Virus record (IMG/VR): IMGVR_UViG_3300037851_000359
Coordinates: 72,759 to 136,758 of that record
From: a virus
Direction: 5' to 3' (one strand)
DNA length: 64,000 bases
The notes under the pieces were generated by a model. That model made no database searches, was not told the origin of the DNA, and saw only the letters and a program-made list of their open reading frames with translations. Of this stretch, positions 1 through 64,000 are shown one piece after another. Both the position numbers and the translations under genes were made by a program. The first letter of the stretch is position 1, and the number at the start of each line of letters is the position of its first letter.

Positions 1-736
1 ATTTAGCATATTGCTCGTCATTTTCATGTGGATGTATGATAGAAATGCTATCTGACATTTGATAAGTAAAATTATTTAAATGAGTATCAAGTAAAAAATA
101 CGCATCATCACCGGCATAAACACCCATAATTCGATAGCCGCCAACTTTATCCCATAATTGTTTAGATATAAATAAACAACCTCCAGCAATACCAGAAGGA
201 TCATTAGGCCAAACTGCATGTTCTTTTATTATATCATTATTTATTTGAATCGTATATTTATGGGAATTCTCATAAACAGTCTTATAATGACACCCATGAC
301 CCTGTTGATTCAATGAAATAAACCCAAATGGTTTTTGTTTTAAATTAGTAATATTTTCTGCCATCTGTATCAATCTTAAAAAAAAGTACTTTTCCTCTTC
401 AATAAATATAATATCAGAATCTAATGATAAAATATACTGATAATCATATTCATTATTAAAATCCGATATCAATTTATTAATGGTATATGCTTTCCCATAA
501 TTTTTATCTAATCTAATTGGATTTAAATTGCCATTAAATAAATGCCGTATTTGGATTACAAATTCATTCCATAATTGATCAGTTTTAGCCCAACCGCCTA
601 TATTTATTCCTAAATTAACTTCTGATAGTCCATTTTTTTCTATATAACTATTAAGAGATAATAATGAATTTACATTTCTATTTAATCTTGCCATATCTGG
701 TAAAAAAATTGGCTGGACTAATAATATATTTTTCAT
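1..736 (-). CDS. GT2/GT-A-like glycosyltransferase, partial (runs off the left edge)
   Basis: Hand translation from ATG 736 (ATGA overlap with the topoisomerase stop) gives MKNILLVQPIFLPD...NYGKAYTIN...YILSLDSDIIF...GIAGGCLFISKQLWDKVGGY...YAGDDAY, with DxD and GG(Y/F)...DD motifs typical of GT-A. Not in the ORF track. Confidence 0.75.
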   Translation of the reverse strand, partial: MKNILLVQPIFLPDMARLNRNVNSLLSLNSYIEKNGLSEVNLGINIGGWAKTDQLWNEFVIQIRHLFNGNLNPIRLDKNYGKAYTINKLISDFNNEYDYQYILSLDSDIIFIEEEKYFFLRLIQMAENITNLKQKPFGFISLNQQGHGCHYKTVYENSHKYTIQINNDIIKEHAVWPNDPSGIAGGCLFISKQLWDKVGGYRIMGVYAGDDAYFLLDTHLNNFTYQMSDSISIIHPHENDEQYAK

Positions 737-2052
737 TTTATTCCTTTTAATTCAGTAATATAACATTCTTTTCTCAATCCTTCATCCTTACATAATTTTA
801 CTAATTCTTCTATTTTTTTCTTCATTTCATGCAATCGGTCTTTTAATATATTTATCTCATCTTTTCCAAATTTATAAATAGGAGTTTGAATTATTTTTGA
901 AATGTGTTTATCTTGAATATCATTATCTATTAATAATTTTTCAATTTCTTTTTTTGATAATTCTGGAAATTTTTTAAATAACGCTTTTTGAATAACAATT
1001 AGAAAATCTCTTTCATATTCAAATTTTTCTTTAAGTTCTAAGTATTGTAATTTAAAGCGTTTAAGATAAAATTCAAACCTATAATCTGTAAATTGTTTAA
1101 TTATTTGAGAAACCGTCATATTTTTTATTTTACCATCAAATCCAATAACATTTATATTTTCATTTAATATCGTAAATAATTTAAATTTTTCAATTATTTC
1201 AGAATCATTTAATTCAGAATTTAAAATAATATTAAATTCAAATTCTTTTTTACAATCATCAGTAAATGATTTAATAATATCTTTTTGTTCAAGATCATCT
1301 AGAATTTTTATAAAAGTTTCTCTATTATATCCAATAGGCAACTCAGTTATGGTTAAATACTTACCTTCTTTTTTATAACATCCAATAGTTTTCCAAACAT
1401 TATCGCCAATTTTTTCTATTGAACCATTAAACCCATCAAAATATGGTTTGGGTTCTCTAAACTCTTTATTATTTAAATATTGTAATTGACAATGAATAAC
1501 ATCTTCCAATTTTCGTGGATATATATTACAAGCGAACCCAACAGCAATGCCTTGGACAGGATTTAAAATTACGGTAGGAACAATAGGCAGAAAATTTTTA
1601 GGTTCTTTTTCAGAATCATCATAATTTGAAATCATTTCAACCAATGCAGGATCGGTATTCATTATATTAAAAAATGTATCAGATAATTTAACGGAAACAT
1701 ACCGTGCCGCCCCAATACCATTAGATGGACCAGAACATTTTCCACCAAATGCACCAAACCCATCTAAATAGGTAATATTATTGGCTCCGCTAAATTTTTG
1801 GGCCATTAATGAACAAGCATCTTCGACACTAGTAGATGAATGTGGATGTAAAGACAAAGCAGAACCAGCAACTTTAACAACTTTTACTTTTTCATTTTTA
1901 TAATACTTATACATCGTCCACAATATTCTTCTATGAACTGGTTTTAAGCCATCTATAATGCTTGGAATAGCTCTATTTTCTATTACATTGAATGAATATG
2001 CTTTGTATTGGGTGTTTATGATATCTGTTATATCAATATTTCTTATTTCCAT
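733..2052 (-). CDS. gp52: DNA topoisomerase II, GyrA/ParC-like (T4 gp52-like) subunit
   Basis: RAIPSIIDGLKPVHRRIL, the AARY catalytic Tyr, GIAVGFACNI and ITELPIG motifs. Confidence 0.95.
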   Translation of the reverse strand: MEIRNIDITDIINTQYKAYSFNVIENRAIPSIIDGLKPVHRRILWTMYKYYKNEKVKVVKVAGSALSLHPHSSTSVEDACSLMAQKFSGANNITYLDGFGAFGGKCSGPSNGIGAARYVSVKLSDTFFNIMNTDPALVEMISNYDDSEKEPKNFLPIVPTVILNPVQGIAVGFACNIYPRKLEDVIHCQLQYLNNKEFREPKPYFDGFNGSIEKIGDNVWKTIGCYKKEGKYLTITELPIGYNRETFIKILDDLEQKDIIKSFTDDCKKEFEFNIILNSELNDSEIIEKFKLFTILNENINVIGFDGKIKNMTVSQIIKQFTDYRFEFYLKRFKLQYLELKEKFEYERDFLIVIQKALFKKFPELSKKEIEKLLIDNDIQDKHISKIIQTPIYKFGKDEINILKDRLHEMKKKIEELVKLCKDEGLRKECYITELKGIK

Positions 2053-3131
2053 GTGGTTTGTCCTGTTATCATGGTTTTGAGTTTGATTAAACCAAGTTTT
2101 CCTTTAACGGTTTCTAATGTTCCATGTGGAACATTGCTAACACCAAGATGTTTTGCCAGATCATTAATGTCTTTAATTGGATTATTATTTATATGTTTTG
2201 GTAACATAACACAAGTTTCATCCATTTCTAATAATTTAATTATTTTTTCATACCCTGTTTTATCATGATATGGGGAATCAATGCACCATATTCTATTTTC
2301 TGAGTCTATTTCAGACCTTATAAAATCACTTTTTGCTCCAGATACGTTACAATTACATAACGAAATGGCGTTATTTATAAACATAGAATCAATAATACCT
2401 TCACAGATATAAACTGGTCGATTTTTGCTAATTTGATACCATCCATATATTTTTTCATCAGGAAATTCAAAATTTTCAAATAATGCAAATAAATATTTAC
2501 GATCCCTTCTATATTCATTTGGTTTCGGATGAATATCTCTTGCTTGAAAATTATAATGTAATCCATTACCATCAATAAAGGGAATAATGACGCGCCAACA
2601 ATAATCACCTTTATGACAAACATACATTTGATTTAAAAAATAATCAGAAATTAACCTATCTTTCATCTTTTTTAAGGCATAATTTCGATATTTTTCCATA
2701 TTTTTATTATCAGTAATTGGTTCTGTTAACTTTAAACAATTATTTTTATAATATTCTTTTAAAAAATCGTCATATTTTTTATTTTCACGAATAATATTTA
2801 TTTTATTAATAGGTGTTTCAAATGATGGATTGCATATTCTATTTTTTACAATATCAAACATATCATTTTTGATACTATTGTATTTTTCTGGAAAATGTTC
2901 AGCTAACAACCCTTCAAAATTTGTAGAATATTCACAATTATGGCAATAAATAGTATAATGAGTATTTTTTTCGATACAATATAAACGAGATTTCTTTTTG
3001 TGTTTCTGACTATCCCCACAATGAGGACACCGACCGCATAAAATCATAGAATTAGAACCAGATTTTATTATTCTGGCTTTTTCTATAATTTCACAAAAAA
3101 TATTTTTTACTAACGATTGTGAGAGTTTCAT
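2043..3131 (-). CDS. gp61: DNA primase (T4 gp61-like)
   Basis: Zn-binding CPHCGDS...YCHNC, FQARDI, and TOPRIM motifs YICEGIIDSMF and KDINDL. Confidence 0.92.
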   Translation of the reverse strand: MKLSQSLVKNIFCEIIEKARIIKSGSNSMILCGRCPHCGDSQKHKKKSRLYCIEKNTHYTIYCHNCEYSTNFEGLLAEHFPEKYNSIKNDMFDIVKNRICNPSFETPINKINIIRENKKYDDFLKEYYKNNCLKLTEPITDNKNMEKYRNYALKKMKDRLISDYFLNQMYVCHKGDYCWRVIIPFIDGNGLHYNFQARDIHPKPNEYRRDRKYLFALFENFEFPDEKIYGWYQISKNRPVYICEGIIDSMFINNAISLCNCNVSGAKSDFIRSEIDSENRIWCIDSPYHDKTGYEKIIKLLEMDETCVMLPKHINNNPIKDINDLAKHLGVSNVPHGTLETVKGKLGLIKLKTMITGQTTWK

Positions 3132-3142
3132 TATTGGATAAT

Positions 3143-3170
3143 ATTATATCATCTTAAATATTTTAATCAA
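3143..3170 (-). promoter_or_regulatory. sigma70-like promoter, TTGATT-N16-TATAAT, upstream of primase
   Basis: Read directly; the -10 hexamer lies 11 nt from the ATG. Confidence 0.55.
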
Positions 3171-3546
3171 GAATCAATTTTTTAGTAAATTTGAATTTAT
3201 GTATAATTTCGTAATCTTTCTTTTCGTATTTTTTAAGAACTTTAATTTTTTCTGTTAAAATAGCATCTATTTCATTAACTGGTTCAACTAAATTCCAATT
3301 TGATAATAATTGAACAATAGTTTTTTGTCGTAATAAATCATTTTCATCAAAAGTTGATTCTTTATTATATAAACTAAATAATTCTTTAAAATGAACAATT
3401 TTATAAATATTTGGATCTTTAGTTGGCAAACAATAACAAGATGGATAAAATTTTTTAGTTTTATTATTTCTAATTCCAATTCTTTCTAAAGTTTCTCTAA
3501 TTATAGAAAAATCTTCTTTTAGTATTACCGCAAGTCCAATACTCAT
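3163..3546 (-). CDS. regA: translational repressor RegA
   Basis: DFSIIRETLERIGI, YPSCY, YKIVHFKELF and IVQLLSNWNLV match T4 RegA; adjacent to gp62. Confidence 0.93.
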   Translation of the reverse strand: MSIGLAVILKEDFSIIRETLERIGIRNNKTKKFYPSCYCLPTKDPNIYKIVHFKELFSLYNKESTFDENDLLRQKTIVQLLSNWNLVEPVNEIDAILTEKIKVLKKYEKKDYEIIHKFKFTKKLILD

Positions 3547-4082
3547 GATTTTCTTCTTCCTTTTTTAAACCCTGTTTTTTCGCTTATTTCCTTAGCCCAG
3601 GATTCTCCCATCATTACAATATATTCAATTGCTTCAGTTTCAGAACATTCAAAATATTTTACTACATCTTCAATATACTTATGTTTTTCTGTTTGTTTAT
3701 TTTTAATCCACGGATAAAATGAAAAATCCTTTTCAACAATATGCAATAATAATTGATACATTTGCGATGGAGTTAAAACACCTATATATTTATTAACCAG
3801 ATTACATAATAACACATCATCTTGTTTCATTGATAATCCTTGAACAATCATATATGAATTCCAAATATGTTTAGTATTTTCTGTTAATAAGTTTCCATTT
3901 TTATATTTTCTTATATCATTAATAAAATCAAAAATTGTTAATGATTTTGTAGTTACTGAATCATCTTCAGTAACTACAACAGGTTCTTCCTTATCTTTTA
4001 ATGCTTTACGAATATCTAAACAATTATCGTTATTAATCATGTTATTAACCGATCCGTATTGCATCCTTATGGCCATCTTCAA
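3543..4082 (-). CDS. gp62: clamp loader small subunit (gp62-like)
   Basis: TIFDFINDI, NSYMIVQGLS, FYPWIK, VVKYFECSETEAIEY; lies next to regA. Confidence 0.8.
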   Translation of the reverse strand: MKMAIRMQYGSVNNMINNDNCLDIRKALKDKEEPVVVTEDDSVTTKSLTIFDFINDIRKYKNGNLLTENTKHIWNSYMIVQGLSMKQDDVLLCNLVNKYIGVLTPSQMYQLLLHIVEKDFSFYPWIKNKQTEKHKYIEDVVKYFECSETEAIEYIVMMGESWAKEISEKTGFKKGRRKS

Positions 4083-4335
4083 ACACCTTCAATCTGAAAC
4101 GATCAAAATTAAAACCCAAATTAAAATCTGCATTTAATGGTCCAGACATACAATCCTCATAAGATGACCAGTATTCTTTATTGGATATCACTTCATCAAC
4201 AGATGCATAGCATTCGTATTGACATTCGCAAGTTTCTTCGTCAAAACAACAAGTTCCGTAACCGGATGTTGCAATGCACTCAGCTATGACTTTCGAATCC
4301 GACATGGATTTTCCTTTTTTGGAAACGTAGTTCAT
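4045..4335 (-). CDS. hypothetical Cys-rich acidic protein
   Basis: ORF in the operon orientation; the true start may be the internal MSDSK after an AAAGGA RBS. Confidence 0.55.
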   Translation of the reverse strand: MNYVSKKGKSMSDSKVIAECIATSGYGTCCFDEETCECQYECYASVDEVISNKEYWSSYEDCMSGPLNADFNLGFNFDRFRLKVFEDGHKDAIRIG

Positions 4336-4372
4336 AATAGTCTAAAGAACTATAAACGACGGATTTATATCA

Positions 4373-4744
4373 TTATACAATTGGTTTTCCTGATTGATCT
4401 AACAGAACTTTTTTTCCATTTGCTACATTACCAGCAGCATCTAAAATAGCGGGTTTTTGTTCTTCTGGTTCTGCTTGTCCTGAGAATGGGCAATTTTCTC
4501 TAATAGATTTCATTATTTTTTCTGGAATAGTACTAAAAATTGGCCCATCATTAAAACATGCTTCAAATTCTTCCTGTGCCATATTTTTTTTCATATTTTT
4601 TAATAACATCCACCAAGATTGCCATTCAAGTAATGTCAATTCCATGGAGGTTGCTAATTGAGATACTTGATCAAGTTTTTCAACTAACATTTTATTAGTT
4701 AAATTTCGTTGTTTTGGGTTTTTTCTAAATGCGCTTGCACTCAT
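4373..4744 (-). CDS. hypothetical protein
   Basis: ORF with an AAGGAG RBS; no recognised motif. Confidence 0.65.
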   Translation of the reverse strand: MSASAFRKNPKQRNLTNKMLVEKLDQVSQLATSMELTLLEWQSWWMLLKNMKKNMAQEEFEACFNDGPIFSTIPEKIMKSIRENCPFSGQAEPEEQKPAILDAAGNVANGKKVLLDQSGKPIV

Positions 4745-4754
4745 TTGTTGCTCC

Positions 4755-5801
4755 TTATCTCATGGCTTTCAGTTTTAAGGCATTGTCAATGTTAGAATTT
4801 AATGGAATTGTCAATTTTTCTGGTCGGATAGTGAGGTCTGGTTTAGAATCATCAACAGAAAGTCCAGTTTGTTGAGACATTTCAGAATACTCAGCCTGAA
4901 TTTTTTCTAGATATTCGGGTGATATAGTTCCATCTTGAGGTATTTCCATCAAGTCCGCATCTGGAAGCATATATTTTTTAGCAATATCAGATTGATCAGA
5001 TTCTTCAACCATCACGGTTTCCGTTAAATGAGCGCCCGTCTTTTTTAATAGTTCATATTGTTCTTGAGTTAACGTATCACTAGGACCACCAGTTTCCCTA
5101 CGATTATTCAAATTCAAATTTTTGCCCGTAGCTGTATTAACCAAAAGATTAGTGCCTTCATCCATGTTTTCATTACGAGAAATACCCAAGCTAGATAATA
5201 TTTGACGTTGTTCTTCGGATACGTTGTTGTTTTGGGTGGGACTTTTATGTTCCTCCCGAAAAGACAATGAACGAGCATGATTTGGATTCATTGCAGTTGG
5301 TTTAGATACTACTACCTTTTTTTCTACTACAGGTTGAACATGGATAGTAGATTCTGTTATATTTTGTTCATTAGTTTTTTTTGGGATTTCATTTTGAGTA
5401 GTTACTGGTACTTCTACCGATTTCGTTTCAGATACTTTAGGTAAATTTAATTTTTTAACTGGCATAGTACCATTTAATGGGATAAAAGATAGTATAGGAA
5501 GGGTATTTGATTGTATTGATGATTGTTTTAATACTGGAAGAATATCATTTATAGGATATACATAAATGCTATTGGCTATCACCTGGGCATATTGACTTGG
5601 AAAGGTTCTTAAAATTATTTGCATAGCATGTGTTTCATCAGTAGCTTCCACAAGATATGAATTCATGATACGCTTTTGTCTAGCGTCAAATATATTAACG
5701 TAATAGGGTTGGGTATGCATTATTTTTCTCCTGAAAAAATGTTTTATCTTCTCTATTATACCAAAATTCCTAAAATATACATCATAATCAAAATATTTCA
5801 T
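4755..5801 (-). CDS. hypothetical protein with a long low-complexity/disordered region
   Basis: 348-aa ORF directly downstream of gp44. Confidence 0.65.
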   Translation of the reverse strand: MKYFDYDVYFRNFGIIEKIKHFFRRKIMHTQPYYVNIFDARQKRIMNSYLVEATDETHAMQIILRTFPSQYAQVIANSIYVYPINDILPVLKQSSIQSNTLPILSFIPLNGTMPVKKLNLPKVSETKSVEVPVTTQNEIPKKTNEQNITESTIHVQPVVEKKVVVSKPTAMNPNHARSLSFREEHKSPTQNNNVSEEQRQILSSLGISRNENMDEGTNLLVNTATGKNLNLNNRRETGGPSDTLTQEQYELLKKTGAHLTETVMVEESDQSDIAKKYMLPDADLMEIPQDGTISPEYLEKIQAEYSEMSQQTGLSVDDSKPDLTIRPEKLTIPLNSNIDNALKLKAMR

Positions 5802-5802
5802 T

Positions 5803-6750
5803 TCAATTTTTTAATATTCTCATTAATTCTAATAAACATGCTATAAAATTCAATTCTTTATTAACATGTATAACATTTTTATATTGATAATCCGCCAAGG
5901 TTATTAAAATTTCTGATATTTTTTCTTCATTATTTGTTATTAATTTCACATTTTCAAAAATTTTCTGATATAAAATATCATAATCCATTTTTTGAGTTAA
6001 AACATTTTCTCTAATTGATTTAATGGATTTATTTATAATATTATAGATTAATAGTTGAATAAGTTCATCTTGACAATTATCAATATAATTTAATTTATTA
6101 TTAGCACAGCATTTTTGCAATGTATTAATAATTAATCGAATATCAGGATAATAATTTTTAATAATTTTAACAATTATATTTTTTCCTTCTGCATCAATTT
6201 CGATATTTTTAGCTTTTAATATTGAAACACATTTTTTTGCAATTTCGTTTTTATCAGCAACCGCAAAATTAAATAATTGGAACCGTGACCGAACAGGTTC
6301 AATTATCTTATTTTCATAATTGGCAGTTAAAATAAATCTTGTACCCTTTGCATATTGTTCTGTTACTGCCCTTAATATTTTTTGAGCATCTACTGTCAAC
6401 CCATCAGCTTCATCCAAAATTATTATTTTTAAGTCAGAAAATAATGACACAGAACAAAAATCTTGAACTTTATTTCTAATAGTGTCCATTCCTCGTTCAT
6501 CAGAGGCATTAATATACAAATATGCATCTTGAGCAATGGTTTTTGCTAAGATCTTCGCAACGGTAGTCTTTCCGGTTCCTGGTGGGCCAAGAAATAATAA
6601 ATGAGGAATTGAATTGTTTTTTATATAATCTTCAAATTTTGATAAATTCTCTTGAATTCCTATAACATCTGATATATTATTTGGTCTAAATTCTTCCACC
6701 CATGGAAAATTTATATCAGTCATTAGATTTCCTTTCTTGTCGAATAACAT
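5803..6750 (-). CDS. gp44: clamp loader AAA+ subunit (gp44/RFC-like)
   Basis: WVEEFRP, Walker A GPPGTGKT, INASDERG, Walker B IILDEADG, and SRF. The start may be MTDINF near 6723. Confidence 0.95.
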   Translation of the reverse strand: MLFDKKGNLMTDINFPWVEEFRPNNISDVIGIQENLSKFEDYIKNNSIPHLLFLGPPGTGKTTVAKILAKTIAQDAYLYINASDERGMDTIRNKVQDFCSVSLFSDLKIIILDEADGLTVDAQKILRAVTEQYAKGTRFILTANYENKIIEPVRSRFQLFNFAVADKNEIAKKCVSILKAKNIEIDAEGKNIIVKIIKNYYPDIRLIINTLQKCCANNKLNYIDNCQDELIQLLIYNIINKSIKSIRENVLTQKMDYDILYQKIFENVKLITNNEEKISEILITLADYQYKNVIHVNKELNFIACLLELMRILKN

Positions 6751-6985
6751 CTTCTACATGATTTAAAAATATTGTATCTTCCTCTTTAATACAGTCAATA
6801 GCAGTTTCAATAATAATTAAATCCATCACGCTGTATGAGGTAGGATTATTTTTAACTTCAAATAATACATCATCTAGTTTTTGCAATATAGTTGGATCAT
6901 CAGTTTGAATATTACCGCATAATTTTTGAAGTTTTTCACTTATCGCAAAAGTTAAAAATATAGGATGTTCAGTTAATATACTCAT
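6716..6985 (-). CDS. hypothetical protein
   Basis: Small ORF with overlapping start/stop, between gp45 and gp44. Confidence 0.55.
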   Translation of the reverse strand: MSILTEHPIFLTFAISEKLQKLCGNIQTDDPTILQKLDDVLFEVKNNPTSYSVMDLIIIETAIDCIKEEDTIFLNHVEDVIRQERKSND

Positions 6986-7728
6986 ATAATTGCCTTTGCA
7001 ACACAGAAAATCATGTCAAAATCTTTGTCTTCGCACTCAATCAATGAAAATTTATCAGAGACACTAATTTTCATAGTATTAAATGAATTTCCTAAAATAG
7101 TTTGAAAGGTATCCTTTTTAAATACTGTTTCAAAACTTGTTGTAAGATATGCAGGAATTTCAACGGAATAACTATTTATAGACACTCCTGTATTTTTTAT
7201 AGTAAGAATTAAATTATTATTTGTATTATAACCATTAATAAACACAAATGGTTCATTTGACAATACAGACATAGCTTTAGTAAATTTTGAAAAATTATCA
7301 TCATAATTAAAGGTGCACAACCAATTTACATTTGCTAAATTTTTTGTGAATTCTTTACAAACATCTAAATCTGCGGTTTGGTATGTTATTTTATTCTTAT
7401 TTTGTGATATAGAGAATGATTTATCTTTTCCAAAATTTATTTTTATTGCATCTTCCTCAAATACAGAAAACAAATTAATAAATTCAGTCAGTTTAACAAT
7501 CCCAATTTTTATTTCTTCTTCATCAAATTTAAAATCATCAAAAATATTTTTATAATTAATAAAAATTACTGAACCATTATTTAATGTTGAGATTTTTCCA
7601 ATTATCTTATCATTTTTCCTTTTAATATTAAGAATAACACCCGTATTTTCAACGAATGCTGATAATATTTTAAGAGGCTTACAGAAAGATTTTACATCAT
7701 TTTTAGTCTTAAATGTTCCTGAAAACAT
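6982..7728 (-). CDS. gp45: sliding clamp (gp45-like)
   Basis: 248 aa; IGIVKLTEFINLFSVFE and KITYQTAD resemble gp45; conserved 45-44-62-regA order. Confidence 0.75.
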   Translation of the reverse strand: MFSGTFKTKNDVKSFCKPLKILSAFVENTGVILNIKRKNDKIIGKISTLNNGSVIFINYKNIFDDFKFDEEEIKIGIVKLTEFINLFSVFEEDAIKINFGKDKSFSISQNKNKITYQTADLDVCKEFTKNLANVNWLCTFNYDDNFSKFTKAMSVLSNEPFVFINGYNTNNNLILTIKNTGVSINSYSVEIPAYLTTSFETVFKKDTFQTILGNSFNTMKISVSDKFSLIECEDKDFDMIFCVAKAII

Positions 7729-7749
7729 AATAACCCTTCTTGTTGTTCA

Positions 7750-7777
7750 ATTTTAACAGTATATTTATTAAAGTCAA
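7750..7777 (-). promoter_or_regulatory. sigma70-like promoter, TTGACT-N16-TAAAAT, upstream of the clamp gene
   Basis: Read directly in the intergenic region. Confidence 0.55.
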
Positions 7778-9666
7778 GTGGATAACCATACTTTACGAAC
7801 AGTAGGATCATCGCCAAATGCTAATTTAAGACTTTCTTTAGATTTAGAATCATTACTGACTTTTATTAAATTTGGATTTTGATTCAACATATAATCCCAC
7901 GCTTCCGTTCCACATGATCCCAATCCTTTAAAATATGATATTTCATATGCTGATGAATGCCTACCCTTCATATATTCTTCAAAGGTTCCTTTATTATAAA
8001 AATAATTAACATTTTTATTTTTATCAATAACTTCATATAAAGGCGATTCTAAAATATAAATCATACCATATTCAAATAATTCAGGCCAAAATTTATAAAA
8101 AAAGTTAATAAGCAAACATCTAATAGCATAACCGTCCATATCCTGGTCAGTCGCAATAATTATTTTTCCATAATTTAAATTGTGTGAAAACCCATCACTA
8201 TGAGGTTTTATTGGTCGTTCGCCTATCTTCAATCCTACAACAGCCATGATTGATTGCAATTCTTTATTATCAACAACATCCTTAATTGGGCTTTCATGAA
8301 CATTTAAAATCTTTCCTCGTAAAGGCAGTCCTGCCATCAACTTAGAGTCACGAACCATAGATAAATTTGATATTGCCGAATCGCCTTCTGTAATATATAA
8401 ACTACATTTATTCCTATCACGATGGGAACATTCTATTAATTTTGGAATTCTTTTACGATCTAAATTCTTTTGTTTCTTTTTAATCTCAGATAATAATTTT
8501 ATATCATTCTTTTCATTAACATCTGTAACTATCTTTTCTATCATTTTTGGCAAATTATTTAGCATGATATTAATTCTACGAGTAGAAAATAAATCATTAA
8601 AATAATTTTCGAAATCTTTTCTATCATTTACTAATTTTTCTTTAGTCTGTCCTTCAAATACAGGGGATTTCCAATTTAATAATACAATCATAAACATATT
8701 TTTTGATACATCTTGTGTAGTTATTTCTAATTTATTTTCTTTTTTAATTTTTTCTTTAATTGTAGAAATAAATACATCTTTAAAATAATCAATATGTGTA
8801 CCACCACGATAAGTATCAGCACCATTAACATTTGAAATAAAATCAAATATTTCTTCTTTATTTTTACAAATCGCTATTCGAATACCATCTTTAACTGATT
8901 CATATATTGAAAATTCATCAGAGAATTTTTTAATTAATTCTTCAAATTTTGGATTATAAAAATTATAAGTCTTAATAGTATTGTCTGCATTAATTATTTC
9001 TAATTTAAATTCAATCTTTGGAAACATATAAGACAATTCAAAACACCGTTTAACAATAAGTTTAGGATTTATGGGTATTTGAAAAATTTTAGAATCAGGT
9101 TTAAAAATGATTTTGGTTCCAGTATTTCTTGATTTATGATCCACTATTTTAGGTTTAGAAATCTTTGAAAGATTGTTTTCGTATTTTTGGGTATAAATTT
9201 TATTATCTCGTTTAATTTCGATAGTAAATTGTTCTGAGAATATAGCAGTTAATGAAGCACCAACACCATTCATACCAACTGACATTCTATTATCGTCAGA
9301 GAAGTTGCTTCCAGACCGCAATTGAGTAAATACTACTTGCGGAGTAGGTATTTTGGCATCTTTATGTATCTCAATAGGTATTCCTCTTGCATTATCAGAA
9401 ACCGTAATAAATCCAGTTTGTTGATTGTATTCAATACAAATTCGATCCCCATGCCCTTTAATATGTTCATCAACACAGTTATCAACAATTTCGCAAAATA
9501 TTTTATATTCTCCTGGGATATAATCTAAATTTTCTTTAATTAATTCTTGATTATCATTTAAAATCCAGAATGGTTGATTTGTTATTTTTTTTGAACCAAT
9601 ATACATTTCACTACGCAAAATACAATGTTCAACATCATTTAATATTTTTATGTCTTGCCCGGTCAT
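7774..9666 (-). CDS. gp39: DNA topoisomerase II, GyrB/ParE-like subunit (T4 gp39+gp60 in one ORF)
   Basis: GHKL motifs EIVDNCVDE, DNARGIP and GMNGVGA; TOPRIM motifs TEGDSA, PLRGKILN, TDQDMDG and YFKGLGS. Confidence 0.96.
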   Translation of the reverse strand: MTGQDIKILNDVEHCILRSEMYIGSKKITNQPFWILNDNQELIKENLDYIPGEYKIFCEIVDNCVDEHIKGHGDRICIEYNQQTGFITVSDNARGIPIEIHKDAKIPTPQVVFTQLRSGSNFSDDNRMSVGMNGVGASLTAIFSEQFTIEIKRDNKIYTQKYENNLSKISKPKIVDHKSRNTGTKIIFKPDSKIFQIPINPKLIVKRCFELSYMFPKIEFKLEIINADNTIKTYNFYNPKFEELIKKFSDEFSIYESVKDGIRIAICKNKEEIFDFISNVNGADTYRGGTHIDYFKDVFISTIKEKIKKENKLEITTQDVSKNMFMIVLLNWKSPVFEGQTKEKLVNDRKDFENYFNDLFSTRRINIMLNNLPKMIEKIVTDVNEKNDIKLLSEIKKKQKNLDRKRIPKLIECSHRDRNKCSLYITEGDSAISNLSMVRDSKLMAGLPLRGKILNVHESPIKDVVDNKELQSIMAVVGLKIGERPIKPHSDGFSHNLNYGKIIIATDQDMDGYAIRCLLINFFYKFWPELFEYGMIYILESPLYEVIDKNKNVNYFYNKGTFEEYMKGRHSSAYEISYFKGLGSCGTEAWDYMLNQNPNLIKVSNDSKSKESLKLAFGDDPTVRKVWLST

Positions 9667-10319
9667 TCTAGCCCCATTTCTTTGTATGCTTGGTTTCTTG
9701 CTTCAATAATTTTTTTCATATCGTTTTCATTTCCGCCAAAATCAGGATGGCATTTTTTAGCTAATTCTCTAAATTTTTTATTTATAAGTTCTTTATTTAC
9801 AATAGTTTCGGTTATTTGTAATGTTTGCCTCCATAATATTTTAGTTGGTTCTGGTTGTTTTGGTGGTGGTTGATTATAAGTCTTTGATCTATTATTGTCA
9901 AATTTTTTATTTTTTTGTTCTTGTTGTTTTAATTTTTCATCAGCTAATTTCAATGCTTGCCTGAACAAACTATTCGGTCCATAATATGAACTAACGTCTG
10001 TATCCCAATTAATACGATTTAAATGATCGTAATCATTATTAACAATTTTTGGAAGTACTGATGTGTGACTAGTAAATAAATTATCATATTCCTTTTTTTG
10101 ATTTATTAAATGTTTTTTTAATAATTCTGCCTGAGTATCTGAAAATTTATGTTCAATTTCTCGGACAATCAATGATGCAATTTTATATCTACATTTTTCA
10201 TCATTAATATTTAACGAAGTTTTGATATTATTTGGGGCGGAATCCCACCATTCTTGTATTTCATAGAATGTAATGGGAATCCCATTTACTTCATAAATTG
10301 CATCACCAACTCTATTCAT
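9663..10319 (-). CDS. protein with a C-terminal DnaJ (J) domain
   Basis: INKKFRELAKKCHPDFGG...MKKIIEA contains the HPD motif. Confidence 0.85.
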   Translation of the reverse strand: MNRVGDAIYEVNGIPITFYEIQEWWDSAPNNIKTSLNINDEKCRYKIASLIVREIEHKFSDTQAELLKKHLINQKKEYDNLFTSHTSVLPKIVNNDYDHLNRINWDTDVSSYYGPNSLFRQALKLADEKLKQQEQKNKKFDNNRSKTYNQPPPKQPEPTKILWRQTLQITETIVNKELINKKFRELAKKCHPDFGGNENDMKKIIEARNQAYKEMGLE

Positions 10320-11616
10320 GTGCTATTGAATTAACTTTCTTTAAAATATTGTCATTACAATCTAATTTTATAAATTTTCTGGTATAAAATAATTGGGGAT
10401 TATTAACAACATCTGGAGTATCAATATAATGAATATTAGCATCATTTATTTTGAAAAATTCCGTTAAAATCATTTCAATTGTATATGGGATTCCAGAAAC
10501 ATTTGTAATAGTTGAATAAAAATTAAAATCATGTATAAATTTTTTGCTAATAAATTCTGATATATCATCAACATCAGTCAACATTATTTTTAAATTCTTC
10601 GGAATTGAAATTTTATTATTCTTATAAGCATTATATAACTTATTAATAGCATTATGAGTATCATTCTTATCTTGTGAAAATAAATTTGCCAATCTAATTA
10701 TTTTTATATATTTTTCTGCATTAGCAATCACATTAATATCTGGAAACACTAATATTTGATCAAACCAAGTTTCTAATTCTTTTTTAGACTTTGTATAATT
10801 TCCAATTTTTCCTTGTTGATATACATAATCAGTAGAAAAATGTAATAAATATATAGAATTATGAATACATAATTCTATTAAATGCTTTGGCACCAAATAA
10901 TTCGAAAAATCAAACAAAGATTCATCATTATTTTGAACATTTGTTTTACCAATACAATTTATAATATAATTCGGAATTTTTGATTTAGTTGCTTTTATAT
11001 TATTAATAAAAGTTGTTATATCTTCAATTTTTTCAAACTTTTGTGTAACCGGAATTACATGATAATTATATTTATGCATATCTTTATACAATTTCGCAAC
11101 GACAGATTTTCCAAGACGGCCAGATGCCCCTAATACATATATATTCTTACTTGGAGTAATAGTGTGTTCATGTCGAATTTCATCAACCTCTTCAGCCTTA
11201 TTAACACCTTTATATAACGAAGACGGAAAGTTTGCCGTGACCGCAATATTTGAATATGATGTATTAATATATGAATGAATAATTTCAGGTTCAACCTTAA
11301 TTCGATAAACTTTATTGGGATCAGTCATAAAATATTCAAACTTTTCTCCATCTGAAAATATATAAACCATTGATGAACAAATAGTTAGAAACCAATCACA
11401 TTGTTCTTTGTGCTCATGAGGACCACGCATCACCAATGGATTTGTATAGGAAAAATAACACATCTTTGGATCAAATTTTCCATCTTGATAAACATCGTCA
11501 TCTATTCGCCATAATTCACTAACCCAACCACGGGTATCTGTGTAATTTTTTATAACATCAATCTTAACTTTATTATCAAAATAATTTATAATGTTTTCGG
11601 TTTCTATTGTTTTCAT
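10312..11616 (-). CDS. fused dTDP-4-dehydrorhamnose 3,5-epimerase / reductase (RmlC-RmlD)
   Basis: N-terminal cupin motifs DTRGWVSE, RGPHEH and IIHSY; C-terminal SDR motifs GASGRLG, INCIG, FSTDYVY and YTKSK. Confidence 0.88.
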   Translation of the reverse strand: MKTIETENIINYFDNKVKIDVIKNYTDTRGWVSELWRIDDDVYQDGKFDPKMCYFSYTNPLVMRGPHEHKEQCDWFLTICSSMVYIFSDGEKFEYFMTDPNKVYRIKVEPEIIHSYINTSYSNIAVTANFPSSLYKGVNKAEEVDEIRHEHTITPSKNIYVLGASGRLGKSVVAKLYKDMHKYNYHVIPVTQKFEKIEDITTFINNIKATKSKIPNYIINCIGKTNVQNNDESLFDFSNYLVPKHLIELCIHNSIYLLHFSTDYVYQQGKIGNYTKSKKELETWFDQILVFPDINVIANAEKYIKIIRLANLFSQDKNDTHNAINKLYNAYKNNKISIPKNLKIMLTDVDDISEFISKKFIHDFNFYSTITNVSGIPYTIEMILTEFFKINDANIHYIDTPDVVNNPQLFYTRKFIKLDCNDNILKKVNSIAHE

Positions 11617-11894
11617 AATTCATTGCTCTGTTTATGGGAAAAAATGTATGGTTTATATCCTTCAGGAGTATAAACCGCAAAAAATACCATATTTAATCCA
11701 TGATGATATAAAGAAACTCTTAAAGTATCATTATAATTCCTAGAATGATATATATAATTTGAATTAAATTTTTTCATATCATTCTCAATTTTTTTATGAT
11801 CATAAGAACCATTATAGGATACAATAGATGGTATAATATGATTATTAAAAAAATCAATAAATGATTGTCGTAAATCATCAATTGTTTTCGACAT
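11613..11894 (-). CDS. hypothetical protein
   Basis: Small ORF overlapping both rml genes. Confidence 0.55.
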   Translation of the reverse strand: MSKTIDDLRQSFIDFFNNHIIPSIVSYNGSYDHKKIENDMKKFNSNYIYHSRNYNDTLRVSLYHHGLNMVFFAVYTPEGYKPYIFSHKQSNEL

Positions 11895-12876
11895 GCCACA
11901 ATTCCTTATAATATTTAATTGTTTCTTCTAAGGATTGCTCAAATGGAGTATCATATAATGAAGATATATTAGAATCCGTAGTTAACGCATACATTAAATC
12001 ATGCCCTTTCCGATCAGTAATATATTCAACTTTTGAATCAATATTAAAACTATTTTTAACATAATTTTGTATTTTTTGAACAATTTGATTATTAGTGAAT
12101 AAGTTTTTTTCATCTGCAATATGAATTATATTAGGATTGAAAGTACTTTCCAATTCTATATATTTTTTAAGTATCTTAACGGTATCCTTAACATAAGTCC
12201 ATTGTCTAATATTATTTCCAGTACCGTAAATTAAAATTGGAGATTTAGTAAATATTCTATAAAGAGTTGCGGGAATCATTTTTTCATAATGTTGGTGCAA
12301 TCCGAATTGATTAGCAAGCCTAAATATTACTAATTTCATTCCAAATGTATGGGAAATAGAATTTAAAAAAGATACTTGAGCGGTTTTTGATGCTGCATAC
12401 GGGTTGCTTGGTCTATATGGATCAGTAATTTTGAACCATTTTTCTTTCGGAGTATCCAATTCTAGACTTCCATAATTTTCGTCAGTATCAATGTGATAAA
12501 AAATATCAATCTTGTCCATTCCTATCCAAGAAACTAAATCACTCGTCAGCAAAGCGTTTTCATTATATAGACCAAATGGATTTTTGATAGAATTATCAAC
12601 ATGAGATTCAGATGCAAAATTTACAACATCACATTTATATCCAATACGATAATCTGTCATTGCTTTACAGCTTTGAATACTTATATTAAGCATTTCAATA
12701 TTATTTTCATAACATAGTTTTGCATAATTGTGTTTATTTAATTGGGCGGCATATCCCATTTTATCAACAGAAATTACTCCTACATATTTTTTAATAAAAC
12801 CAGTCTCACATATATGCTTCAAAAAATTAAATCCTATGAATCCTGCACAACCAGTTAAAATTAAAAGTTTTTGCAT
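11878..12876 (-). CDS. rmlB: dTDP-glucose 4,6-dehydratase
   Basis: TGCAGFIG, DKMGYA, NFASESHVDNSI, TDENYG, PSNPYAASK, YGTGNNIRQW, DRKGHDLMYA. Confidence 0.93.
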   Translation of the reverse strand: MQKLLILTGCAGFIGFNFLKHICETGFIKKYVGVISVDKMGYAAQLNKHNYAKLCYENNIEMLNISIQSCKAMTDYRIGYKCDVVNFASESHVDNSIKNPFGLYNENALLTSDLVSWIGMDKIDIFYHIDTDENYGSLELDTPKEKWFKITDPYRPSNPYAASKTAQVSFLNSISHTFGMKLVIFRLANQFGLHQHYEKMIPATLYRIFTKSPILIYGTGNNIRQWTYVKDTVKILKKYIELESTFNPNIIHIADEKNLFTNNQIVQKIQNYVKNSFNIDSKVEYITDRKGHDLMYALTTDSNISSLYDTPFEQSLEETIKYYKELWHVENN

Positions 12877-12898
12877 AGTCTGAATCCTTTATAAAAGT

Positions 12899-12932
12899 TA
12901 AACCCCACGGTATTATTTTACCGTGGGGTTTA
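12899..12932 (-). terminator. intrinsic terminator-like hairpin downstream of gp32
   Basis: Perfect 14-bp stem TAAACCCCACGGTA/TACCGTGGGGTTTA with a 6-nt loop. Confidence 0.75.
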
Positions 12933-12956
12933 TTAAAATCAATAGGAAATTATTTT

Positions 12957-13958
12957 TCAACCTTCAGGGATATTAAAATCTGCATCATCAAAATTTATAG
13001 AATCAGGATCTACTTTAGTTTCCGCATGGGCCGTTGCTAATGGAGCAGGAGTTGATTTTTTAGGTTCGCCAAAATCAGGTTTAGGTGTAGTTTTAACAGG
13101 GGTCGGTTTTGATGCTGGTTGATTAGATAAATCATGTACCTCTTTATCACTACCAGTACTGCCATCCTTCATACCACCATTTAAATACTCTTCCAATTGT
13201 TCGACGGTTGGAATACCGCCTAATTTTTGTATGATATAATCTTTAAACGTTGTGTATGTGTATTTTTCAACTTCGGCCCACACTCTGGACAATTCATCTT
13301 CATCTTTTGCTATTGGACTATCACGACGATCAAAGTTAGAAGCACTATAATCGGGTTGGACCTTGCCTTGAAGGTCTTTCTTCGGATTGGCGGTTAAAAT
13401 AAAATCAGTACCATTCTCAGGATGAGTAAAATCTAGATTATGAGTCGCTATAGCTTGTTCAATAATTTTCTTTATTTGCTCGCCGCTTTCAAAGGGTATA
13501 ACTTTTCCAATTAAATCTTTCTGATGTTCAGGAGCATCTTTAATGTAAATCAGGGTAAATATTCGCAATTTTGATCGAATGGTTGCGGACTGTTGTTTAT
13601 CTAAAGAATTTTCACTCTTATATAAGTCCCATCCTAACTTAGCAATAGGATTATTGGCTTTCTTATCGAAAGTAGTGGTATCAATGCACTTAATGCGACG
13701 ATTATCACCAGCACGATTAAACATATGAATTCGTACTTCGAACCAATGTTTACCAGTTGGGCTATCTAGGAGAGGAAGAAACCGAATCTTCCAAGTCGTT
13801 TGTTCTGCAACTTTTTTATCATTAATTTTGAGTACTGGATTGAATTTCCAAGACTCTTTCACTTCGTTTTCTTTAGGTTCTTTTACAGATTCTTTTGCTA
13901 TAGTTTCTTTGACTTTATCAAAAGAAGATTTGTAGGTTTTCCAGTTTGAGTTTGACAT
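12957..13958 (-). CDS. gp32: single-stranded DNA-binding protein (gp32-like)
   Basis: IRFLP, HPENGTDFIL, PDYSASNFD and an acidic C-terminal tail; adjacent to a gp59-like gene. Confidence 0.88.
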   Translation of the reverse strand: MSNSNWKTYKSSFDKVKETIAKESVKEPKENEVKESWKFNPVLKINDKKVAEQTTWKIRFLPLLDSPTGKHWFEVRIHMFNRAGDNRRIKCIDTTTFDKKANNPIAKLGWDLYKSENSLDKQQSATIRSKLRIFTLIYIKDAPEHQKDLIGKVIPFESGEQIKKIIEQAIATHNLDFTHPENGTDFILTANPKKDLQGKVQPDYSASNFDRRDSPIAKDEDELSRVWAEVEKYTYTTFKDYIIQKLGGIPTVEQLEEYLNGGMKDGSTGSDKEVHDLSNQPASKPTPVKTTPKPDFGEPKKSTPAPLATAHAETKVDPDSINFDDADFNIPEG

Positions 13959-14003
13959 AAGGTTCCTTTAAGTTTAAGGAGGGTTTATGAGGTTTAACTA
14001 AGT

Positions 14004-14606
14004 TTATTTTACCGTGAAAAAAGAGAAAAGCAAGCCTTTTAATTGTTCGACTCTTTTTTCTATCACAGTCACAAGTTTTGGGTTTTCTTTAATCCTCCTT
14101 TCTATTTTTTTATATTGCATTATATAAGGCTTAAACATAATGCGGTCTATGGTGTTTAATTTATTTATATCAATCATATTATAATAAACAGCAATAATCC
14201 AGTCAAACTTTTTTTCTCTTATATGTTTAGGTGCATATTTTTTAATATAATCTTCAAAAGTTTTAATATTATTTTTCAAACAATAATTTTCTATAAATAT
14301 AATATCTTTAATAACAGAATCATAATATTCTTGTTCAGTTAATGCCCTTTTATTTTTAAATTCTTTAAATAATTCGTAACATTCCTCATTCATCAAAGAA
14401 AATGGTGAAAATGAATCTGGATTTTTTTCATGATTTGAAATAATATATAATTTAATATCTTTATCAGTCATTTCACGTTTTTTAACAAAATAATCTAGTA
14501 ATAAATAATAAAAATTTTTTTCAGTTAATTCATCAAATTTTTGTTTTTCTAGCTTAGACCATTTTCTAACCGATCTACAAAAATTATATAATGAATGTGG
14601 AGTCAT
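14004..14606 (-). CDS. helicase loader (gp59-like), putative
   Basis: About 200 aa with gp59-like LYIISN and KDIIFIENY patterns; sits immediately upstream of gp32 as in T4. Confidence 0.55.
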   Translation of the reverse strand: MTPHSLYNFCRSVRKWSKLEKQKFDELTEKNFYYLLLDYFVKKREMTDKDIKLYIISNHEKNPDSFSPFSLMNEECYELFKEFKNKRALTEQEYYDSVIKDIIFIENYCLKNNIKTFEDYIKKYAPKHIREKKFDWIIAVYYNMIDINKLNTIDRIMFKPYIMQYKKIERRIKENPKLVTVIEKRVEQLKGLLFSFFTVK

Positions 14607-14917
14607 TGATTTTTCTTTAATCTCTTTTTCATATTAAATAAATTTTTATCTAAATCTTTTTCCATAAAAGTTAATAAAGATTTTTTATGATCAGAGTTTA
14701 ATTTTTTAAATAATTGATTAGCATCAATATTTAATGTTTCGCATAATGCATAAGCAATTTCAACGGGATTCATTTTTTTAACAGTCAACATTGTTACGAA
14801 CATTTTATTCAATGCTTCTTTTTCAATTTTATGAACCTGTTGTGGAGTCAATTTTAACAATTTTCCTATTTGATTATACGTCATATTTTTTGAAATTTTC
14901 ATTTTTTTGTCTTTCAT
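14603..14917 (-). CDS. stand-alone sigma70 region-4-like HTH protein
   Basis: MTYNQIGKLLKLTPQQVHKIEKEALNKM matches the region 4.2 pattern T-x2-(E/Q)IG-x6-ERV-x-QIE-x2-AL-x-K. Confidence 0.75.
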   Translation of the reverse strand: MKDKKMKISKNMTYNQIGKLLKLTPQQVHKIEKEALNKMFVTMLTVKKMNPVEIAYALCETLNIDANQLFKKLNSDHKKSLLTFMEKDLDKNLFNMKKRLKKNQ

Positions 14918-14920
14918 AAC

Positions 14921-16327
14921 TTATAACTCCAAGGTTTTTTGTTCTGCGAAGACAGATTCTTGTTCTGTTTCATTACTTATTTTTGTTACATTTTGTTTAT
15001 CATTTATATGAGTAACATATTGTGAATTTTCAGAAAGATCTACAATTCTCATGTAATCATATTCAAATCTCACAAAGAAACTAAAATTGCGTTTACTAAA
15101 TCGTGATTTGGCTATAGTCAAACATACTTCATTATTTTGGTCAGATTCTTTAGTTCTAGCAATTGTAACCACAGCATCAGCAGTTTGAATAATTCCCAAC
15201 GAATCAGAAATATCTTCCATTCCAATTTCTTTAGAATTGAAAGAAGTACGATTAGTTTGTGATGCTGTTATTACACATATATTATGAAGACATGCTAATG
15301 CTCTAAGTTCTTCGCTAACCGTGGTTAATTTACCATAGGTATTGTCACTAAATGATTTTCCATTTGGCCTAACAAGTTTAAGATAATCGACAATAACGAA
15401 ATCATATTTAATATTTCTTTGTAATTCAATTTTTTTCATTACTGCGATAATATCATTCGTGCAAACTTCATTTGGAGCATAATTTATATAAGAAAGAACC
15501 CCACGTTTTTTGCTTGAAGATTTTAATTGATCCCGCAATGCGATAGCTTTTTTAATTGCTAAATGAGGGTTTTTATTTATTTCATTTAATGTAATATCAG
15601 TAAATTTGGCATCAGTTCGTTGCGCTATATAATCTTCTGATAATTCACAAGAAATATATAACACATTATATCCATCTAAACACAAATTAACCGCAGAATC
15701 ATTTAAAAACAATGATTTGCCACTATTGGAAGGACCAGCATAAATAAATAATGCTTTCTTTCTATATCCACCACCCAAATTTTCATCTAATGTGTTAATG
15801 CCAGTTGAATATACTTCTGGTCTTATAGATGTTCTCAATAAACGACTTTCCAAATCTTCAAAGTATTCAATACCAAGATTTTCTTCAAAACTAATTCTAA
15901 ATGCTTTTTCCATAATAGAAGCAACTTCATCAGCTTTACCTTCTTCTATTTTAGGAAATGCTTCAACGACAGCATTCATTATTCTTTTGGTTTTAATATA
16001 TTTCTTAGTTTCTTCATGCAACCATTCTAAAGCAGAGTTAATATCAAAATTTAATATTGATATATTATTTAAAATATCAATACATTTTTGTTGTTCATCT
16101 GGATTTTTGCATAATTGAGGAATTGCTTTATCTTCTAAAATTTTTATTGGTGGCAGTTTGCTGTATTTTTTATAAAATATTAGAATAGCTTTGACAATCA
16201 CCCCCGAAGAATATGAAAATAATTCATGTGTTATTCTGGATGAATAAAACCTAAGATATTCTGAATCTGTTAACATACCCTTTAGGATATAATATTCTAT
16301 TTTATCTTGTACTTCGGGGGGTTGCAT
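14921..16327 (-). CDS. gp41: replicative DnaB-like helicase (gp41-like)
   Basis: STGINTLD, Walker A GPSNSGKS, YISCEL, IVDYLKL, TASQTNR, KSRF. Confidence 0.95.
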   Translation of the reverse strand: MQPPEVQDKIEYYILKGMLTDSEYLRFYSSRITHELFSYSSGVIVKAILIFYKKYSKLPPIKILEDKAIPQLCKNPDEQQKCIDILNNISILNFDINSALEWLHEETKKYIKTKRIMNAVVEAFPKIEEGKADEVASIMEKAFRISFEENLGIEYFEDLESRLLRTSIRPEVYSTGINTLDENLGGGYRKKALFIYAGPSNSGKSLFLNDSAVNLCLDGYNVLYISCELSEDYIAQRTDAKFTDITLNEINKNPHLAIKKAIALRDQLKSSSKKRGVLSYINYAPNEVCTNDIIAVMKKIELQRNIKYDFVIVDYLKLVRPNGKSFSDNTYGKLTTVSEELRALACLHNICVITASQTNRTSFNSKEIGMEDISDSLGIIQTADAVVTIARTKESDQNNEVCLTIAKSRFSKRNFSFFVRFEYDYMRIVDLSENSQYVTHINDKQNVTKISNETEQESVFAEQKTLEL

Positions 16328-16347
16328 TGGTTTCCTTATTAGTATAA

Positions 16348-16375
16348 ATTATAGCAATACCAACATTTATAGCAA
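16348..16375 (-). promoter_or_regulatory. sigma70-like promoter, TTGCTA-N16-TATAAT, upstream of the helicase
   Basis: Read directly; followed by an AAGGA RBS. Confidence 0.5.
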
Positions 16376-16378
16376 TAC

Positions 16379-17521
16379 TCAGGGTTCGGTGGCTGAGGAT
16401 TCAGTATTAGAATTTTCAATAAAATCTAATTCATCAGTATCAACATCATGCTCCGCATATTTATGGATTTCTTCAATTTTTTGATTTAATGGTTTTAATA
16501 TAGGTTGCCATACTTCTTTTGTATATAAATCTTTTTCACGGATTTTTTTATCCAAATGTTTAACATTATACCAAGCCCCAGATTTTTCAATGAAACCATG
16601 TTCTATAGCATCATCCAATAATCCATAAACCGGATTTACCCCACGCTTAAAGTCAATATACATATAAGAACGAGTTCCAACAGGAACGAGTCTGTTCTTG
16701 TCTGATTTGGCTATTACTAAACTACCTTTTGTATCAATAACTTTTCGGTTTTCGGAATCTTTATCGCCAGAATCTTCCTTCATTAATTTTGATTCAAGAA
16801 TAATAATACCACTTGACGCATACACGAACCCTTCACCGCCACCCATCTTAATAGTTGGAGCGCCCATCATATTTTGTTGTTCATAAGTATGATTTGTAAC
16901 TATTAATGGAACAGAATTTTCGGCGCATTCACAGGTTAATACTCTAGCTGTTCCTCGTAATTCTTTTGCCCGTTGTCCCATATCAGAGGCAGATTTATCA
17001 GCTTCCACATCGTTTAACTCTTTAGTGCCAACTAGATTACCAACAGAATCCATGAACATTATTAATGGTATATTTTTTGTATCATCATTCGTTCGCCATT
17101 CTCTCATAAAAGCAACAGATTCATTTCTAAATTGTGAAATTGTTTTTACTGGTATATGGATTAAACTATCAGCATCAACCCCTAAATTTGTAGCAAAATT
17201 CTTATCAATAGCATTTTCAGAATCAAAATAAACAACCTGATATCCCTTCTTTTGTGCTTCTCTAGCCGTTGATAAGCATAAATAAGTTTTGCCTGCTTTT
17301 GATGGCCCAGCTATAACCATTACGCGATTATTAGGAAAGCCTTTAAAGTATGACCCACTAATAACTTTATTCATTCCGTATGATCCTGAACTTATATATT
17401 CAGAAATATTTGACAATCTTGATTCTGTTAATATGGAAGCTAATTTATTTTTTCCTTTAAATTTTTCTAAAAATTTATTAGCCTTTTCTCTATTTTCTTT
17501 TATTGTTTTTTCATCTGTCAT
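16379..17521 (-). CDS. uvsX: RecA-like recombinase UvsX
   Basis: GPSKAGKT, YFDSENA, MDSVGNL, VTNHTY, MGGGEG, KNR. Confidence 0.93.
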   Translation of the reverse strand: MTDEKTIKENREKANKFLEKFKGKNKLASILTESRLSNISEYISSGSYGMNKVISGSYFKGFPNNRVMVIAGPSKAGKTYLCLSTAREAQKKGYQVVYFDSENAIDKNFATNLGVDADSLIHIPVKTISQFRNESVAFMREWRTNDDTKNIPLIMFMDSVGNLVGTKELNDVEADKSASDMGQRAKELRGTARVLTCECAENSVPLIVTNHTYEQQNMMGAPTIKMGGGEGFVYASSGIIILESKLMKEDSGDKDSENRKVIDTKGSLVIAKSDKNRLVPVGTRSYMYIDFKRGVNPVYGLLDDAIEHGFIEKSGAWYNVKHLDKKIREKDLYTKEVWQPILKPLNQKIEEIHKYAEHDVDTDELDFIENSNTESSATEP

Positions 17522-17556
17522 AGAATGCTCCTTATGAAGTGTTTTTGGTTCTGTAT

Positions 17557-17584
17557 ATTTTATCTTTTTAATTATTTAAATCAA
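17557..17584 (-). promoter_or_regulatory. sigma70-like promoter, TTGATT-N16-TAAAAT, upstream of uvsX
   Basis: Read directly; an AAGGAG RBS lies downstream. Confidence 0.5.
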
Positions 17585-17594
17585 GTATTTTTTA

Positions 17595-17777
17595 TTAATT
17601 TTTATTTTCATCAATTTCAGTTAAATAATTAGTTACCATTTCGGAAAAAAATACCATAAGTTGTTGTTTATTTATTATGGTATCGTCAAACGATAATACA
17701 ATATTTCCGTCTGGTTTTATTTTTAATTCAGCAACTATAGTATCTTTTATAATATCTTTAGCATTGGTTTTTTTCAT
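17595..17777 (-). CDS. small hypothetical protein
   Basis: 60-aa ORF with an AAAGGA RBS. Confidence 0.55.
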   Translation of the reverse strand: MKKTNAKDIIKDTIVAELKIKPDGNIVLSFDDTIINKQQLMVFFSEMVTNYLTEIDENKN

Positions 17778-17791
17778 ATTTTTTTCCTTTG

Positions 17792-18760
17792 TTAATCTAA
17801 AAACATGTCCTCTATGTCAATTATATCGAATCGTGGAAGTGACCATTTTAAAACATCATAAATTTTTGTAAGACAAGCAACGAATACTTTCTGCAACATT
17901 GTATCATAGTCTACTATTATATTCAATTCTTTTGGAAAGTCATCTTTAAATGCTATTGAATCAATTTCCAAATCTAAACATTTGCATGATTTTATATATA
18001 CAACTTTGACTTTATCACCTTCATTAATATAATCATATTTATTTTCAAGATTCATCTTTTTTATTAACATATTATAAAAAATACATCCTTTTATATGCTG
18101 AGGACAACCTTTAATGGGGAATCCTGTAGATGGATCTGTATATTTTGAAATATTATTAGCGGAAGATACTTTAGCTATTTCACTTGGGGTCAATTTCTTT
18201 AATTCATCATAAGTATTTCTTAAATAATTTTTAATTTGGGTTTCATTATTAATTTGAAGAACATTTTTATAAAAATCTTTTAATTTATCTCTAATAATAT
18301 CAGGAATATTTGATCTTACTGATTCAAGACCTTTAACTTCAATTTCGTGTTCGTCGCCTGCTGGAACGGGTCCATCTTCACCAATTATAACCCAAGCAGA
18401 ATATCTTTTTTTAGCGATATAAAATGCCCGGCGAGCAATCATTTCCCGTTTAAATATTAATTTATTATCTGGGCAATTCATCATTTTTATAGTTAATTTT
18501 TTCATAGCAGAATCAATAATTGCCGTTAATAATTTATTAATATTATTATTAATAAATTCAGATGCTTTTTGATTATCATTATAATATTGATAATTGAATG
18601 ATTTTAAAATTTTACCAACATTAACATAACACGAATTATGAACCAAAATGTCATTGGCAAAAAAGGTATGCGGGGTATCTTTCATTCCAATATCATATAC
18701 ATCTTGATATTCATCTGATATTTCTTCTATAGATACAATTTCATCAATTTCTGGAATCAT
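17792..18760 (-). CDS. gp43: B-family DNA polymerase C-terminal half, preceded by the split-intein C-fragment
   Basis: First 42 aa end in VYDIGM...FFANDILVHN|S (intein blocks F and G); then KRE, AKKRYS, KGLESVRS and GDKVKVVY. Confidence 0.93.
   Translation of the reverse strand: MIPEIDEIVSIEEISDEYQDVYDIGMKDTPHTFFANDILVHNSCYVNVGKILKSFNYQYYNDNQKASEFINNNINKLLTAIIDSAMKKLTIKMMNCPDNKLIFKREMIARRAFYIAKKRYSAWVIIGEDGPVPAGDEHEIEVKGLESVRSNIPDIIRDKLKDFYKNVLQINNETQIKNYLRNTYDELKKLTPSEIAKVSSANNISKYTDPSTGFPIKGCPQHIKGCIFYNMLIKKMNLENKYDYINEGDKVKVVYIKSCKCLDLEIDSIAFKDDFPKELNIIVDYDTMLQKVFVACLTKIYDVLKWSLPRFDIIDIEDMFLD
18635..18760 (-). mobile_element. split intein C-fragment (IntC, 42 aa)
   Basis: Block F VYDI, terminal His-Asn, +1 Ser. 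Confidence 0.9.
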
Positions 18761-18761
18761 A

Positions 18762-19877
18762 TTACCCTTTCAAGAAGGAAATAGTTTTAGTTAAAATGAG
18801 ATCTGGATTTTCAGTCCAGTCATTTTCCCATATCACCAATATATCAGAAACTTCATTAGTTTCAAGGATTTTTTTTATACGAATATCATCGTACAACCAT
18901 ATGTCTTTTGCAATTTTACAACACTTATTTGGATAGTGAATTAATTCATCGGAATCATACATAGATGGATTAGCATGCCAATAATTTCCAAAAAATTCAA
19001 TTGCTCGTTTATTGTTTTCGCAATAAAAATCAAGATAATAACAAGAATTATCTTTTGCAATTATTAATTTTTCGCCATTATGAGAATTATAAAAACAATT
19101 ATAAAACAAATTATTATCATTTAAACGCGAAAAAATTGAATCAAATAAAATTTTTGACGAATTTGATACTGAATAGGTTTTAAAATTATTATTTTCTCTC
19201 TTATTCAAAAATTCTAAATATTTAATCTTCCCTATTTCAGGTCCGAATTTATATACATAGGTTTCATATGAATGGGATTTTAAAAAATTGACTAATTTAT
19301 ATTTTTTCTCCCCCTTTTCTTTGCCATATTTTTCAATAAAATACTCCAATTTATTTGTATATGCTTGTTGACTGCAATAACGATTCCATTTTTCTAATCC
19401 AATTTCCTTTCCCCATTTTTTTATTAAATTTTCTTTTGTAACGGATCTAGATTTATTAAATTCATCAAATTTTTTTTCATCCCATCCATATTTTTGTTTT
19501 TTATATTCATAGGTATTTTTTATTCTTTGTTTTTCACAATATGTTTCCCATTTTTTAGTTCCTTCTTGTTTTCCATGTTTTTTAATAAAATTATCCAAAG
19601 TAACAGAATGATCATTTGCCCATTTAATTTTATTGATACTAGCATTTTCATGATTATCATTTTTAAAAATTCGAAAATATTCATAACTGCCCGGAATTCT
19701 TGACTTTGTAATAACTTCTGCTGTAGATTGTTCAAACCCTCTCAATAACCAATACTTTATATTCCGACAACTAATCCTTGATTTATTTTCACCATTATTT
19801 AATTTTATATTTTTTAATTTCCCCTCATTATGCAGATTTTTGACAATAATTATTATTTTTTCATATTCAGTGTCCAT
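18762..19877 (-). CDS. free-standing putative homing endonuclease (Vsr/DUF559-like PD-(D/E)XK C-terminal domain, KYG-x3-G repeats)
   Basis: YYLDFYC...AIEFFGNYWHANP...D..R...VIWENDW; four (K)(Y/H/W/F)G-x3-G repeats; TATAAATA upstream at 19912-19919. Confidence 0.8.
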   Translation of the reverse strand: MDTEYEKIIIIVKNLHNEGKLKNIKLNNGENKSRISCRNIKYWLLRGFEQSTAEVITKSRIPGSYEYFRIFKNDNHENASINKIKWANDHSVTLDNFIKKHGKQEGTKKWETYCEKQRIKNTYEYKKQKYGWDEKKFDEFNKSRSVTKENLIKKWGKEIGLEKWNRYCSQQAYTNKLEYFIEKYGKEKGEKKYKLVNFLKSHSYETYVYKFGPEIGKIKYLEFLNKRENNNFKTYSVSNSSKILFDSIFSRLNDNNLFYNCFYNSHNGEKLIIAKDNSCYYLDFYCENNKRAIEFFGNYWHANPSMYDSDELIHYPNKCCKIAKDIWLYDDIRIKKILETNEVSDILVIWENDWTENPDLILTKTISFLKG

Positions 19878-19930
19878 ATTTTACTCCGACAGAACTACCT
19901 GTGTCCGTATATATTTATAAAAATAAACTA

Positions 19931-20299
19931 TCATTTTATACAAATTATTTTATCTCCCGGTGTTATTTCTTTTGGGGTTTTTTGTTTTAATATATCATTG
20001 ACTAATATCATACAAGAATGATCTTCTGTTACATCTATATATTTTCCAGATTTTGTTTTAATTCTATACATTTTCTTTTTTACAAAATGTCTTTCTATGA
20101 ATTCAACCTTACCATATTTTATAATTTTTGATTCTTCATCATAATATGGCAACGTCAATTTATCTGGAATTATATATTCTCTTCCGTTTGAATCAATATG
20201 ATAAGTGTCAAAATTTTCATTTCCTAATACATTAAACAATTCTTTAATCTGCAATTTTTTTCCATCTTCAAGAGTTACTATAGAACCCCCCGCAATAGA
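19931..20299 (-). mobile_element. split intein N-fragment (IntN, 122 aa, Ser1)
   Basis: Starts SIAGGSIV directly after DTD; block B KSGKYIDVTEDHS; ends ITPGDKIICIK-stop. Confidence 0.9.
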
Positions 20300-22096
20300 A
20301 TCTGTATCTTGATATATCATAACGCCATCATTAATATTTTTTGCATTATATGATTTTCCAATATTTGACAATTCCCAATTATTTTTAAAATAATTATCCA
20401 AAGCATCCCCTGATGCTACAATAGCTTGCTGTCCCGTTGAGGTTACGGCTAAAGCATTATCAATGTCAAACAATCTACTAAATTTTGACCCGACATAACC
20501 ATACACAGAATTAATTAATATTTTATAATTTTTCTGTAATAATTTATGAAGATTTTCATTTACATGATCCCCACTATCATGGCATTCAAATTGTTTTTTC
20601 TTATGATATTTTCTCTTCTCAAACCATTCTTTAACGAATTTAGGAACAATTCCAGTTTTTGATTGATCATAAACAGCACCATTAGTTGCAATTGAATATT
20701 TATTAGTTTTAATTAAATCAATTATATTTTTAACAGTATTTCCTAAATTATCAGCAATTTTATTTTCATTTTCTTCAGATAAGGTTTCACCATTTAATGC
20801 TTTCATGATATAAGGCACTATAAAATCAAAACATTTTCTAACTTTAGTTTCTGGAGATATATTATGCATCATCATAATTGATGGATATAGAGAGGCAGCA
20901 TCATATGACACTACCCAATCATGGCATCCCAAAACGGGATCACGAACGAAAGCCCCCTCATATTCACCTTCTGCGGATCTATCGCAATCAGGCAAAATAA
21001 TATGATCCAAGTATAATTTGGATAAAAAAGCTCCGTCTAGAACTTTTGTAGTTTTTTCAAAATTTTCAAATTGTACTAAGCATCCATAAGATATAGATGC
21101 CAATAATTGCAAGAATCCATTTTTAATTTCTATTAAATTTAAAAGATTAACGTCTTGAATGTTATATTCGCAATATCGTTGCCAATCATTGTTATATAAA
21201 TCTTTTAACGACCCTTCATATTCTAATTTAGCCCCCACCTTTTCAACTTTTGATGCTATATAATCCAGTTTAAATGAAGGTTGTTCTTTTTGTGTATATT
21301 TTTTATATAAATCAATATATTCAATAATATTAATTCCAACAATTTCATAAATTTTAGTTTCTTTTACATTACCTTTTCCAAATTTAACTTGCTTAATACG
21401 TTCTCTAATATAACCTATTGGCGATAGCTTATTAACCATATTTTCGCTTAATAATTGTTTAGCTCTATTAATGATATAAGGAATATCGAATCGTGTTATA
21501 TTCCATCCAGTTATAATGTCAGGATGTTGATTATTAATTACTGTTATAAACTTTTTTAGTAATGCTTCTTCGGTTCTACAAATAAATATTTCATCATTCG
21601 ATGTTAATAATGGCCGACCTTTAATATCTTTTATATTAGTATCGAATTCTTTTTCTGCAAAAACAAAATATTTTTTTTGCTTTGTTGAATATATGGTAAT
21701 AATGGTTATAGGATGTTTTGCTTCTTCAGCATTAGGGAATCCAACTTCTGAATGGACCTCAATATCAATGAAAAATATATCAAGAACAGGTGGTTTAAAT
21801 GGCATTCCAGCCCATTTTTGCATTATATATTTTGTTTCAATATCAACATCAGATTCAAACATTTTTCTATTTGCTTCTTGATACATTTCTCGGGTTTCTT
21901 TATATTTACCCCAAGAATCAAATTCCATTTTTCGGACATAATCACCGAAAATACTTTTATAATCAGTTTTTGAATCTGATTTTACATAAAAATATAGGGG
22001 GGCATCATCCTTGACATGAATTTTTTCCCCCCGATCATTATATTCCCAAGAATGAATCTTATTTGATGATCGTGAAAAATAGATATAAGAAAACAT
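19931..22096 (-). CDS. gp43: B-family DNA polymerase N-terminal half (exonuclease, palm, fingers) ending in the split-intein N-fragment
   Basis: ExoI DIEV, GWNITRFDIPY, YNIQDV; motif A YDAASLYPS; motif B KILINSVYG; motif C YQDTD followed by intein sequence. Confidence 0.95.
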   Translation of the reverse strand: MFSYIYFSRSSNKIHSWEYNDRGEKIHVKDDAPLYFYVKSDSKTDYKSIFGDYVRKMEFDSWGKYKETREMYQEANRKMFESDVDIETKYIMQKWAGMPFKPPVLDIFFIDIEVHSEVGFPNAEEAKHPITIITIYSTKQKKYFVFAEKEFDTNIKDIKGRPLLTSNDEIFICRTEEALLKKFITVINNQHPDIITGWNITRFDIPYIINRAKQLLSENMVNKLSPIGYIRERIKQVKFGKGNVKETKIYEIVGINIIEYIDLYKKYTQKEQPSFKLDYIASKVEKVGAKLEYEGSLKDLYNNDWQRYCEYNIQDVNLLNLIEIKNGFLQLLASISYGCLVQFENFEKTTKVLDGAFLSKLYLDHIILPDCDRSAEGEYEGAFVRDPVLGCHDWVVSYDAASLYPSIMMMHNISPETKVRKCFDFIVPYIMKALNGETLSEENENKIADNLGNTVKNIIDLIKTNKYSIATNGAVYDQSKTGIVPKFVKEWFEKRKYHKKKQFECHDSGDHVNENLHKLLQKNYKILINSVYGYVGSKFSRLFDIDNALAVTSTGQQAIVASGDALDNYFKNNWELSNIGKSYNAKNINDGVMIYQDTDSIAGGSIVTLEDGKKLQIKELFNVLGNENFDTYHIDSNGREYIIPDKLTLPYYDEESKIIKYGKVEFIERHFVKKKMYRIKTKSGKYIDVTEDHSCMILVNDILKQKTPKEITPGDKIICIK

Positions 22097-22104
22097 GATT
22101 ACTA

Positions 22105-22557
22105 TTATACTCCGGTTGATCCAAATCCGTTGGTCCCACGTTCAACATTATTAGGTTCATGATTAATAGGGGTCAACACAATTTTTGGAAGTTTATTGAA
22201 AACCATTTGAGCTATTCTATCTCCAATTTTAACGACAAAATCAGTATTTCCATTATTAAATAAAATAACTTGAATATACCCGGTATAAGTGCAATCAATC
22301 GTACCAGGAGAATTTAAAACAAATACTTGATTTTTTGCTGCAAGACCGGATCGTGAACGAATTTGACACTCCCATCCTAATGGCATCTGTAATTTAATGC
22401 CAGTATTAATTACCATTGAAGATTTTGGCTTTATTATGCCTTCTATTGCCGAATGAATATCCCATCCAGCATCAGAACTATATTTTTGATAAGGGGCCTT
22501 TGCTTCTGGAAATATTATTGAATCAATATAAAAGCCTATCTCTGTTATTTCTTGCAT
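22105..22557 (-). CDS. dut: trimeric dUTPase
   Basis: AGWDI, RSRSGLA, GTIDCTYTG, GDRIAQ, RGTNGFGSTG. Confidence 0.96.
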   Translation of the reverse strand: MQEITEIGFYIDSIIFPEAKAPYQKYSSDAGWDIHSAIEGIIKPKSSMVINTGIKLQMPLGWECQIRSRSGLAAKNQVFVLNSPGTIDCTYTGYIQVILFNNGNTDFVVKIGDRIAQMVFNKLPKIVLTPINHEPNNVERGTNGFGSTGV

Positions 22558-22578
22558 ATATTATTTTCCTTAAATATT

Positions 22579-22920
22579 TCAATTTGGTTGTTCGGTGATT
22601 TCAGGATTTATACCTTTAAGTTCCTGAGAGGTTGCGGTTGGTTTGTCATTCTTTTCTGAATAAAACATATCAACACCAGTATACATGGCTATTTGCTGGG
22701 TAATACCAAATGCAGACATACCTTGACGCTTTAAGCATTCAATAAACTTTTCTGAGTCTAATGGACCACATAACGAGGGTGCCCCGCGACCAGTACCATT
22801 TCTCCGGTATTCCCGTATATCACAATCAACTTCGCTATCATCCCAAACTACGATCTTTATCATATAAGCCTTCTTTGGCTTTTCTTCTTTTATCTGCTCG
22901 GCATCTTCGTGTTTTCCCAT
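22579..22920 (-). CDS. hypothetical protein (start moved to ATG 22920)
   Basis: A GGAGG RBS precedes MGKHED; the TTG start in the ORF track lies within a promoter -35 box. Confidence 0.6.
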   Translation of the reverse strand: MGKHEDAEQIKEEKPKKAYMIKIVVWDDSEVDCDIREYRRNGTGRGAPSLCGPLDSEKFIECLKRQGMSAFGITQQIAMYTGVDMFYSEKNDKPTATSQELKGINPEITEQPN

Positions 22921-22958
22921 ATATCCTCCATGGTTAGGGTTATTGGTTGGGATTATCA

Positions 22959-22986
22959 ATTCTAAGTCATTATTTATTAATGTCAA
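22959..22986 (-). promoter_or_regulatory. sigma70-like promoter, TTGACA-N16-TAGAAT, heading the dut/polymerase operon
   Basis: Read directly. Confidence 0.6.
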
Positions 22987-23025
22987 GGCATGATTAAAAC
23001 TTGAGGTTGTTTGTTATAATAAATT

Positions 23026-23424
23026 ATGAAAAAATGCAAAAAATGCGGAAAACCTATCACAAAAAGAACGGTATGTGAATCTTGCCGAAAAAAACATAAC
23101 AGAGAGTTAAAAAGAGATTTTATTTTTAATATAACAGGAAATAAATGTTGGTTATGCGGATATAATAAAGAACAATTTACTAAATTCCTATTATCATTCC
23201 ATCATATGGAAAATAAAGAATTTTCAATAGCATTATCTAATAGTTTGAGACGACGAAATTTTTCAAAAATAATTAGAGAAATTAAAAAATGTATCTTGGT
23301 TTGTCATAACTGCCATGCGGAAATTCATAATACAAATTTAATAAATCAAAATAAAATTTTAAAAATATATAAACAAAAATGGAAACAAATTATTAAACGA
23401 TTTCCAGAATTAGAAAGTTTCTAA
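23026..23424 (+). CDS. HNH-type endonuclease with Zn-finger motifs
   Basis: CKKC...CESC, CWLCGY, LSFHH and KCILVCHNCHAEIH. Confidence 0.8.
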   Translation: MKKCKKCGKPITKRTVCESCRKKHNRELKRDFIFNITGNKCWLCGYNKEQFTKFLLSFHHMENKEFSIALSNSLRRRNFSKIIREIKKCILVCHNCHAEIHNTNLINQNKILKIYKQKWKQIIKRFPELESF

Positions 23425-23727
23425 CGAAACATTTCCATTCTTTTTATCGTTTCTCAATTGTTTTCTTAATAATATTTCATTAATTATTTTTTTACGTTTT
23501 AATTCTGGTATTGATCTAATTATTTGAGCGATTTGAATAAAGCAATAAGATGATTTTTCGTATTTTTCTTTTTTCAATTTATCTTGACCTTCCGATAATA
23601 ATTTCATAACGGCATCAATACAATCGTCTTCAGACCAATTTTTTGGAACTTTAAAATACGCCATAAAATCCCCTTCAATTATATTTATAATAAGAAGATC
23701 AAGAATAAACTTTTTTATATAATTCAA
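23410..23727 (-). CDS. hypothetical protein
   Basis: ORF; probable start at MAYFKV after GAAGGGG. Confidence 0.5.
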   Translation of the reverse strand: MNYIKKFILDLLIINIIEGDFMAYFKVPKNWSEDDCIDAVMKLLSEGQDKLKKEKYEKSSYCFIQIAQIIRSIPELKRKKIINEILLRKQLRNDKKNGNVSLETF

Positions 23728-24736
23728 TATTTTCTGGATTTTCTAACCATCGTGTTGATACATAATCATGTTGTTTATTAATAACTTCATAATATTTTTC
23801 TTCATTTCCCAATAAATCTTTAATCGCATTATACCAATCATCAATAGTATTATTTACGGTATAGGCCTTAGCCTGATCATATGGCCCAATACCATTTCCA
23901 ATAGATGAACAAATTGATGGGATATTCATAGCGGCATATTCCAGATATTTTAAATCTGATTTCGCATAATTAAATAATGAATCTCTAATAGGAGCAATTG
24001 CTAAATCTGCCTTTATACTCTGCATCATTCTTGGATATTCATAGAAATTAGTCCAATTCATAAATGATATTTTACCATTATTCTTTAAATGATCCAATTT
24101 AGGTGGGCAGCATCCAACGAATAACCATTCAAATTCATCTACAGTTTTTTCTATTAATGGCAATAAAAATTCCAAATCACCACCTGGACCAACATGTGAA
24201 GCAGACCCAGCCCATAAAATAACAGGTTTTGATTTATATGGTTTTTTATCAACACTAAAATCTGGATTCCATAAAAATTTTGGTACGAAATTTGGAACAA
24301 CTACAGAATTAGTGATATTAAATTCTTTTTCATAAAAATGTTTTAAAAATTTTGTTGAAAATGTTACAAGATTCATCATTTTCATAATATCAATAACATT
24401 TTGGCGACGAGTTTTGGTATAAAATTGATAAGCCATTATATTATGTGGTTCAATTCCATGAACAATATCATCCAATTCATACACCAATTCACATTTTGAT
24501 TTAATAGAATCAATACATCGTCTATATTCTATGATACAACGTTTTTGTTTATCTGTGCATTGTCTTTGAAATCGAATTTTATTACTGGTATTAATTAAAT
24601 TTAAATCAAATACAAACTGAAACACTAAATTAATATTCCAATTTTCCATAACAGCAGAACAATAACCAAGTGGTACAATTGTTCTATAAAATCCACAACC
24701 ATTTTTATCAGATGGAAAACATAAAATGTTATTCAT
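23699..24736 (-). CDS. GT-B fold (GT4-like) glycosyltransferase
   Basis: GCGFYRT, YELDD, VTFSTKFL, VVPN, WAGSASH, DLAIAP...FNYAKSDLKYLEYA. Confidence 0.85.
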   Translation of the reverse strand: MNNILCFPSDKNGCGFYRTIVPLGYCSAVMENWNINLVFQFVFDLNLINTSNKIRFQRQCTDKQKRCIIEYRRCIDSIKSKCELVYELDDIVHGIEPHNIMAYQFYTKTRRQNVIDIMKMMNLVTFSTKFLKHFYEKEFNITNSVVVPNFVPKFLWNPDFSVDKKPYKSKPVILWAGSASHVGPGGDLEFLLPLIEKTVDEFEWLFVGCCPPKLDHLKNNGKISFMNWTNFYEYPRMMQSIKADLAIAPIRDSLFNYAKSDLKYLEYAAMNIPSICSSIGNGIGPYDQAKAYTVNNTIDDWYNAIKDLLGNEEKYYEVINKQHDYVSTRWLENPENIELYKKVYS

Positions 24737-24844
24737 ATTTAATCCTTTTAGATTATTATAACAATCATTTAAAAATTTTATTTATGTATTTATATTTAAA
24801 AATTATACTTATTATTTATAATATTATAAATAGGAGACATTTAT

Positions 24845-25507
24845 ATGTTCAATGATAAAACATTATTTAATAATTCAGGAGTTAAAAAAGAAAGAAAACG
24901 TGGAAAAGGTGTATCAAAACCCATTAAAAAAATACATGTAGATAATAAAGAATTACGAGAAGAATTAACAAAATTTAGACATACAGTTTTAGAACAAAGG
25001 GCCAATAAAGAACAAAAATTAAAAGCATTAAAAACGGATTTATCAAAATTAGAAAAAAATTATAAAACCTATAAAAAATTAATAAGACCAAGAAAAGAAG
25101 TTATTGAAAAATATTTAAATGATATTCGATCATTAAACGAACAACTAGAACAAGTCAGGGATCAAGAATGCAATGGACAAGCATCAGAACGGTTAGGGGA
25201 ATTATTTTTACAATTAGTCGATAATTTTGCAACAAAAACAAACTTTTCAAATTATCCATATTTAGAAGAAATGAAATCCCGCGCTATATTCTTCCTGCTA
25301 AAATATAGCCACTCTTACGACATAAATAAACTTAATTCTGTTGGACAAATACCTTCTGCCTTCTGTTATTGCACACAAATAGTCCATAATGCATTTAGAC
25401 AAGTTATCAAAAAAGAAAAGAAAAAATTAGCATCTAAAAAAGAATTTATTGATGATTATTTCCAAAATAATCATTTTAATAGAAAATCTGAAAACCTTAT
25501 GGGATGA
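24845..25507 (+). CDS. gp55: late-transcription sigma factor (gp55-like)
   Basis: HVDNKEL, LGELF, NFSNYPYLEEM and AFCYCTQIVHNAFRQVIKKEKK match gp55 conserved blocks. Confidence 0.9.
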   Translation: MFNDKTLFNNSGVKKERKRGKGVSKPIKKIHVDNKELREELTKFRHTVLEQRANKEQKLKALKTDLSKLEKNYKTYKKLIRPRKEVIEKYLNDIRSLNEQLEQVRDQECNGQASERLGELFLQLVDNFATKTNFSNYPYLEEMKSRAIFFLLKYSHSYDINKLNSVGQIPSAFCYCTQIVHNAFRQVIKKEKKKLASKKEFIDDYFQNNHFNRKSENLMG

Positions 25508-27497
25508 TTGACTTAAAAATACTTTGTAATGTATTATTTTTAATATTATTTAATAATAATTTTGCTTTATCTATATTCTTTATATTAATGTTATATATAA
25601 TCAATGATATATAATCATAATCATTTTCACATTTATAAGAATCATAAATAGTATTTATTTGAATGTCAGTTAAATCATCCCATTGAACAGAAGTTTTAAT
25701 TGTGGCTTTTTCAATTTTAACTGATATTATTATTTCTGTATCATTAACTGATGATAATATGCCTGTTATAATACCTCTATTATTAGTATCGAATGATACT
25801 TCGGAACTCAATTTAAAATAATTCAATTTATATTGTTTTAATTTTTCATAATTAATAACAATTTCTTTAAAATTATTTTTTACAATTTCATTATCTGGAT
25901 AATTCATAATTGTATTATCTATTATAGTATTACACGTTTGAACGTTTAAAGAAAGTAATACAGGCATTATTTTAGAAATAAAATTATTCAATTCAATAGT
26001 TTTAAGATGAATCTCATTATTTTTAATTGTTTGTAAATTATATTTAATATTATCTATAAGTCCTTTATTTTCTTCCATTTTCGATATATATTTAATATCA
26101 TCAATTAATTTTAAATTATTTTCTATAATAGAAATGTTTTTACTTGTTTTGCAAGTATCAATTAAATTGTTAAAATATTTATTAAAATGGTCATCAACTA
26201 TTTTGATATAAGATTCTAATGTATCTTTGATATAATCATTCATATTTTTATTAATAACTGCAATAGCAGCATCATAATCATGAATATTCAAAAAATTATT
26301 GAGATTATCTGTAATGATTTTATGAGAGTCTTTAATAAATTTTTGTTTATTTAATTCATTATCAGTAAGTTCTTTAATTATATTTGGTAGGATTGAAGAA
26401 TGTTCATTATATTTTTTAGCAATCAATAATAATTCATTAATTTTATTAAATTTTATTGGGTTATTAGTTTTAAATATAATGGCGTGTTGAAATAATACTT
26501 CATTATTATCATTTTTTTCAGTATTCTCTATTAGTTGAGGAACAACTTCAACAACCGGGATTGAATGTGATAAATAAAATTGTATATAACCAATAATCAT
26601 CAAAAGACTTATAATTATTACCCACAATGATAAGAGATAATAATTAAAATTCTTTTTTATTTTTTTATAAGGCAAAAAAATTGTTTTAGAATCTATTTTA
26701 TCTAAATCATCATATAAATCTTGTCCTGATTGATATCTATCATCAGGATTTTTTTGTAATAATTTAATAATAATATTATTAATATTTTTTGATAATTTAG
26801 GGTTATGATCTGTAAGATTTTTAGGCAATTCCGTAACATGTTTAACTAATAAAGCAGATGCTATTTCTGAATCAAAAACCGGGACACCAGTTAGCAATAA
26901 ATAGAAGGTTGCTCCCAAACTATATAAATCTGATCTGCCATCAAGTTTTTGTCCTGACGCTTGTTCAGGAGAAACATAGGCTGGTGTGCCCAAGAATTTA
27001 CCTTCTAAGGTAATATCAGAATCCCCATTTAATGATCTTGCTAGTCCCAGGTCTGCTAATTTTGGATTGTCGAAATGATCTAAAATAATATTTTCTGGTT
27101 TAATATCACGATGGATAATATCTTTTGAATGAATAAAATGTAATCCTATAGCCAATTTTTTAAGATATTCAATAGCAACAATTTCAGGAATTGGACCAGT
27201 ATCTTTAAATACTTGTTTTAATGTTTTTCCAGAAACATACTCCATTGAAAAATAGTAATAAGGATCAGAAAATCCGCAATCATATACAGATACTATATAA
27301 GGATGATTAATTTTCCCCGCAGATTTAGATTCTCGTAAAAAACGTTTAACGAATTGTTCATCTTTTGAAAATTTTGGAGGAAGTATTTTTAATGCTACAA
27401 AACGATCCAATGATAATTGTTTGGCTTTAAAGACGGCACCCATACCGCCTTGGCCTAGTTTTTCGATAATTTTATAGCCTGGGATAGTTAAATGCAT
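25497..27497 (-). CDS. membrane-anchored Hanks-type Ser/Thr protein kinase (start probably ATG 27497)
   Basis: GQGGMG, VALK, HRDIKPEN, DLG, GTPAYVSPEQ, DLYSLG; TM helix YYLLSLWVIIISLLMIIGYI; long C-terminal region. Confidence 0.95.
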   Translation of the reverse strand: MHLTIPGYKIIEKLGQGGMGAVFKAKQLSLDRFVALKILPPKFSKDEQFVKRFLRESKSAGKINHPYIVSVYDCGFSDPYYYFSMEYVSGKTLKQVFKDTGPIPEIVAIEYLKKLAIGLHFIHSKDIIHRDIKPENIILDHFDNPKLADLGLARSLNGDSDITLEGKFLGTPAYVSPEQASGQKLDGRSDLYSLGATFYLLLTGVPVFDSEIASALLVKHVTELPKNLTDHNPKLSKNINNIIIKLLQKNPDDRYQSGQDLYDDLDKIDSKTIFLPYKKIKKNFNYYLLSLWVIIISLLMIIGYIQFYLSHSIPVVEVVPQLIENTEKNDNNEVLFQHAIIFKTNNPIKFNKINELLLIAKKYNEHSSILPNIIKELTDNELNKQKFIKDSHKIITDNLNNFLNIHDYDAAIAVINKNMNDYIKDTLESYIKIVDDHFNKYFNNLIDTCKTSKNISIIENNLKLIDDIKYISKMEENKGLIDNIKYNLQTIKNNEIHLKTIELNNFISKIMPVLLSLNVQTCNTIIDNTIMNYPDNEIVKNNFKEIVINYEKLKQYKLNYFKLSSEVSFDTNNRGIITGILSSVNDTEIIISVKIEKATIKTSVQWDDLTDIQINTIYDSYKCENDYDYISLIIYNINIKNIDKAKLLLNNIKNNTLQSIFKSIIP

Positions 27498-27504
27498 AGC
27501 CAAT

Positions 27505-27532
27505 ATAATACAAGCAAAAACACCATTGTCAA
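27505..27532 (-). promoter_or_regulatory. sigma70-like promoter, TTGACA-N16-TATTAT, probably giving a leaderless kinase mRNA
   Basis: The -10 ends 7 nt before ATG 27497; no RBS. Confidence 0.55.
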
Positions 27533-27568
27533 CAATTTATGTAAGTATATTGATATAAATAATTTATA

Positions 27569-29581
27569 TCATTTTTTAATTTTTCTTAATAATTGATTTG
27601 ACAATTTTTTCATTTGTTCTAAGATAAGATTTTCATCCAAAGGTTTTTGGCGATGTTCGTATTTTTTTGTTGAGCAAGAATAAAAGTTTTCAGATAAGAA
27701 TTTAGCGCATTCTTTTAATGTTGCATAAGGTCCGATTGCCTTTTTTCTTGCACTATTTCGGTCGCACATTGAGCAACCTTCGGATTCATTTAAAGGATCA
27801 ATTTGATTTTCTATTTTTTCTGCAATCAAATGACGATTTAAATTTGGGGCAGATTCATTTAATACTAACGGAACATCAACTTTAAACATTTCATTTAATC
27901 TTGATTTAGTGGTTCCAATTCTTGAATAAACTGGAGCGATACCTTGGGTGGCATTAATAGCTTGGTTTGTCGTACCGTCCGCAACTCCTGGCCCAGCTAC
28001 AGATGCAGTTCCGCCTTCTTCAGTAATTGGGTCTAATGATTTGGAAGCGTCTTGTATTGCATCTTCTTCAGAATCAAAGGGTTGTGAGGTTTTGATAGGA
28101 TTTCCATTATCATCTAATTTTTTCCATCCAAATTTTCCTGATTCAAGTTGATATACAGAAATATTATTATTTATTAACATTGATTTTGGATCATTGGTGT
28201 CTTCTGCTAAAACAGGAGGATAATCAGCTTTCCATAATTCCATCATCCGTTCGACTTCAATTGGATTTGTAAATAATTGCCAAACATCCCCATATTGATC
28301 TTTGACTGTATCAGAGGGGGTATATTCAGGTCCAAATATTTCAGGATTGACATATACGCCTTCTTTTCTTATTTTAATAAGACCATCTTTTTCCATATCA
28401 ACAAACATTTTATGAACATCTTTAACTCTCTTGTCTAAATAATTCTGTTCTGCTTGATCTATTTCATCATGATTAGTAGGATCATCATCTATTAATTCCT
28501 CTTCATTTTCATCCCTAACCTGATTAATAGATTTAGGGGGAGTAATATCATCCATAGAAATAAATTTTTGTCTCACTTCTTCTAACGCTTCCATTTCTGA
28601 TTCAAATGGGATTGATGATTGATTAATTATATCATCAGTTGCTCCGTATTGAAACCATCCCCATTTTCCAAGATTATTTTGTTTAATTGAAATCTTTTTT
28701 TCAATTAATTGTTTTTCATCATCTTCTGTAATAACACCTTTTGGTTTAAATGAAGTATCATCAGCATCCAAATTATCATAATGATTATCTAAATCATTAT
28801 AATTAACATCATCAGATTCTACATCAGGATTAAAATGTATAGGGGTTTTATTTATATTTTCTAAATCTTCTAAAAGATTTTTAAAATGTTTTCTTAATAA
28901 GTCGAAATTATCTTGTTTAACATCTTCATGTGATTCAGAGGCAACCTTAACATTATTTTGTTTATATTTATCAAACATTTTTGGGTCCATAGTTGTTTGA
29001 CATTCTGAAACTTGACAAACTTTAGGATCAGCTTTAAAATTCAATCCTTTTTCTTCCCATTGTGATTCATTATCAGCTTGAGCTACGAATTGATCTGCTG
29101 CTAATTTATCATCAAATGGTCCATGTTTAATATTGGGATCTTTTGTAGAAACCACATAGAATCCTAAATCATCTTCTATGATTTTCCATTCTCCATCTTC
29201 CATTAATGGTTGATTTGCAATTTTTTGTTGCTGTTGTTGAGAATTTTTAAATCCTTTAGCTTGCAATTTAGAAATTTCTTCTTCTTTTTTAGCTATATCC
29301 TGTTTTAATTGAGCAATTTTTTGAGCAATATTCGGATCAATAGCAATATCTTCTTTTAAATCTTTAGGAGTATTAAATGTTTCTTTGATGCTCTTATCAG
29401 GGGTTTCTTTAACTTCTTTAATATCATGAGTTTGTTTAAGAGGTTTTTCTTTAGGAGTATCAAATACAACATCTTCTTTTAATACTCTTTTAACATATCC
29501 ATACCCTTCAAGAGTAACATATTTAGAATTTTTATTATCATCTTTGACATTAAACCATTGATTTTGATATTTAGCTTTCAT
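27569..29581 (-). CDS. acidic putative internal head protein carrying an MCP-like N-arm segment
   Basis: Late promoters upstream, many (L/I)-x-E sites, and a 28-aa segment 23/28 identical to MCP residues 46-73. Confidence 0.6.
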   Translation of the reverse strand: MKAKYQNQWFNVKDDNKNSKYVTLEGYGYVKRVLKEDVVFDTPKEKPLKQTHDIKEVKETPDKSIKETFNTPKDLKEDIAIDPNIAQKIAQLKQDIAKKEEEISKLQAKGFKNSQQQQQKIANQPLMEDGEWKIIEDDLGFYVVSTKDPNIKHGPFDDKLAADQFVAQADNESQWEEKGLNFKADPKVCQVSECQTTMDPKMFDKYKQNNVKVASESHEDVKQDNFDLLRKHFKNLLEDLENINKTPIHFNPDVESDDVNYNDLDNHYDNLDADDTSFKPKGVITEDDEKQLIEKKISIKQNNLGKWGWFQYGATDDIINQSSIPFESEMEALEEVRQKFISMDDITPPKSINQVRDENEEELIDDDPTNHDEIDQAEQNYLDKRVKDVHKMFVDMEKDGLIKIRKEGVYVNPEIFGPEYTPSDTVKDQYGDVWQLFTNPIEVERMMELWKADYPPVLAEDTNDPKSMLINNNISVYQLESGKFGWKKLDDNGNPIKTSQPFDSEEDAIQDASKSLDPITEEGGTASVAGPGVADGTTNQAINATQGIAPVYSRIGTTKSRLNEMFKVDVPLVLNESAPNLNRHLIAEKIENQIDPLNESEGCSMCDRNSARKKAIGPYATLKECAKFLSENFYSCSTKKYEHRQKPLDENLILEQMKKLSNQLLRKIKK

Positions 29582-29604
29582 TTTTTATCCTTTTTGGGAA
29601 GTTC

Positions 29605-29618
29605 TATTTATATTTATA
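29605..29618 (-). promoter_or_regulatory. two overlapping T4-type late promoters (TATAAATA)
   Basis: TATTTATA at 29605 and 29611 on the + strand; a gp55 homologue is present. Confidence 0.55.
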
Positions 29619-29624
29619 TTTTTA

Positions 29625-30104
29625 TTATAAAATTTTAAATATTACTTCATGCATATTATCGCCACTCCAATCCCATTCGGAATCTCTAATCATTTTTATT
29701 TTTTGTTTCTTTTTAATAATAATCAACAATCTATAACTTGTCGTTTCTCTTAAATCAGCTTTAACAATCCAGCCTGTATATTTTGAAAATATTTCTTCGA
29801 CTTTTTTAATTAATGTACTACCGAAATTTCCAGCCATATCAACGACTTCGATAGTTTTTTTATTTGGAAATTCAGATATAAGAATATACCATTCTTTATT
29901 ATCGTCAATATGAATTTTTATATCTTTACTATTATAATTTTCTACATAATCTTTTATATCATCAATAGATTCCATGTCCTGAAAGAACCACATATCTGAA
30001 TTATTATAAAATTTTCTTTCTAATTGTTTTACTAATTCAATTTCATCAATTCGTAAATTGTCTACAGTTACCAGTTTTTCAAAAATTGTATTAATATTTG
30101 ACAT
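29625..30104 (-). CDS. hypothetical protein (possibly degenerate GNAT-like; late promoter upstream)
   Basis: TATAAATA at 30122-30129; N-terminus MSNINTIFE. Confidence 0.55.
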   Translation of the reverse strand: MSNINTIFEKLVTVDNLRIDEIELVKQLERKFYNNSDMWFFQDMESIDDIKDYVENYNSKDIKIHIDDNKEWYILISEFPNKKTIEVVDMAGNFGSTLIKKVEEIFSKYTGWIVKADLRETTSYRLLIIIKKKQKIKMIRDSEWDWSGDNMHEVIFKIL

Positions 30105-30124
30105 ATAATTCCTTTAATATATAT

Positions 30125-30637
30125 TTATAATAATTTATAATAAGATAATCCAATACAAATAGCGTCAGCAATGCCATTATGGGCAACAGAAGATCGTTTT
30201 GAAGCAATCAAATTAGCTGATGGATAATTATCTTGACAAAATTGAATAGTTCCCGTTTTTTCCGTATGATCATATTTTTCACCAAGAATAAGTTTTTTCC
30301 AGGTTTGCGGTGATACTTCTTTATAAGGAATATCTAATGCTTGTAATACCCCTTCAACTATTCCAACCCCCTTTCCAAAGTTAAACATTGATACAGTACC
30401 TTGATCTGGTCTTGCTGATACTAATTCAAAAATGGCATATTCAACATTATTTTCGGTTAAATATCTACCTAATATAGATCCGTTTATTTTTTTCTGAATT
30501 TTTTTATTCTTTTTAATTTTTAAAATAGGCATTCTAAAACAATCTATTATTTTTTGGTTTTCTATTAAGGCAACTCCACCAGAAAACCCAGGATCAATAC
30601 CAACTATTCTCACAAAGTCCTTTCTAATTTTGGCCAA
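30125..30637 (-). CDS. ruvC: RuvC-like Holliday junction resolvase
   Basis: IVGIDPG, FELV, FNFGKGVG, VSPQTWKK, ADAICIG. Confidence 0.88.
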   Translation of the reverse strand: MAKIRKDFVRIVGIDPGFSGGVALIENQKIIDCFRMPILKIKKNKKIQKKINGSILGRYLTENNVEYAIFELVSARPDQGTVSMFNFGKGVGIVEGVLQALDIPYKEVSPQTWKKLILGEKYDHTEKTGTIQFCQDNYPSANLIASKRSSVAHNGIADAICIGLSYYKLL

Positions 30638-31191
30638 AGTTTTTCAGGAATTGATTTATCAAAAATTATCAATAATTCATTCGGATCAGTTTTTAAACTT
30701 TTTTCATCAAAATATTTAAATGTTTTTGATTTTTCATTATAATTAAAGGGTATTCCAATTTTTGGTAATAATCTTATCCAATGATTAAATGCATTTCCAT
30801 AAAAAGTATCATCTGATAAGATTATTTTAAAATGTTTTAAAGCATACTTATATAACATTTCAGCAAACCCTTTATTTCGATACCGGGTATCAGTCGCTAT
30901 TCGTCTCAATTGAAATACTTTATCAACATTTAAATTTAAATCTGTTCCATCAATAATTTCAAAATCTGCCGCACAAACAATTAAATCATTTTTTAATATA
31001 GCAATTTGTTTAAAAGTATCAGCAAATGGCCCATACGTTACTACAATATTATAACCGTCTTGGGAATCTATCTTTTTATATTCATCTATTAAAATGTCGG
31101 ACGGTTGCCAATCTTTAACTAAATCACCATCATCATCGGTATAAGTCATTAATTTAACATCTTCTTTTAAACAATATTTTTTTAAATTCAT
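30610..31191 (-). CDS. GNAT-family acetyltransferase
   Basis: Acetyl-CoA motif A in LRRIATDTRYRNKGFAEMLY; N-terminus MNLKKYCLKE. Confidence 0.75.
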   Translation of the reverse strand: MNLKKYCLKEDVKLMTYTDDDGDLVKDWQPSDILIDEYKKIDSQDGYNIVVTYGPFADTFKQIAILKNDLIVCAADFEIIDGTDLNLNVDKVFQLRRIATDTRYRNKGFAEMLYKYALKHFKIILSDDTFYGNAFNHWIRLLPKIGIPFNYNEKSKTFKYFDEKSLKTDPNELLIIFDKSIPEKLWPKLERTL

Positions 31192-31586
31192 ACAATTCCC
31201 ATTTTTTGAAAAATTTTATGATTTTCAAATGATTCTTTTATATATTGTAATTTTTCTGGGGGGAAATAATTTTTTTTAATCATTTTTTTATCATCAGTAA
31301 AAAAGTATTGGTGTCTACAATTAATAATATGTTTATCAGGAATAATTTTATAATAAGTTAATAATTTTTTTAATTCCTCTTCGATCACCAAATAATATTC
31401 ATTATATAAGGTTTGAATAAGGATTTTATAAGAATATAAGATAGGATTTAATTCAATATCATTAATACATAATATGTCAAATATATAATCTATATCATCA
31501 AGAGTTAAAATATTATTTATTTCTTTGCGTTTTTCATAGGATATAATTTTTAATTTTTCATCTAACTTATTAACCATCAATGACAT
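31188..31586 (-). CDS. hypothetical protein
   Basis: ORF with an AAGGA RBS; TATAAATA at 31630-31637. Confidence 0.55.
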   Translation of the reverse strand: MSLMVNKLDEKLKIISYEKRKEINNILTLDDIDYIFDILCINDIELNPILYSYKILIQTLYNEYYLVIEEELKKLLTYYKIIPDKHIINCRHQYFFTDDKKMIKKNYFPPEKLQYIKESFENHKIFQKMGIV

Positions 31587-31663
31587 AAATTATCCTTATT
31601 AGAATAAATTGTTTAAAGTTATTATATAATATTTATATAAATTTTAAATAACAGGAGGCTCTT

Positions 31664-32170
31664 ATGTATACCGAACAAGAATTAGCAAAATATGAAAATA
31701 AAGATATGGTTAAAAATTATGTAGAAAAGATGGGGGAATTATCAAAGAAATTACATGCTAAATTTGCTGATCATAGACAATTTATAGAAAATTTATTAAA
31801 TCCTATTGAACGATCAAATATTATTGGGGAATCTAATAAGAATATTGATTTTTATCATAAAATCAATACCAGATTAGCAGAAGAACGTATTAAATTACAC
31901 GAATATAAAGATAAATCCACTGAAATTGAAAGTCAAATATACGATTATTTTAAAAATCATTCTGATATAAGTTCACAATTAAAATCCGAAACAGCAATAA
32001 CACATTATGTAGAAGGGCATCCTTGCCATAGAGCTATAAATAATATCGTCGTAATACAACAAACTCTTGTCCAATATTTAGAAACTGCCTTAAATTCAGT
32101 AAGGGATAGAGGTTATGCAATTAAAAATATTATTGAAGCTATTAAGATTGAGTTGGGAATAACTTCATGA
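31664..32170 (+). CDS. uvsY: recombination mediator UvsY-like protein
   Basis: Helical protein ending YLETALNSVRDRGYAIKNIIE; adjacent to uvsW. Confidence 0.7.
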   Translation: MYTEQELAKYENKDMVKNYVEKMGELSKKLHAKFADHRQFIENLLNPIERSNIIGESNKNIDFYHKINTRLAEERIKLHEYKDKSTEIESQIYDYFKNHSDISSQLKSETAITHYVEGHPCHRAINNIVVIQQTLVQYLETALNSVRDRGYAIKNIIEAIKIELGITS

Positions 32171-33618
32171 ATTATTGGGTTAAGATAGAAAAAATTAATA
32201 ACATTAACGCAATATTAAAAACTAATTATCCTTCATTAATAGAAATGTTATATAATTATTTATCAGCATATGCTAATAACTATAAATTTATGCCAAAATA
32301 TAAAATGAAAATTTGGGATGGTAAAATTTATTTTTTTAATAAAATGGGGGTATTTCCTATTGGACTGTTAAAATATGTTTATAAATTTTTAGAGTCAGAA
32401 CCAAATTTATCAATTGAAATTGACCCACTGTTATTAAAAACCGAAGATTCATTTGAAGATTTTGAAGATATAACGGAATTGTGGCTTAATAAAGAAATAA
32501 TACCAAGACCCTATCAAATAGATGGAGCATTAAAAGGATTAATTTACAAAAGATGCACCTTAGAACATGCTACAGCATCCGGCAAATCGTTAACCATTGC
32601 AATGATAATTATGTATCATTACATTAAAAAACTTCATCAAAAATTTGTTGTTCTTGTTCCAAATGTAAGTTTAGTACACCAAATGTTTAATGACTTTATA
32701 TCATATGGGGTTCCTACTGATATTATCGGAAAGTTTTATGAAGAACAACGTGATACTGATAAATGTATTACTATTTCAACTTGGCAATCCTTGCAAGATT
32801 TTCCAGATTTCGCAAAAAATTTCGATTTTTTTATATGCGATGAAGTTCATCAAATAAAAGGAAATACTGTTAAAACTGTAGCTAATAGCATAATTAATGC
32901 AGATTATAGAATCGGTTTAACTGGATCAATGCCTGACAATAAAGCGGATTGTTGGTCAATTGAAGGCGCAATCGGAACCGTTGTCGATATTGTAAAATTA
33001 AAACAATTACAAGAAGGTAAATATATATCAGATATTGTTATCAATATTATTTATTTACTCCATAAGCAAGATATTCTGGACAAATTAAAATTAGTTACGG
33101 ATTTCAAATTAGAACAAGATTTTCTTGAACAATATCAACCAAGAAATAAAGTTATTAAATTTATCACGGAAAAACATATTCAAAAAAATCATAATGTATT
33201 GGTGTTAGCAGAACATAAAGACCATATTAAAGAACTTTATAATTTAATATCACAAATAAAAGATGCACAAGTATTTGTAGTTACTGGAGATATGGATTCA
33301 ATAGAACGAGAAAAAACAAGACAATATGTTAATAATAATAAAAATTGTGTAATAATTGCAACTCTTGGTGTATTTTCTACTGGTATTTCAATTAATAGAC
33401 TACATACAGTTATTTTTACCGTTATAGGAAAATCAAAAATAAGAATTTTGCAATCAATTGGTCGCGGATTAAGATTGCATAAAGAAAAAAAACATCTTTT
33501 CTTGTATGATATTGCTGATGACACCCATTTTTCTAAAACACATCTTAAAGAAAGAATTAAATTATACATAAATGCGGAGTTTGATATTAAAACCACAGAA
33601 ATTAATTTGGATAAATAA
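32167..33618 (+). CDS. uvsW: SF2 DNA helicase UvsW
   Basis: FMPKYKMKIWDGKI, PRPYQ, ATASGKS, DEVH, GLTGS, STGISI, QSIGRGLR. Confidence 0.95.
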   Translation: MNYWVKIEKINNINAILKTNYPSLIEMLYNYLSAYANNYKFMPKYKMKIWDGKIYFFNKMGVFPIGLLKYVYKFLESEPNLSIEIDPLLLKTEDSFEDFEDITELWLNKEIIPRPYQIDGALKGLIYKRCTLEHATASGKSLTIAMIIMYHYIKKLHQKFVVLVPNVSLVHQMFNDFISYGVPTDIIGKFYEEQRDTDKCITISTWQSLQDFPDFAKNFDFFICDEVHQIKGNTVKTVANSIINADYRIGLTGSMPDNKADCWSIEGAIGTVVDIVKLKQLQEGKYISDIVINIIYLLHKQDILDKLKLVTDFKLEQDFLEQYQPRNKVIKFITEKHIQKNHNVLVLAEHKDHIKELYNLISQIKDAQVFVVTGDMDSIEREKTRQYVNNNKNCVIIATLGVFSTGISINRLHTVIFTVIGKSKIRILQSIGRGLRLHKEKKHLFLYDIADDTHFSKTHLKERIKLYINAEFDIKTTEINLDK

Positions 33619-33620
33619 AC

Positions 33621-35525
33621 ATGGCAATTTTTAAAAATACAACCAATTCTAATATATATGTTTCTATTAATGGAACTAGAAAAGAAATAGCACCAGGAAA
33701 AACGGTATACGGACCAGATTCATTATCATCTATTCAAGGATTAACTCTCTTAAATACAGCAAAACCAACAAAAATTTTAGGACCAATTAATCAAAATTTA
33801 TCAGTTGCTAATCCAAAGTCTCCAGATAATTTAAATAATCTAATTTCAAATTATAAATCTTCTCAGCAATCAAACTTTTCCCAACAAATAAATGAAACTA
33901 TTGATTATTTAACAAAAATAAAAAATATTGGTCATAATCCTTCAGTGTCTATCGCAATATTAACAAAAGATAAATATGATCTTATTAAAAATTGTATTTT
34001 TTCAATTATCGAAAAAGTTAAATATCGTCCAATAACAATTTGTGTGTGTGATACAGGATCTTCAGAACAAAAAGTTCTTGACTTATATAAATCATTACCA
34101 GAAACATTATCACATAATAATATTTCATATAAATTTATTCAGTTACCATATTATCAATTTAGTGAAAATTATAATACTATTTCAGAATATATTGATACCG
34201 ATTATTTTTTAATACAAAATAATGATACCGTTGCAATTAATGATTATATTACCGAAATGATGAATATTGCTATGATTCCCCACGTTGGATCTGTTGGATG
34301 TAGAATGTTTTATCCAGATGGAAGAATACAACATGACGGTCAATTTATATTTCAGCCAAATGGTTTTCATATGACTGCGACAGCAGGGCATCTTAACCTT
34401 ACTGTTAGACCTGATCAATTACCAAATAAAGAACATGAAATAAAATTAGTGGATGGTAATACTGCCGCAGGATGCTTAATAAGAACAGAAGATTACAAAA
34501 AACTTAAAGGATTTGATACTAAATTTAAAGATATTTTTCAAGATGTTGATTTAATGATTAGAATACCACAAGTATTAAATAAATTTAATTATTGTAATAG
34601 ACAATCTCATATTATTCATTTAGATAATGCTTCAAGAGTTGCAAATAGTAAAATTGATCCTAAAAGATTGCAACAAATGAGAGAAGATACATTATATTTA
34701 AAACATAAATGCGATACATTTAATTGGAAAAAGAAAATTCCTGAACAAGTAGATTTTAGTATTATTACAACAGTTTATAATTTAGATAATTATAAAGATT
34801 TATTAAAATCTTTAGAAAATCAAAATGGAAATCATACTATTGAAATTATTCCAATTCCAAATTTTTATAACCATTTCGATAATATGTATAAAGCTCTTAA
34901 TTGTGGAATTGAAGTAAGTAATGGAAAACAATTAATATTTGCACATGATGATATTGTGGTATCACCAGAATTTTTAAATCAAATTAAATATAATATACAA
35001 TTATTAAATAATGCTAATATACAATATGGAGTATTGGGACCAGCAGGAGTATTATTAGATCAACATAAATTTTCATATTATTTATTAGATGAGAATTTAA
35101 ACAAAATTGAAATCCCTGGAAATAATATTAATAATACTTCTTTAAATGAAGTTCATTCTTTAGATGAAATGTGTCTTATAATTAATAAATATTCAGGATT
35201 AAAATTTAATGATAGACAATTATCTGGATTCCATTTTTATGGAATAAATTTATGTCTTAATGCTAAATTACATGGATTGAGAAATTATTCAATTAATTGT
35301 TTTTGTCATCATAAATCAGATGGTAATAAAAATTTAAATTCTAAAGAAAAATTTGAATCATTTGTAGACCAAGCCTTAAAATTTACACATTTTGCAAAAA
35401 ATATTGGAGTTACCAATTGGAGGTCTACTACGACACATTGTACAAAAGGACATTTAGTTATTTATGCTATTCCTCCTATTATTAAAGAATCTCTTAATAA
35501 AGATACCTTGGTTATAAAAATATAG
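33621..35525 (+). CDS. two-domain GT2/GT-A glycosyltransferase
   Basis: Domain 1: VCDTGS, QNNDT, TAAGCLIR, GFD...QDVDL. Domain 2: FSIIT, LNCG, FAHDD, SLDEMCL, FHFYG. Confidence 0.88.
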   Translation: MAIFKNTTNSNIYVSINGTRKEIAPGKTVYGPDSLSSIQGLTLLNTAKPTKILGPINQNLSVANPKSPDNLNNLISNYKSSQQSNFSQQINETIDYLTKIKNIGHNPSVSIAILTKDKYDLIKNCIFSIIEKVKYRPITICVCDTGSSEQKVLDLYKSLPETLSHNNISYKFIQLPYYQFSENYNTISEYIDTDYFLIQNNDTVAINDYITEMMNIAMIPHVGSVGCRMFYPDGRIQHDGQFIFQPNGFHMTATAGHLNLTVRPDQLPNKEHEIKLVDGNTAAGCLIRTEDYKKLKGFDTKFKDIFQDVDLMIRIPQVLNKFNYCNRQSHIIHLDNASRVANSKIDPKRLQQMREDTLYLKHKCDTFNWKKKIPEQVDFSIITTVYNLDNYKDLLKSLENQNGNHTIEIIPIPNFYNHFDNMYKALNCGIEVSNGKQLIFAHDDIVVSPEFLNQIKYNIQLLNNANIQYGVLGPAGVLLDQHKFSYYLLDENLNKIEIPGNNINNTSLNEVHSLDEMCLIINKYSGLKFNDRQLSGFHFYGINLCLNAKLHGLRNYSINCFCHHKSDGNKNLNSKEKFESFVDQALKFTHFAKNIGVTNWRSTTTHCTKGHLVIYAIPPIIKESLNKDTLVIKI

Positions 35526-35553
35526 TTGATTTTTTAAAAAGGTTCGCTATAAT
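35526..35553 (+). promoter_or_regulatory. sigma70-like promoter, TTGATT-N16-TATAAT, pointing into a non-coding region
   Basis: Read directly; no sizeable + strand ORF follows. Confidence 0.55.
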
Positions 35554-35559
35554 CAAAAA

Positions 35560-35800
35560 AGACCTTGATGCTTAGGTCTATAAAGTCAGCATCAAACCCT
35601 TTTTTATAGGCATTCCTCTTGACGCTTATAAAAATTGTACAAGGTAGGTTTCCTAATTCCTTCCTTAGTGTGTTAAACACTTAAAATAGTCTGGAAGCAG
35701 GATTAAGAATATTAGGAGGGGGCTATAAGAGTTACTAATTATCTCTTATAGTTTTAGCGTCTACAGTCCAGGTGCAATTCCTTGGCAGGGGATAGACGAC
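35560..35800 (+). ncRNA. candidate structured non-coding RNA (unclassified)
   Basis: Consecutive stems TTGATGCT/AGCATCAA, TTTTTATAGGC/GCTTATAAAAA (G-U), TCCTAAT/ATTAGGA with nested stems, GCTATAAGA/TCTTATAGT, and CGTCTA/TAGACG enclosing a T-loop-like AGGTGCAATTCCT. Confidence 0.4.
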
Positions 35801-35860
35801 AAATTAGAAAACTTATTATTTTTATACCCTCATTTGGGGGTTAGGGGGGTATTGTTTATA

Positions 35861-36017
35861 TTATTGAAATTATTATTAATTATTGAAATTATTATTAATT
35901 ATTGAAATTATTATTAATTATTGAAATTATTATTAATTATTGAAATTATTATTAATTATTGAAATTATTATTAATTATTGAAATTATTATTAATTATTGA
36001 AATTATTATTAATTATT
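35861..36017. repeat. perfect tandem repeat, 8 copies of 19-bp TTATTGAAATTATTATTAA plus a partial copy
   Basis: The G recurs every 19 nt at 35866, 35885 ... 35999. Confidence 0.97.
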
Positions 36018-36020
36018 TCT

Positions 36021-36099
36021 TAAAAATAAAATATTTAAATAACTTATGTAAAAATAAAATATTTAAATAACTTATGTAAAAATAAAATATTTAAATAAC
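36021..36099. repeat. tandem repeat, about 2.8 copies of 28-bp TAAAAATAAAATATTTAAATAACTTATG
   Basis: Copies start at 36021, 36049 and 36077. Confidence 0.95.
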
Positions 36100-36120
36100 A
36101 ACACTAAAATTAAGTTATAG

Positions 36121-36195
36121 GTCAAGGCGAAGAACGAAGTCGTAGCCTTGACAAGGTTTTTGGTAATGAAGCGTAGCGCAATGGACAAAAACCTT
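36121..36195. other. two abutting inverted repeats with GNA-type loop motifs
   Basis: GTCAAGGC..GCCTTGAC (36121-36152) and AAGGTTTTTG..CAAAAACCTT (36153-36195); the loops contain CGAAG/CGTAG and GCGTAGC. Confidence 0.8.
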
Positions 36196-36224
36196 AAACT
36201 ATTGAAAATAAAACATTTAAAGTA

Positions 36225-36800
36225 TCAAAAACTTCTTTTAGCAACAGAACCAACAGCAATTCCACCAAAAGTTCCAGTATTGACATGAGATAACTTTATA
36301 TCTTTAAAGGTTTCAGATTCCCAAGTTTTTCTTTCTTTAATATTAATTGGATTGATTTCATTTTGATTAAATATAAGAATATTTTCAAACCATGGAATTT
36401 CATTAAAATAATTTTTTAATATTTGAATTGAGTTATTATCAATAATTCCATTATTAGATAATATTAATTTATCATTTCCTTTTTTATTTCCATTTGGATG
36501 TGGAATCTGATTGGCATTATCTTTAATTTTAATAATTCCAATTAATTTTAAATCTTTTGAATATTTAGAATTAGGTTCTATTATGAAATCCCATCCCATA
36601 TTATCTGCGGGATTGATACAATTTGGAAATTCCCCATAATCAAATGGAATAACATTTGGATTATTCCATTTTTTAGTACTTCCTTTATATTCTTGAATAT
36701 TTATTTCAGGCATTTTAGAATTACATTGTTCGATAATTTCATTTAAATTATAGAATCTTTTTATTGATTCAGTTAAAAAATATTGTTTAAATGTTTTCAT
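36225..36800 (-). CDS. inorganic-pyrophosphatase-like protein with a T4-like capsid-targeting N-terminus
   Basis: IPFDYGEFPNCINPADNMGWDFII...LIGIIKIKD...NDKLIL parallels family I PPase motifs; starts MKTFKQYFLTE|S. Confidence 0.6.
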   Translation of the reverse strand: MKTFKQYFLTESIKRFYNLNEIIEQCNSKMPEINIQEYKGSTKKWNNPNVIPFDYGEFPNCINPADNMGWDFIIEPNSKYSKDLKLIGIIKIKDNANQIPHPNGNKKGNDKLILSNNGIIDNNSIQILKNYFNEIPWFENILIFNQNEINPINIKERKTWESETFKDIKLSHVNTGTFGGIAVGSVAKRSF

Positions 36801-37812
36801 TATTTTTTACCTTTTTAACAAATATTCTCATGTCTTTATATAATTGTTCTAAATCAAAATATAATTCATTCATTTCTTTTGTTGCATCTTCAATAGATTC
36901 AATAAATTCGTCATATGTTTGTTCTGGTAATCTCTCTGGATATATATCATAATTATCTTGTGGTATTTTATCATATATTTTTTTATAATCATCATATAAT
37001 TCAGGATCGTTTTTAATAATTTTAAAATTATTATTAATAAAATTCTCAACTTTTTCAAATAATTCTGATAATTCATCATAAGCCTGCATTAATTCATTTG
37101 TATATTCTTCAGATTCTTGTTCTTGTTCTCGTTTAAATTGAATATCATGATCCCTTGTATTTATTTCTAACATTTCATCATTATTATGTTGTGCATAATA
37201 ATCATTTATAGTATCAATTATTTCTTTTATTTCATTTAAATCATTTTGCGAATCAAATTCACCAATTGATATTGATTCCCATTTAATATTTTTTAATTTA
37301 ACAAATGATTCATCCCAATCTTTTTCACCTTTTCTTCTTTGTAGAGCATTTGGAATTTTTATGAATGAATTTTTATATGGTTCAATAGTTGAATAAATAT
37401 CAACATCGAAATAATATTCTAATTTTCCATAACCTTTTAATATAATAGCATTTTTATAATCCCATATAGTATTTAGAGATACAGATATTTCTTGATTATC
37501 TACATTATTTTCATATGGAAACAATAGATACGATAATACTTTTTCGAGATCATTTATTCTATTTAATGAAATCATATGCATAATTTCTGGAAATTTTCCA
37601 GTTTTTAATTTTGATTCTTTATTTTTTATTTGAGCATCATTATATGCTTTGATCATTTTTTGTTTTATGTCATTTTTTGATAATACTGATGAATCTTTAT
37701 TAACATTTATAGTTGTTTTTACTCTTTTTCGTAAATCTTTCTTTGATTCTTCTTGAAAAATATTCTTTAATCTCGTATCAAATGATTCAAAAATTTTTTG
37801 GAGGTTTTTCAT
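36787..37812 (-). CDS. putative internal virion protein with an ART-like domain and acidic helical C-terminus
   Basis: Late promoter at 37819-37826; MKNLQKIFE|S; domain paralogous to the one in 45260..46549. Confidence 0.55.
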   Translation of the reverse strand: MKNLQKIFESFDTRLKNIFQEESKKDLRKRVKTTINVNKDSSVLSKNDIKQKMIKAYNDAQIKNKESKLKTGKFPEIMHMISLNRINDLEKVLSYLLFPYENNVDNQEISVSLNTIWDYKNAIILKGYGKLEYYFDVDIYSTIEPYKNSFIKIPNALQRRKGEKDWDESFVKLKNIKWESISIGEFDSQNDLNEIKEIIDTINDYYAQHNNDEMLEINTRDHDIQFKREQEQESEEYTNELMQAYDELSELFEKVENFINNNFKIIKNDPELYDDYKKIYDKIPQDNYDIYPERLPEQTYDEFIESIEDATKEMNELYFDLEQLYKDMRIFVKKVKNNENI

Positions 37813-37848
37813 AATAGTTATTTATATTATTTTGATTATTTTTGCCTA

Positions 37849-37876
37849 TTGCAATAAATAAAAATCGTCCTATAAT
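37849..37876 (+). promoter_or_regulatory. sigma70-like promoter, TTGCAA-N16-TATAAT, upstream of nrdJ
   Basis: Read directly. Confidence 0.55.
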
Positions 37877-37977
37877 AAAAAACTATGTCAAAAATCACTA
37901 AAAATAAAAATCATTCAAAACTAATCTAAAACAAACATAAATAAACTCACCACCATTTTTTAAAAAAAGGATAACTA

Positions 37978-40900
37978 ATGGGTTATACAAGAGACGAAGC
38001 TATACAAGCGTCAACCAAATACTTTAATGGCGATGAATTGGCCGCAAAAGTATTCGTTGATAAATATTCACTCAAAAATAATAATGATGAATATTTAGAA
38101 TTAACTCCTGATGATATGCATAAACGTCTTGCTAAAGAATTTGCAAGAATTGAACAAAAATACCCCAACCCATTGTCAGAACAAGAAATATATCATTTTT
38201 TCAAAAATTTTAAATATATTGTTCCTCAAGGTTCGCCAATGTCAGCTATTGGAAATAATCATTTTATTCAATCTACTTCAAATTGTTTTGTTTTGGAATC
38301 CCCAAGTGATTCATATGGTGGAATTTTGAAAACCGATCAAGAACAAGCACAATTAATGAAGCGGCGTGGTGGTGTTGGTTTTGATATTTCAACTATTCGA
38401 CCAAAAGGATTGCCCACAAAAAATGCCGCTAAAACAACGGATGGTATTGCTCTATTTATGGAACGATTTAGCAATACAACCCGTGAAGTTGCCCAAGGAG
38501 GTCGGCGTGGTGCCTTATTAATGTCAATATCTGTTCATCACCCAGAAATTGAAACTTTTATTAATATTAAAAAAGATAAAACAAAGGTTACTGGTGCAAA
38601 TATTTCAGTTAAAGTTACTGATGAATTTATGAATGCGGTTAAAAATAATTCAGATTATGAACAACGCTGGCCAATTAATTCAAAAAATCCTTCAATAATT
38701 AAAAAAGAAAATGCTAAAAAAATATGGGATATGTTAATATCTGCTGCTTGGGAAAGTGCGGAACCTGGAATTCTATTTTGGGATACTGCTCAAAAATATA
38801 CCCCATCAGATATTTATAAAGATTTTGGGTTTGAATCGGTTTCGACAAATCCTTGTTTAGTTGGAGATACTAAAGTTTATGTTGCTGATGGAAGAGGCGA
38901 AGTTGCTATTAAAGAACTTGCTGAAATTGGAAATGATGTTGATGTATTTTGTTACGATAATAATGGAAAAATAGTAATTCGAAAAATGAGAAATCCAAGA
39001 ATCACTGGATATGATCAAAAAATATTTAAAGTTACTTTTGATGATGGAAATTCCATTGAATGTACCGAAAATCATAAATTGAGAATGATTGATGGTACTT
39101 ACAAAGAAATTAAAAATATTCAAATTGGGGAACAAGTTGGTATTATAACTAAATATGAAGAATCCATAAATAACACTATCACTAAAACGCCAAAAAATGG
39201 TAAAGATTATTATTGGTTAAAAAATGGAAATAATACTATATGTGAGCATCGACTTATTGCAAGTCATAATAACGGAAACAATTTAGATTATAATATGGTA
39301 GTTCATCATAAAGATTATAATACAAAAAACAATTGCCCAGACAATTTACAGATAATGTCAAAAAAAGAGCATGATTTACTTCATGCTCAGGATATGATTG
39401 GTGATAATAATCCAATGAGAAGAGCAAAAACTGAATGGTCTGCGGAAAAATGGGAACAATATTCAAAAAATATGTCAGCATCAGTTTCCGGCAAAAAAAA
39501 TGGACGATATTGTGGAAAAGATAATAATGAATTAAAGAGACATGCTATTATACTAACTAAATTATTGAATAGAAGATTTACTTATATGGAATGGAATGAA
39601 TATGCGGAAAAAAATAATTTACCAAAAAATTTCTCAAAATACAGAAAACAAGAATTTGGAAATGTAATAGAATTTTCTAAAATGGCTGCCAAAGAGTGCG
39701 GTATTGAATATATAGATGAAGATCCTCGACTTGTAACAACTCTTAACAAAGCTATTGAACAAGGGTATGAATCTATAATAGAAAATAATGAAGTATTAGT
39801 TAAACGTATTTGTGAAAGTTGCAAGACTGAATATTTTATTAATTATAGTCAGCGGGAATCCGCGTATTGTTCTCCGAAATGTGTTAAAGGAAATAATGCT
39901 TTTATTACTCTTAATAATGATCCTAAATTTCAAGAAAATCGACAAAGAAAAGTACGGGAATCATATTCAGAAAAAATGAAAAATATAAAAAGAAAACAGT
40001 TAGATTTGTACACAAAACTTAAATTTGAAATGGGTGAAGAACCATTATTAAAAGATTTTTATAAAAAATGTCAGGAAATAAATCTTTCATGTAGATTCAA
40101 AACAAAATTTGGATTTGCATCATATAAAGAATTACAACAAGAAGCATCATTACATAATCATCGAATTTCAAAAATTGAATACCTTAGAAATGATACAGTT
40201 TACAATGGCACTGTAGATGAATATCATAATTTTTTCATAGGTGGATTTGAAGGCATCCACACAAACGGAAAACGTAAGTCTTGTTATATCAATAATTTGA
40301 ATTGCGGTGAGATAGTTTTGTCAAACGCGGATTCTTGCCGCTTAATTTCTATGAATCTTTTAAATTTTGTTGATAATCCTTTTACTGAAAAGGCTTTATA
40401 TAATTTTAAGAATTTTTCTGATGCTGTTAATATTGCTCAACGATTAATGGATGATATGATTGATCTTGAATTAGAAAAAGTTAATTTAATAATCAATAAA
40501 ATAAAATCAGATCCAGAATCAGAAGATGTTAAAAGCATTGAATTAAAATTATGGGAAAATATTAAAAATGCTTGTCAAAATGGTCGTCGTACTGGTCTTG
40601 GTATAACTGCTCTAGGAGACACTATTGCTGCTCTTGGGGTAAAATATGGTTCAGAAGAATCAATAAAAATAACAGAAGAAATATATAAAACTTTAGCAAT
40701 AAATTCTTATAAATCATCAATTATTATGGCAAAAGAACGGGGATCATTCCCAATTTGGAATTTAGAATTAGAAAAAAAACATCCATTCTTAGATCGTATT
40801 TTAAATGAATTAGATGCTGATACTATTAAAATATATAAACAATATGGCCGTAGAAATATTGCAAATACAACAACTGCTCCGACTGGATCAGTTTCTATTA

Positions 40901-41883
40901 TGACACAAACCACATCAGGAATTGAGCCTGCATTCCTGGTTAAATATACCAGACGGAAAAAGATTTCTGAAAATGAAAAACATATTAAACCAGACTTTGT
41001 TGACGCAATGGGTGATAAATGGCAAGAGTTTGAAGTATATCATCATCAATTTAAAAAATGGATGGAAATAACTGGAAAAAATAAAATCGAAGAATCCCCT
41101 TATCATAACGCAATGTCAAATGATATTAATTGGGTTAATGGGGTTAAAATTCAATCGGTTGCTCAAAAATGGATAGATCATTCAATAAGTAAAACATGTT
41201 GTCTTCCAAATAGTGTAACTAAAGAACAAGTTGCAGAAGTCTATATGGCTGCTTGGGAACATAAATGCAAAGGATTTACTGTTTATCGTGACGGTTGCAG
41301 GGATGGGGTTCTTGTATCAACTACTAAAAAAGAAACTTCAAATAAAATTTTAAAAACCAATGCTCCAAAACGTCCTAAAGAATTACCTTGTGATATTCAT
41401 CATGTTAAAATTGTTAAAAAATTAGATAAGATTCGTTCATTAGAATATATTGTTATTGTTGGATTATTAAATGATGATCCTTATGAAATTTTTGTCTTTG
41501 AAAATAGTGCTTTGGATAAAAAATATACTAATGCAATTCTTGTTAAAAAATCAAGAGGAAAATATTCTATAAAGTTGGACGAAAACGTTGAAATTGAAGA
41601 TATTATGAAGAATCAAACTGAAGAAGAGGAAATGATTACGAGGCTTGCTTCTACTGCTTTACGGCATGGTACTGATATTTCATTCTTAGTTCATCAATTA
41701 GAAAAAGTTAAAGGTGATCATATTGGATCATTTACTAAAGTTATGGGTAGAACCCTCAAGAAATATATTAAAGATGGTACTAAAATATCTGGAAGTAAAT
41801 GCCCCGAATGCGGACAAGAATCATTAATTCGTGAAAATGGTTGCACTATTTGTAAAAATTGTGGCAATTCTAAATGCGGTTAG
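37978..41883 (+). CDS. nrdJ: class II (adenosylcobalamin-dependent) ribonucleotide reductase with an intein
   Basis: SNCFV, RRGGVG, QGGRRGALL, AEPGILF, TNP|intein|CGEI, RRTGLG, TTAPTGS, DHSISKT, VYRDG; C-terminal Zn ribbon. Confidence 0.93.
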   Translation: MGYTRDEAIQASTKYFNGDELAAKVFVDKYSLKNNNDEYLELTPDDMHKRLAKEFARIEQKYPNPLSEQEIYHFFKNFKYIVPQGSPMSAIGNNHFIQSTSNCFVLESPSDSYGGILKTDQEQAQLMKRRGGVGFDISTIRPKGLPTKNAAKTTDGIALFMERFSNTTREVAQGGRRGALLMSISVHHPEIETFINIKKDKTKVTGANISVKVTDEFMNAVKNNSDYEQRWPINSKNPSIIKKENAKKIWDMLISAAWESAEPGILFWDTAQKYTPSDIYKDFGFESVSTNPCLVGDTKVYVADGRGEVAIKELAEIGNDVDVFCYDNNGKIVIRKMRNPRITGYDQKIFKVTFDDGNSIECTENHKLRMIDGTYKEIKNIQIGEQVGIITKYEESINNTITKTPKNGKDYYWLKNGNNTICEHRLIASHNNGNNLDYNMVVHHKDYNTKNNCPDNLQIMSKKEHDLLHAQDMIGDNNPMRRAKTEWSAEKWEQYSKNMSASVSGKKNGRYCGKDNNELKRHAIILTKLLNRRFTYMEWNEYAEKNNLPKNFSKYRKQEFGNVIEFSKMAAKECGIEYIDEDPRLVTTLNKAIEQGYESIIENNEVLVKRICESCKTEYFINYSQRESAYCSPKCVKGNNAFITLNNDPKFQENRQRKVRESYSEKMKNIKRKQLDLYTKLKFEMGEEPLLKDFYKKCQEINLSCRFKTKFGFASYKELQQEASLHNHRISKIEYLRNDTVYNGTVDEYHNFFIGGFEGIHTNGKRKSCYINNLNCGEIVLSNADSCRLISMNLLNFVDNPFTEKALYNFKNFSDAVNIAQRLMDDMIDLELEKVNLIINKIKSDPESEDVKSIELKLWENIKNACQNGRRTGLGITALGDTIAALGVKYGSEESIKITEEIYKTLAINSYKSSIIMAKERGSFPIWNLELEKKHPFLDRILNELDADTIKIYKQYGRRNIANTTTAPTGSVSIMTQTTSGIEPAFLVKYTRRKKISENEKHIKPDFVDAMGDKWQEFEVYHHQFKKWMEITGKNKIEESPYHNAMSNDINWVNGVKIQSVAQKWIDHSISKTCCLPNSVTKEQVAEVYMAAWEHKCKGFTVYRDGCRDGVLVSTTKKETSNKILKTNAPKRPKELPCDIHHVKIVKKLDKIRSLEYIVIVGLLNDDPYEIFVFENSALDKKYTNAILVKKSRGKYSIKLDENVEIEDIMKNQTEEEEMITRLASTALRHGTDISFLVHQLEKVKGDHIGSFTKVMGRTLKKYIKDGTKISGSKCPECGQESLIRENGCTICKNCGNSKCG
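38854..40302 (+). mobile_element. contiguous intein (483 aa) with an HNH homing endonuclease
   Basis: CLVGDTKV start, CTENH block B, VVHHKDYNTKNNCPDNL (HNH), VYNGTVDEYHNF block F, ends LN|C. Confidence 0.92.
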
Positions 41884-41904
41884 GATAATTTTTAACGATT
41901 TCAT

Positions 41905-41934
41905 ATACCCTACGGTCAATTGATCGTAGGGTAT
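41905..41934 (+). terminator. intrinsic terminator-like hairpin after nrdJ
   Basis: ATACCCTACGGTCA/TGATCGTAGGGTAT stem followed by TATTTTT. Confidence 0.75.
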
Positions 41935-41946
41935 TATTTTTAACAA

Positions 41947-41975
41947 TTGACAATAATAGTATATTATTGTATAAT
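41947..41975 (+). promoter_or_regulatory. consensus sigma70 promoter, TTGACA-N17-TATAAT, probably giving a leaderless gp46 mRNA
   Basis: ATG 41983 lies 7 nt downstream; no RBS. Confidence 0.7.
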
Positions 41976-41982
41976 ACTGCCT

Positions 41983-43746
41983 ATGAAATTAGAGATAAAA
42001 GAAATAGAGATTAAGAATTTTTTTAGTGTTGGTTCAAAACCCATTAAAATAATTTATGAACCAGGATTACATGCTGTTACAGGTAGAGTTATAGGACAAC
42101 CCACGAATAATGGTGTTGGTAAAAGTGCTATTTTTATTGATTCATTAATTTTTGGATTCTTTGGAAAAAGTGTCCGTGGATTAACCCAATCTGGAATTGT
42201 TAATAGTATTAATGAAAAAGATTGTTATGTTCATATAAAATTTATTTTAGATAATATACCCTATCGTATTGAACGGGGATTAAAACCAAATTATTTATAC
42301 CTTATCAATGAAACTGAAGATAATAAAGAACATAATGCTAAGAAATTGACTCAAGATGATATTAATAATTTATTAAATATTAATTATACAAGTTTTATTA
42401 ATATGATTACATTAAATATTAACTATTCACAATCATTTTTCAAAATGAAAGCTGAACAAAAGAGAGATTTTTTAGAAAATTTATTAAATATATCAATATA
42501 TGCAAAAATGTTTGATAATTGTAAAGAGGATTTTAATGATTTAAAACATTCAATAAATACTCAAGAAGCAGTTTTAAAAACAGAAATACAAGCATATAAA
42601 TCTAAATTGGATTCTTATAAAAAAATTGATGAATTAAAACAACAATTTGAACAACAACAAAAATTATCTATAGAAAAAATAACTAATGATATTAAAAAAT
42701 TAGAAGATCAATTAAATTCAATTAATATTTCAGATGTTAATTATGATGATGTTCTAGATAATTTAAATAATGATATAAATGAACAGGTAAGAATTATTAA
42801 TGTATTAAATATAAATATTTCAAATAATAAAAAAGAAATTACTAACAATGATAATTTAATTAAAAAGTTGACGGCATCCCCTGTATGTTCAGAATGTGGA
42901 ACCCCAACAACTTCAGATCATGTTACAAGTCATATTAAATCATTACAAGATAATAATTTAGAGTTAAAAAATAAAAATATTGAAGATCAAAATAAAATTG
43001 ACTCTCATACTGTTAATAAAACTAAATTAACAACCGAATTTTATACTATTAAAGATAAAAAGGATAAAAAGAATAATCAAGTAACTCAAAAAAATATTAT
43101 TGTAAATAATATTAATAATTTAAAAAATAATTTAAAAAATGAACAGAATAAATCATTTAATATGTCAATAATATCCAAAGATGAATTAATAACTATGAAA
43201 TCTGCCATAGAAGAACGTAAGAAAACTTATGATGATCAAAAGAAACAATTTAAAATATCTGAATATATGAAAGATGTATTAGGTGATAAAGGGGTTAAAA
43301 AATTTGTTATTTCCAAAATATTGCCATTATTAAACAAGAAAATGAATCATCATTTAGCTATTTTAAAAGCCCATTATACTATAAAATTTGATAATGAATT
43401 AAATGAAGTTATTAAATCAAGAAATCGTGATGTATTTTGTTATGAAAACTTCTCTGCTGGTGAACAAAAAAGAATTGATTTGGCTTGGATGTTTACTATA
43501 TTAGATATTTCAAAATTAAGAAATTCTGTAGAATGTAATGTATTGATTATGGATGAAATTTTAGATTCTTCTATGTGTGCTAATGGTATTGATTCATTAA
43601 TGAATTACATTAAATTGGACTTTAAAACTGTTAATAAAGACATGTGTATTTATGTTATAACTCATAAAAATGAAATAAATAATGAAATGTTTGATAATGT
43701 TATAAAACTTAAAAAAGAAAATCACTTTACTAAATTGGACGTTTAA
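41983..43746 (+). CDS. gp46: recombination exonuclease ATPase subunit (gp46/SbcC/Rad50-like); start moved to ATG 41983
   Basis: KNFFSVG, NGVGKS, coiled coil with a CSEC zinc hook, FSAGEQKR, LIMDE, VITH. Confidence 0.95.
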   Translation: MKLEIKEIEIKNFFSVGSKPIKIIYEPGLHAVTGRVIGQPTNNGVGKSAIFIDSLIFGFFGKSVRGLTQSGIVNSINEKDCYVHIKFILDNIPYRIERGLKPNYLYLINETEDNKEHNAKKLTQDDINNLLNINYTSFINMITLNINYSQSFFKMKAEQKRDFLENLLNISIYAKMFDNCKEDFNDLKHSINTQEAVLKTEIQAYKSKLDSYKKIDELKQQFEQQQKLSIEKITNDIKKLEDQLNSINISDVNYDDVLDNLNNDINEQVRIINVLNINISNNKKEITNNDNLIKKLTASPVCSECGTPTTSDHVTSHIKSLQDNNLELKNKNIEDQNKIDSHTVNKTKLTTEFYTIKDKKDKKNNQVTQKNIIVNNINNLKNNLKNEQNKSFNMSIISKDELITMKSAIEERKKTYDDQKKQFKISEYMKDVLGDKGVKKFVISKILPLLNKKMNHHLAILKAHYTIKFDNELNEVIKSRNRDVFCYENFSAGEQKRIDLAWMFTILDISKLRNSVECNVLIMDEILDSSMCANGIDSLMNYIKLDFKTVNKDMCIYVITHKNEINNEMFDNVIKLKKENHFTKLDV

Positions 43747-43982
43747 TGAAAAATCTAAAAACTATTATTGTTAATGATGTATTTTATTCTTCTGAAAGTT
43801 TTGTTGTTAGCTGTTGTTATAACTATATTTATATTCCATTTTTTAATATTTTTTCTTCTACTGTTAAGCGAACTATTAAAAGTAATGTTTGGGAATCAGT
43901 TAGAACAAAATTAATTCACCGGCATTTTTCTAATAATAATTTAGATTTTAATGCTTTGCAACAATATAAGGAGAATTTATGA
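43746..43982 (+). CDS. small hypothetical protein (ends NALQQYKENL)
   Basis: Coupled ORF inserted between gp46 and gp47. Confidence 0.5.
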   Translation: MKNLKTIIVNDVFYSSESFVVSCCYNYIYIPFFNIFSSTVKRTIKSNVWESVRTKLIHRHFSNNNLDFNALQQYKENL

Positions 43983-44199
43983 AAACTATATATCATCATA
44001 TTCAAGGAAAACAGGAATCCAAATGTTATAACAATTTTTTAGCGATTGATTATTACTATTTTGTTATAAGCGACTATATATCAAGAAAAGTTAATATACC
44101 TCTTTTGGTTATGCGGTCACATAATTTAAATTCTATGTATTCAAATTTTAGATTAATTAAATATAATGCTTTACAACAATATAAGGAGAATTTATGAAA
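43949..44199 (+). repeat. 36-bp direct repeat (35/36 identical) containing RBS and ATG, at 43949-43984 and 44164-44199
   Basis: TAATGCTTT(G/A)CAACAATATAAGGAGAATTTATGAAA. Confidence 0.9.
43979..44197 (+). CDS. small hypothetical protein (ends NALQQYKENL)
   Basis: AAGGAG RBS; flanked by the 36-bp repeats. Confidence 0.5.
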   Translation: MKTIYHHIQGKQESKCYNNFLAIDYYYFVISDYISRKVNIPLLVMRSHNLNSMYSNFRLIKYNALQQYKENL

Positions 44200-45231
44200 C
44201 TTTTATTATTTTCAGATGTTCATTTAGGTGTTAGAAGAAATTCTTTATTATATATGGAGATTATTGAAAAATTCTTTAAAAATATTCACGATGTTATTCA
44301 AAATGAAAAAATTGATCATATATGGATACTTGGGGATCTTTTTGAAGATCAACATTTTATTAATTCATATATACTTAATAAAGCATTCGCTATTTTTGAT
44401 GATTTATTAAATAATTTTAAAAATCTTCATATTAATATTATTACTGGAAATCATGATATGTATTTTAAAAATGATTTATCAATAACTTCATTAAAGATGT
44501 TTATGAATTATCATAAAAATTTAAAAATAATCAATAAGATTGAGGAAGTGGATTATAATGGTTATAAAGTTATTGCGTATCCATGGTTATTTAAAAACAG
44601 TGAGGAATCAAAACAATTTAAAGAGAATACAAAATCCTATGATTTATGTTTAGGTCATTTTGATATAACTGGATTTGAGTTAATAAAAGGTGTTGAATAT
44701 TCAGGTGGTATGGTAGTAGATGATTTTAAATATTATGACATGGTATTTTCTGGTCATTTTCATATTAAGCAAACTAGAGGAAAGATAAATTATTGTGGGT
44801 GTCCTTATGAATTAAATTGGGGCGATTGTAATGATGAAAAAGGGGTATATGTTATAGATACCAATACAAAAAATGTTAAATTTATTAAAAATGATTATTC
44901 ACCGAAACATATTAAGGCTAAATGTTCTCAAGTTGATTATTCTAATATTACGAATAATTTTATAAAATTATTTATTGATATTCCCATTAAGGATGATGTT
45001 CGTTTAAATATTATTACAAAAATTGAATCATTAAATCCTTTAGAATTATTAATTGAGGATGAGATTGAAGGTATTGAAGATACTCTTGAAGAAATTGATG
45101 ATGAACAATTTGAAGGCAATGAAGTTCAATATATTAATAAGTATATTGATCAGATTATTTTAAATGATCCTATTATTACTAAAGATGATCTAAAATTATA
45201 TGCTAAATCTTTATATGATAAAAATTTATAA
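44194..45231 (+). CDS. gp47: recombination nuclease subunit (gp47/SbcD/Mre11-like)
   Basis: SDVHLG, LGDLFE, TGNHD, GHF, SGHFH metallophosphoesterase motifs. Confidence 0.95.
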   Translation: MKLLLFSDVHLGVRRNSLLYMEIIEKFFKNIHDVIQNEKIDHIWILGDLFEDQHFINSYILNKAFAIFDDLLNNFKNLHINIITGNHDMYFKNDLSITSLKMFMNYHKNLKIINKIEEVDYNGYKVIAYPWLFKNSEESKQFKENTKSYDLCLGHFDITGFELIKGVEYSGGMVVDDFKYYDMVFSGHFHIKQTRGKINYCGCPYELNWGDCNDEKGVYVIDTNTKNVKFIKNDYSPKHIKAKCSQVDYSNITNNFIKLFIDIPIKDDVRLNIITKIESLNPLELLIEDEIEGIEDTLEEIDDEQFEGNEVQYINKYIDQIILNDPIITKDDLKLYAKSLYDKNL

Positions 45232-45259
45232 ATTATATTTAAAAATATAAATATATGGT

Positions 45260-46549
45260 ATGTATTATTTTAAAAATAAATTAAAACAATTGTTTGAAAA
45301 TGTTGATGATCGTCAATCATTTATAAATTTAGCTGATGATAAAAAAGAAGATTATATTAAAGATCATTTTAAGTCAGGAAAAGAAATTCCAGGATGGTTA
45401 TTAAATGATATTAAAAATGATGATAATTTAAAACAAATATATTTTAGTGGTATATTTTTGTATGCTAAAAACAAAGAAATCCCTGAATGGATGTTGTCTT
45501 TTATTAAAAATAATGACTCTGTTAAACCTGCATATATTAACTTATTGATAAAAAATAATACTATAATTCCAAAATGGTTGTTAAATGATATTAAAAATGA
45601 TGATTATTTAAAACATGCTTATATTTCTGAATTGATATTTAATGCATCAGATATTCCTGAATGGTTGATACCAAGTTTAACCGATGAACAGATACGAAGA
45701 TATTTATCTCGTATTATAAATCATGATAAAACTATACCAGAATGGGCAATACCATCATTAAATACAGATCAATTCAGAACATATATTGAAACTTTATCAA
45801 AAACAAATACAGAGATTCCAGAATGGATAATTTCAAAATTATCTAACGAAAGCAAAACATATTATGATAATTTCATTGCTAATCCCAAAAAATTAGCTGA
45901 AGAATATAATAAAAATTTTCATGGTTATTTTTTCCATACTGCTAATTATGCTCAAATTTTATATACTTTAAAAAACAGTAAAGATAAAATGTTATCGCCT
46001 GAAATATGTGTATGTTCTTTTGATTCCGAACGAATATTTAGACCACAATATATTTTAGTTGGTAAAGGAAATTTAAGAATGTTATTTGATTTTGATTGTT
46101 ATTCTGGTATTACCGATGACGGCATACATAGATATGCTACCGAACCCGTAAATGGTATTGATTTAGAAAAAACAAAAGTAGAAAGAATTGCAACTATTGG
46201 GGCTGAAATTATTCATAGTGAATATCATGATGAAGGATTTATCAAACCTAAAGATGCTGAATTCTTTATATTATCACATGCTACTAAATCCAGAAACGAT
46301 CCAGAAATACAAAAAATATTAAAAAATTATCCAGAACTACATTGGATGGATTATAAAACATTCATGGCTAAATTAATAACACCACAATGGGATAAAACCT
46401 TACCAATATTGGATAAATTATATTATGGGGAAAATATTCCTCAAGATGACGAAAAATACAAACTTAAATCTCGACATAACAATGATTTAGATGAATCACA
46501 ACTATTACAAGAAAAAATACAAAATATTTTTAGTCAATTAAAGTTTTGA
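45260..46549 (+). CDS. putative internal virion protein: six IPxW helical repeats plus an ART-like domain
   Basis: TATAAATA at 45246-45253; LKQLFE|N; repeats EIPGW/EIPEW/IIPKW/DIPEW/TIPEW/EIPEW. Confidence 0.6.
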   Translation: MYYFKNKLKQLFENVDDRQSFINLADDKKEDYIKDHFKSGKEIPGWLLNDIKNDDNLKQIYFSGIFLYAKNKEIPEWMLSFIKNNDSVKPAYINLLIKNNTIIPKWLLNDIKNDDYLKHAYISELIFNASDIPEWLIPSLTDEQIRRYLSRIINHDKTIPEWAIPSLNTDQFRTYIETLSKTNTEIPEWIISKLSNESKTYYDNFIANPKKLAEEYNKNFHGYFFHTANYAQILYTLKNSKDKMLSPEICVCSFDSERIFRPQYILVGKGNLRMLFDFDCYSGITDDGIHRYATEPVNGIDLEKTKVERIATIGAEIIHSEYHDEGFIKPKDAEFFILSHATKSRNDPEIQKILKNYPELHWMDYKTFMAKLITPQWDKTLPILDKLYYGENIPQDDEKYKLKSRHNNDLDESQLLQEKIQNIFSQLKF

Positions 46550-46874
46550 CATTTTTAATAGGAATTAATTGTTTAATATCAACGCCAGAATTATTGAAAT
46601 CAATAATAGAATTATTATTATCAAATAATTTTCCATTATGAGCAATAATAGAGAATATTTGTAATTTATTATTGATATAATCATAACAAATAGATAATTT
46701 ATTTGCAATAAGATTATAAGTTTTCTTTTTATCTAATGAAGGTATATTTAATTTAATATTTTTAATAGTTTTAACGCACCCTGTATAAGTTTTTGGTGGT
46801 TTGATTAACCTATTATAATAAAATATTTCAAGATTCGTACATCGTGGTACGTCATCATCCTCTTTTTTAATCAT
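46530..46874 (-). CDS. hypothetical protein
   Basis: ORF with an AAAGGA RBS. Confidence 0.55.
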   Translation of the reverse strand: MIKKEDDDVPRCTNLEIFYYNRLIKPPKTYTGCVKTIKNIKLNIPSLDKKKTYNLIANKLSICYDYINNKLQIFSIIAHNGKLFDNNNSIIDFNNSGVDIKQLIPIKNVKTLID

Positions 46875-46888
46875 ATTTTCAATCCTTT

Positions 46889-47614
46889 TTAAAGGTCATA
46901 AATAATTGAGTTGTTTTCTTGTTTTCCGAATGATTTAACAATTTGTCCTGCGATACTATTTGCATCATCTTCAATTTTACCACCAACATCAGGAATTTTA
47001 TCTTGTTTTAATTGTCCCGTGATATTTTGATTATGATGTACTAATTCATGGGCTAATGATCGTAAAATATCAGCAATGCTTCTATTTTTGCAATAAACAT
47101 GAGCTTGTTCATTATCAATATCATAACATCCTGCGGTCATTCCTTTATTTCTATTTGATGTGAATATTATAGAAGGCAATTTATCCCAATTGAACCAATT
47201 TCCTACGAATGTTAAGAATTTATTAATAATATCTTTTTTAACATCATCAAATTCTATTTCAGGATCAATATGTACTTTTTCCAGAATAGTTTGGTTGAAT
47301 GATTTTGTTTGAGGATGAGAAACGGCAGTCCATGAAACATTTTCTTTAATCATTGTACCTATTTTAGTAGTGTTATCATACATTTCAATCCATATTTTTT
47401 TATTTGGGTATTTTTCTTGTAGGATATTAGCTATTTTTTTAGCTTTATGTTCAACGAAATAATCTCCTAATGTTAATCCATTTGGATCATTTTTTGAGGT
47501 TGTTTTCAATTTATAATTAATAATTTTATGATTATTAATTGTAGAATTTTTCAATTCTTCAGAAAATTTTTCAATTAATGATTTGTCTATCGTTACTAAT
47601 GGAGGAAGTTTCAT
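46889..47614 (-). CDS. zincin-like metallopeptidase domain protein
   Basis: LRSLAHELVHHNQ (HExxH) and downstream EDDAN; late promoter at 47621-47628. Confidence 0.7.
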   Translation of the reverse strand: MKLPPLVTIDKSLIEKFSEELKNSTINNHKIINYKLKTTSKNDPNGLTLGDYFVEHKAKKIANILQEKYPNKKIWIEMYDNTTKIGTMIKENVSWTAVSHPQTKSFNQTILEKVHIDPEIEFDDVKKDIINKFLTFVGNWFNWDKLPSIIFTSNRNKGMTAGCYDIDNEQAHVYCKNRSIADILRSLAHELVHHNQNITGQLKQDKIPDVGGKIEDDANSIAGQIVKSFGKQENNSIIYDL

Positions 47615-47620
47615 AATTAT

Positions 47621-47657
47621 TATTTATATTATATCAGCAAGTTTCAAGATATAAATA
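47621..47657. promoter_or_regulatory. divergent pair of T4-type late promoters
   Basis: TATTTATA 47621-47628 (- strand) and TATAAATA 47650-47657 (+ strand). Confidence 0.6.
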
Positions 47658-47662
47658 AAAAT

Positions 47663-49627
47663 ATGAAAATAAAAAATCTTTTTGAAGAAATATTAAATGA
47701 GTCAAGAATTGAACAAGAGTCCCGGCGAATTAATAAAGCCTTTGGAATGGATCTTGCTAAATTATTAAAAAATACTATTCCAGAACAAAATTCTAAACAT
47801 TTATCAAAAGCAGTTGATTTATTTATTAATGAATATAAAAATAATACTAATATTATTGGCCCCTTTTTACAATTTGTTAAAATGTATAGAATTTATTCTG
47901 AATTATATGCTGGACTTGATTGGCCATATAAAAATTACCAAGATTTTGAACGAGAATTTGAAAAAATAGATTATAATTATTTTATAAATGATGTATTACC
48001 AACGATTTATAATAATACAAAAAATAAACAAAAAGACCTAAAGTTATTGAGAAAATTTTTAATAGACAATCCAGGGATTGAATTAGAATATGTTAATGAT
48101 ATATTTTCAAGATATTATGACACTGATTTGCCTCATGATAATTTAAAAAATATTACATTTCCTGAATTTGAAAAACTTGTCAATTATAATTTTAATGCAA
48201 AAATTGAAAATTCTGATGAAAATTTTAATACTTCCAGTTTTGGAGAACCGCATTACGAAGATGAGAATTTTAAAATTTTTAAAGGAAAAGGACCAGAATT
48301 AACAAAAAAATTATGTGGACGTGGAAATCCGTATCATTTATGCATTGCTTCAAGTTCTTATAAATATCATTATTATGATTATAAATTAACATATGGTATG
48401 ACTGATTATTTTGTTTATTTCAAAAATAATGAAATAAAAAATAGATTTGAAAATGTTCCTTTTATTATAGTTGAAACATTATTATATGATAAAAAATATA
48501 AATTAAATAATATAAAATCAAATGCTGATGATGAAATTTCTGAGTATTATTTGAAAAAATATTTACCGGAATTAAAAGATAAAATCACTAATATTTTTAA
48601 ATTTGAATTGCCATCTGATGATGAACTAAAATTAATGTTAGATGAAAATTTTATTAATGATATCATCAGAGATAATGATACTATCATTACTATGAAAGAA
48701 AATTATATTAGATATATTTTTGAAACAACTAAAATAGACTTAAATAATATTCCAAAATTTATCAATGAATTGCTAATAACGCCACCAATGCCAGATAAAG
48801 AGGATTTAATATTTCTTATTATTGACTATCAATTAAACTCACTCAATGATTTTTTAAACCTTCCTATTGAATATCAAAAAAAATTAATCACTTATGATTG
48901 TTTTGTTTCACGATTTTTAAGTAAATTTCATAATATTCCTGCCGAAATATTAAATTCGCTACCCAATAATGTTGCATATTCGGATTATATATATAACAGG
49001 AGAAACAAAATTCATATTAAAAATCTTCCCTTTATATATTTAAATAAAGTAAATGATTATGGCGATGGCGGAATAATAATTAAAGATTTGATTAATCAAA
49101 CTGATAATTTTGAAGAATTAATGCCTGAATTATTAAAATACAATATATCTTCAAAAGCATTTGAATTTATCTATATCTATGCTAAATTTTCGCATAACAT
49201 ACCAATTCCAGAAGAATTATGGAAAAAATTATTTCAAAATAAGGAAAAATCATTATCGTTATCTGCGTTATTTACGAATATAACTCAAAAGGATCCAACT
49301 TTAAACCATATCCCGCCTTTTGTTTTCGATTTATTAAATACAAATCAATTAGAGTATCTTTATAAGATTTCCCCTTATTATAACTCCCCCAATACTTGGA
49401 ATTTAATAAACAAAAATCTTAAAAAGAATTTACTTTATAAAAATCCTAAATATGCCTGGATATATTTTAAATATTTAAAATTTAATAATATCCCTAAAAA
49501 ATTGTGGGATCATTTTACACAATCTGAATTATATACTGAATATTATAAAGATGCGATTCCTGACCATATAACATTTTCGGACGATGAAACATTAGAAGAA
49601 AAAGTCAAAAAAATTTTTAACAGTTGA
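47663..49627 (+). CDS. hypothetical large helical-repeat protein, putative internal virion protein
   Basis: Late promoter; MKIKNLFEEILNE|S; degenerate (I/L)P-x-E repeats in the C-terminal half. Confidence 0.6.
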   Translation: MKIKNLFEEILNESRIEQESRRINKAFGMDLAKLLKNTIPEQNSKHLSKAVDLFINEYKNNTNIIGPFLQFVKMYRIYSELYAGLDWPYKNYQDFEREFEKIDYNYFINDVLPTIYNNTKNKQKDLKLLRKFLIDNPGIELEYVNDIFSRYYDTDLPHDNLKNITFPEFEKLVNYNFNAKIENSDENFNTSSFGEPHYEDENFKIFKGKGPELTKKLCGRGNPYHLCIASSSYKYHYYDYKLTYGMTDYFVYFKNNEIKNRFENVPFIIVETLLYDKKYKLNNIKSNADDEISEYYLKKYLPELKDKITNIFKFELPSDDELKLMLDENFINDIIRDNDTIITMKENYIRYIFETTKIDLNNIPKFINELLITPPMPDKEDLIFLIIDYQLNSLNDFLNLPIEYQKKLITYDCFVSRFLSKFHNIPAEILNSLPNNVAYSDYIYNRRNKIHIKNLPFIYLNKVNDYGDGGIIIKDLINQTDNFEELMPELLKYNISSKAFEFIYIYAKFSHNIPIPEELWKKLFQNKEKSLSLSALFTNITQKDPTLNHIPPFVFDLLNTNQLEYLYKISPYYNSPNTWNLINKNLKKNLLYKNPKYAWIYFKYLKFNNIPKKLWDHFTQSELYTEYYKDAIPDHITFSDDETLEEKVKKIFNS

Positions 49628-49651
49628 CAATAATAAATAAATTATTATAAT
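49624..49651 (+). promoter_or_regulatory. sigma70-like promoter, TTGACA-N16-TATAAT, probably giving a leaderless rnh mRNA
   Basis: ATG 49659 lies 7 nt after the -10. Confidence 0.65.
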
Positions 49652-49658
49652 TATTTTC

Positions 49659-50618
49659 ATGAATAAAATTTTCATAGATTACAGAAACATGGCATATCGT
49701 AACTATTTTAAGGGTAAAAACGATATTTCAAGTATTGGCTATTCATATTTTAAATATCTTATAATAAAGGAAATTTTTGATTATATTAAAAATTTTAGGG
49801 CAGATGAAATTGTTGTGGTAAATGATTCTACATTGAATTGGAGAAAAAAGATATATCCAGATTATAAAGGACAACGATCAAAAAATAGAGAAAAACAAGA
49901 AGATGTTGATTGGGAAACAGTTTTTAAAGAATTTGATTCATTATTTTCGGAAATTAAACAATTTTTTCCATTCGTATCTTTAAATATTAATTATTGTGAA
50001 GCAGATGATATTATTGCGGTATTATCTAAATATGAAGATCAATCTAAAAAAATTATAATTTCAACGGATGGCGATTACGTTCAATTATTAAAATATAACA
50101 ATGTTAAAATTTATGATCCGAAAACTTGCACGATTGTAAAATGTGATGATCCAGAAAAAGAATTAAAAATAAAAATATATTCCGGTGATGGTGGAGATAA
50201 TATACCAAATATTTTAAAACGACACGTTGGGGACAAAATTATTAACAAACGATTTGGGAAAGAAACTGCTAAAGAATATATTGATGGTTCTAAATCATTT
50301 AAACAATTATTAGAAGACACGACTCCAGTTATTGAAGATGGAAAACAAGTTTTAGTAGAAGGGCAGCAATTAACAGTTGGGTTGCAAGCTAAAATAGGAT
50401 TAAAACGGAATACTATATTAATTGACCATAATTATATTCCTACAAAATTGCAAGAAGTAATTAAAAAGGAATATGATAATTATGTAACTCCTTATGGGTC
50501 AAGTATTTATAATTATATTTCATATTATAATATGAGAGACTTGATAGATAATATTCAAATATATGAACCTTATATTAAAACATTATTAGAATATCAAGAA
50601 AATAAAAAAGTTTTTTAA
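49659..50618 (+). CDS. rnh: T4-type RNase H / 5'-3' flap exonuclease
   Basis: WRKKIYPDYKGQR, EADDIIA, ISTDGDYVQL, GDGGDNIP. Confidence 0.92.
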   Translation: MNKIFIDYRNMAYRNYFKGKNDISSIGYSYFKYLIIKEIFDYIKNFRADEIVVVNDSTLNWRKKIYPDYKGQRSKNREKQEDVDWETVFKEFDSLFSEIKQFFPFVSLNINYCEADDIIAVLSKYEDQSKKIIISTDGDYVQLLKYNNVKIYDPKTCTIVKCDDPEKELKIKIYSGDGGDNIPNILKRHVGDKIINKRFGKETAKEYIDGSKSFKQLLEDTTPVIEDGKQVLVEGQQLTVGLQAKIGLKRNTILIDHNYIPTKLQEVIKKEYDNYVTPYGSSIYNYISYYNMRDLIDNIQIYEPYIKTLLEYQENKKVF

Positions 50619-51076
50619 ATATTCAAATCTTTTTCAGTTAGAATTTTAAATCCTATTCCTCTTTTATCACAAAATTCTTTTGCTGCCTCCCATTTGGCTT
50701 TATTTATTTGCCAGATTCTAGTTTCTGTTAATAAAGTGCTTTTCTTTTTGTTTCCATGATTCGTGGGTTCTTTAGTTTGTTTTTTAGGTTTTATTTCAAT
50801 AACTTCAATATGTTCTTGTCCCGTCTTATCTACATATTTAACGATAAAATCTGGATAGTACCGGCAATATTGTGCCTTTAATGGGTTATAATATGATATT
50901 GCTATAGCTTCAGAACTCCATTCAATAACATTATCTGAAACATCTAAGAACCTCATAAATTTTAATTCATATGATGATCTATATACAGGAACCTTTTTTC
51001 CTTTAAATTTTTGAGGATTTAAAGGTCTATAAATACCTTTTTTAAAATCTTTGACGCTATTTCCCATTTTTATCAT
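50615..51076 (-). CDS. gp4: head completion nuclease (T4 gp4-like, TnsA-like fold)
   Basis: YRPLNPQKFKG, YRSSYELKFM, WSSE, RYYPDF, IEIKPKKQT, NKAKWEAA, FKILTE. Confidence 0.9.
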   Translation of the reverse strand: MIKMGNSVKDFKKGIYRPLNPQKFKGKKVPVYRSSYELKFMRFLDVSDNVIEWSSEAIAISYYNPLKAQYCRYYPDFIVKYVDKTGQEHIEVIEIKPKKQTKEPTNHGNKKKSTLLTETRIWQINKAKWEAAKEFCDKRGIGFKILTEKDLNI

Positions 51077-51605
51077 CTTCTAAAGATATTTTTGTTATTT
51101 CTTCTATCAATGTTAGTATTTTTGAATTGTTTGATTGTGGTTCTAAAACATAATCAAATTTTAATATTTTAATTTTATCTGCAATTTCTGGTTTTAATTC
51201 TCTGTATTCTTGATCTGCTTCGCCTAAGTGTCCAATAGCTAAATGCATACAAATTTCTGGCAAATAATTTGTAAATTGAATATGAGATACGGATTCTATT
51301 AAATCCAAAATATTTGGTAACGTTTCTACAAACTCTCCATTAATATAATAAATATATTTTAATCTCATATCTCTTATTATTTGGGAAATTTTTTTATCAT
51401 AATTTAATAATTTATTTTCTAAATTTGCTAAATGTCCTATAGCTAACCATCCGTGACTCGGATAACCCAATTCAAATTCTTCCATGAGTATTTTTGCCTG
51501 GGTTATATGCATAATTGGGGTAAATGGTCCGCATTGCGATTCTAAGATATAAATTTCTGCCTGTGATAAATGTTTTCTAGTACAATCTGGACAAAAATTT
51601 CTCAT
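51057..51605 (-). CDS. hypothetical protein with internal duplication
   Basis: N-terminal CPDC; repeated HLSQA/HITQA and LAIGHL segments; TTGAAA-N16-TATAAT upstream at 51627-51654. Confidence 0.6.
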   Translation of the reverse strand: MRNFCPDCTRKHLSQAEIYILESQCGPFTPIMHITQAKILMEEFELGYPSHGWLAIGHLANLENKLLNYDKKISQIIRDMRLKYIYYINGEFVETLPNILDLIESVSHIQFTNYLPEICMHLAIGHLGEADQEYRELKPEIADKIKILKFDYVLEPQSNNSKILTLIEEITKISLEDDKNGK

Positions 51606-51657
51606 AAAAAATCCTCTATGCTATTTATTATAATCTTTATTTTATTATTTTCAAAAA

Positions 51658-51671
51658 TATTTATATAAATA
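51658..51671. promoter_or_regulatory. palindromic bidirectional late promoter TATTTATATAAATA between the portal and gp4 operons
   Basis: Perfect 14-bp palindrome containing TATAAATA on both strands. Confidence 0.55.
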
Positions 51672-51727
51672 ACATTATGGAAAATTTTAATATTAGAGTT
51701 AAAATAATCCTAAAAAGGACTTAATAA

Positions 51728-53506
51728 ATGGCCGCAGATTTATTTAGAAAAGTTATACAACCGTTTGTGAAACGGAATAATTGGTCTAAAGCAGCCCAAC
51801 AACAACATTTTAATCGTTTATATAAAATCTTTGATAAGCAAGGCAAAAAATATCATAATAAAAATATTCCTGGTGCAACTGATATGGTGGATGTTACAAC
51901 CACCACCCCAGAATTCCAAAAACAAATTGGTCAATGGAATACTTTCGTCTATCAAGCAGAACCAGGAAAAATAAACAGATTAAAAGTTTGGCGGGATATG
52001 TCATTCTTTCCCCCACTTGCATTTGCTCTAGGGGAATTTGAAGACGAAGCAATAACATTAGATTCAAATAATAATCATGTAATTTTTGAAATAAATAATT
52101 TAAGACTTAATCAAAATGAAAATATAGTTAAAAATTTAGCAAAAGAATGGAATTATATCAGTAAAGATGTTTTTAAAATAACTCAAAATATTAATATGTG
52201 GTTTAATGAATTCATGATAGATGGCGAAATAATGTTTGAAAAAGTTATTGACCCTATTAATGCTAAAGAAAGAGGGATCATAAAAATTAAAAGATTACGA
52301 CCAGAATTTACTTATCCTATATGGGAAGAATTGGAAAATGATAATATTTATCAATTTGTAATTAAAAATAATGAAAATATAATGATTATGCCGCCAGAAT
52401 CAATTGCCTATGCTAATTCTGGTATATATGTGTATGAAGATAGATTCACAAAAACCGTAATATCATATCTTGATAGAGCTAAAATAAATTATCGAAAATT
52501 AAAACAGATGGAAGATTCATTAGTTATTTATAGATTGATTAAAGGATATGAAAAACGTGTATTCAATATTGAAATGGGTAATCTTCCCAATCCAAAACAA
52601 AAACAATATCTGCATGATATTATTAGAAAATATAGACAACGAAAAACATTTAATCCTGAATCCGGTGAAACATCAGAAGCATATGATGCTCAAGCATTGG
52701 TTGAAGACTTCTTCTTTGCTAAACAAAATGGTCGAGGCAGTTCAGTTGAAGTACTGCCCGGTGGCGATCACTTGGATGAAATCAAAGATGTTGAATACTT
52801 TTTACGACAGTTATATATAGGATTAAGAATACCATTATCAAGAATTAGTTCGGATTCATCGTTTTCATTAGGTGATACTTCAGATATTACTAGAGAAGAA
52901 GTTAGATTTCATAAAATGGTTCAAAAATATGTTTTACGATTTTCAGAAGTATTTAAACAAGTATTTATGACACATTTAAAATTAAAAGGGTATGCAGATG
53001 AATATGGTATTCAAGATCGTGATATTACTGTAAAAGTAGTATCTGATAACTTATTTCAAGAATACATTGAATCCAATATTACAACTATCAGAACAGAAAA
53101 TCTTGAAAAATTAATTCCATATACAGAATCAGAAAATGGAAAACCTTTATTATCCAAAAAATTTATTCTCAAGAAATATTTGAAACTCACCCCAGAAGAA
53201 ATGGCTGAAAATGACGCTTTGAAGAAAACGGAAGAAAATGTTTCGTTAAGTGGTGGTGGGGGGGGAATGGATTCGATGGGTGGTGGAGGCGGGATGGGGG
53301 GCCTTGATTTAGGTGGGGATTCAGGTGGTGATATGGGGGATATGGGTGGTGGGGGCGGTAGTAGCCCATCAGATTTAGGTGGTGATGAAGGATCTGAAGT
53401 CGATTCTGCATTAAACTCAGAATCACCAGATAATGTTGATCTATCATCAACTGACAATAAAAATGCAGATGAACCAGAAATTGACTTGGAAACCTTTGCT
53501 AAATAG
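51728..53506 (+). CDS. gp20: portal protein (gp20-like) with a Gly/Asp/Met-rich C-terminal tail
   Basis: LKQMEDSLVIYRL, EKRVFNIEMGNLP, EDFFF, GSSVEVLPGG, LRIPLSR, ITREEVRF. Confidence 0.96.
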   Translation: MAADLFRKVIQPFVKRNNWSKAAQQQHFNRLYKIFDKQGKKYHNKNIPGATDMVDVTTTTPEFQKQIGQWNTFVYQAEPGKINRLKVWRDMSFFPPLAFALGEFEDEAITLDSNNNHVIFEINNLRLNQNENIVKNLAKEWNYISKDVFKITQNINMWFNEFMIDGEIMFEKVIDPINAKERGIIKIKRLRPEFTYPIWEELENDNIYQFVIKNNENIMIMPPESIAYANSGIYVYEDRFTKTVISYLDRAKINYRKLKQMEDSLVIYRLIKGYEKRVFNIEMGNLPNPKQKQYLHDIIRKYRQRKTFNPESGETSEAYDAQALVEDFFFAKQNGRGSSVEVLPGGDHLDEIKDVEYFLRQLYIGLRIPLSRISSDSSFSLGDTSDITREEVRFHKMVQKYVLRFSEVFKQVFMTHLKLKGYADEYGIQDRDITVKVVSDNLFQEYIESNITTIRTENLEKLIPYTESENGKPLLSKKFILKKYLKLTPEEMAENDALKKTEENVSLSGGGGGMDSMGGGGGMGGLDLGGDSGGDMGDMGGGGGSSPSDLGGDEGSEVDSALNSESPDNVDLSSTDNKNADEPEIDLETFAK

Positions 53507-53517
53507 GAGAAACCATT

Positions 53518-53712
53518 ATGGCAAATGACTCATTAAAATATTTTTTATCAGCATTATCCCGTGATGATTACATTGAAGCTGATAAACATTTTTCAAGTGT
53601 TGTAAAAAATGCTGTAAATAATGTTATAAATAAAAAGAAAGGGGCAGTATTAGATTCAATCAACGCAAAAGCAAATCAAATGGCAACAGAAATGATAAAA
53701 AAAGAAGGGTGA
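53518..53712 (+). CDS. small prohead core protein (gp67/gp68 position), putative
   Basis: 64-aa helical ORF between portal and protease; GGAG RBS. Confidence 0.5.
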   Translation: MANDSLKYFLSALSRDDYIEADKHFSSVVKNAVNNVINKKKGAVLDSINAKANQMATEMIKKEG

Positions 53713-53713
53713 A

Positions 53714-54421
53714 ATGACTTTAATACTTATAACTGAAGCGTCTGATTTTGATAATAGAATTGTTGAACCATTGATTGAAAAAGTTAAAATGTCAGATGGT
53801 TCATACAAAGAATCATATTATATTATTGGGCCATATATTCAATGTGATGTTAAAAATAGAAATGGTCGAAAATATCCAAAAGAATTAATGATGAATTGTG
53901 TCGAAAAATATAAATCGGAAAGAATGAATCCAAAATTTGGGTTTAGATCATATGGAGAACTAGGGCATCCTGAAGGTACTGATATTAATTTAGATAAAGT
54001 ATGTATCTATATTCAAGATTTACAATGGCAAGGAAATGATTGTATTGGAAAATCAAAAGTAATCGAAAAAAATCCTTGCGGTCGTATTTTAGCCTCTTTA
54101 TTAGAAGAAAAATTACGAGTTGGCGTATCTACACGGGGCGTCGGAACATTGTCAGAAGAAACTGATCATGAAAATTGCAAAATTGTTGAATCATATACTA
54201 TGATAGCTGAAGATGTTGTTGCGGACCCTTCTGCTCCAAAAGGTTTCGTTCAAGGTATATTAGAACATAAACAATATATCATTGGAAATGATGGTATTAT
54301 TACAGAATGTTATAATTCATTAGAACAAAAATTGAAAGTTTTACCTAAAAAATCTGATGAAAGAGCTAAATTATTTGTTGAATGTTGCCAATCATTTTTA
54401 AATGATATTAAAAATTCATAA
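53714..54421 (+). CDS. gp21: prohead protease (gp21-like)
   Basis: KNRNGRKYP, GELGHP, GVSTRGVG, DVVADPSAP. Confidence 0.95.
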   Translation: MTLILITEASDFDNRIVEPLIEKVKMSDGSYKESYYIIGPYIQCDVKNRNGRKYPKELMMNCVEKYKSERMNPKFGFRSYGELGHPEGTDINLDKVCIYIQDLQWQGNDCIGKSKVIEKNPCGRILASLLEEKLRVGVSTRGVGTLSEETDHENCKIVESYTMIAEDVVADPSAPKGFVQGILEHKQYIIGNDGIITECYNSLEQKLKVLPKKSDERAKLFVECCQSFLNDIKNS

Positions 54422-54450
54422 AATTTTTTTAAAAACTTTGATTAACAATT

Positions 54451-54458
54451 TATAAATA
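54451..54458 (+). promoter_or_regulatory. T4-type late promoter upstream of scaffold/MCP
   Basis: TATAAATA followed by an AGGAG RBS. Confidence 0.6.
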
Positions 54459-54490
54459 ATAAATATAAGTTAAATGCATAGGAGAATATT

Positions 54491-55594
54491 ATGTCTCAAC
54501 CTGAAAAAAATATTTTAGACCTTCTCTTAGAAGGCACCGATTATGGGGCTGTTCTTACCGAACAGCAAAAACAAAAGGTAACACAATTAATCAACGAAAC
54601 TGTTGATTCCCGTGTTACTGCTAAAGAAAAACTATTATCAGAATCCTTTGCACAAAAAGAAACTGAATTAACTGAATCATTCAAGAAACAAAAAGAAGAA
54701 CTTGAAGCAAAAATTAAAGATGATGAAAAAACTTTAATTCTTGAAGCTGAAAATTTTAAAAAGATCATTGAAGCAACTACTCTCAAAGAAGCACAAGAAT
54801 TTAAAAATGAAGTTGAAAAGAAAGTTAATGAAAAAGCCGAACTTTATAAGAATGAATTAGATGGAATCTTAATTAAAGAAGCAAAAGACTATAAAGAAAA
54901 ACAAGATAAAGCCCTTGTTGAAGAGGTTCAAAAATTCAAGGATACATTAATTGAACGTGTTAGCGACTACTTGGACGCTAAACTTCAAGAATGCATCCCG
55001 TCTGAAACATTAGAGGCTGCTACTAAACTCAGTGTATATGAACCATTGGTTCAAAGTATCATGGAAGGGTTCTCAAGAAACTATGTTAAACTTGATGACA
55101 CTTCATATCAATTAATCAAAGAATCTAAAAATGAGTTAGCAAGACTTGAAAATGAATTACAAACGTCAAAGAAACAAATTGTTTCTTTGACTAAAGAGAA
55201 GAAAGAAGTTGAACGAAATTATAAAATCAAGTCTTTAACAGAAGGTTTAACCGAAGTTCAAAAATCTAAAGCTATTAAATTGCTTGAAGGTGTTGAAACC
55301 GACAAGCTAGATACCCAATACAAACAAATACAAGATATTATCGTTGAATCCGCAACAGTTGAAACGCCAAAAACCAAAACTTTAGTAGAAAAAGAAGATA
55401 AAACTATTAAAGATACGGTAAAACTCCAATCAAAACCAGTTCAAGAATCAACTGTTGTTAAGATGCAACAAACAAAAATACTAAAAGAAAGTACTGAACT
55501 AGTTAAACCCGAACCCAAAAAATCTGAGCCTTCAGACAGTGATAAAACAATGCAAAAATGGAGTAACAGGATAACTCCTGGTTACGCTAAATAA
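54491..55594 (+). CDS. gp22: prohead core scaffold protein (gp22-like)
   Basis: Coiled coil with many L-x-E sites, VSDYLD and LTEGLTEVQKSK; lies between gp21 and gp23. Confidence 0.88.
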   Translation: MSQPEKNILDLLLEGTDYGAVLTEQQKQKVTQLINETVDSRVTAKEKLLSESFAQKETELTESFKKQKEELEAKIKDDEKTLILEAENFKKIIEATTLKEAQEFKNEVEKKVNEKAELYKNELDGILIKEAKDYKEKQDKALVEEVQKFKDTLIERVSDYLDAKLQECIPSETLEAATKLSVYEPLVQSIMEGFSRNYVKLDDTSYQLIKESKNELARLENELQTSKKQIVSLTKEKKEVERNYKIKSLTEGLTEVQKSKAIKLLEGVETDKLDTQYKQIQDIIVESATVETPKTKTLVEKEDKTIKDTVKLQSKPVQESTVVKMQQTKILKESTELVKPEPKKSEPSDSDKTMQKWSNRITPGYAK

Positions 55595-55627
55595 AAACCT
55601 CTTCATCAAATCACAAGGAGATAAAAA

Positions 55628-56986
55628 ATGAAGATGACGACCGAAATGTTGCTTGAGAAATGGGATCCAATGCTTAAGCACATCAAAACTGAACGTAAGA
55701 AAATCAATACCGCCAAACTTTTAGAAAACGAGGAATCTTGGTTCCATAAAGAAATTCTAAAAGAATCAGGCACCGCCTCTGATGCCGGTGTTGGTTGTGC
55801 TGATGGTACTGTCAACCAAGCTATTAATGCCACCCAAGGCATAGCTAAGTACATGGGCATTGCGATGCCTCTAGTTGCCCGTGTATTCCCTGAATTAATC
55901 ACCAATGATCTTGTTGGTGTTCAACCAATGTTTACCCCCGTTGGTCTTGCTTATGCTCTCCGTTTCCGTTATCAAACTGGTGCTGCTGCTGGCGTCGAAG
56001 CTGCCTACAACACCGTATTTGGTGGATACTCTGGTAGTGTTGATTCTACCGGAACCTCAATAACTGCTGGTGCTGCTATTGCTCAATATGGCAACCAAGA
56101 CACCCTCGGTACTGGTGGCTTAATCACTGACATTACTGGTGCTGGCATTACTCAAGGTGCTAATGGCTACTCAACTGCCTTTGGTGAACGTCTTGATACC
56201 AATGGTCGTGTATGTGGTGGTGAAACTGATACTATCCGCGAAATGGGTCTAACCATTGAGAAGAAAGAGATTACCGCCCATACCCGTAAGCTCAAAGCCC
56301 GTTGGACCCTTGAGGCTCAACAAGACTTAGCTAACATGCATAACGTTGACGTAGAAGAAGAGTTAACCGATCTCTTAGCCTATGAAATTGCTGCTGAAAT
56401 CGACCTTGAGATTAAAAATCGTATCATATACCGTGCCGTTCAAGGTGGCGTTCTAACCTGGAATTATGGTACTGTTGGTAATGCTAATGGTACTGCTGAT
56501 GGCCGTTGGGAACAAGAGAAATTCCGTACTCTCTATACCATATTACTCAAAGCCTCTAATGAAATTGCCGTTGCTACCCGTCGTGGTCCAGGTAACTTCG
56601 TACTATGCTCTCCTGGCGTTACTGCTGCTCTTGAATCCCTTGATAACTTCTTAATGTCCCCTGTTAGTGCTTCAATGAATACCGAAGTTTCAGGTGTTTC
56701 AAAAGTTGGTACTCTTGGTCGCTTTACCATCTACCGTGATAGCTTCGCCTCTGAAGACTACGCTGTAGTTGGCTATAAAGGTCCAAAAGATAACGATGCC
56801 GGTATCCTCTACTGCCCATACGTTCCTGTTATGTTTAGTCGTACTACCCAAGTTGAATCATTCCAACCTGTCATTGGTATTATGTCCCGTTATGGTATTA
56901 TGGATAGTTTATGGGGCAGCGAAAACTACTACCGTTTCATCAAGATCGTTGGCTTGACCAATAGCTCATTAGCAGGTTCACGCTGA
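55628..56986 (+). CDS. gp23: major capsid protein (gp23-like)
   Basis: LLEKWDPML, LLENE, LVGVQPM, TRKLKARWTLEAQQDL, EIAAEID, TRRGPGN, VGYKG, YCPYVP, SFQP, SRYG. Confidence 0.98.
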   Translation: MKMTTEMLLEKWDPMLKHIKTERKKINTAKLLENEESWFHKEILKESGTASDAGVGCADGTVNQAINATQGIAKYMGIAMPLVARVFPELITNDLVGVQPMFTPVGLAYALRFRYQTGAAAGVEAAYNTVFGGYSGSVDSTGTSITAGAAIAQYGNQDTLGTGGLITDITGAGITQGANGYSTAFGERLDTNGRVCGGETDTIREMGLTIEKKEITAHTRKLKARWTLEAQQDLANMHNVDVEEELTDLLAYEIAAEIDLEIKNRIIYRAVQGGVLTWNYGTVGNANGTADGRWEQEKFRTLYTILLKASNEIAVATRRGPGNFVLCSPGVTAALESLDNFLMSPVSASMNTEVSGVSKVGTLGRFTIYRDSFASEDYAVVGYKGPKDNDAGILYCPYVPVMFSRTTQVESFQPVIGIMSRYGIMDSLWGSENYYRFIKIVGLTNSSLAGSR

Positions 56987-57006
56987 GTCTAATACCTTAG
57001 TAATTT

Positions 57007-57038
57007 AAAAAATGGGTGTCTCTTGACACCCATTTTTT
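57007..57038 (+). terminator. intrinsic terminator after the MCP gene, overlapping the -35 of the next promoter
   Basis: AAAAAATGGGTGTC-TCTT-GACACCCATTTTTT; TTGACA 57023-57028 with N16 and TATAAT 57045-57050. Confidence 0.8.
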
Positions 57039-57078
57039 ATTTGTTATAATATTTTTTATAACCCCAAAAAATAATAAT

Positions 57079-58869
57079 ATGCCCCGTCCTGCACCTGATA
57101 AAAATTCCTTACTTCAAAAATATTTAAATGATTGTCACATCATTTCAATTGATGATCATTTGAAATCATTTAATAATAATACTAAAATCGTTTTAGAATG
57201 TATTAATAAACATACATATACGACTAATATAACCAAAATAATAAGAGGAAATAATCCTAAAATATGCCCACATTGTAAAAATAACCAAAAAAATGCTCAA
57301 AAGGGTATCCCGCTTGAGATTATTCAAAAATTTGCTGATTTAAATAATTTAACATTTAATCCGGTTAAAGATTATTATAAAAGATGGGATGATCATATTA
57401 CTTTTTTTTGTAAATTCGATTCATACTCTTTTATCATTAAATCTTTAGAACATTTTGAAAAATATAATGCTGATAAAAAAATTGTATGTCCACATTGTAC
57501 TCAAAAAAATAAAGGCTTATTATCAGAAAAAGAATTTAAAATACTTATTGAAAGTATTCACTATGAACAAAATAATAATTTTGAATTATTACCAACATAT
57601 GATCTTAATAATACGACAGAAACGATTAAAAATAATCTAATAAATGACCCAAAATGGAATTTAATAACATACACAAATACACAAAATAAAGCTACTTTCC
57701 AATGTAAAACATGCGGAACGGTTAAACAATGCTACCCAAATATGTTATTTAACAATTATAATTGTTTAGGATGTAAACAAATAAACAATAAAAAAATTGT
57801 TTATGAAAAAATTAAAAATATTTTAGGAAAAAGTAATATCTATCCTATTCAATTAAATAATGAAATATTTTTAGATAGTTATACACCTATTCAATTAAAA
57901 TGTAATACTTGTGGATTTGAATTTGAAAAAACTTGGAATAATATTAATCAAGAATCACAAATATATTGTCCTGAATGTTATATTAAAAATCATAGAAAAT
58001 CCCAAAATGAAGTATATGAATGGCTAAAAACAGTTTATCAAGATGAAATTAAACAAGAATATAAAGAATTGGGTATTGAATTGGATATTTTTATTCCAGA
58101 TAAAAAAATAGCTATTGAATATTGTGGAAATATTTGGCATTCTACAAAATATAATAAAAATAATAATAAACATAAAAATAAATTAGATATTTGTATTAAA
58201 AATAATATTAGATTATTTACTATATTTGAAGATGAATGGATTTATAAAAAAGAAATATGTAAATCAAGATTATTAAATTGTTTACATAAAATACCTCATA
58301 AATTATTTGCCAGAAAATTAAAAATAAATAAGATTGATACATCAACTGCATTAAAATTTTGTGAAAATAATCATATTCAAGGTAAAGGACAATCTTCTAT
58401 AGCATATGGATTATTTGATGATGATAAATTAGTTTCTGTTATGACATTTAGTAAACCATCAATTAGCAAAAATACTGATGAATATTATGATTATGAATTA
58501 AATAGATTTTGTTCATTATTAAATTATAATATTATTGGTGGCGCATCAAAATTATTAAAACAATTTATAAAAGATATCAAACCATCGAAATTATTAACAT
58601 TTTGTGATTTACGTTGGGGTATTGGAAATGTTTATGAAAAATTGGGATTTTCTTTAGTTACTGAAACAAAAATAAATTATTATTATTGTGGTCCATCAAC
58701 GAATTGGCAACGCAAGCATAGATTTAATTATTGTAAACATAAAATATTATCTAAATATCCTCATATGGATAAAAATAAGACAGAATTTGAATTAACCGAA
58801 GAATTAAATTTATATCAAATTTATGATTGTGGGCACAAAAAATTTGAAATGATTTTTAATAATAAATAG
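57079..58869 (+). CDS. putative homing endonuclease (Zn-ribbon repeats, DUF559/Vsr-like nuclease, Hef-like C-terminal domain); start probably ATG 57079
   Basis: Repeated C-x2-C...CPxC; ELDIFIPDKKIAIEYCGNIWHS, IFEDEW; C-terminal NHIQG, ELNRFC, GGASKL, IYDCG. Confidence 0.8.
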   Translation: MPRPAPDKNSLLQKYLNDCHIISIDDHLKSFNNNTKIVLECINKHTYTTNITKIIRGNNPKICPHCKNNQKNAQKGIPLEIIQKFADLNNLTFNPVKDYYKRWDDHITFFCKFDSYSFIIKSLEHFEKYNADKKIVCPHCTQKNKGLLSEKEFKILIESIHYEQNNNFELLPTYDLNNTTETIKNNLINDPKWNLITYTNTQNKATFQCKTCGTVKQCYPNMLFNNYNCLGCKQINNKKIVYEKIKNILGKSNIYPIQLNNEIFLDSYTPIQLKCNTCGFEFEKTWNNINQESQIYCPECYIKNHRKSQNEVYEWLKTVYQDEIKQEYKELGIELDIFIPDKKIAIEYCGNIWHSTKYNKNNNKHKNKLDICIKNNIRLFTIFEDEWIYKKEICKSRLLNCLHKIPHKLFARKLKINKIDTSTALKFCENNHIQGKGQSSIAYGLFDDDKLVSVMTFSKPSISKNTDEYYDYELNRFCSLLNYNIIGGASKLLKQFIKDIKPSKLLTFCDLRWGIGNVYEKLGFSLVTETKINYYYCGPSTNWQRKHRFNYCKHKILSKYPHMDKNKTEFELTEELNLYQIYDCGHKKFEMIFNNK

Positions 58870-58900
58870 ATTTAAAATTTATTATAAATACATAACAAAG

Positions 58901-59278
58901 GTGCTTGTTATGTATGATAAAACCATTGCTAATGACTTTAGAATATACGAGATAACAATCCCTGATTCTCCTTCATTAGTAATTAATTTATTATCTGCTT
59001 CTGATAGAAATGATTATGAGAGTATTGTTTCTGGATCTGGCTTAGTTACTACTCGACCATTAGAAGGAAGGCCGCGACAACAATATGTAAGAACTGTTGT
59101 TGATGGATATATTTTAACTACTATTAGTGGATTTTATATTGCCCATAAAATTGATGGGGCGTATGAATTTAATGATAAAAATTTGCAATATACAAATCCA
59201 GTATATTTTTGGCCAGAAAAAACGTGGATTAAAACTGATTCCCCAATACCCGGTATAATAAGAATTTTCTTTTCTTAA
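58901..59278 (+). CDS. hypothetical late/virion protein
   Basis: TATAAATA at 58883-58890; upstream of the fibre-like gene. Confidence 0.6.
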   Translation: MLVMYDKTIANDFRIYEITIPDSPSLVINLLSASDRNDYESIVSGSGLVTTRPLEGRPRQQYVRTVVDGYILTTISGFYIAHKIDGAYEFNDKNLQYTNPVYFWPEKTWIKTDSPIPGIIRIFFS

Positions 59279-59292
59279 AGGTATAAAGTAAA

Positions 59293-62200
59293 ATGCCCGT
59301 TTATATACCTCCTAGATCAAATGCGGTCGGCACTGGTGGCGGTTCCATTAGTGGGGATTTCTACACTAAATCAGAATCAGACGCAAGATTTGTTAATGTA
59401 ACTGGAACTGAAAATATTGGCGGGGTTAAAACCTTTACTGCTAATACAAATTTTAATGAAAATGTTATTATACAAAAAGATTTAACAATAAATGGCACGG
59501 TAATTGAAAACTTGAGAGTTGAAGATGATATTATTATAATTAATTCGGGTGAAATTGGGCCTGGAGTTAGTGCTGGTATTGCCGGATTTTATGTTGATCG
59601 TGGTGCAGGAGAAGATACTGCAAAATTGTTATTTTATGAAAATAATCTTGGGGATGCTGATAATAGATGGTATCTTGATAACGGAACTGGATCTGTAAAT
59701 AAAATAATATATGATAATTTTCCAGATGAAATAACAATTAATAATAATTTAAAAATAACAAGTTTGCCAATATCAGGAGTTGCAAATTTTCTTACTTATG
59801 ATTCAACTGGATTAATTAAAGATAGTGGGATAAATACAAATACAATTCAAACCCAAATCAATAATTCCATCACTAATTATACATTATTGACAACTACAGC
59901 AACATTGACCGCAAATTTGCAAACCCAAATTAATAATATTTCTGAAGAATCCACCGTTATTATTCCTGGCTATGGGGTTTCTGTAATTGAATCCCCAATT
60001 CAAACTTGGACTGTTTCTGTTACTGGACAATTTACAGACAATAACTTAAGAACCGAAATTGAATCAATTACAGCAAATTTTGAAAATAGACTAACGGATT
60101 TAGAAAACAACCCAATTCCTGATATTTTTAGAAGTGAAGTTACAAGTGTTTCTAGCAATTTGCAAACACAAATTAATAATATTTCTGCAAATTATGCAAC
60201 CGTAACTTATGTTAATAATATTTCAATCAATCTTCAAACCAATATTAATAATCTTGATATAGAATTAACCACATTAATAGAAAATGTTTCCGGCAATTTA
60301 CAAAATCAAATAGACAATAAAACAAATATCTCAGATTTGAATAATTATACATTATTAACAACCACGGCAACATTAACTGGAAATTTACAATCACAAATAA
60401 ATTCAATTAATAATGGTTCATTAGATACTCGTTATGTTAATATAACTGGCGATACAATGACTGGTCAATTAGTATTTAATAATGCTGGAATCCAATTAGA
60501 TACTGATTATACTCCTACACATTCTGAAGGCAAATTATTTTATGATACTAATTTCCATACTTTAGCATATTATAATGATAATTCAGATATTACTGTTAAT
60601 GTTGGTCAAGAAAGTATTGTAAGAGTTAGAAATAATACTGGTGAATTGATACCAAATGGGGCAGTTGTTTGTATTAGTGGGGCATTAGGAAGTAATCCAA
60701 CAATCATTAAAGCAGATTATTCAACAACTAATTCACATCATACATTAGGTGTTGCAACCCATGATATTTCAGATAATGAAAATGGTTATGTGACTACTAG
60801 TGGTCGTGTTAATGGATTAAATACGAATAGTTTTAGTGATGAGGGTATTGAATTATACTTAGGACCGAATGGAACCTTTATTGAAACAGTTCCAGATTAT
60901 CCTAATCATAGAATAAAGATTGGAACATTAATCAGAAAAAATGATACAGAAGGTAGTATATTAGTAGATATTCAATGCGGAGTTGATTTAGATGATGTTC
61001 ATGATGTGGTTTTAAATAATCCTAGCAATGGTGATGTATTATCATATGATGGTTCAAAATGGGTTAATAATAATATTTTAGAGGGATTAAAAGAACCCAC
61101 AGGATTTGAAAATCGTACAGATTCTTCAATAAGTTTTGATATTGGTACATTAACATTTTCAATTTCAGGGAATCATAATATTTATTCTCATGGTATTAAA
61201 TATTCAAAATCATCTGCAACCCAAGTTATTAATAATGCTGTAGGTGCCCATTATATTTATTATGATTTAAATGGTAATTTAACATATTCACAAACTGTTT
61301 GGGATTTATCGACAAATATTCCAATAACTTATATATATCTAGATTCTACATTAACAAAGGCTTTATTATTTGAAGAACGACATGGTTCCGTAATGGATGC
61401 GGAAACTCATAGATATTTACATTTTACCCAAGGGGCACAATTTAAATCAGGTTTGACTATTGCTGATTATGTTTTAAATAGCGACACGGTAGATGATAAT
61501 AAATATTCTATAACATCTGGGGAAATATTTGATGAAGATATTTTAAATAGTATTCCAGGCGTTGCTGATGGTGGTCCTTATAAGGTTGCGTATCGTACTG
61601 GAGTTAATGGTGAATGGACTTGGAGTACCACCGAAAGTTATCCATATTTTATTAATGCAAATAGCATAAGATATAACCAATATACTGGTGCAACATGGCA
61701 ATTAACTGATATTACTACTAATAATAGATGGGTTAATTATTATATAATTGCTTCGAATGCTTTAAATGATGGCATTTTAATAATTCCTGGGCAAGCAATT
61801 TATACATCATTAGCATTAGCTCAGGCAGAATCAATAGCATCATTATCGTTGGGAAGTTTTCCAAGTGTTGAAACTGTTGCTGTATATCAAGTAACCCATC
61901 AATTTAGTAGTTCTTATGCTACTGCAAATGGTCGTGCGAGAATAGTTGCAGTAGCGAATATTAAAAATCAAAAAATAAATGTTACCTTAACTTCAAATAA
62001 TAATCATAATAATTTATCTGGATTAGAAGGGGGTACTACTGGTGAATATTTCCATTTAACAGAGACACAATACCTAGATTATATTGGAAAAACAGAAGTT
62101 TCTAATATTTCTGGAAATCTTCAAACTCAAATAAATAATAAAGCAAATTCTTCAGATTTAAATAACTATACACTATTAACTACTACTGCCTCATTAACTG

Positions 62201-62664
62201 GACAACTCCAATCACAAATTGACAATATTGATCTTAATAAATTAACGGATGTTACGGTAACAACTCCTTCAAGTGGTCAGTTATTATCATATAATGGATC
62301 ACAATGGATAAATAAAAATAATACAAGAAATATAGGGTTTAATATTTTATCAACAACAGTTATTACTAGTGGAACAAAGGACACGATGGTTATATGTCCA
62401 TTTAATGGAAATATAATTAATTGGGCAGCAACATGTTCCCCATCTTCAAATGTAATATTAGATATTCTAAAAGCAAATAATAGTGTTCCTACAACTTCTA
62501 TAATAACTTCAGGGTATCCAACTATAAATAATCAAATAAACATGTCTACTGATGTGATTGGATGGAATACTTCGGTTTCTGCAAATGATATATTTAAAGT
62601 TAGAGTTAATTCAAATACAAATGCTTCAATAATAACACTTCAAATAGGAATAAACGAATTATGA
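59293..62664 (+). CDS. tail-fibre-like/virion structural protein with NLQxQI coiled-coil repeats
   Basis: YTKSESDARF, RYVNITGDTMTG, LDDVHDV...GDVLSYDGSKWVN, LTDV...GQLLSYNGSQWIN; repeated NYTLLTTTA(T/S)LT. Confidence 0.75.
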   Translation: MPVYIPPRSNAVGTGGGSISGDFYTKSESDARFVNVTGTENIGGVKTFTANTNFNENVIIQKDLTINGTVIENLRVEDDIIIINSGEIGPGVSAGIAGFYVDRGAGEDTAKLLFYENNLGDADNRWYLDNGTGSVNKIIYDNFPDEITINNNLKITSLPISGVANFLTYDSTGLIKDSGINTNTIQTQINNSITNYTLLTTTATLTANLQTQINNISEESTVIIPGYGVSVIESPIQTWTVSVTGQFTDNNLRTEIESITANFENRLTDLENNPIPDIFRSEVTSVSSNLQTQINNISANYATVTYVNNISINLQTNINNLDIELTTLIENVSGNLQNQIDNKTNISDLNNYTLLTTTATLTGNLQSQINSINNGSLDTRYVNITGDTMTGQLVFNNAGIQLDTDYTPTHSEGKLFYDTNFHTLAYYNDNSDITVNVGQESIVRVRNNTGELIPNGAVVCISGALGSNPTIIKADYSTTNSHHTLGVATHDISDNENGYVTTSGRVNGLNTNSFSDEGIELYLGPNGTFIETVPDYPNHRIKIGTLIRKNDTEGSILVDIQCGVDLDDVHDVVLNNPSNGDVLSYDGSKWVNNNILEGLKEPTGFENRTDSSISFDIGTLTFSISGNHNIYSHGIKYSKSSATQVINNAVGAHYIYYDLNGNLTYSQTVWDLSTNIPITYIYLDSTLTKALLFEERHGSVMDAETHRYLHFTQGAQFKSGLTIADYVLNSDTVDDNKYSITSGEIFDEDILNSIPGVADGGPYKVAYRTGVNGEWTWSTTESYPYFINANSIRYNQYTGATWQLTDITTNNRWVNYYIIASNALNDGILIIPGQAIYTSLALAQAESIASLSLGSFPSVETVAVYQVTHQFSSSYATANGRARIVAVANIKNQKINVTLTSNNNHNNLSGLEGGTTGEYFHLTETQYLDYIGKTEVSNISGNLQTQINNKANSSDLNNYTLLTTTASLTGQLQSQIDNIDLNKLTDVTVTTPSSGQLLSYNGSQWINKNNTRNIGFNILSTTVITSGTKDTMVICPFNGNIINWAATCSPSSNVILDILKANNSVPTTSIITSGYPTINNQINMSTDVIGWNTSVSANDIFKVRVNSNTNASIITLQIGINEL

Positions 62665-63104
62665 GTGAAACATTAGAGCAAAAAGTATTAGAATATCCTC
62701 TATTAAATGATTGGCAATTATCAGAATTGTTGAATACCCCCGATGAATCATTACCTAATAAAAAAATAAAACTTGATGTTTCATTAATGAGAGGGATATT
62801 ATTAAAAAACGGAGAATGGTTAAATATTGAACTAGGATCTCAAAATCATTCTGACCCAAATGTAAAAAATATTTGTATGCTAACTATGAGAACCATGGAA
62901 TATACTCATAATTTAGATACTGATGAAACAGAAACGATGGCCACAATAGAAAATATGGCAAACACGTTAGTTAATGTTAATTTAATATCTGAAGTTACAA
63001 AAAATAAAATACTAAATTTGACAAATCGTTATCAATCATGGGCAGAATATAATAATGTTTTAGTAACACCAAGAACAGTCGGAATAGCCAGAGGGGGTAA
63101 CTGA
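62661..63104 (+). CDS. hypothetical protein (fibre-associated)
   Basis: Coupled ORF following the fibre gene. Confidence 0.6.
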   Translation: MSETLEQKVLEYPLLNDWQLSELLNTPDESLPNKKIKLDVSLMRGILLKNGEWLNIELGSQNHSDPNVKNICMLTMRTMEYTHNLDTDETETMATIENMANTLVNVNLISEVTKNKILNLTNRYQSWAEYNNVLVTPRTVGIARGGN

Positions 63105-63544
63105 TGGCAACTATAGCAGTTTGGGGCGATCCGTCAACCGAATCCTCAAATATTGCCGGGACGGCATTGAATAGTCTAGCTACTGGTAGTCTTAGTGCTA
63201 TCTTAGCAGACGTTGACAATAGTGTGAATAAACATTTTAATATTGCTTTTTGGATAAAATTAGGTAGTATAACTCCATCATCAGGAGGATCAATAACGAT
63301 TAGATTGATATGCAAAAGGGGATCAACATATACTGATAGAAATGCCACAATTTTTACGGGTGAATTTCAAACGGTTGGATTGACTACTACAACATCAGCA
63401 AAAGAAATATCTACTTGTACTATGAGGATTCCTGGTCCTGGCATATATGGAATTGAAATTGTTAATAACAGTGGTGTCACATTAGCATCATCTGGAAATG
63501 AAGTTTATTATAGAACTTGGCCAGAAGAGATAAAAAATGCCTAG
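63104..63544 (+). CDS. hypothetical beta-rich virion protein
   Basis: ALNSLATG and IVNNSGVTLASSGN; coupled ORF. Confidence 0.6.
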   Translation: MATIAVWGDPSTESSNIAGTALNSLATGSLSAILADVDNSVNKHFNIAFWIKLGSITPSSGGSITIRLICKRGSTYTDRNATIFTGEFQTVGLTTTTSAKEISTCTMRIPGPGIYGIEIVNNSGVTLASSGNEVYYRTWPEEIKNA

Positions 63545-64000
63545 AATATCAAATCGTTATAAAGACTCACAATGGCAACGACGTTTATGGAAACCCTGTC
63601 TACTTGGTGGGGTTGCCAGTCATTGGTCTGCCAGAGAACTTTCTAAAATTACTTTAGTTAGCGGGAAAGCATCAGAGTTAAAATCCCCGTGCGGGTTTAC
63701 AATGACTCAAACGGATGCAAATAAAAGAGCAACATTATCAACCTTTTTAGGAGGACCAGCTTTATATTTTGATGGTGTTGATGATGAATATAGTTTTGCT
63801 AGTTTCCAAACCCCATGGTCGATGTTCATAGTCAACAAGTCTGACGAAATCGCAGGCGACACAACGCGATTTACCTACGCGGGAGGTCCAGCGGACTATG
63901 TGCCTATCTGCTTATCTACCGATGCTGTTACAAATACTTGGCGTTTTGCCGGAGTAAACTACAACGGTGATCAAATACCTTCTTTCGTCAATGGCTCACC
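63537..64000 (+). CDS. partial ORF, concanavalin A/LamG-like structural or receptor-binding protein
   Basis: Hand translation MPRISNRY...ASHWSA...MTQTDANKRA...GGPALYFDGVDD...SMFIV; open to the window edge; not in the ORF track. Confidence 0.55.
   Translation, partial: MPRISNRYKDSQWQRRLWKPCLLGGVASHWSARELSKITLVSGKASELKSPCGFTMTQTDANKRATLSTFLGGPALYFDGVDDEYSFASFQTPWSMFIVNKSDEIAGDTTRFTYAGGPADYVPICLSTDAVTNTWRFAGVNYNGDQIPSFVNGS

Follow-up and report, generated by a model that had tools for sequence, protein, structure and literature searches.

Why does a 670-residue phage protein carry, deep within its chain, a near copy of the arm with which the major capsid protein (MCP) of the same phage is predicted to begin after maturation? 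The phage is uncultured and T4-like, and the question arises in a window of 64,000 nucleotides (the whole stretch of DNA that was analysed, part of a contig of 136,758 bases). The protein is referred to as X. The features on which the comparison depends are the following.

27569-29581, minus strand: gene X, a late-protein open reading frame (ORF) of 670 residues carrying the arm copy, with no Pfam family and no PHROG.
27881-28039, minus strand: the arm module, residues 515-567 of X, comprising a hydrophobic-x-Glu motif, the copy of the MCP arm, a PVYSRIG motif and a basic stretch.
28019-28027, minus strand: I519-T520-E521, a candidate gp21-type cleavage motif with E521 invariant in 13 sequences.
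55628-56986, plus strand: MCP of the T4 gp23 family (Pfam Gp23, E = 9.9e-96; E = 1.5e-48 against T4 gp23 chains).
55757-55846, plus strand: L44-K45-E46 of the MCP, a candidate maturation site, followed by the arm copied by X (residues 46-74).
53714-54421, plus strand: T4 gp21-like prohead protease, Peptidase_S77 by Pfam, the presumed processing enzyme.
54491-55594, plus strand: T4-type scaffolding core protein, gp22-like, the presumed prohead partner of the MCP arm, as suggested by the description of T4 in PMC9546572.

Positions 27935-28018 on the minus strand translate to EGGTASVAGPGVADGTTNQAINATQGIA, which corresponds to residues 522-549 of X. The counterpart in the MCP ORF is ESGTASDAGVGCADGTVNQAINATQGIA, at 55763-55846 on the plus strand. 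The two segments are identical at 23 of 28 amino acids and at 60 of 84 nucleotides. In a whole-protein BLASTP comparison of X with the MCP, the arm segment was aligned with E = 8e-10, and as the second-best segment reached only E = 0.11, the two proteins are considered unrelated beyond the arm. A Pfam search found no body of the Gp23 family (PF07068) in X. The match inside an otherwise unrelated protein, first noticed by the first-pass annotation, is therefore upheld by translation and BLASTP. The positions given there for both arms also stand, but the MCP arm has to be read on the plus strand, the minus strand yielding unrelated residues. The MCP gene lies in a neighbourhood encoding a T4-type portal, the S77 protease and the T4-type scaffold. 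X did not match the scaffold model PF25623 (T4_CASP), the scaffold being a separate gene.

Outside the module, X provides few clues. Two further regions can be delimited.

29462-29581, minus strand: small N-terminal beta domain, residues 1-40 of X, the N-terminal signature of the family, from alignment and an AF2 model.
27572-27847, minus strand: folded C-terminal domain, residues 579-670 of X, with conserved cysteines (AF2 pLDDT 86-95).

The C-terminal domain also occurs as the stand-alone proteins P0011 and P0013. The X family is small, with 12 representatives at E ≤ 1e-3 among 1.84 billion proteins, and orthologues were identified in the related contigs G001, G006, G007, G011 and G002/G008. 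A search for further loci pairing an orthologue with its MCP returned only G001, G006 and G007 among viral contigs, and only the G007 contig again among metagenome contigs. X had no hits to Pfam families or PHROGs, tblastn against 50,697 phage records matched nothing, and a word-index protein search retrieved only X itself among 8000 scored candidates. With the AF2 model, Foldseek found nothing at E ≤ 0.001 in the PDB and BFVD, the weak matches being to small domains of the DUF1508/YegP type; the ESM Atlas gave no usable match for residues 575-670. The pLDDT is below 50 across most of residues 518-578, which contain the arm, between two confidently folded domains. The arm of X is thus probably disordered, low AF2 confidence being typical of a linear motif. 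A complex prediction for the scaffold and the module scored 0.00 in two runs without controls, and counts neither way.

The first-pass annotation had also pointed to protease-like sites ahead of both copies, and these are present as ITE|E in X and LKE|S in the MCP. The hydrophobic-x-Glu pattern is conserved. In 32 of 33 related MCPs the arm is preceded by L-x-E, the remaining one having F-A-E. Among ten modules compared at the DNA level, nine have [LIM]-x-E immediately before the arm, the exception being A-T-E in G024; the site in P0008 is F-T-E. HMMER sets T4 E65 opposite D53 of the window MCP, seven residues past E46 and in a gapped stretch, so that the MCP cut site proposed here rests on the motif and not on a firm alignment.

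The similarity of the two arms is uneven at the DNA level. No string shared by the two genes is longer than AACCAAGCTATTAATGCCACCCAAGG, of 26 nucleotides.

27942-27967, minus strand: the 26-nucleotide core in gene X, identical to the MCP gene.
55814-55839, plus strand: the 26-nucleotide core in the MCP gene, identical to gene X.

With up to three mismatches allowed, the string occurs exactly twice in the window, against no occurrence in 100 shuffles. As the whole contig also contains only these two copies, a dispersed DNA or RNA element was dropped from consideration. Codons for the same amino acid are identical in 8 of 8 cases inside the core and in 4 of 15 outside (Fisher p = 0.001, for a partition chosen post hoc), which agrees with the identical core and the synonymous divergence elsewhere reported at first pass. 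The synonymous sites of the core differ in other genomes. The core looks like a recent short patch of gene conversion, which is the best reading of its sequence, and it means that conversion between the X and MCP loci does occur.

Recent copying alone would nevertheless not account for the conservation of the segment. X is a fast-evolving protein outside its conserved parts, and the arm copy, the preceding hydrophobic-x-Glu and the basic tail are among the best-conserved parts of the family. An alignment of 13 X-family sequences has just two invariant columns, E521 being one, and in an alignment of seven sequences, 10 of the 41 invariant columns fall in residues 524-556. Pairwise pN is 0.20-0.33 in the arm versus about 0.5 in the flanks, so the segment, whose possible decay had been raised as a concern, is not decaying. 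The dN/dS values for pairs of X are only rough since dS is at least 1, hence saturated, in most pairs. Between module and MCP arms of the same genome (the window outside the core, G001, G007 and G004), pS is 0.49-0.87 and pN 0.15-0.26, G004 combining the highest pS, 0.87, with the lowest pN, 0.15. As judged from the sequences, selection acting beyond recent copying alone keeps the arms matched.

When 29 records were searched with a profile of the module, nine of them each yielded a single carrier protein other than the MCP. MCP arms differ strongly among clades, and it could be asked whether each module resembles the arm of its own MCP. In the window clade, the arms of the four X proteins reach scores of 91-119 with MCPs of their own clade and of 27-53 with distant MCPs. 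In G004, a carrier of 302 residues shares 18 of 24 amino acids with its own MCP arm, with a local score of 97 against at most 56 for 15 other MCPs. In G024, a carrier of 493 residues matches the MCP arms of its clade, which are of the 'SAGGATVS...GIARF' kind, scoring 66 with its own MCP, 60-73 with four others of that kind and at most 47 with the window clade. With its own MCP arm as the single query sequence, each of G005 and G024 had yielded the MCP alone; the module of G024 was later detected by the profile search, which found none in G005. The arm thus tracks that of the own-clade MCP in 6 of 10 modules (four in the window clade, G004 and G024), representing only three independent clades. 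The modules of G011, G002a, G002b and G010 score 20-58 against all MCPs and have no specific resemblance to an MCP arm. By eye only, the arm of P0012 contains 'NPAIIG', as do MCP arms of the G002/G011 type. In G030, the gene at the syntenic position is without any module. As this loss adds to the four modules unlike any MCP arm, the module, or its close match, is dispensable in some lineages.

All copies of the module share a tail motif that is absent from MCPs. A basic cluster follows within about 15 residues of the arm, RIGTTKSR in the window and RRK, KRK or KKKK in other modules. The tail motif may bear some likeness to encapsulin cargo-loading peptides.

The module extends to phages that can be grown. 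T4 gp61.1, a protein of 54 residues annotated as hypothetical, aligns with T4 gp23 without gaps across the E65|A66 site (17/37, E = 3e-10), DMVAGDSGG...TTSGAVVNKGP facing FLTE|AEIGGDHG...QTSGAVTQIGP. A leader ending in FIKE is followed by the arm copy and a Lys-rich tail, the same module as in X but in minimal form. Unlike X, it is free-standing, has a leader resembling the capsid targeting sequence (CTS) at its N-terminus, and has no homology to X beyond the module. An hhalign comparison of the X family with the T4 gp61.2 protein gave a probability of 0.6%. In the literature searched, gp61.1 is mentioned twice and incidentally, and the protein is unstudied. Syn9 gp190, of 174 residues, starts with MKEE, continues with a copy of the Syn9 gp23 arm (TTGYTGGD..TGP.AG[YF]DPV; 64% over 28 residues) and then has a basic tail, as does X, but in a different carrier body. 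The carriers of G004 and G024 are likewise unrelated to X beyond the module. Going by these comparisons, the module is portable: the same one is found in unrelated carriers of two distant clades (G004 and G024), and in T4 and Syn9.

Regulatory signals place X among the late genes.

29605-29618, minus strand: two overlapping TATAAATA motifs, the T4 late-promoter consensus, 24-37 nucleotides upstream of the X start.
24845-25507, plus strand: gp55-like late sigma factor (phrog_234, E = 4e-22), which would read TATAAATA promoters.

In the window, TATAAATA lies 5-60 nucleotides upstream of 13 of the 58 ORFs, versus 0.87 expected. It is found at most 40 nucleotides upstream of 8 of 9 module genes, that of G010 being the exception, and it is not found directly upstream of T4 gene 61.1. 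Since the segment is not decaying, the Glu site is conserved, the late-promoter motif is in place and the copies of other clades match their own MCP arms, it is reasonable to expect that gp21-type cleavage would give X and the MCP the same new N-terminus.

Known systems for directing proteins into phage heads resemble the module in part. In T4, the CTS brings IPI-III and Alt into the prohead core, where gp21 processes them (PMC9958956, PMC9026906, PMC5694885); Alt is also processed by gp21 at its C-terminus (PMC9026906). The CTS and the arm module are both short and portable, have L/I-x-E, occur in non-homologous carriers and end or begin at a gp21 site, cleavage of the module being predicted. 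The CTS is about 10 residues long, N-terminal, upstream of the cut and removed, whereas the module reproduces the mature capsid N-terminus in 25-45 residues downstream of the cut, would be retained by the product, and in X is internal (residue 522 of 670). Likeness of the CTS to the capsid protein is not among the features described in the accounts cited (PMC9958956, PMC9026906, PMC5694885). X begins with MKAKYQNQWFNV, its first [LIM]xE ends at residue 36, and it has no CTS-like N-terminal leader, unlike other ORFs of the window, such as one starting with MKTFKQYFLTE|S; packaging of X by the usual T4 route is therefore not indicated. In the giant phages SPN3US, phiKZ and 201phi2-1, a T4-like prohead protease acts at x-x-E motifs of many head and ejection proteins, whose long propeptides have been proposed as prohead-targeting signals (PMC5694885). 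These propeptides are N-terminal and removed, and the account in PMC5694885 reports no likeness to a mature capsid N-terminus. Accessory proteins such as P1 DarA/Hdf and SaPI1 CpmB join the procapsid near the capsid N-terminal region or the scaffold; DarA is processed by the head protease and CpmB competes with the scaffold (PMC12810830). They bind through helical domains of their own, and a copied capsid arm is not part of their description in PMC12810830. The literature searched contained no account of a phage protein other than the MCP carrying a copied capsid arm.

The module copies are probably a head-assembly signal, so far unstudied. In T4, residues 66-105 of gp23* are flexible, lie disordered within the unexpanded head and probably touch the core. 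Mutations affecting head length (A66D, A94V and G97S) are located in this copied segment, which moves outside on head expansion (PMC9546572). How core and shell recognize each other is considered unresolved in a review (PMC9958956). The reading preferred here, to which a probability of about 0.45 is given, is that the module copies the scaffold-facing segment of the MCP and thereby brings a single accessory protein into the prohead, to be cut there by the gp21-like protease. The module would consist of the hydrophobic-x-Glu site, the first 25-45 residues of the mature MCP of the same phage and a short basic tail. Through it, a single accessory protein encoded by each genome would take up a capsid-arm position in the assembling prohead, next to the core or to the inner shell. 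Cleavage by the prohead protease would follow, at the same type of site as in the MCP, and from X a C-terminal fragment of about 150 residues would be freed, with an N-terminus resembling that of the mature MCP. Selection would keep the copy matched to the MCP with the help of occasional short gene conversion, the 26-nucleotide core being one such event. Incorporation of X into the prohead, its cleavage and its binding partner are what we infer; for cleavage, the evidence consists of the conserved hydrophobic-x-Glu with its invariant E521 and the S77 protease gene. Since an internal mimic cannot follow an arm that is externalised as in T4 (PMC9546572), any role as a mimic should be limited to the prohead stage. 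Anchoring of cargo inside the mature lattice is, by this analogy, less likely than a prohead-stage role. Filling of sites emptied by a gp24-type vertex protein was also considered and dropped, as no gp24 paralogue was found in the five records searched, none of which has a second Gp23-family gene above the cut-off.

The same placement could serve regulation instead of delivery. The module would then be a decoy competing with capsid arms for the scaffolding core, neighbouring capsid subunits or the protease, and would adjust when cleavage happens or what size and shape the head attains. The single module protein per genome, unlike a general cargo tag, is in line with this idea, as are the T4 head-length mutations in the copied segment. 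In SaPI1/80alpha, capsid size is determined by competition between scaffolds, and a similar part has been proposed for DarA-Hdf in P1 (PMC12810830). The smallest carriers, of 54 residues (T4 gp61.1) and 164 residues (G010), can bear little or no cargo. Yet the carrier parts of 670, 302 and 493 residues are large and vary with the clade, resembling swappable cargo, and the basic tail and folded C-terminal domain of X would be left without a role. Regulation by competition is on balance held to be unlikely.

Somewhat more doubtful is the idea that the arm is a handle for a third factor that treats the MCP and X alike, either a chaperone or an enzyme of protein modification such as a glycosyltransferase that targets the Ser/Thr/Gly-rich stretch. 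Arms are rich in Gly, Ala, Ser and Thr in every clade, and the T4 arm finishes on the capsid surface (PMC9546572). A substrate defined by composition would require neither tracking of the MCP arm residue by residue nor a conserved hydrophobic-x-Glu ahead of it, and no such enzyme or chaperone was identified in this analysis. Both window copies contain an N-A-T sequon, but related MCPs have NAQQ, NGQQ or DGTQ in its place, and N-glycosylation at this site was dropped for that lack of conservation. Finally, a copy without function, arising as ectopic recombination repeatedly inserts part of the strongly expressed capsid gene at a disordered linker that tolerates it, would suit the converted core (8/8 vs 4/15 codons), the low-confidence linker and the modules lost in G030 or degenerate in G011, G002 and G010, but is improbable given that few parts of X are as well conserved as the module, that amino acids are kept while synonymous sites approach saturation (as in G004), that the tail motif is in all module copies and not in MCPs, and that T4, Syn9 and the present clades all have the module, each time after a Glu site.

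If the module does place an accessory protein in the prohead, it may be a second route, beside the CTS, for loading heads of the T4 type. A tentative extension is that T4-like phages, T4 included, share an unrecognised second address label for the head. Such a label would be a copy of the MCP's own mature N-terminal arm, evolving in step with the MCP, and would be cut by the prohead protease at the MCP's type of site. One capsid-arm position in the prohead would be reserved for exactly one accessory protein per genome, and the cargo would be freely swapped, from nothing in T4 gp61.1 up to the 670-residue X. Since T4 gene 61.1 and Syn9 gp190 both carry the module, laboratory phages allow a direct test of the idea. 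The capsid segment presumed to contact the core exists in the module in a natural, portable form, with which the core-shell interface could be probed, and the matching of the module with MCP arms across clades marks the constrained residues of the arm.

The genes of Syn9 gp190 and T4 gp61.1 also share a location, both lying just upstream of the primase gene. Syn9 gp190 is named 'major head protein' in RefSeq, probably because of the arm copy, and simply 'gp190' in the original record.

Residues 522–549 of protein X, EGGTASVAGPGVADGTTNQAINATQGIA, are encoded at 27935–28018 (− strand) and match ESGTASDAGVGCADGTVNQAINATQGIA in the arm, the flexible N-terminal segment of the mature major capsid protein (MCP; ORF 55628–56986, + strand), with 23 of 28 amino acids and 60 of 84 nucleotides identical. 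The arm copy reported in the first-pass annotation is thus confirmed. BLASTP of whole X against whole MCP returned this segment with E = 8e-10 and no other match below E = 0.1. The MCP copy lies at 55763–55846 on the plus strand, not the minus strand. The 452-aa MCP belongs to the T4 gp23 family (E 9.9e-96); the genes ahead of it encode a T4-type portal, a prohead protease of the S77 (gp21-like) type and a scaffold, also T4-type. Identity between this MCP and phage records peaks at about 34%, which marks the virus as a divergent uncultured T4-like phage. The portal (51728–53506, + strand) has a long C-terminal tail rich in Gly, Asp and Met, GGGGGMDSMGGGGGMGGLDLGGDSGGDMGDMGGGGGSS. X and two genes near it in the window are:

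27569–29581, − strand: X, a 670-aa ORF with the arm copy at residues 522–549
25497–27503, − strand: protein of 668 aa whose N-terminal part is a Ser/Thr kinase domain (Pkinase, E 3.5e-54), directly downstream of X
24845–25507: gp55-like late sigma factor

X had no match in Pfam, PHROGs, phage tblastn or a word-index protein search. Related IMG/VR contigs were collected via the MCP (34 loci), and an exhaustive HMMER scan gave a family of 12 representatives at E ≤ 1e-3, X included, with orthologues in contigs G001, G006, G007, G011 and G002/G008. Family members open with a small N-terminal domain, after which come acidic stretches that vary, a conserved block resembling 'DDVNYNDLDNHYDNLD' and a variable insert, followed by a hydrophobic-x-Glu site, the arm copy and a PSR-[LIM]-G-like motif with a basic cluster; site, arm copy and basic tail are termed the module. 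Most members end with a domain of about 90 residues that contains conserved Cys residues and also occurs alone (representatives P0011 and P0013). Residues 163–243 of representative P0004 form an inserted domain matching phrog_7595 (function not assigned; E 6.5e-16), which shows that the family tolerates additional domains in its variable middle. The 280-aa G002 orthologue (L056 1501–2340, identical in L055 of G008) has a tandem pair of arm modules; the downstream one ends in ...DDIALYMGKLGVKRK and keeps the 'YMG' of the MCP.

The AlphaFold2 model of X (13-sequence alignment) has a mean pLDDT of 59.9, with residues 1–40, 467–514 and 579–669 modelled confidently. Residues 518–578 are mostly below 50, and the arm therefore looks like a disordered linker in the prediction. 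Foldseek found no fold match to the model at E ≤ 0.001. Small α/β units at about 130–145 and 467–514 weakly resemble DUF1508/YegP-like domains (probability up to 1.00, at non-significant E of 0.04–0.3).

The T4 protease gp21 cuts after L/I-x-E. The likely protease site noticed ahead of both copies recurs across relatives: [LIM]-x-E immediately precedes the arm in nine of the ten modules with DNA (A-T-E in G024), and L-x-E does so in 32 of 33 related MCPs (F-A-E in the other). The cleavage logo mentioned in PMC9026906 agrees with the gp21 L/I-x-E specificity. E46 is the candidate cut site of the MCP; its exact position is inferred because T4 E65 aligns to D53, not E46, in a gapped stretch of the HMMER alignment.

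MCP arms differ strongly between clades. Contig G004, whose MCP is 56% identical to that of the window, was searched with its own MCP arm, and a second copy was found in a 302-aa protein, where a 12-aa leader ending in LQE is followed by an arm with 18 of 24 residues in common with the G004 MCP. A profile of nine modules was run against 29 records and matched one non-MCP carrier protein per record in nine of them, including the two-module protein of G002 and a further carrier of 493 aa in G024; silence in the others, mostly small fragments, means little. Outside the module, neither the G004 nor the G024 carrier is related to X. The X arms of the window clade have local alignment scores of 91–119 against MCP arms of that clade and 27–53 against distant ones. 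The G004 module reaches 97 with its own MCP and at most 56 with any other; for that of G024 the scores are 66 with its own, 60–73 with four further MCPs whose arms are of the same kind, and ≤47 with the window clade. The modules of G011, G002 (both) and G010 score 20–58 against every MCP. The module is thus portable and matches the MCP arm of its own clade in six of ten cases, in three independent clades. The syntenic 105-aa gene of G030 (L075 1438–1764, − strand), in the RuvC–rnh slot, lacks the module; as it stops short of the module start, the module was lost in that lineage. Beside the G024 module gene, L093 2083–3087 (− strand) presumably encodes an IS200/IS605-type TnpB/OrfB transposase-associated protein.

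Cultured phages also carry such copies. For the 54-aa product of T4 gene 61.1, the alignment with T4 gp23 spans the maturation site and is gap-free (17/37 identities, E 3e-10), FIKE/DMVAGDSGG...TTSGAVVNKGP facing FLTE/AEIGGDHG...QTSGAVTQIGP; a Lys-rich tail comes after the copy. In Syn9 the carrier is gp190, a 174-aa protein encoded two genes upstream of primase: it begins with MKEE, after which it reproduces the gp23 arm of that phage (64% over 28 aa), again followed by a basic tail. The Syn9 records read:

L118 1030–1554: gp190, RefSeq 'major head protein'; only 'gp190', without function, in the original record
L118 77–661: gp188, RefSeq 'head protein'; without function in the original record

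The RefSeq name of gp190 was probably triggered by the arm copy. Literature searches turned up two incidental mentions of gp61.1 and no account of a copied capsid arm in another phage protein.

MCP residues 46–74, shared with X, correspond to about residues 59–88 of T4 gp23 (HMMER alignment), and a weaker likeness continues toward an 'MG...R' stretch. According to PMC9546572, residues 66–105 of gp23* are unresolved in the unexpanded head, and the head-length mutations A66D, A94V and G97S fall within them. The most likely mechanism, to which we give a probability of roughly 0.45, is mimicry at the prohead stage: the module would let one accessory protein occupy the place of a capsid arm, next to the core or the inside of the shell, and this protein would be cut by the prohead protease just as the capsid protein is. 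The CTS of T4 internal proteins is by comparison a removed 10-aa leader (PMC9958956, PMC9026906). T4 Alt is processed at its C-terminus too (PMC9026906), and is therefore a precedent for a cut far from the N-terminus. It is rather unlikely that the module proteins compete with or regulate assembly or cleavage, and somewhat less probable still that a chaperone or a modifying enzyme recognises both proteins by the shared segment.

The first-pass annotation had proposed examining conservation of the segment in relatives. The arm is among the best-kept parts of the X family: in the 13-sequence alignment just two columns, one of them E521, are invariant, and pN is 0.20–0.33 in the arm vs about 0.5 in the flanks (window, G001, G006, G007), these ratios being rough because dS is saturated. 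The 26-nt core that had been described is indeed the longest common substring of both genes. Allowing ≤3 mismatches, it occurs twice in the window and in none of 100 shuffles; it has only two occurrences across the 136,758-base contig. The claimed synonymous divergence elsewhere also holds: codons for the same amino acid are identical in 8/8 cases inside the core vs 4/15 outside (Fisher one-sided p = 0.001, partition chosen post hoc). As copies in other genomes differ at synonymous sites of the core, the best reading is that it is a short tract of recent gene conversion. That the whole likeness is a neutral by-product of conversion is improbable, since paralogous arms diverge synonymously with amino acids kept (pS 0.83, pN 0.26 over window codons 1–17; 0.49 and 0.21 in G001; 0.49 and 0.20 in G007; 0.87 and 0.15 in G004), which argues that selection, and not fresh copying alone, maintains it. 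What is new here is X as a family of large carriers with an internal module, together with the match in three clades, the case of Syn9 and a conversion patch that is still visible.

The motif TATAAATA, the T4 late-promoter consensus, lies 20–37 nt upstream of the start codon in X and in 5/5 other orthologues with DNA, and the carrier genes of G004 and G024 have it upstream as well (8/9 module genes in total); it is absent upstream of the G010 module gene. In the window, 13 of 58 ORFs have it 5–60 nt upstream, vs 0.87 expected from motif density. In relatives, the X-slot gene is flanked by a RuvC-like gene and rnh, about 6–9 kb upstream of the MCP gene on the same strand; in the window, the RuvC–X block reads from the opposite strand, with the kinase gene following X. 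As an rnh-like gene follows the slot in G001, G006, G007, G002/G008, G010 and G030, the kinase gene looks like an insertion in the window lineage. Just upstream of the portal region, ORF 49659–50618 (+ strand) has a start that, compared by eye, resembles those of the relatives' rnh genes (T4 RNase H-like; MNKIFIDYRNMAYRNYF...); in this genome the RuvC–X block has therefore been inverted and no longer adjoins rnh. Leaders resembling the T4 CTS begin ORFs 36225–36800 (MKTFKQYFLTE/S), 36787–37812 (MKNLQKIFE/S) and 30610–31191 (MNLKKYCLKE/D), all on the minus strand; ordinary cargo of the CTS type thus seems to be encoded by this phage too.
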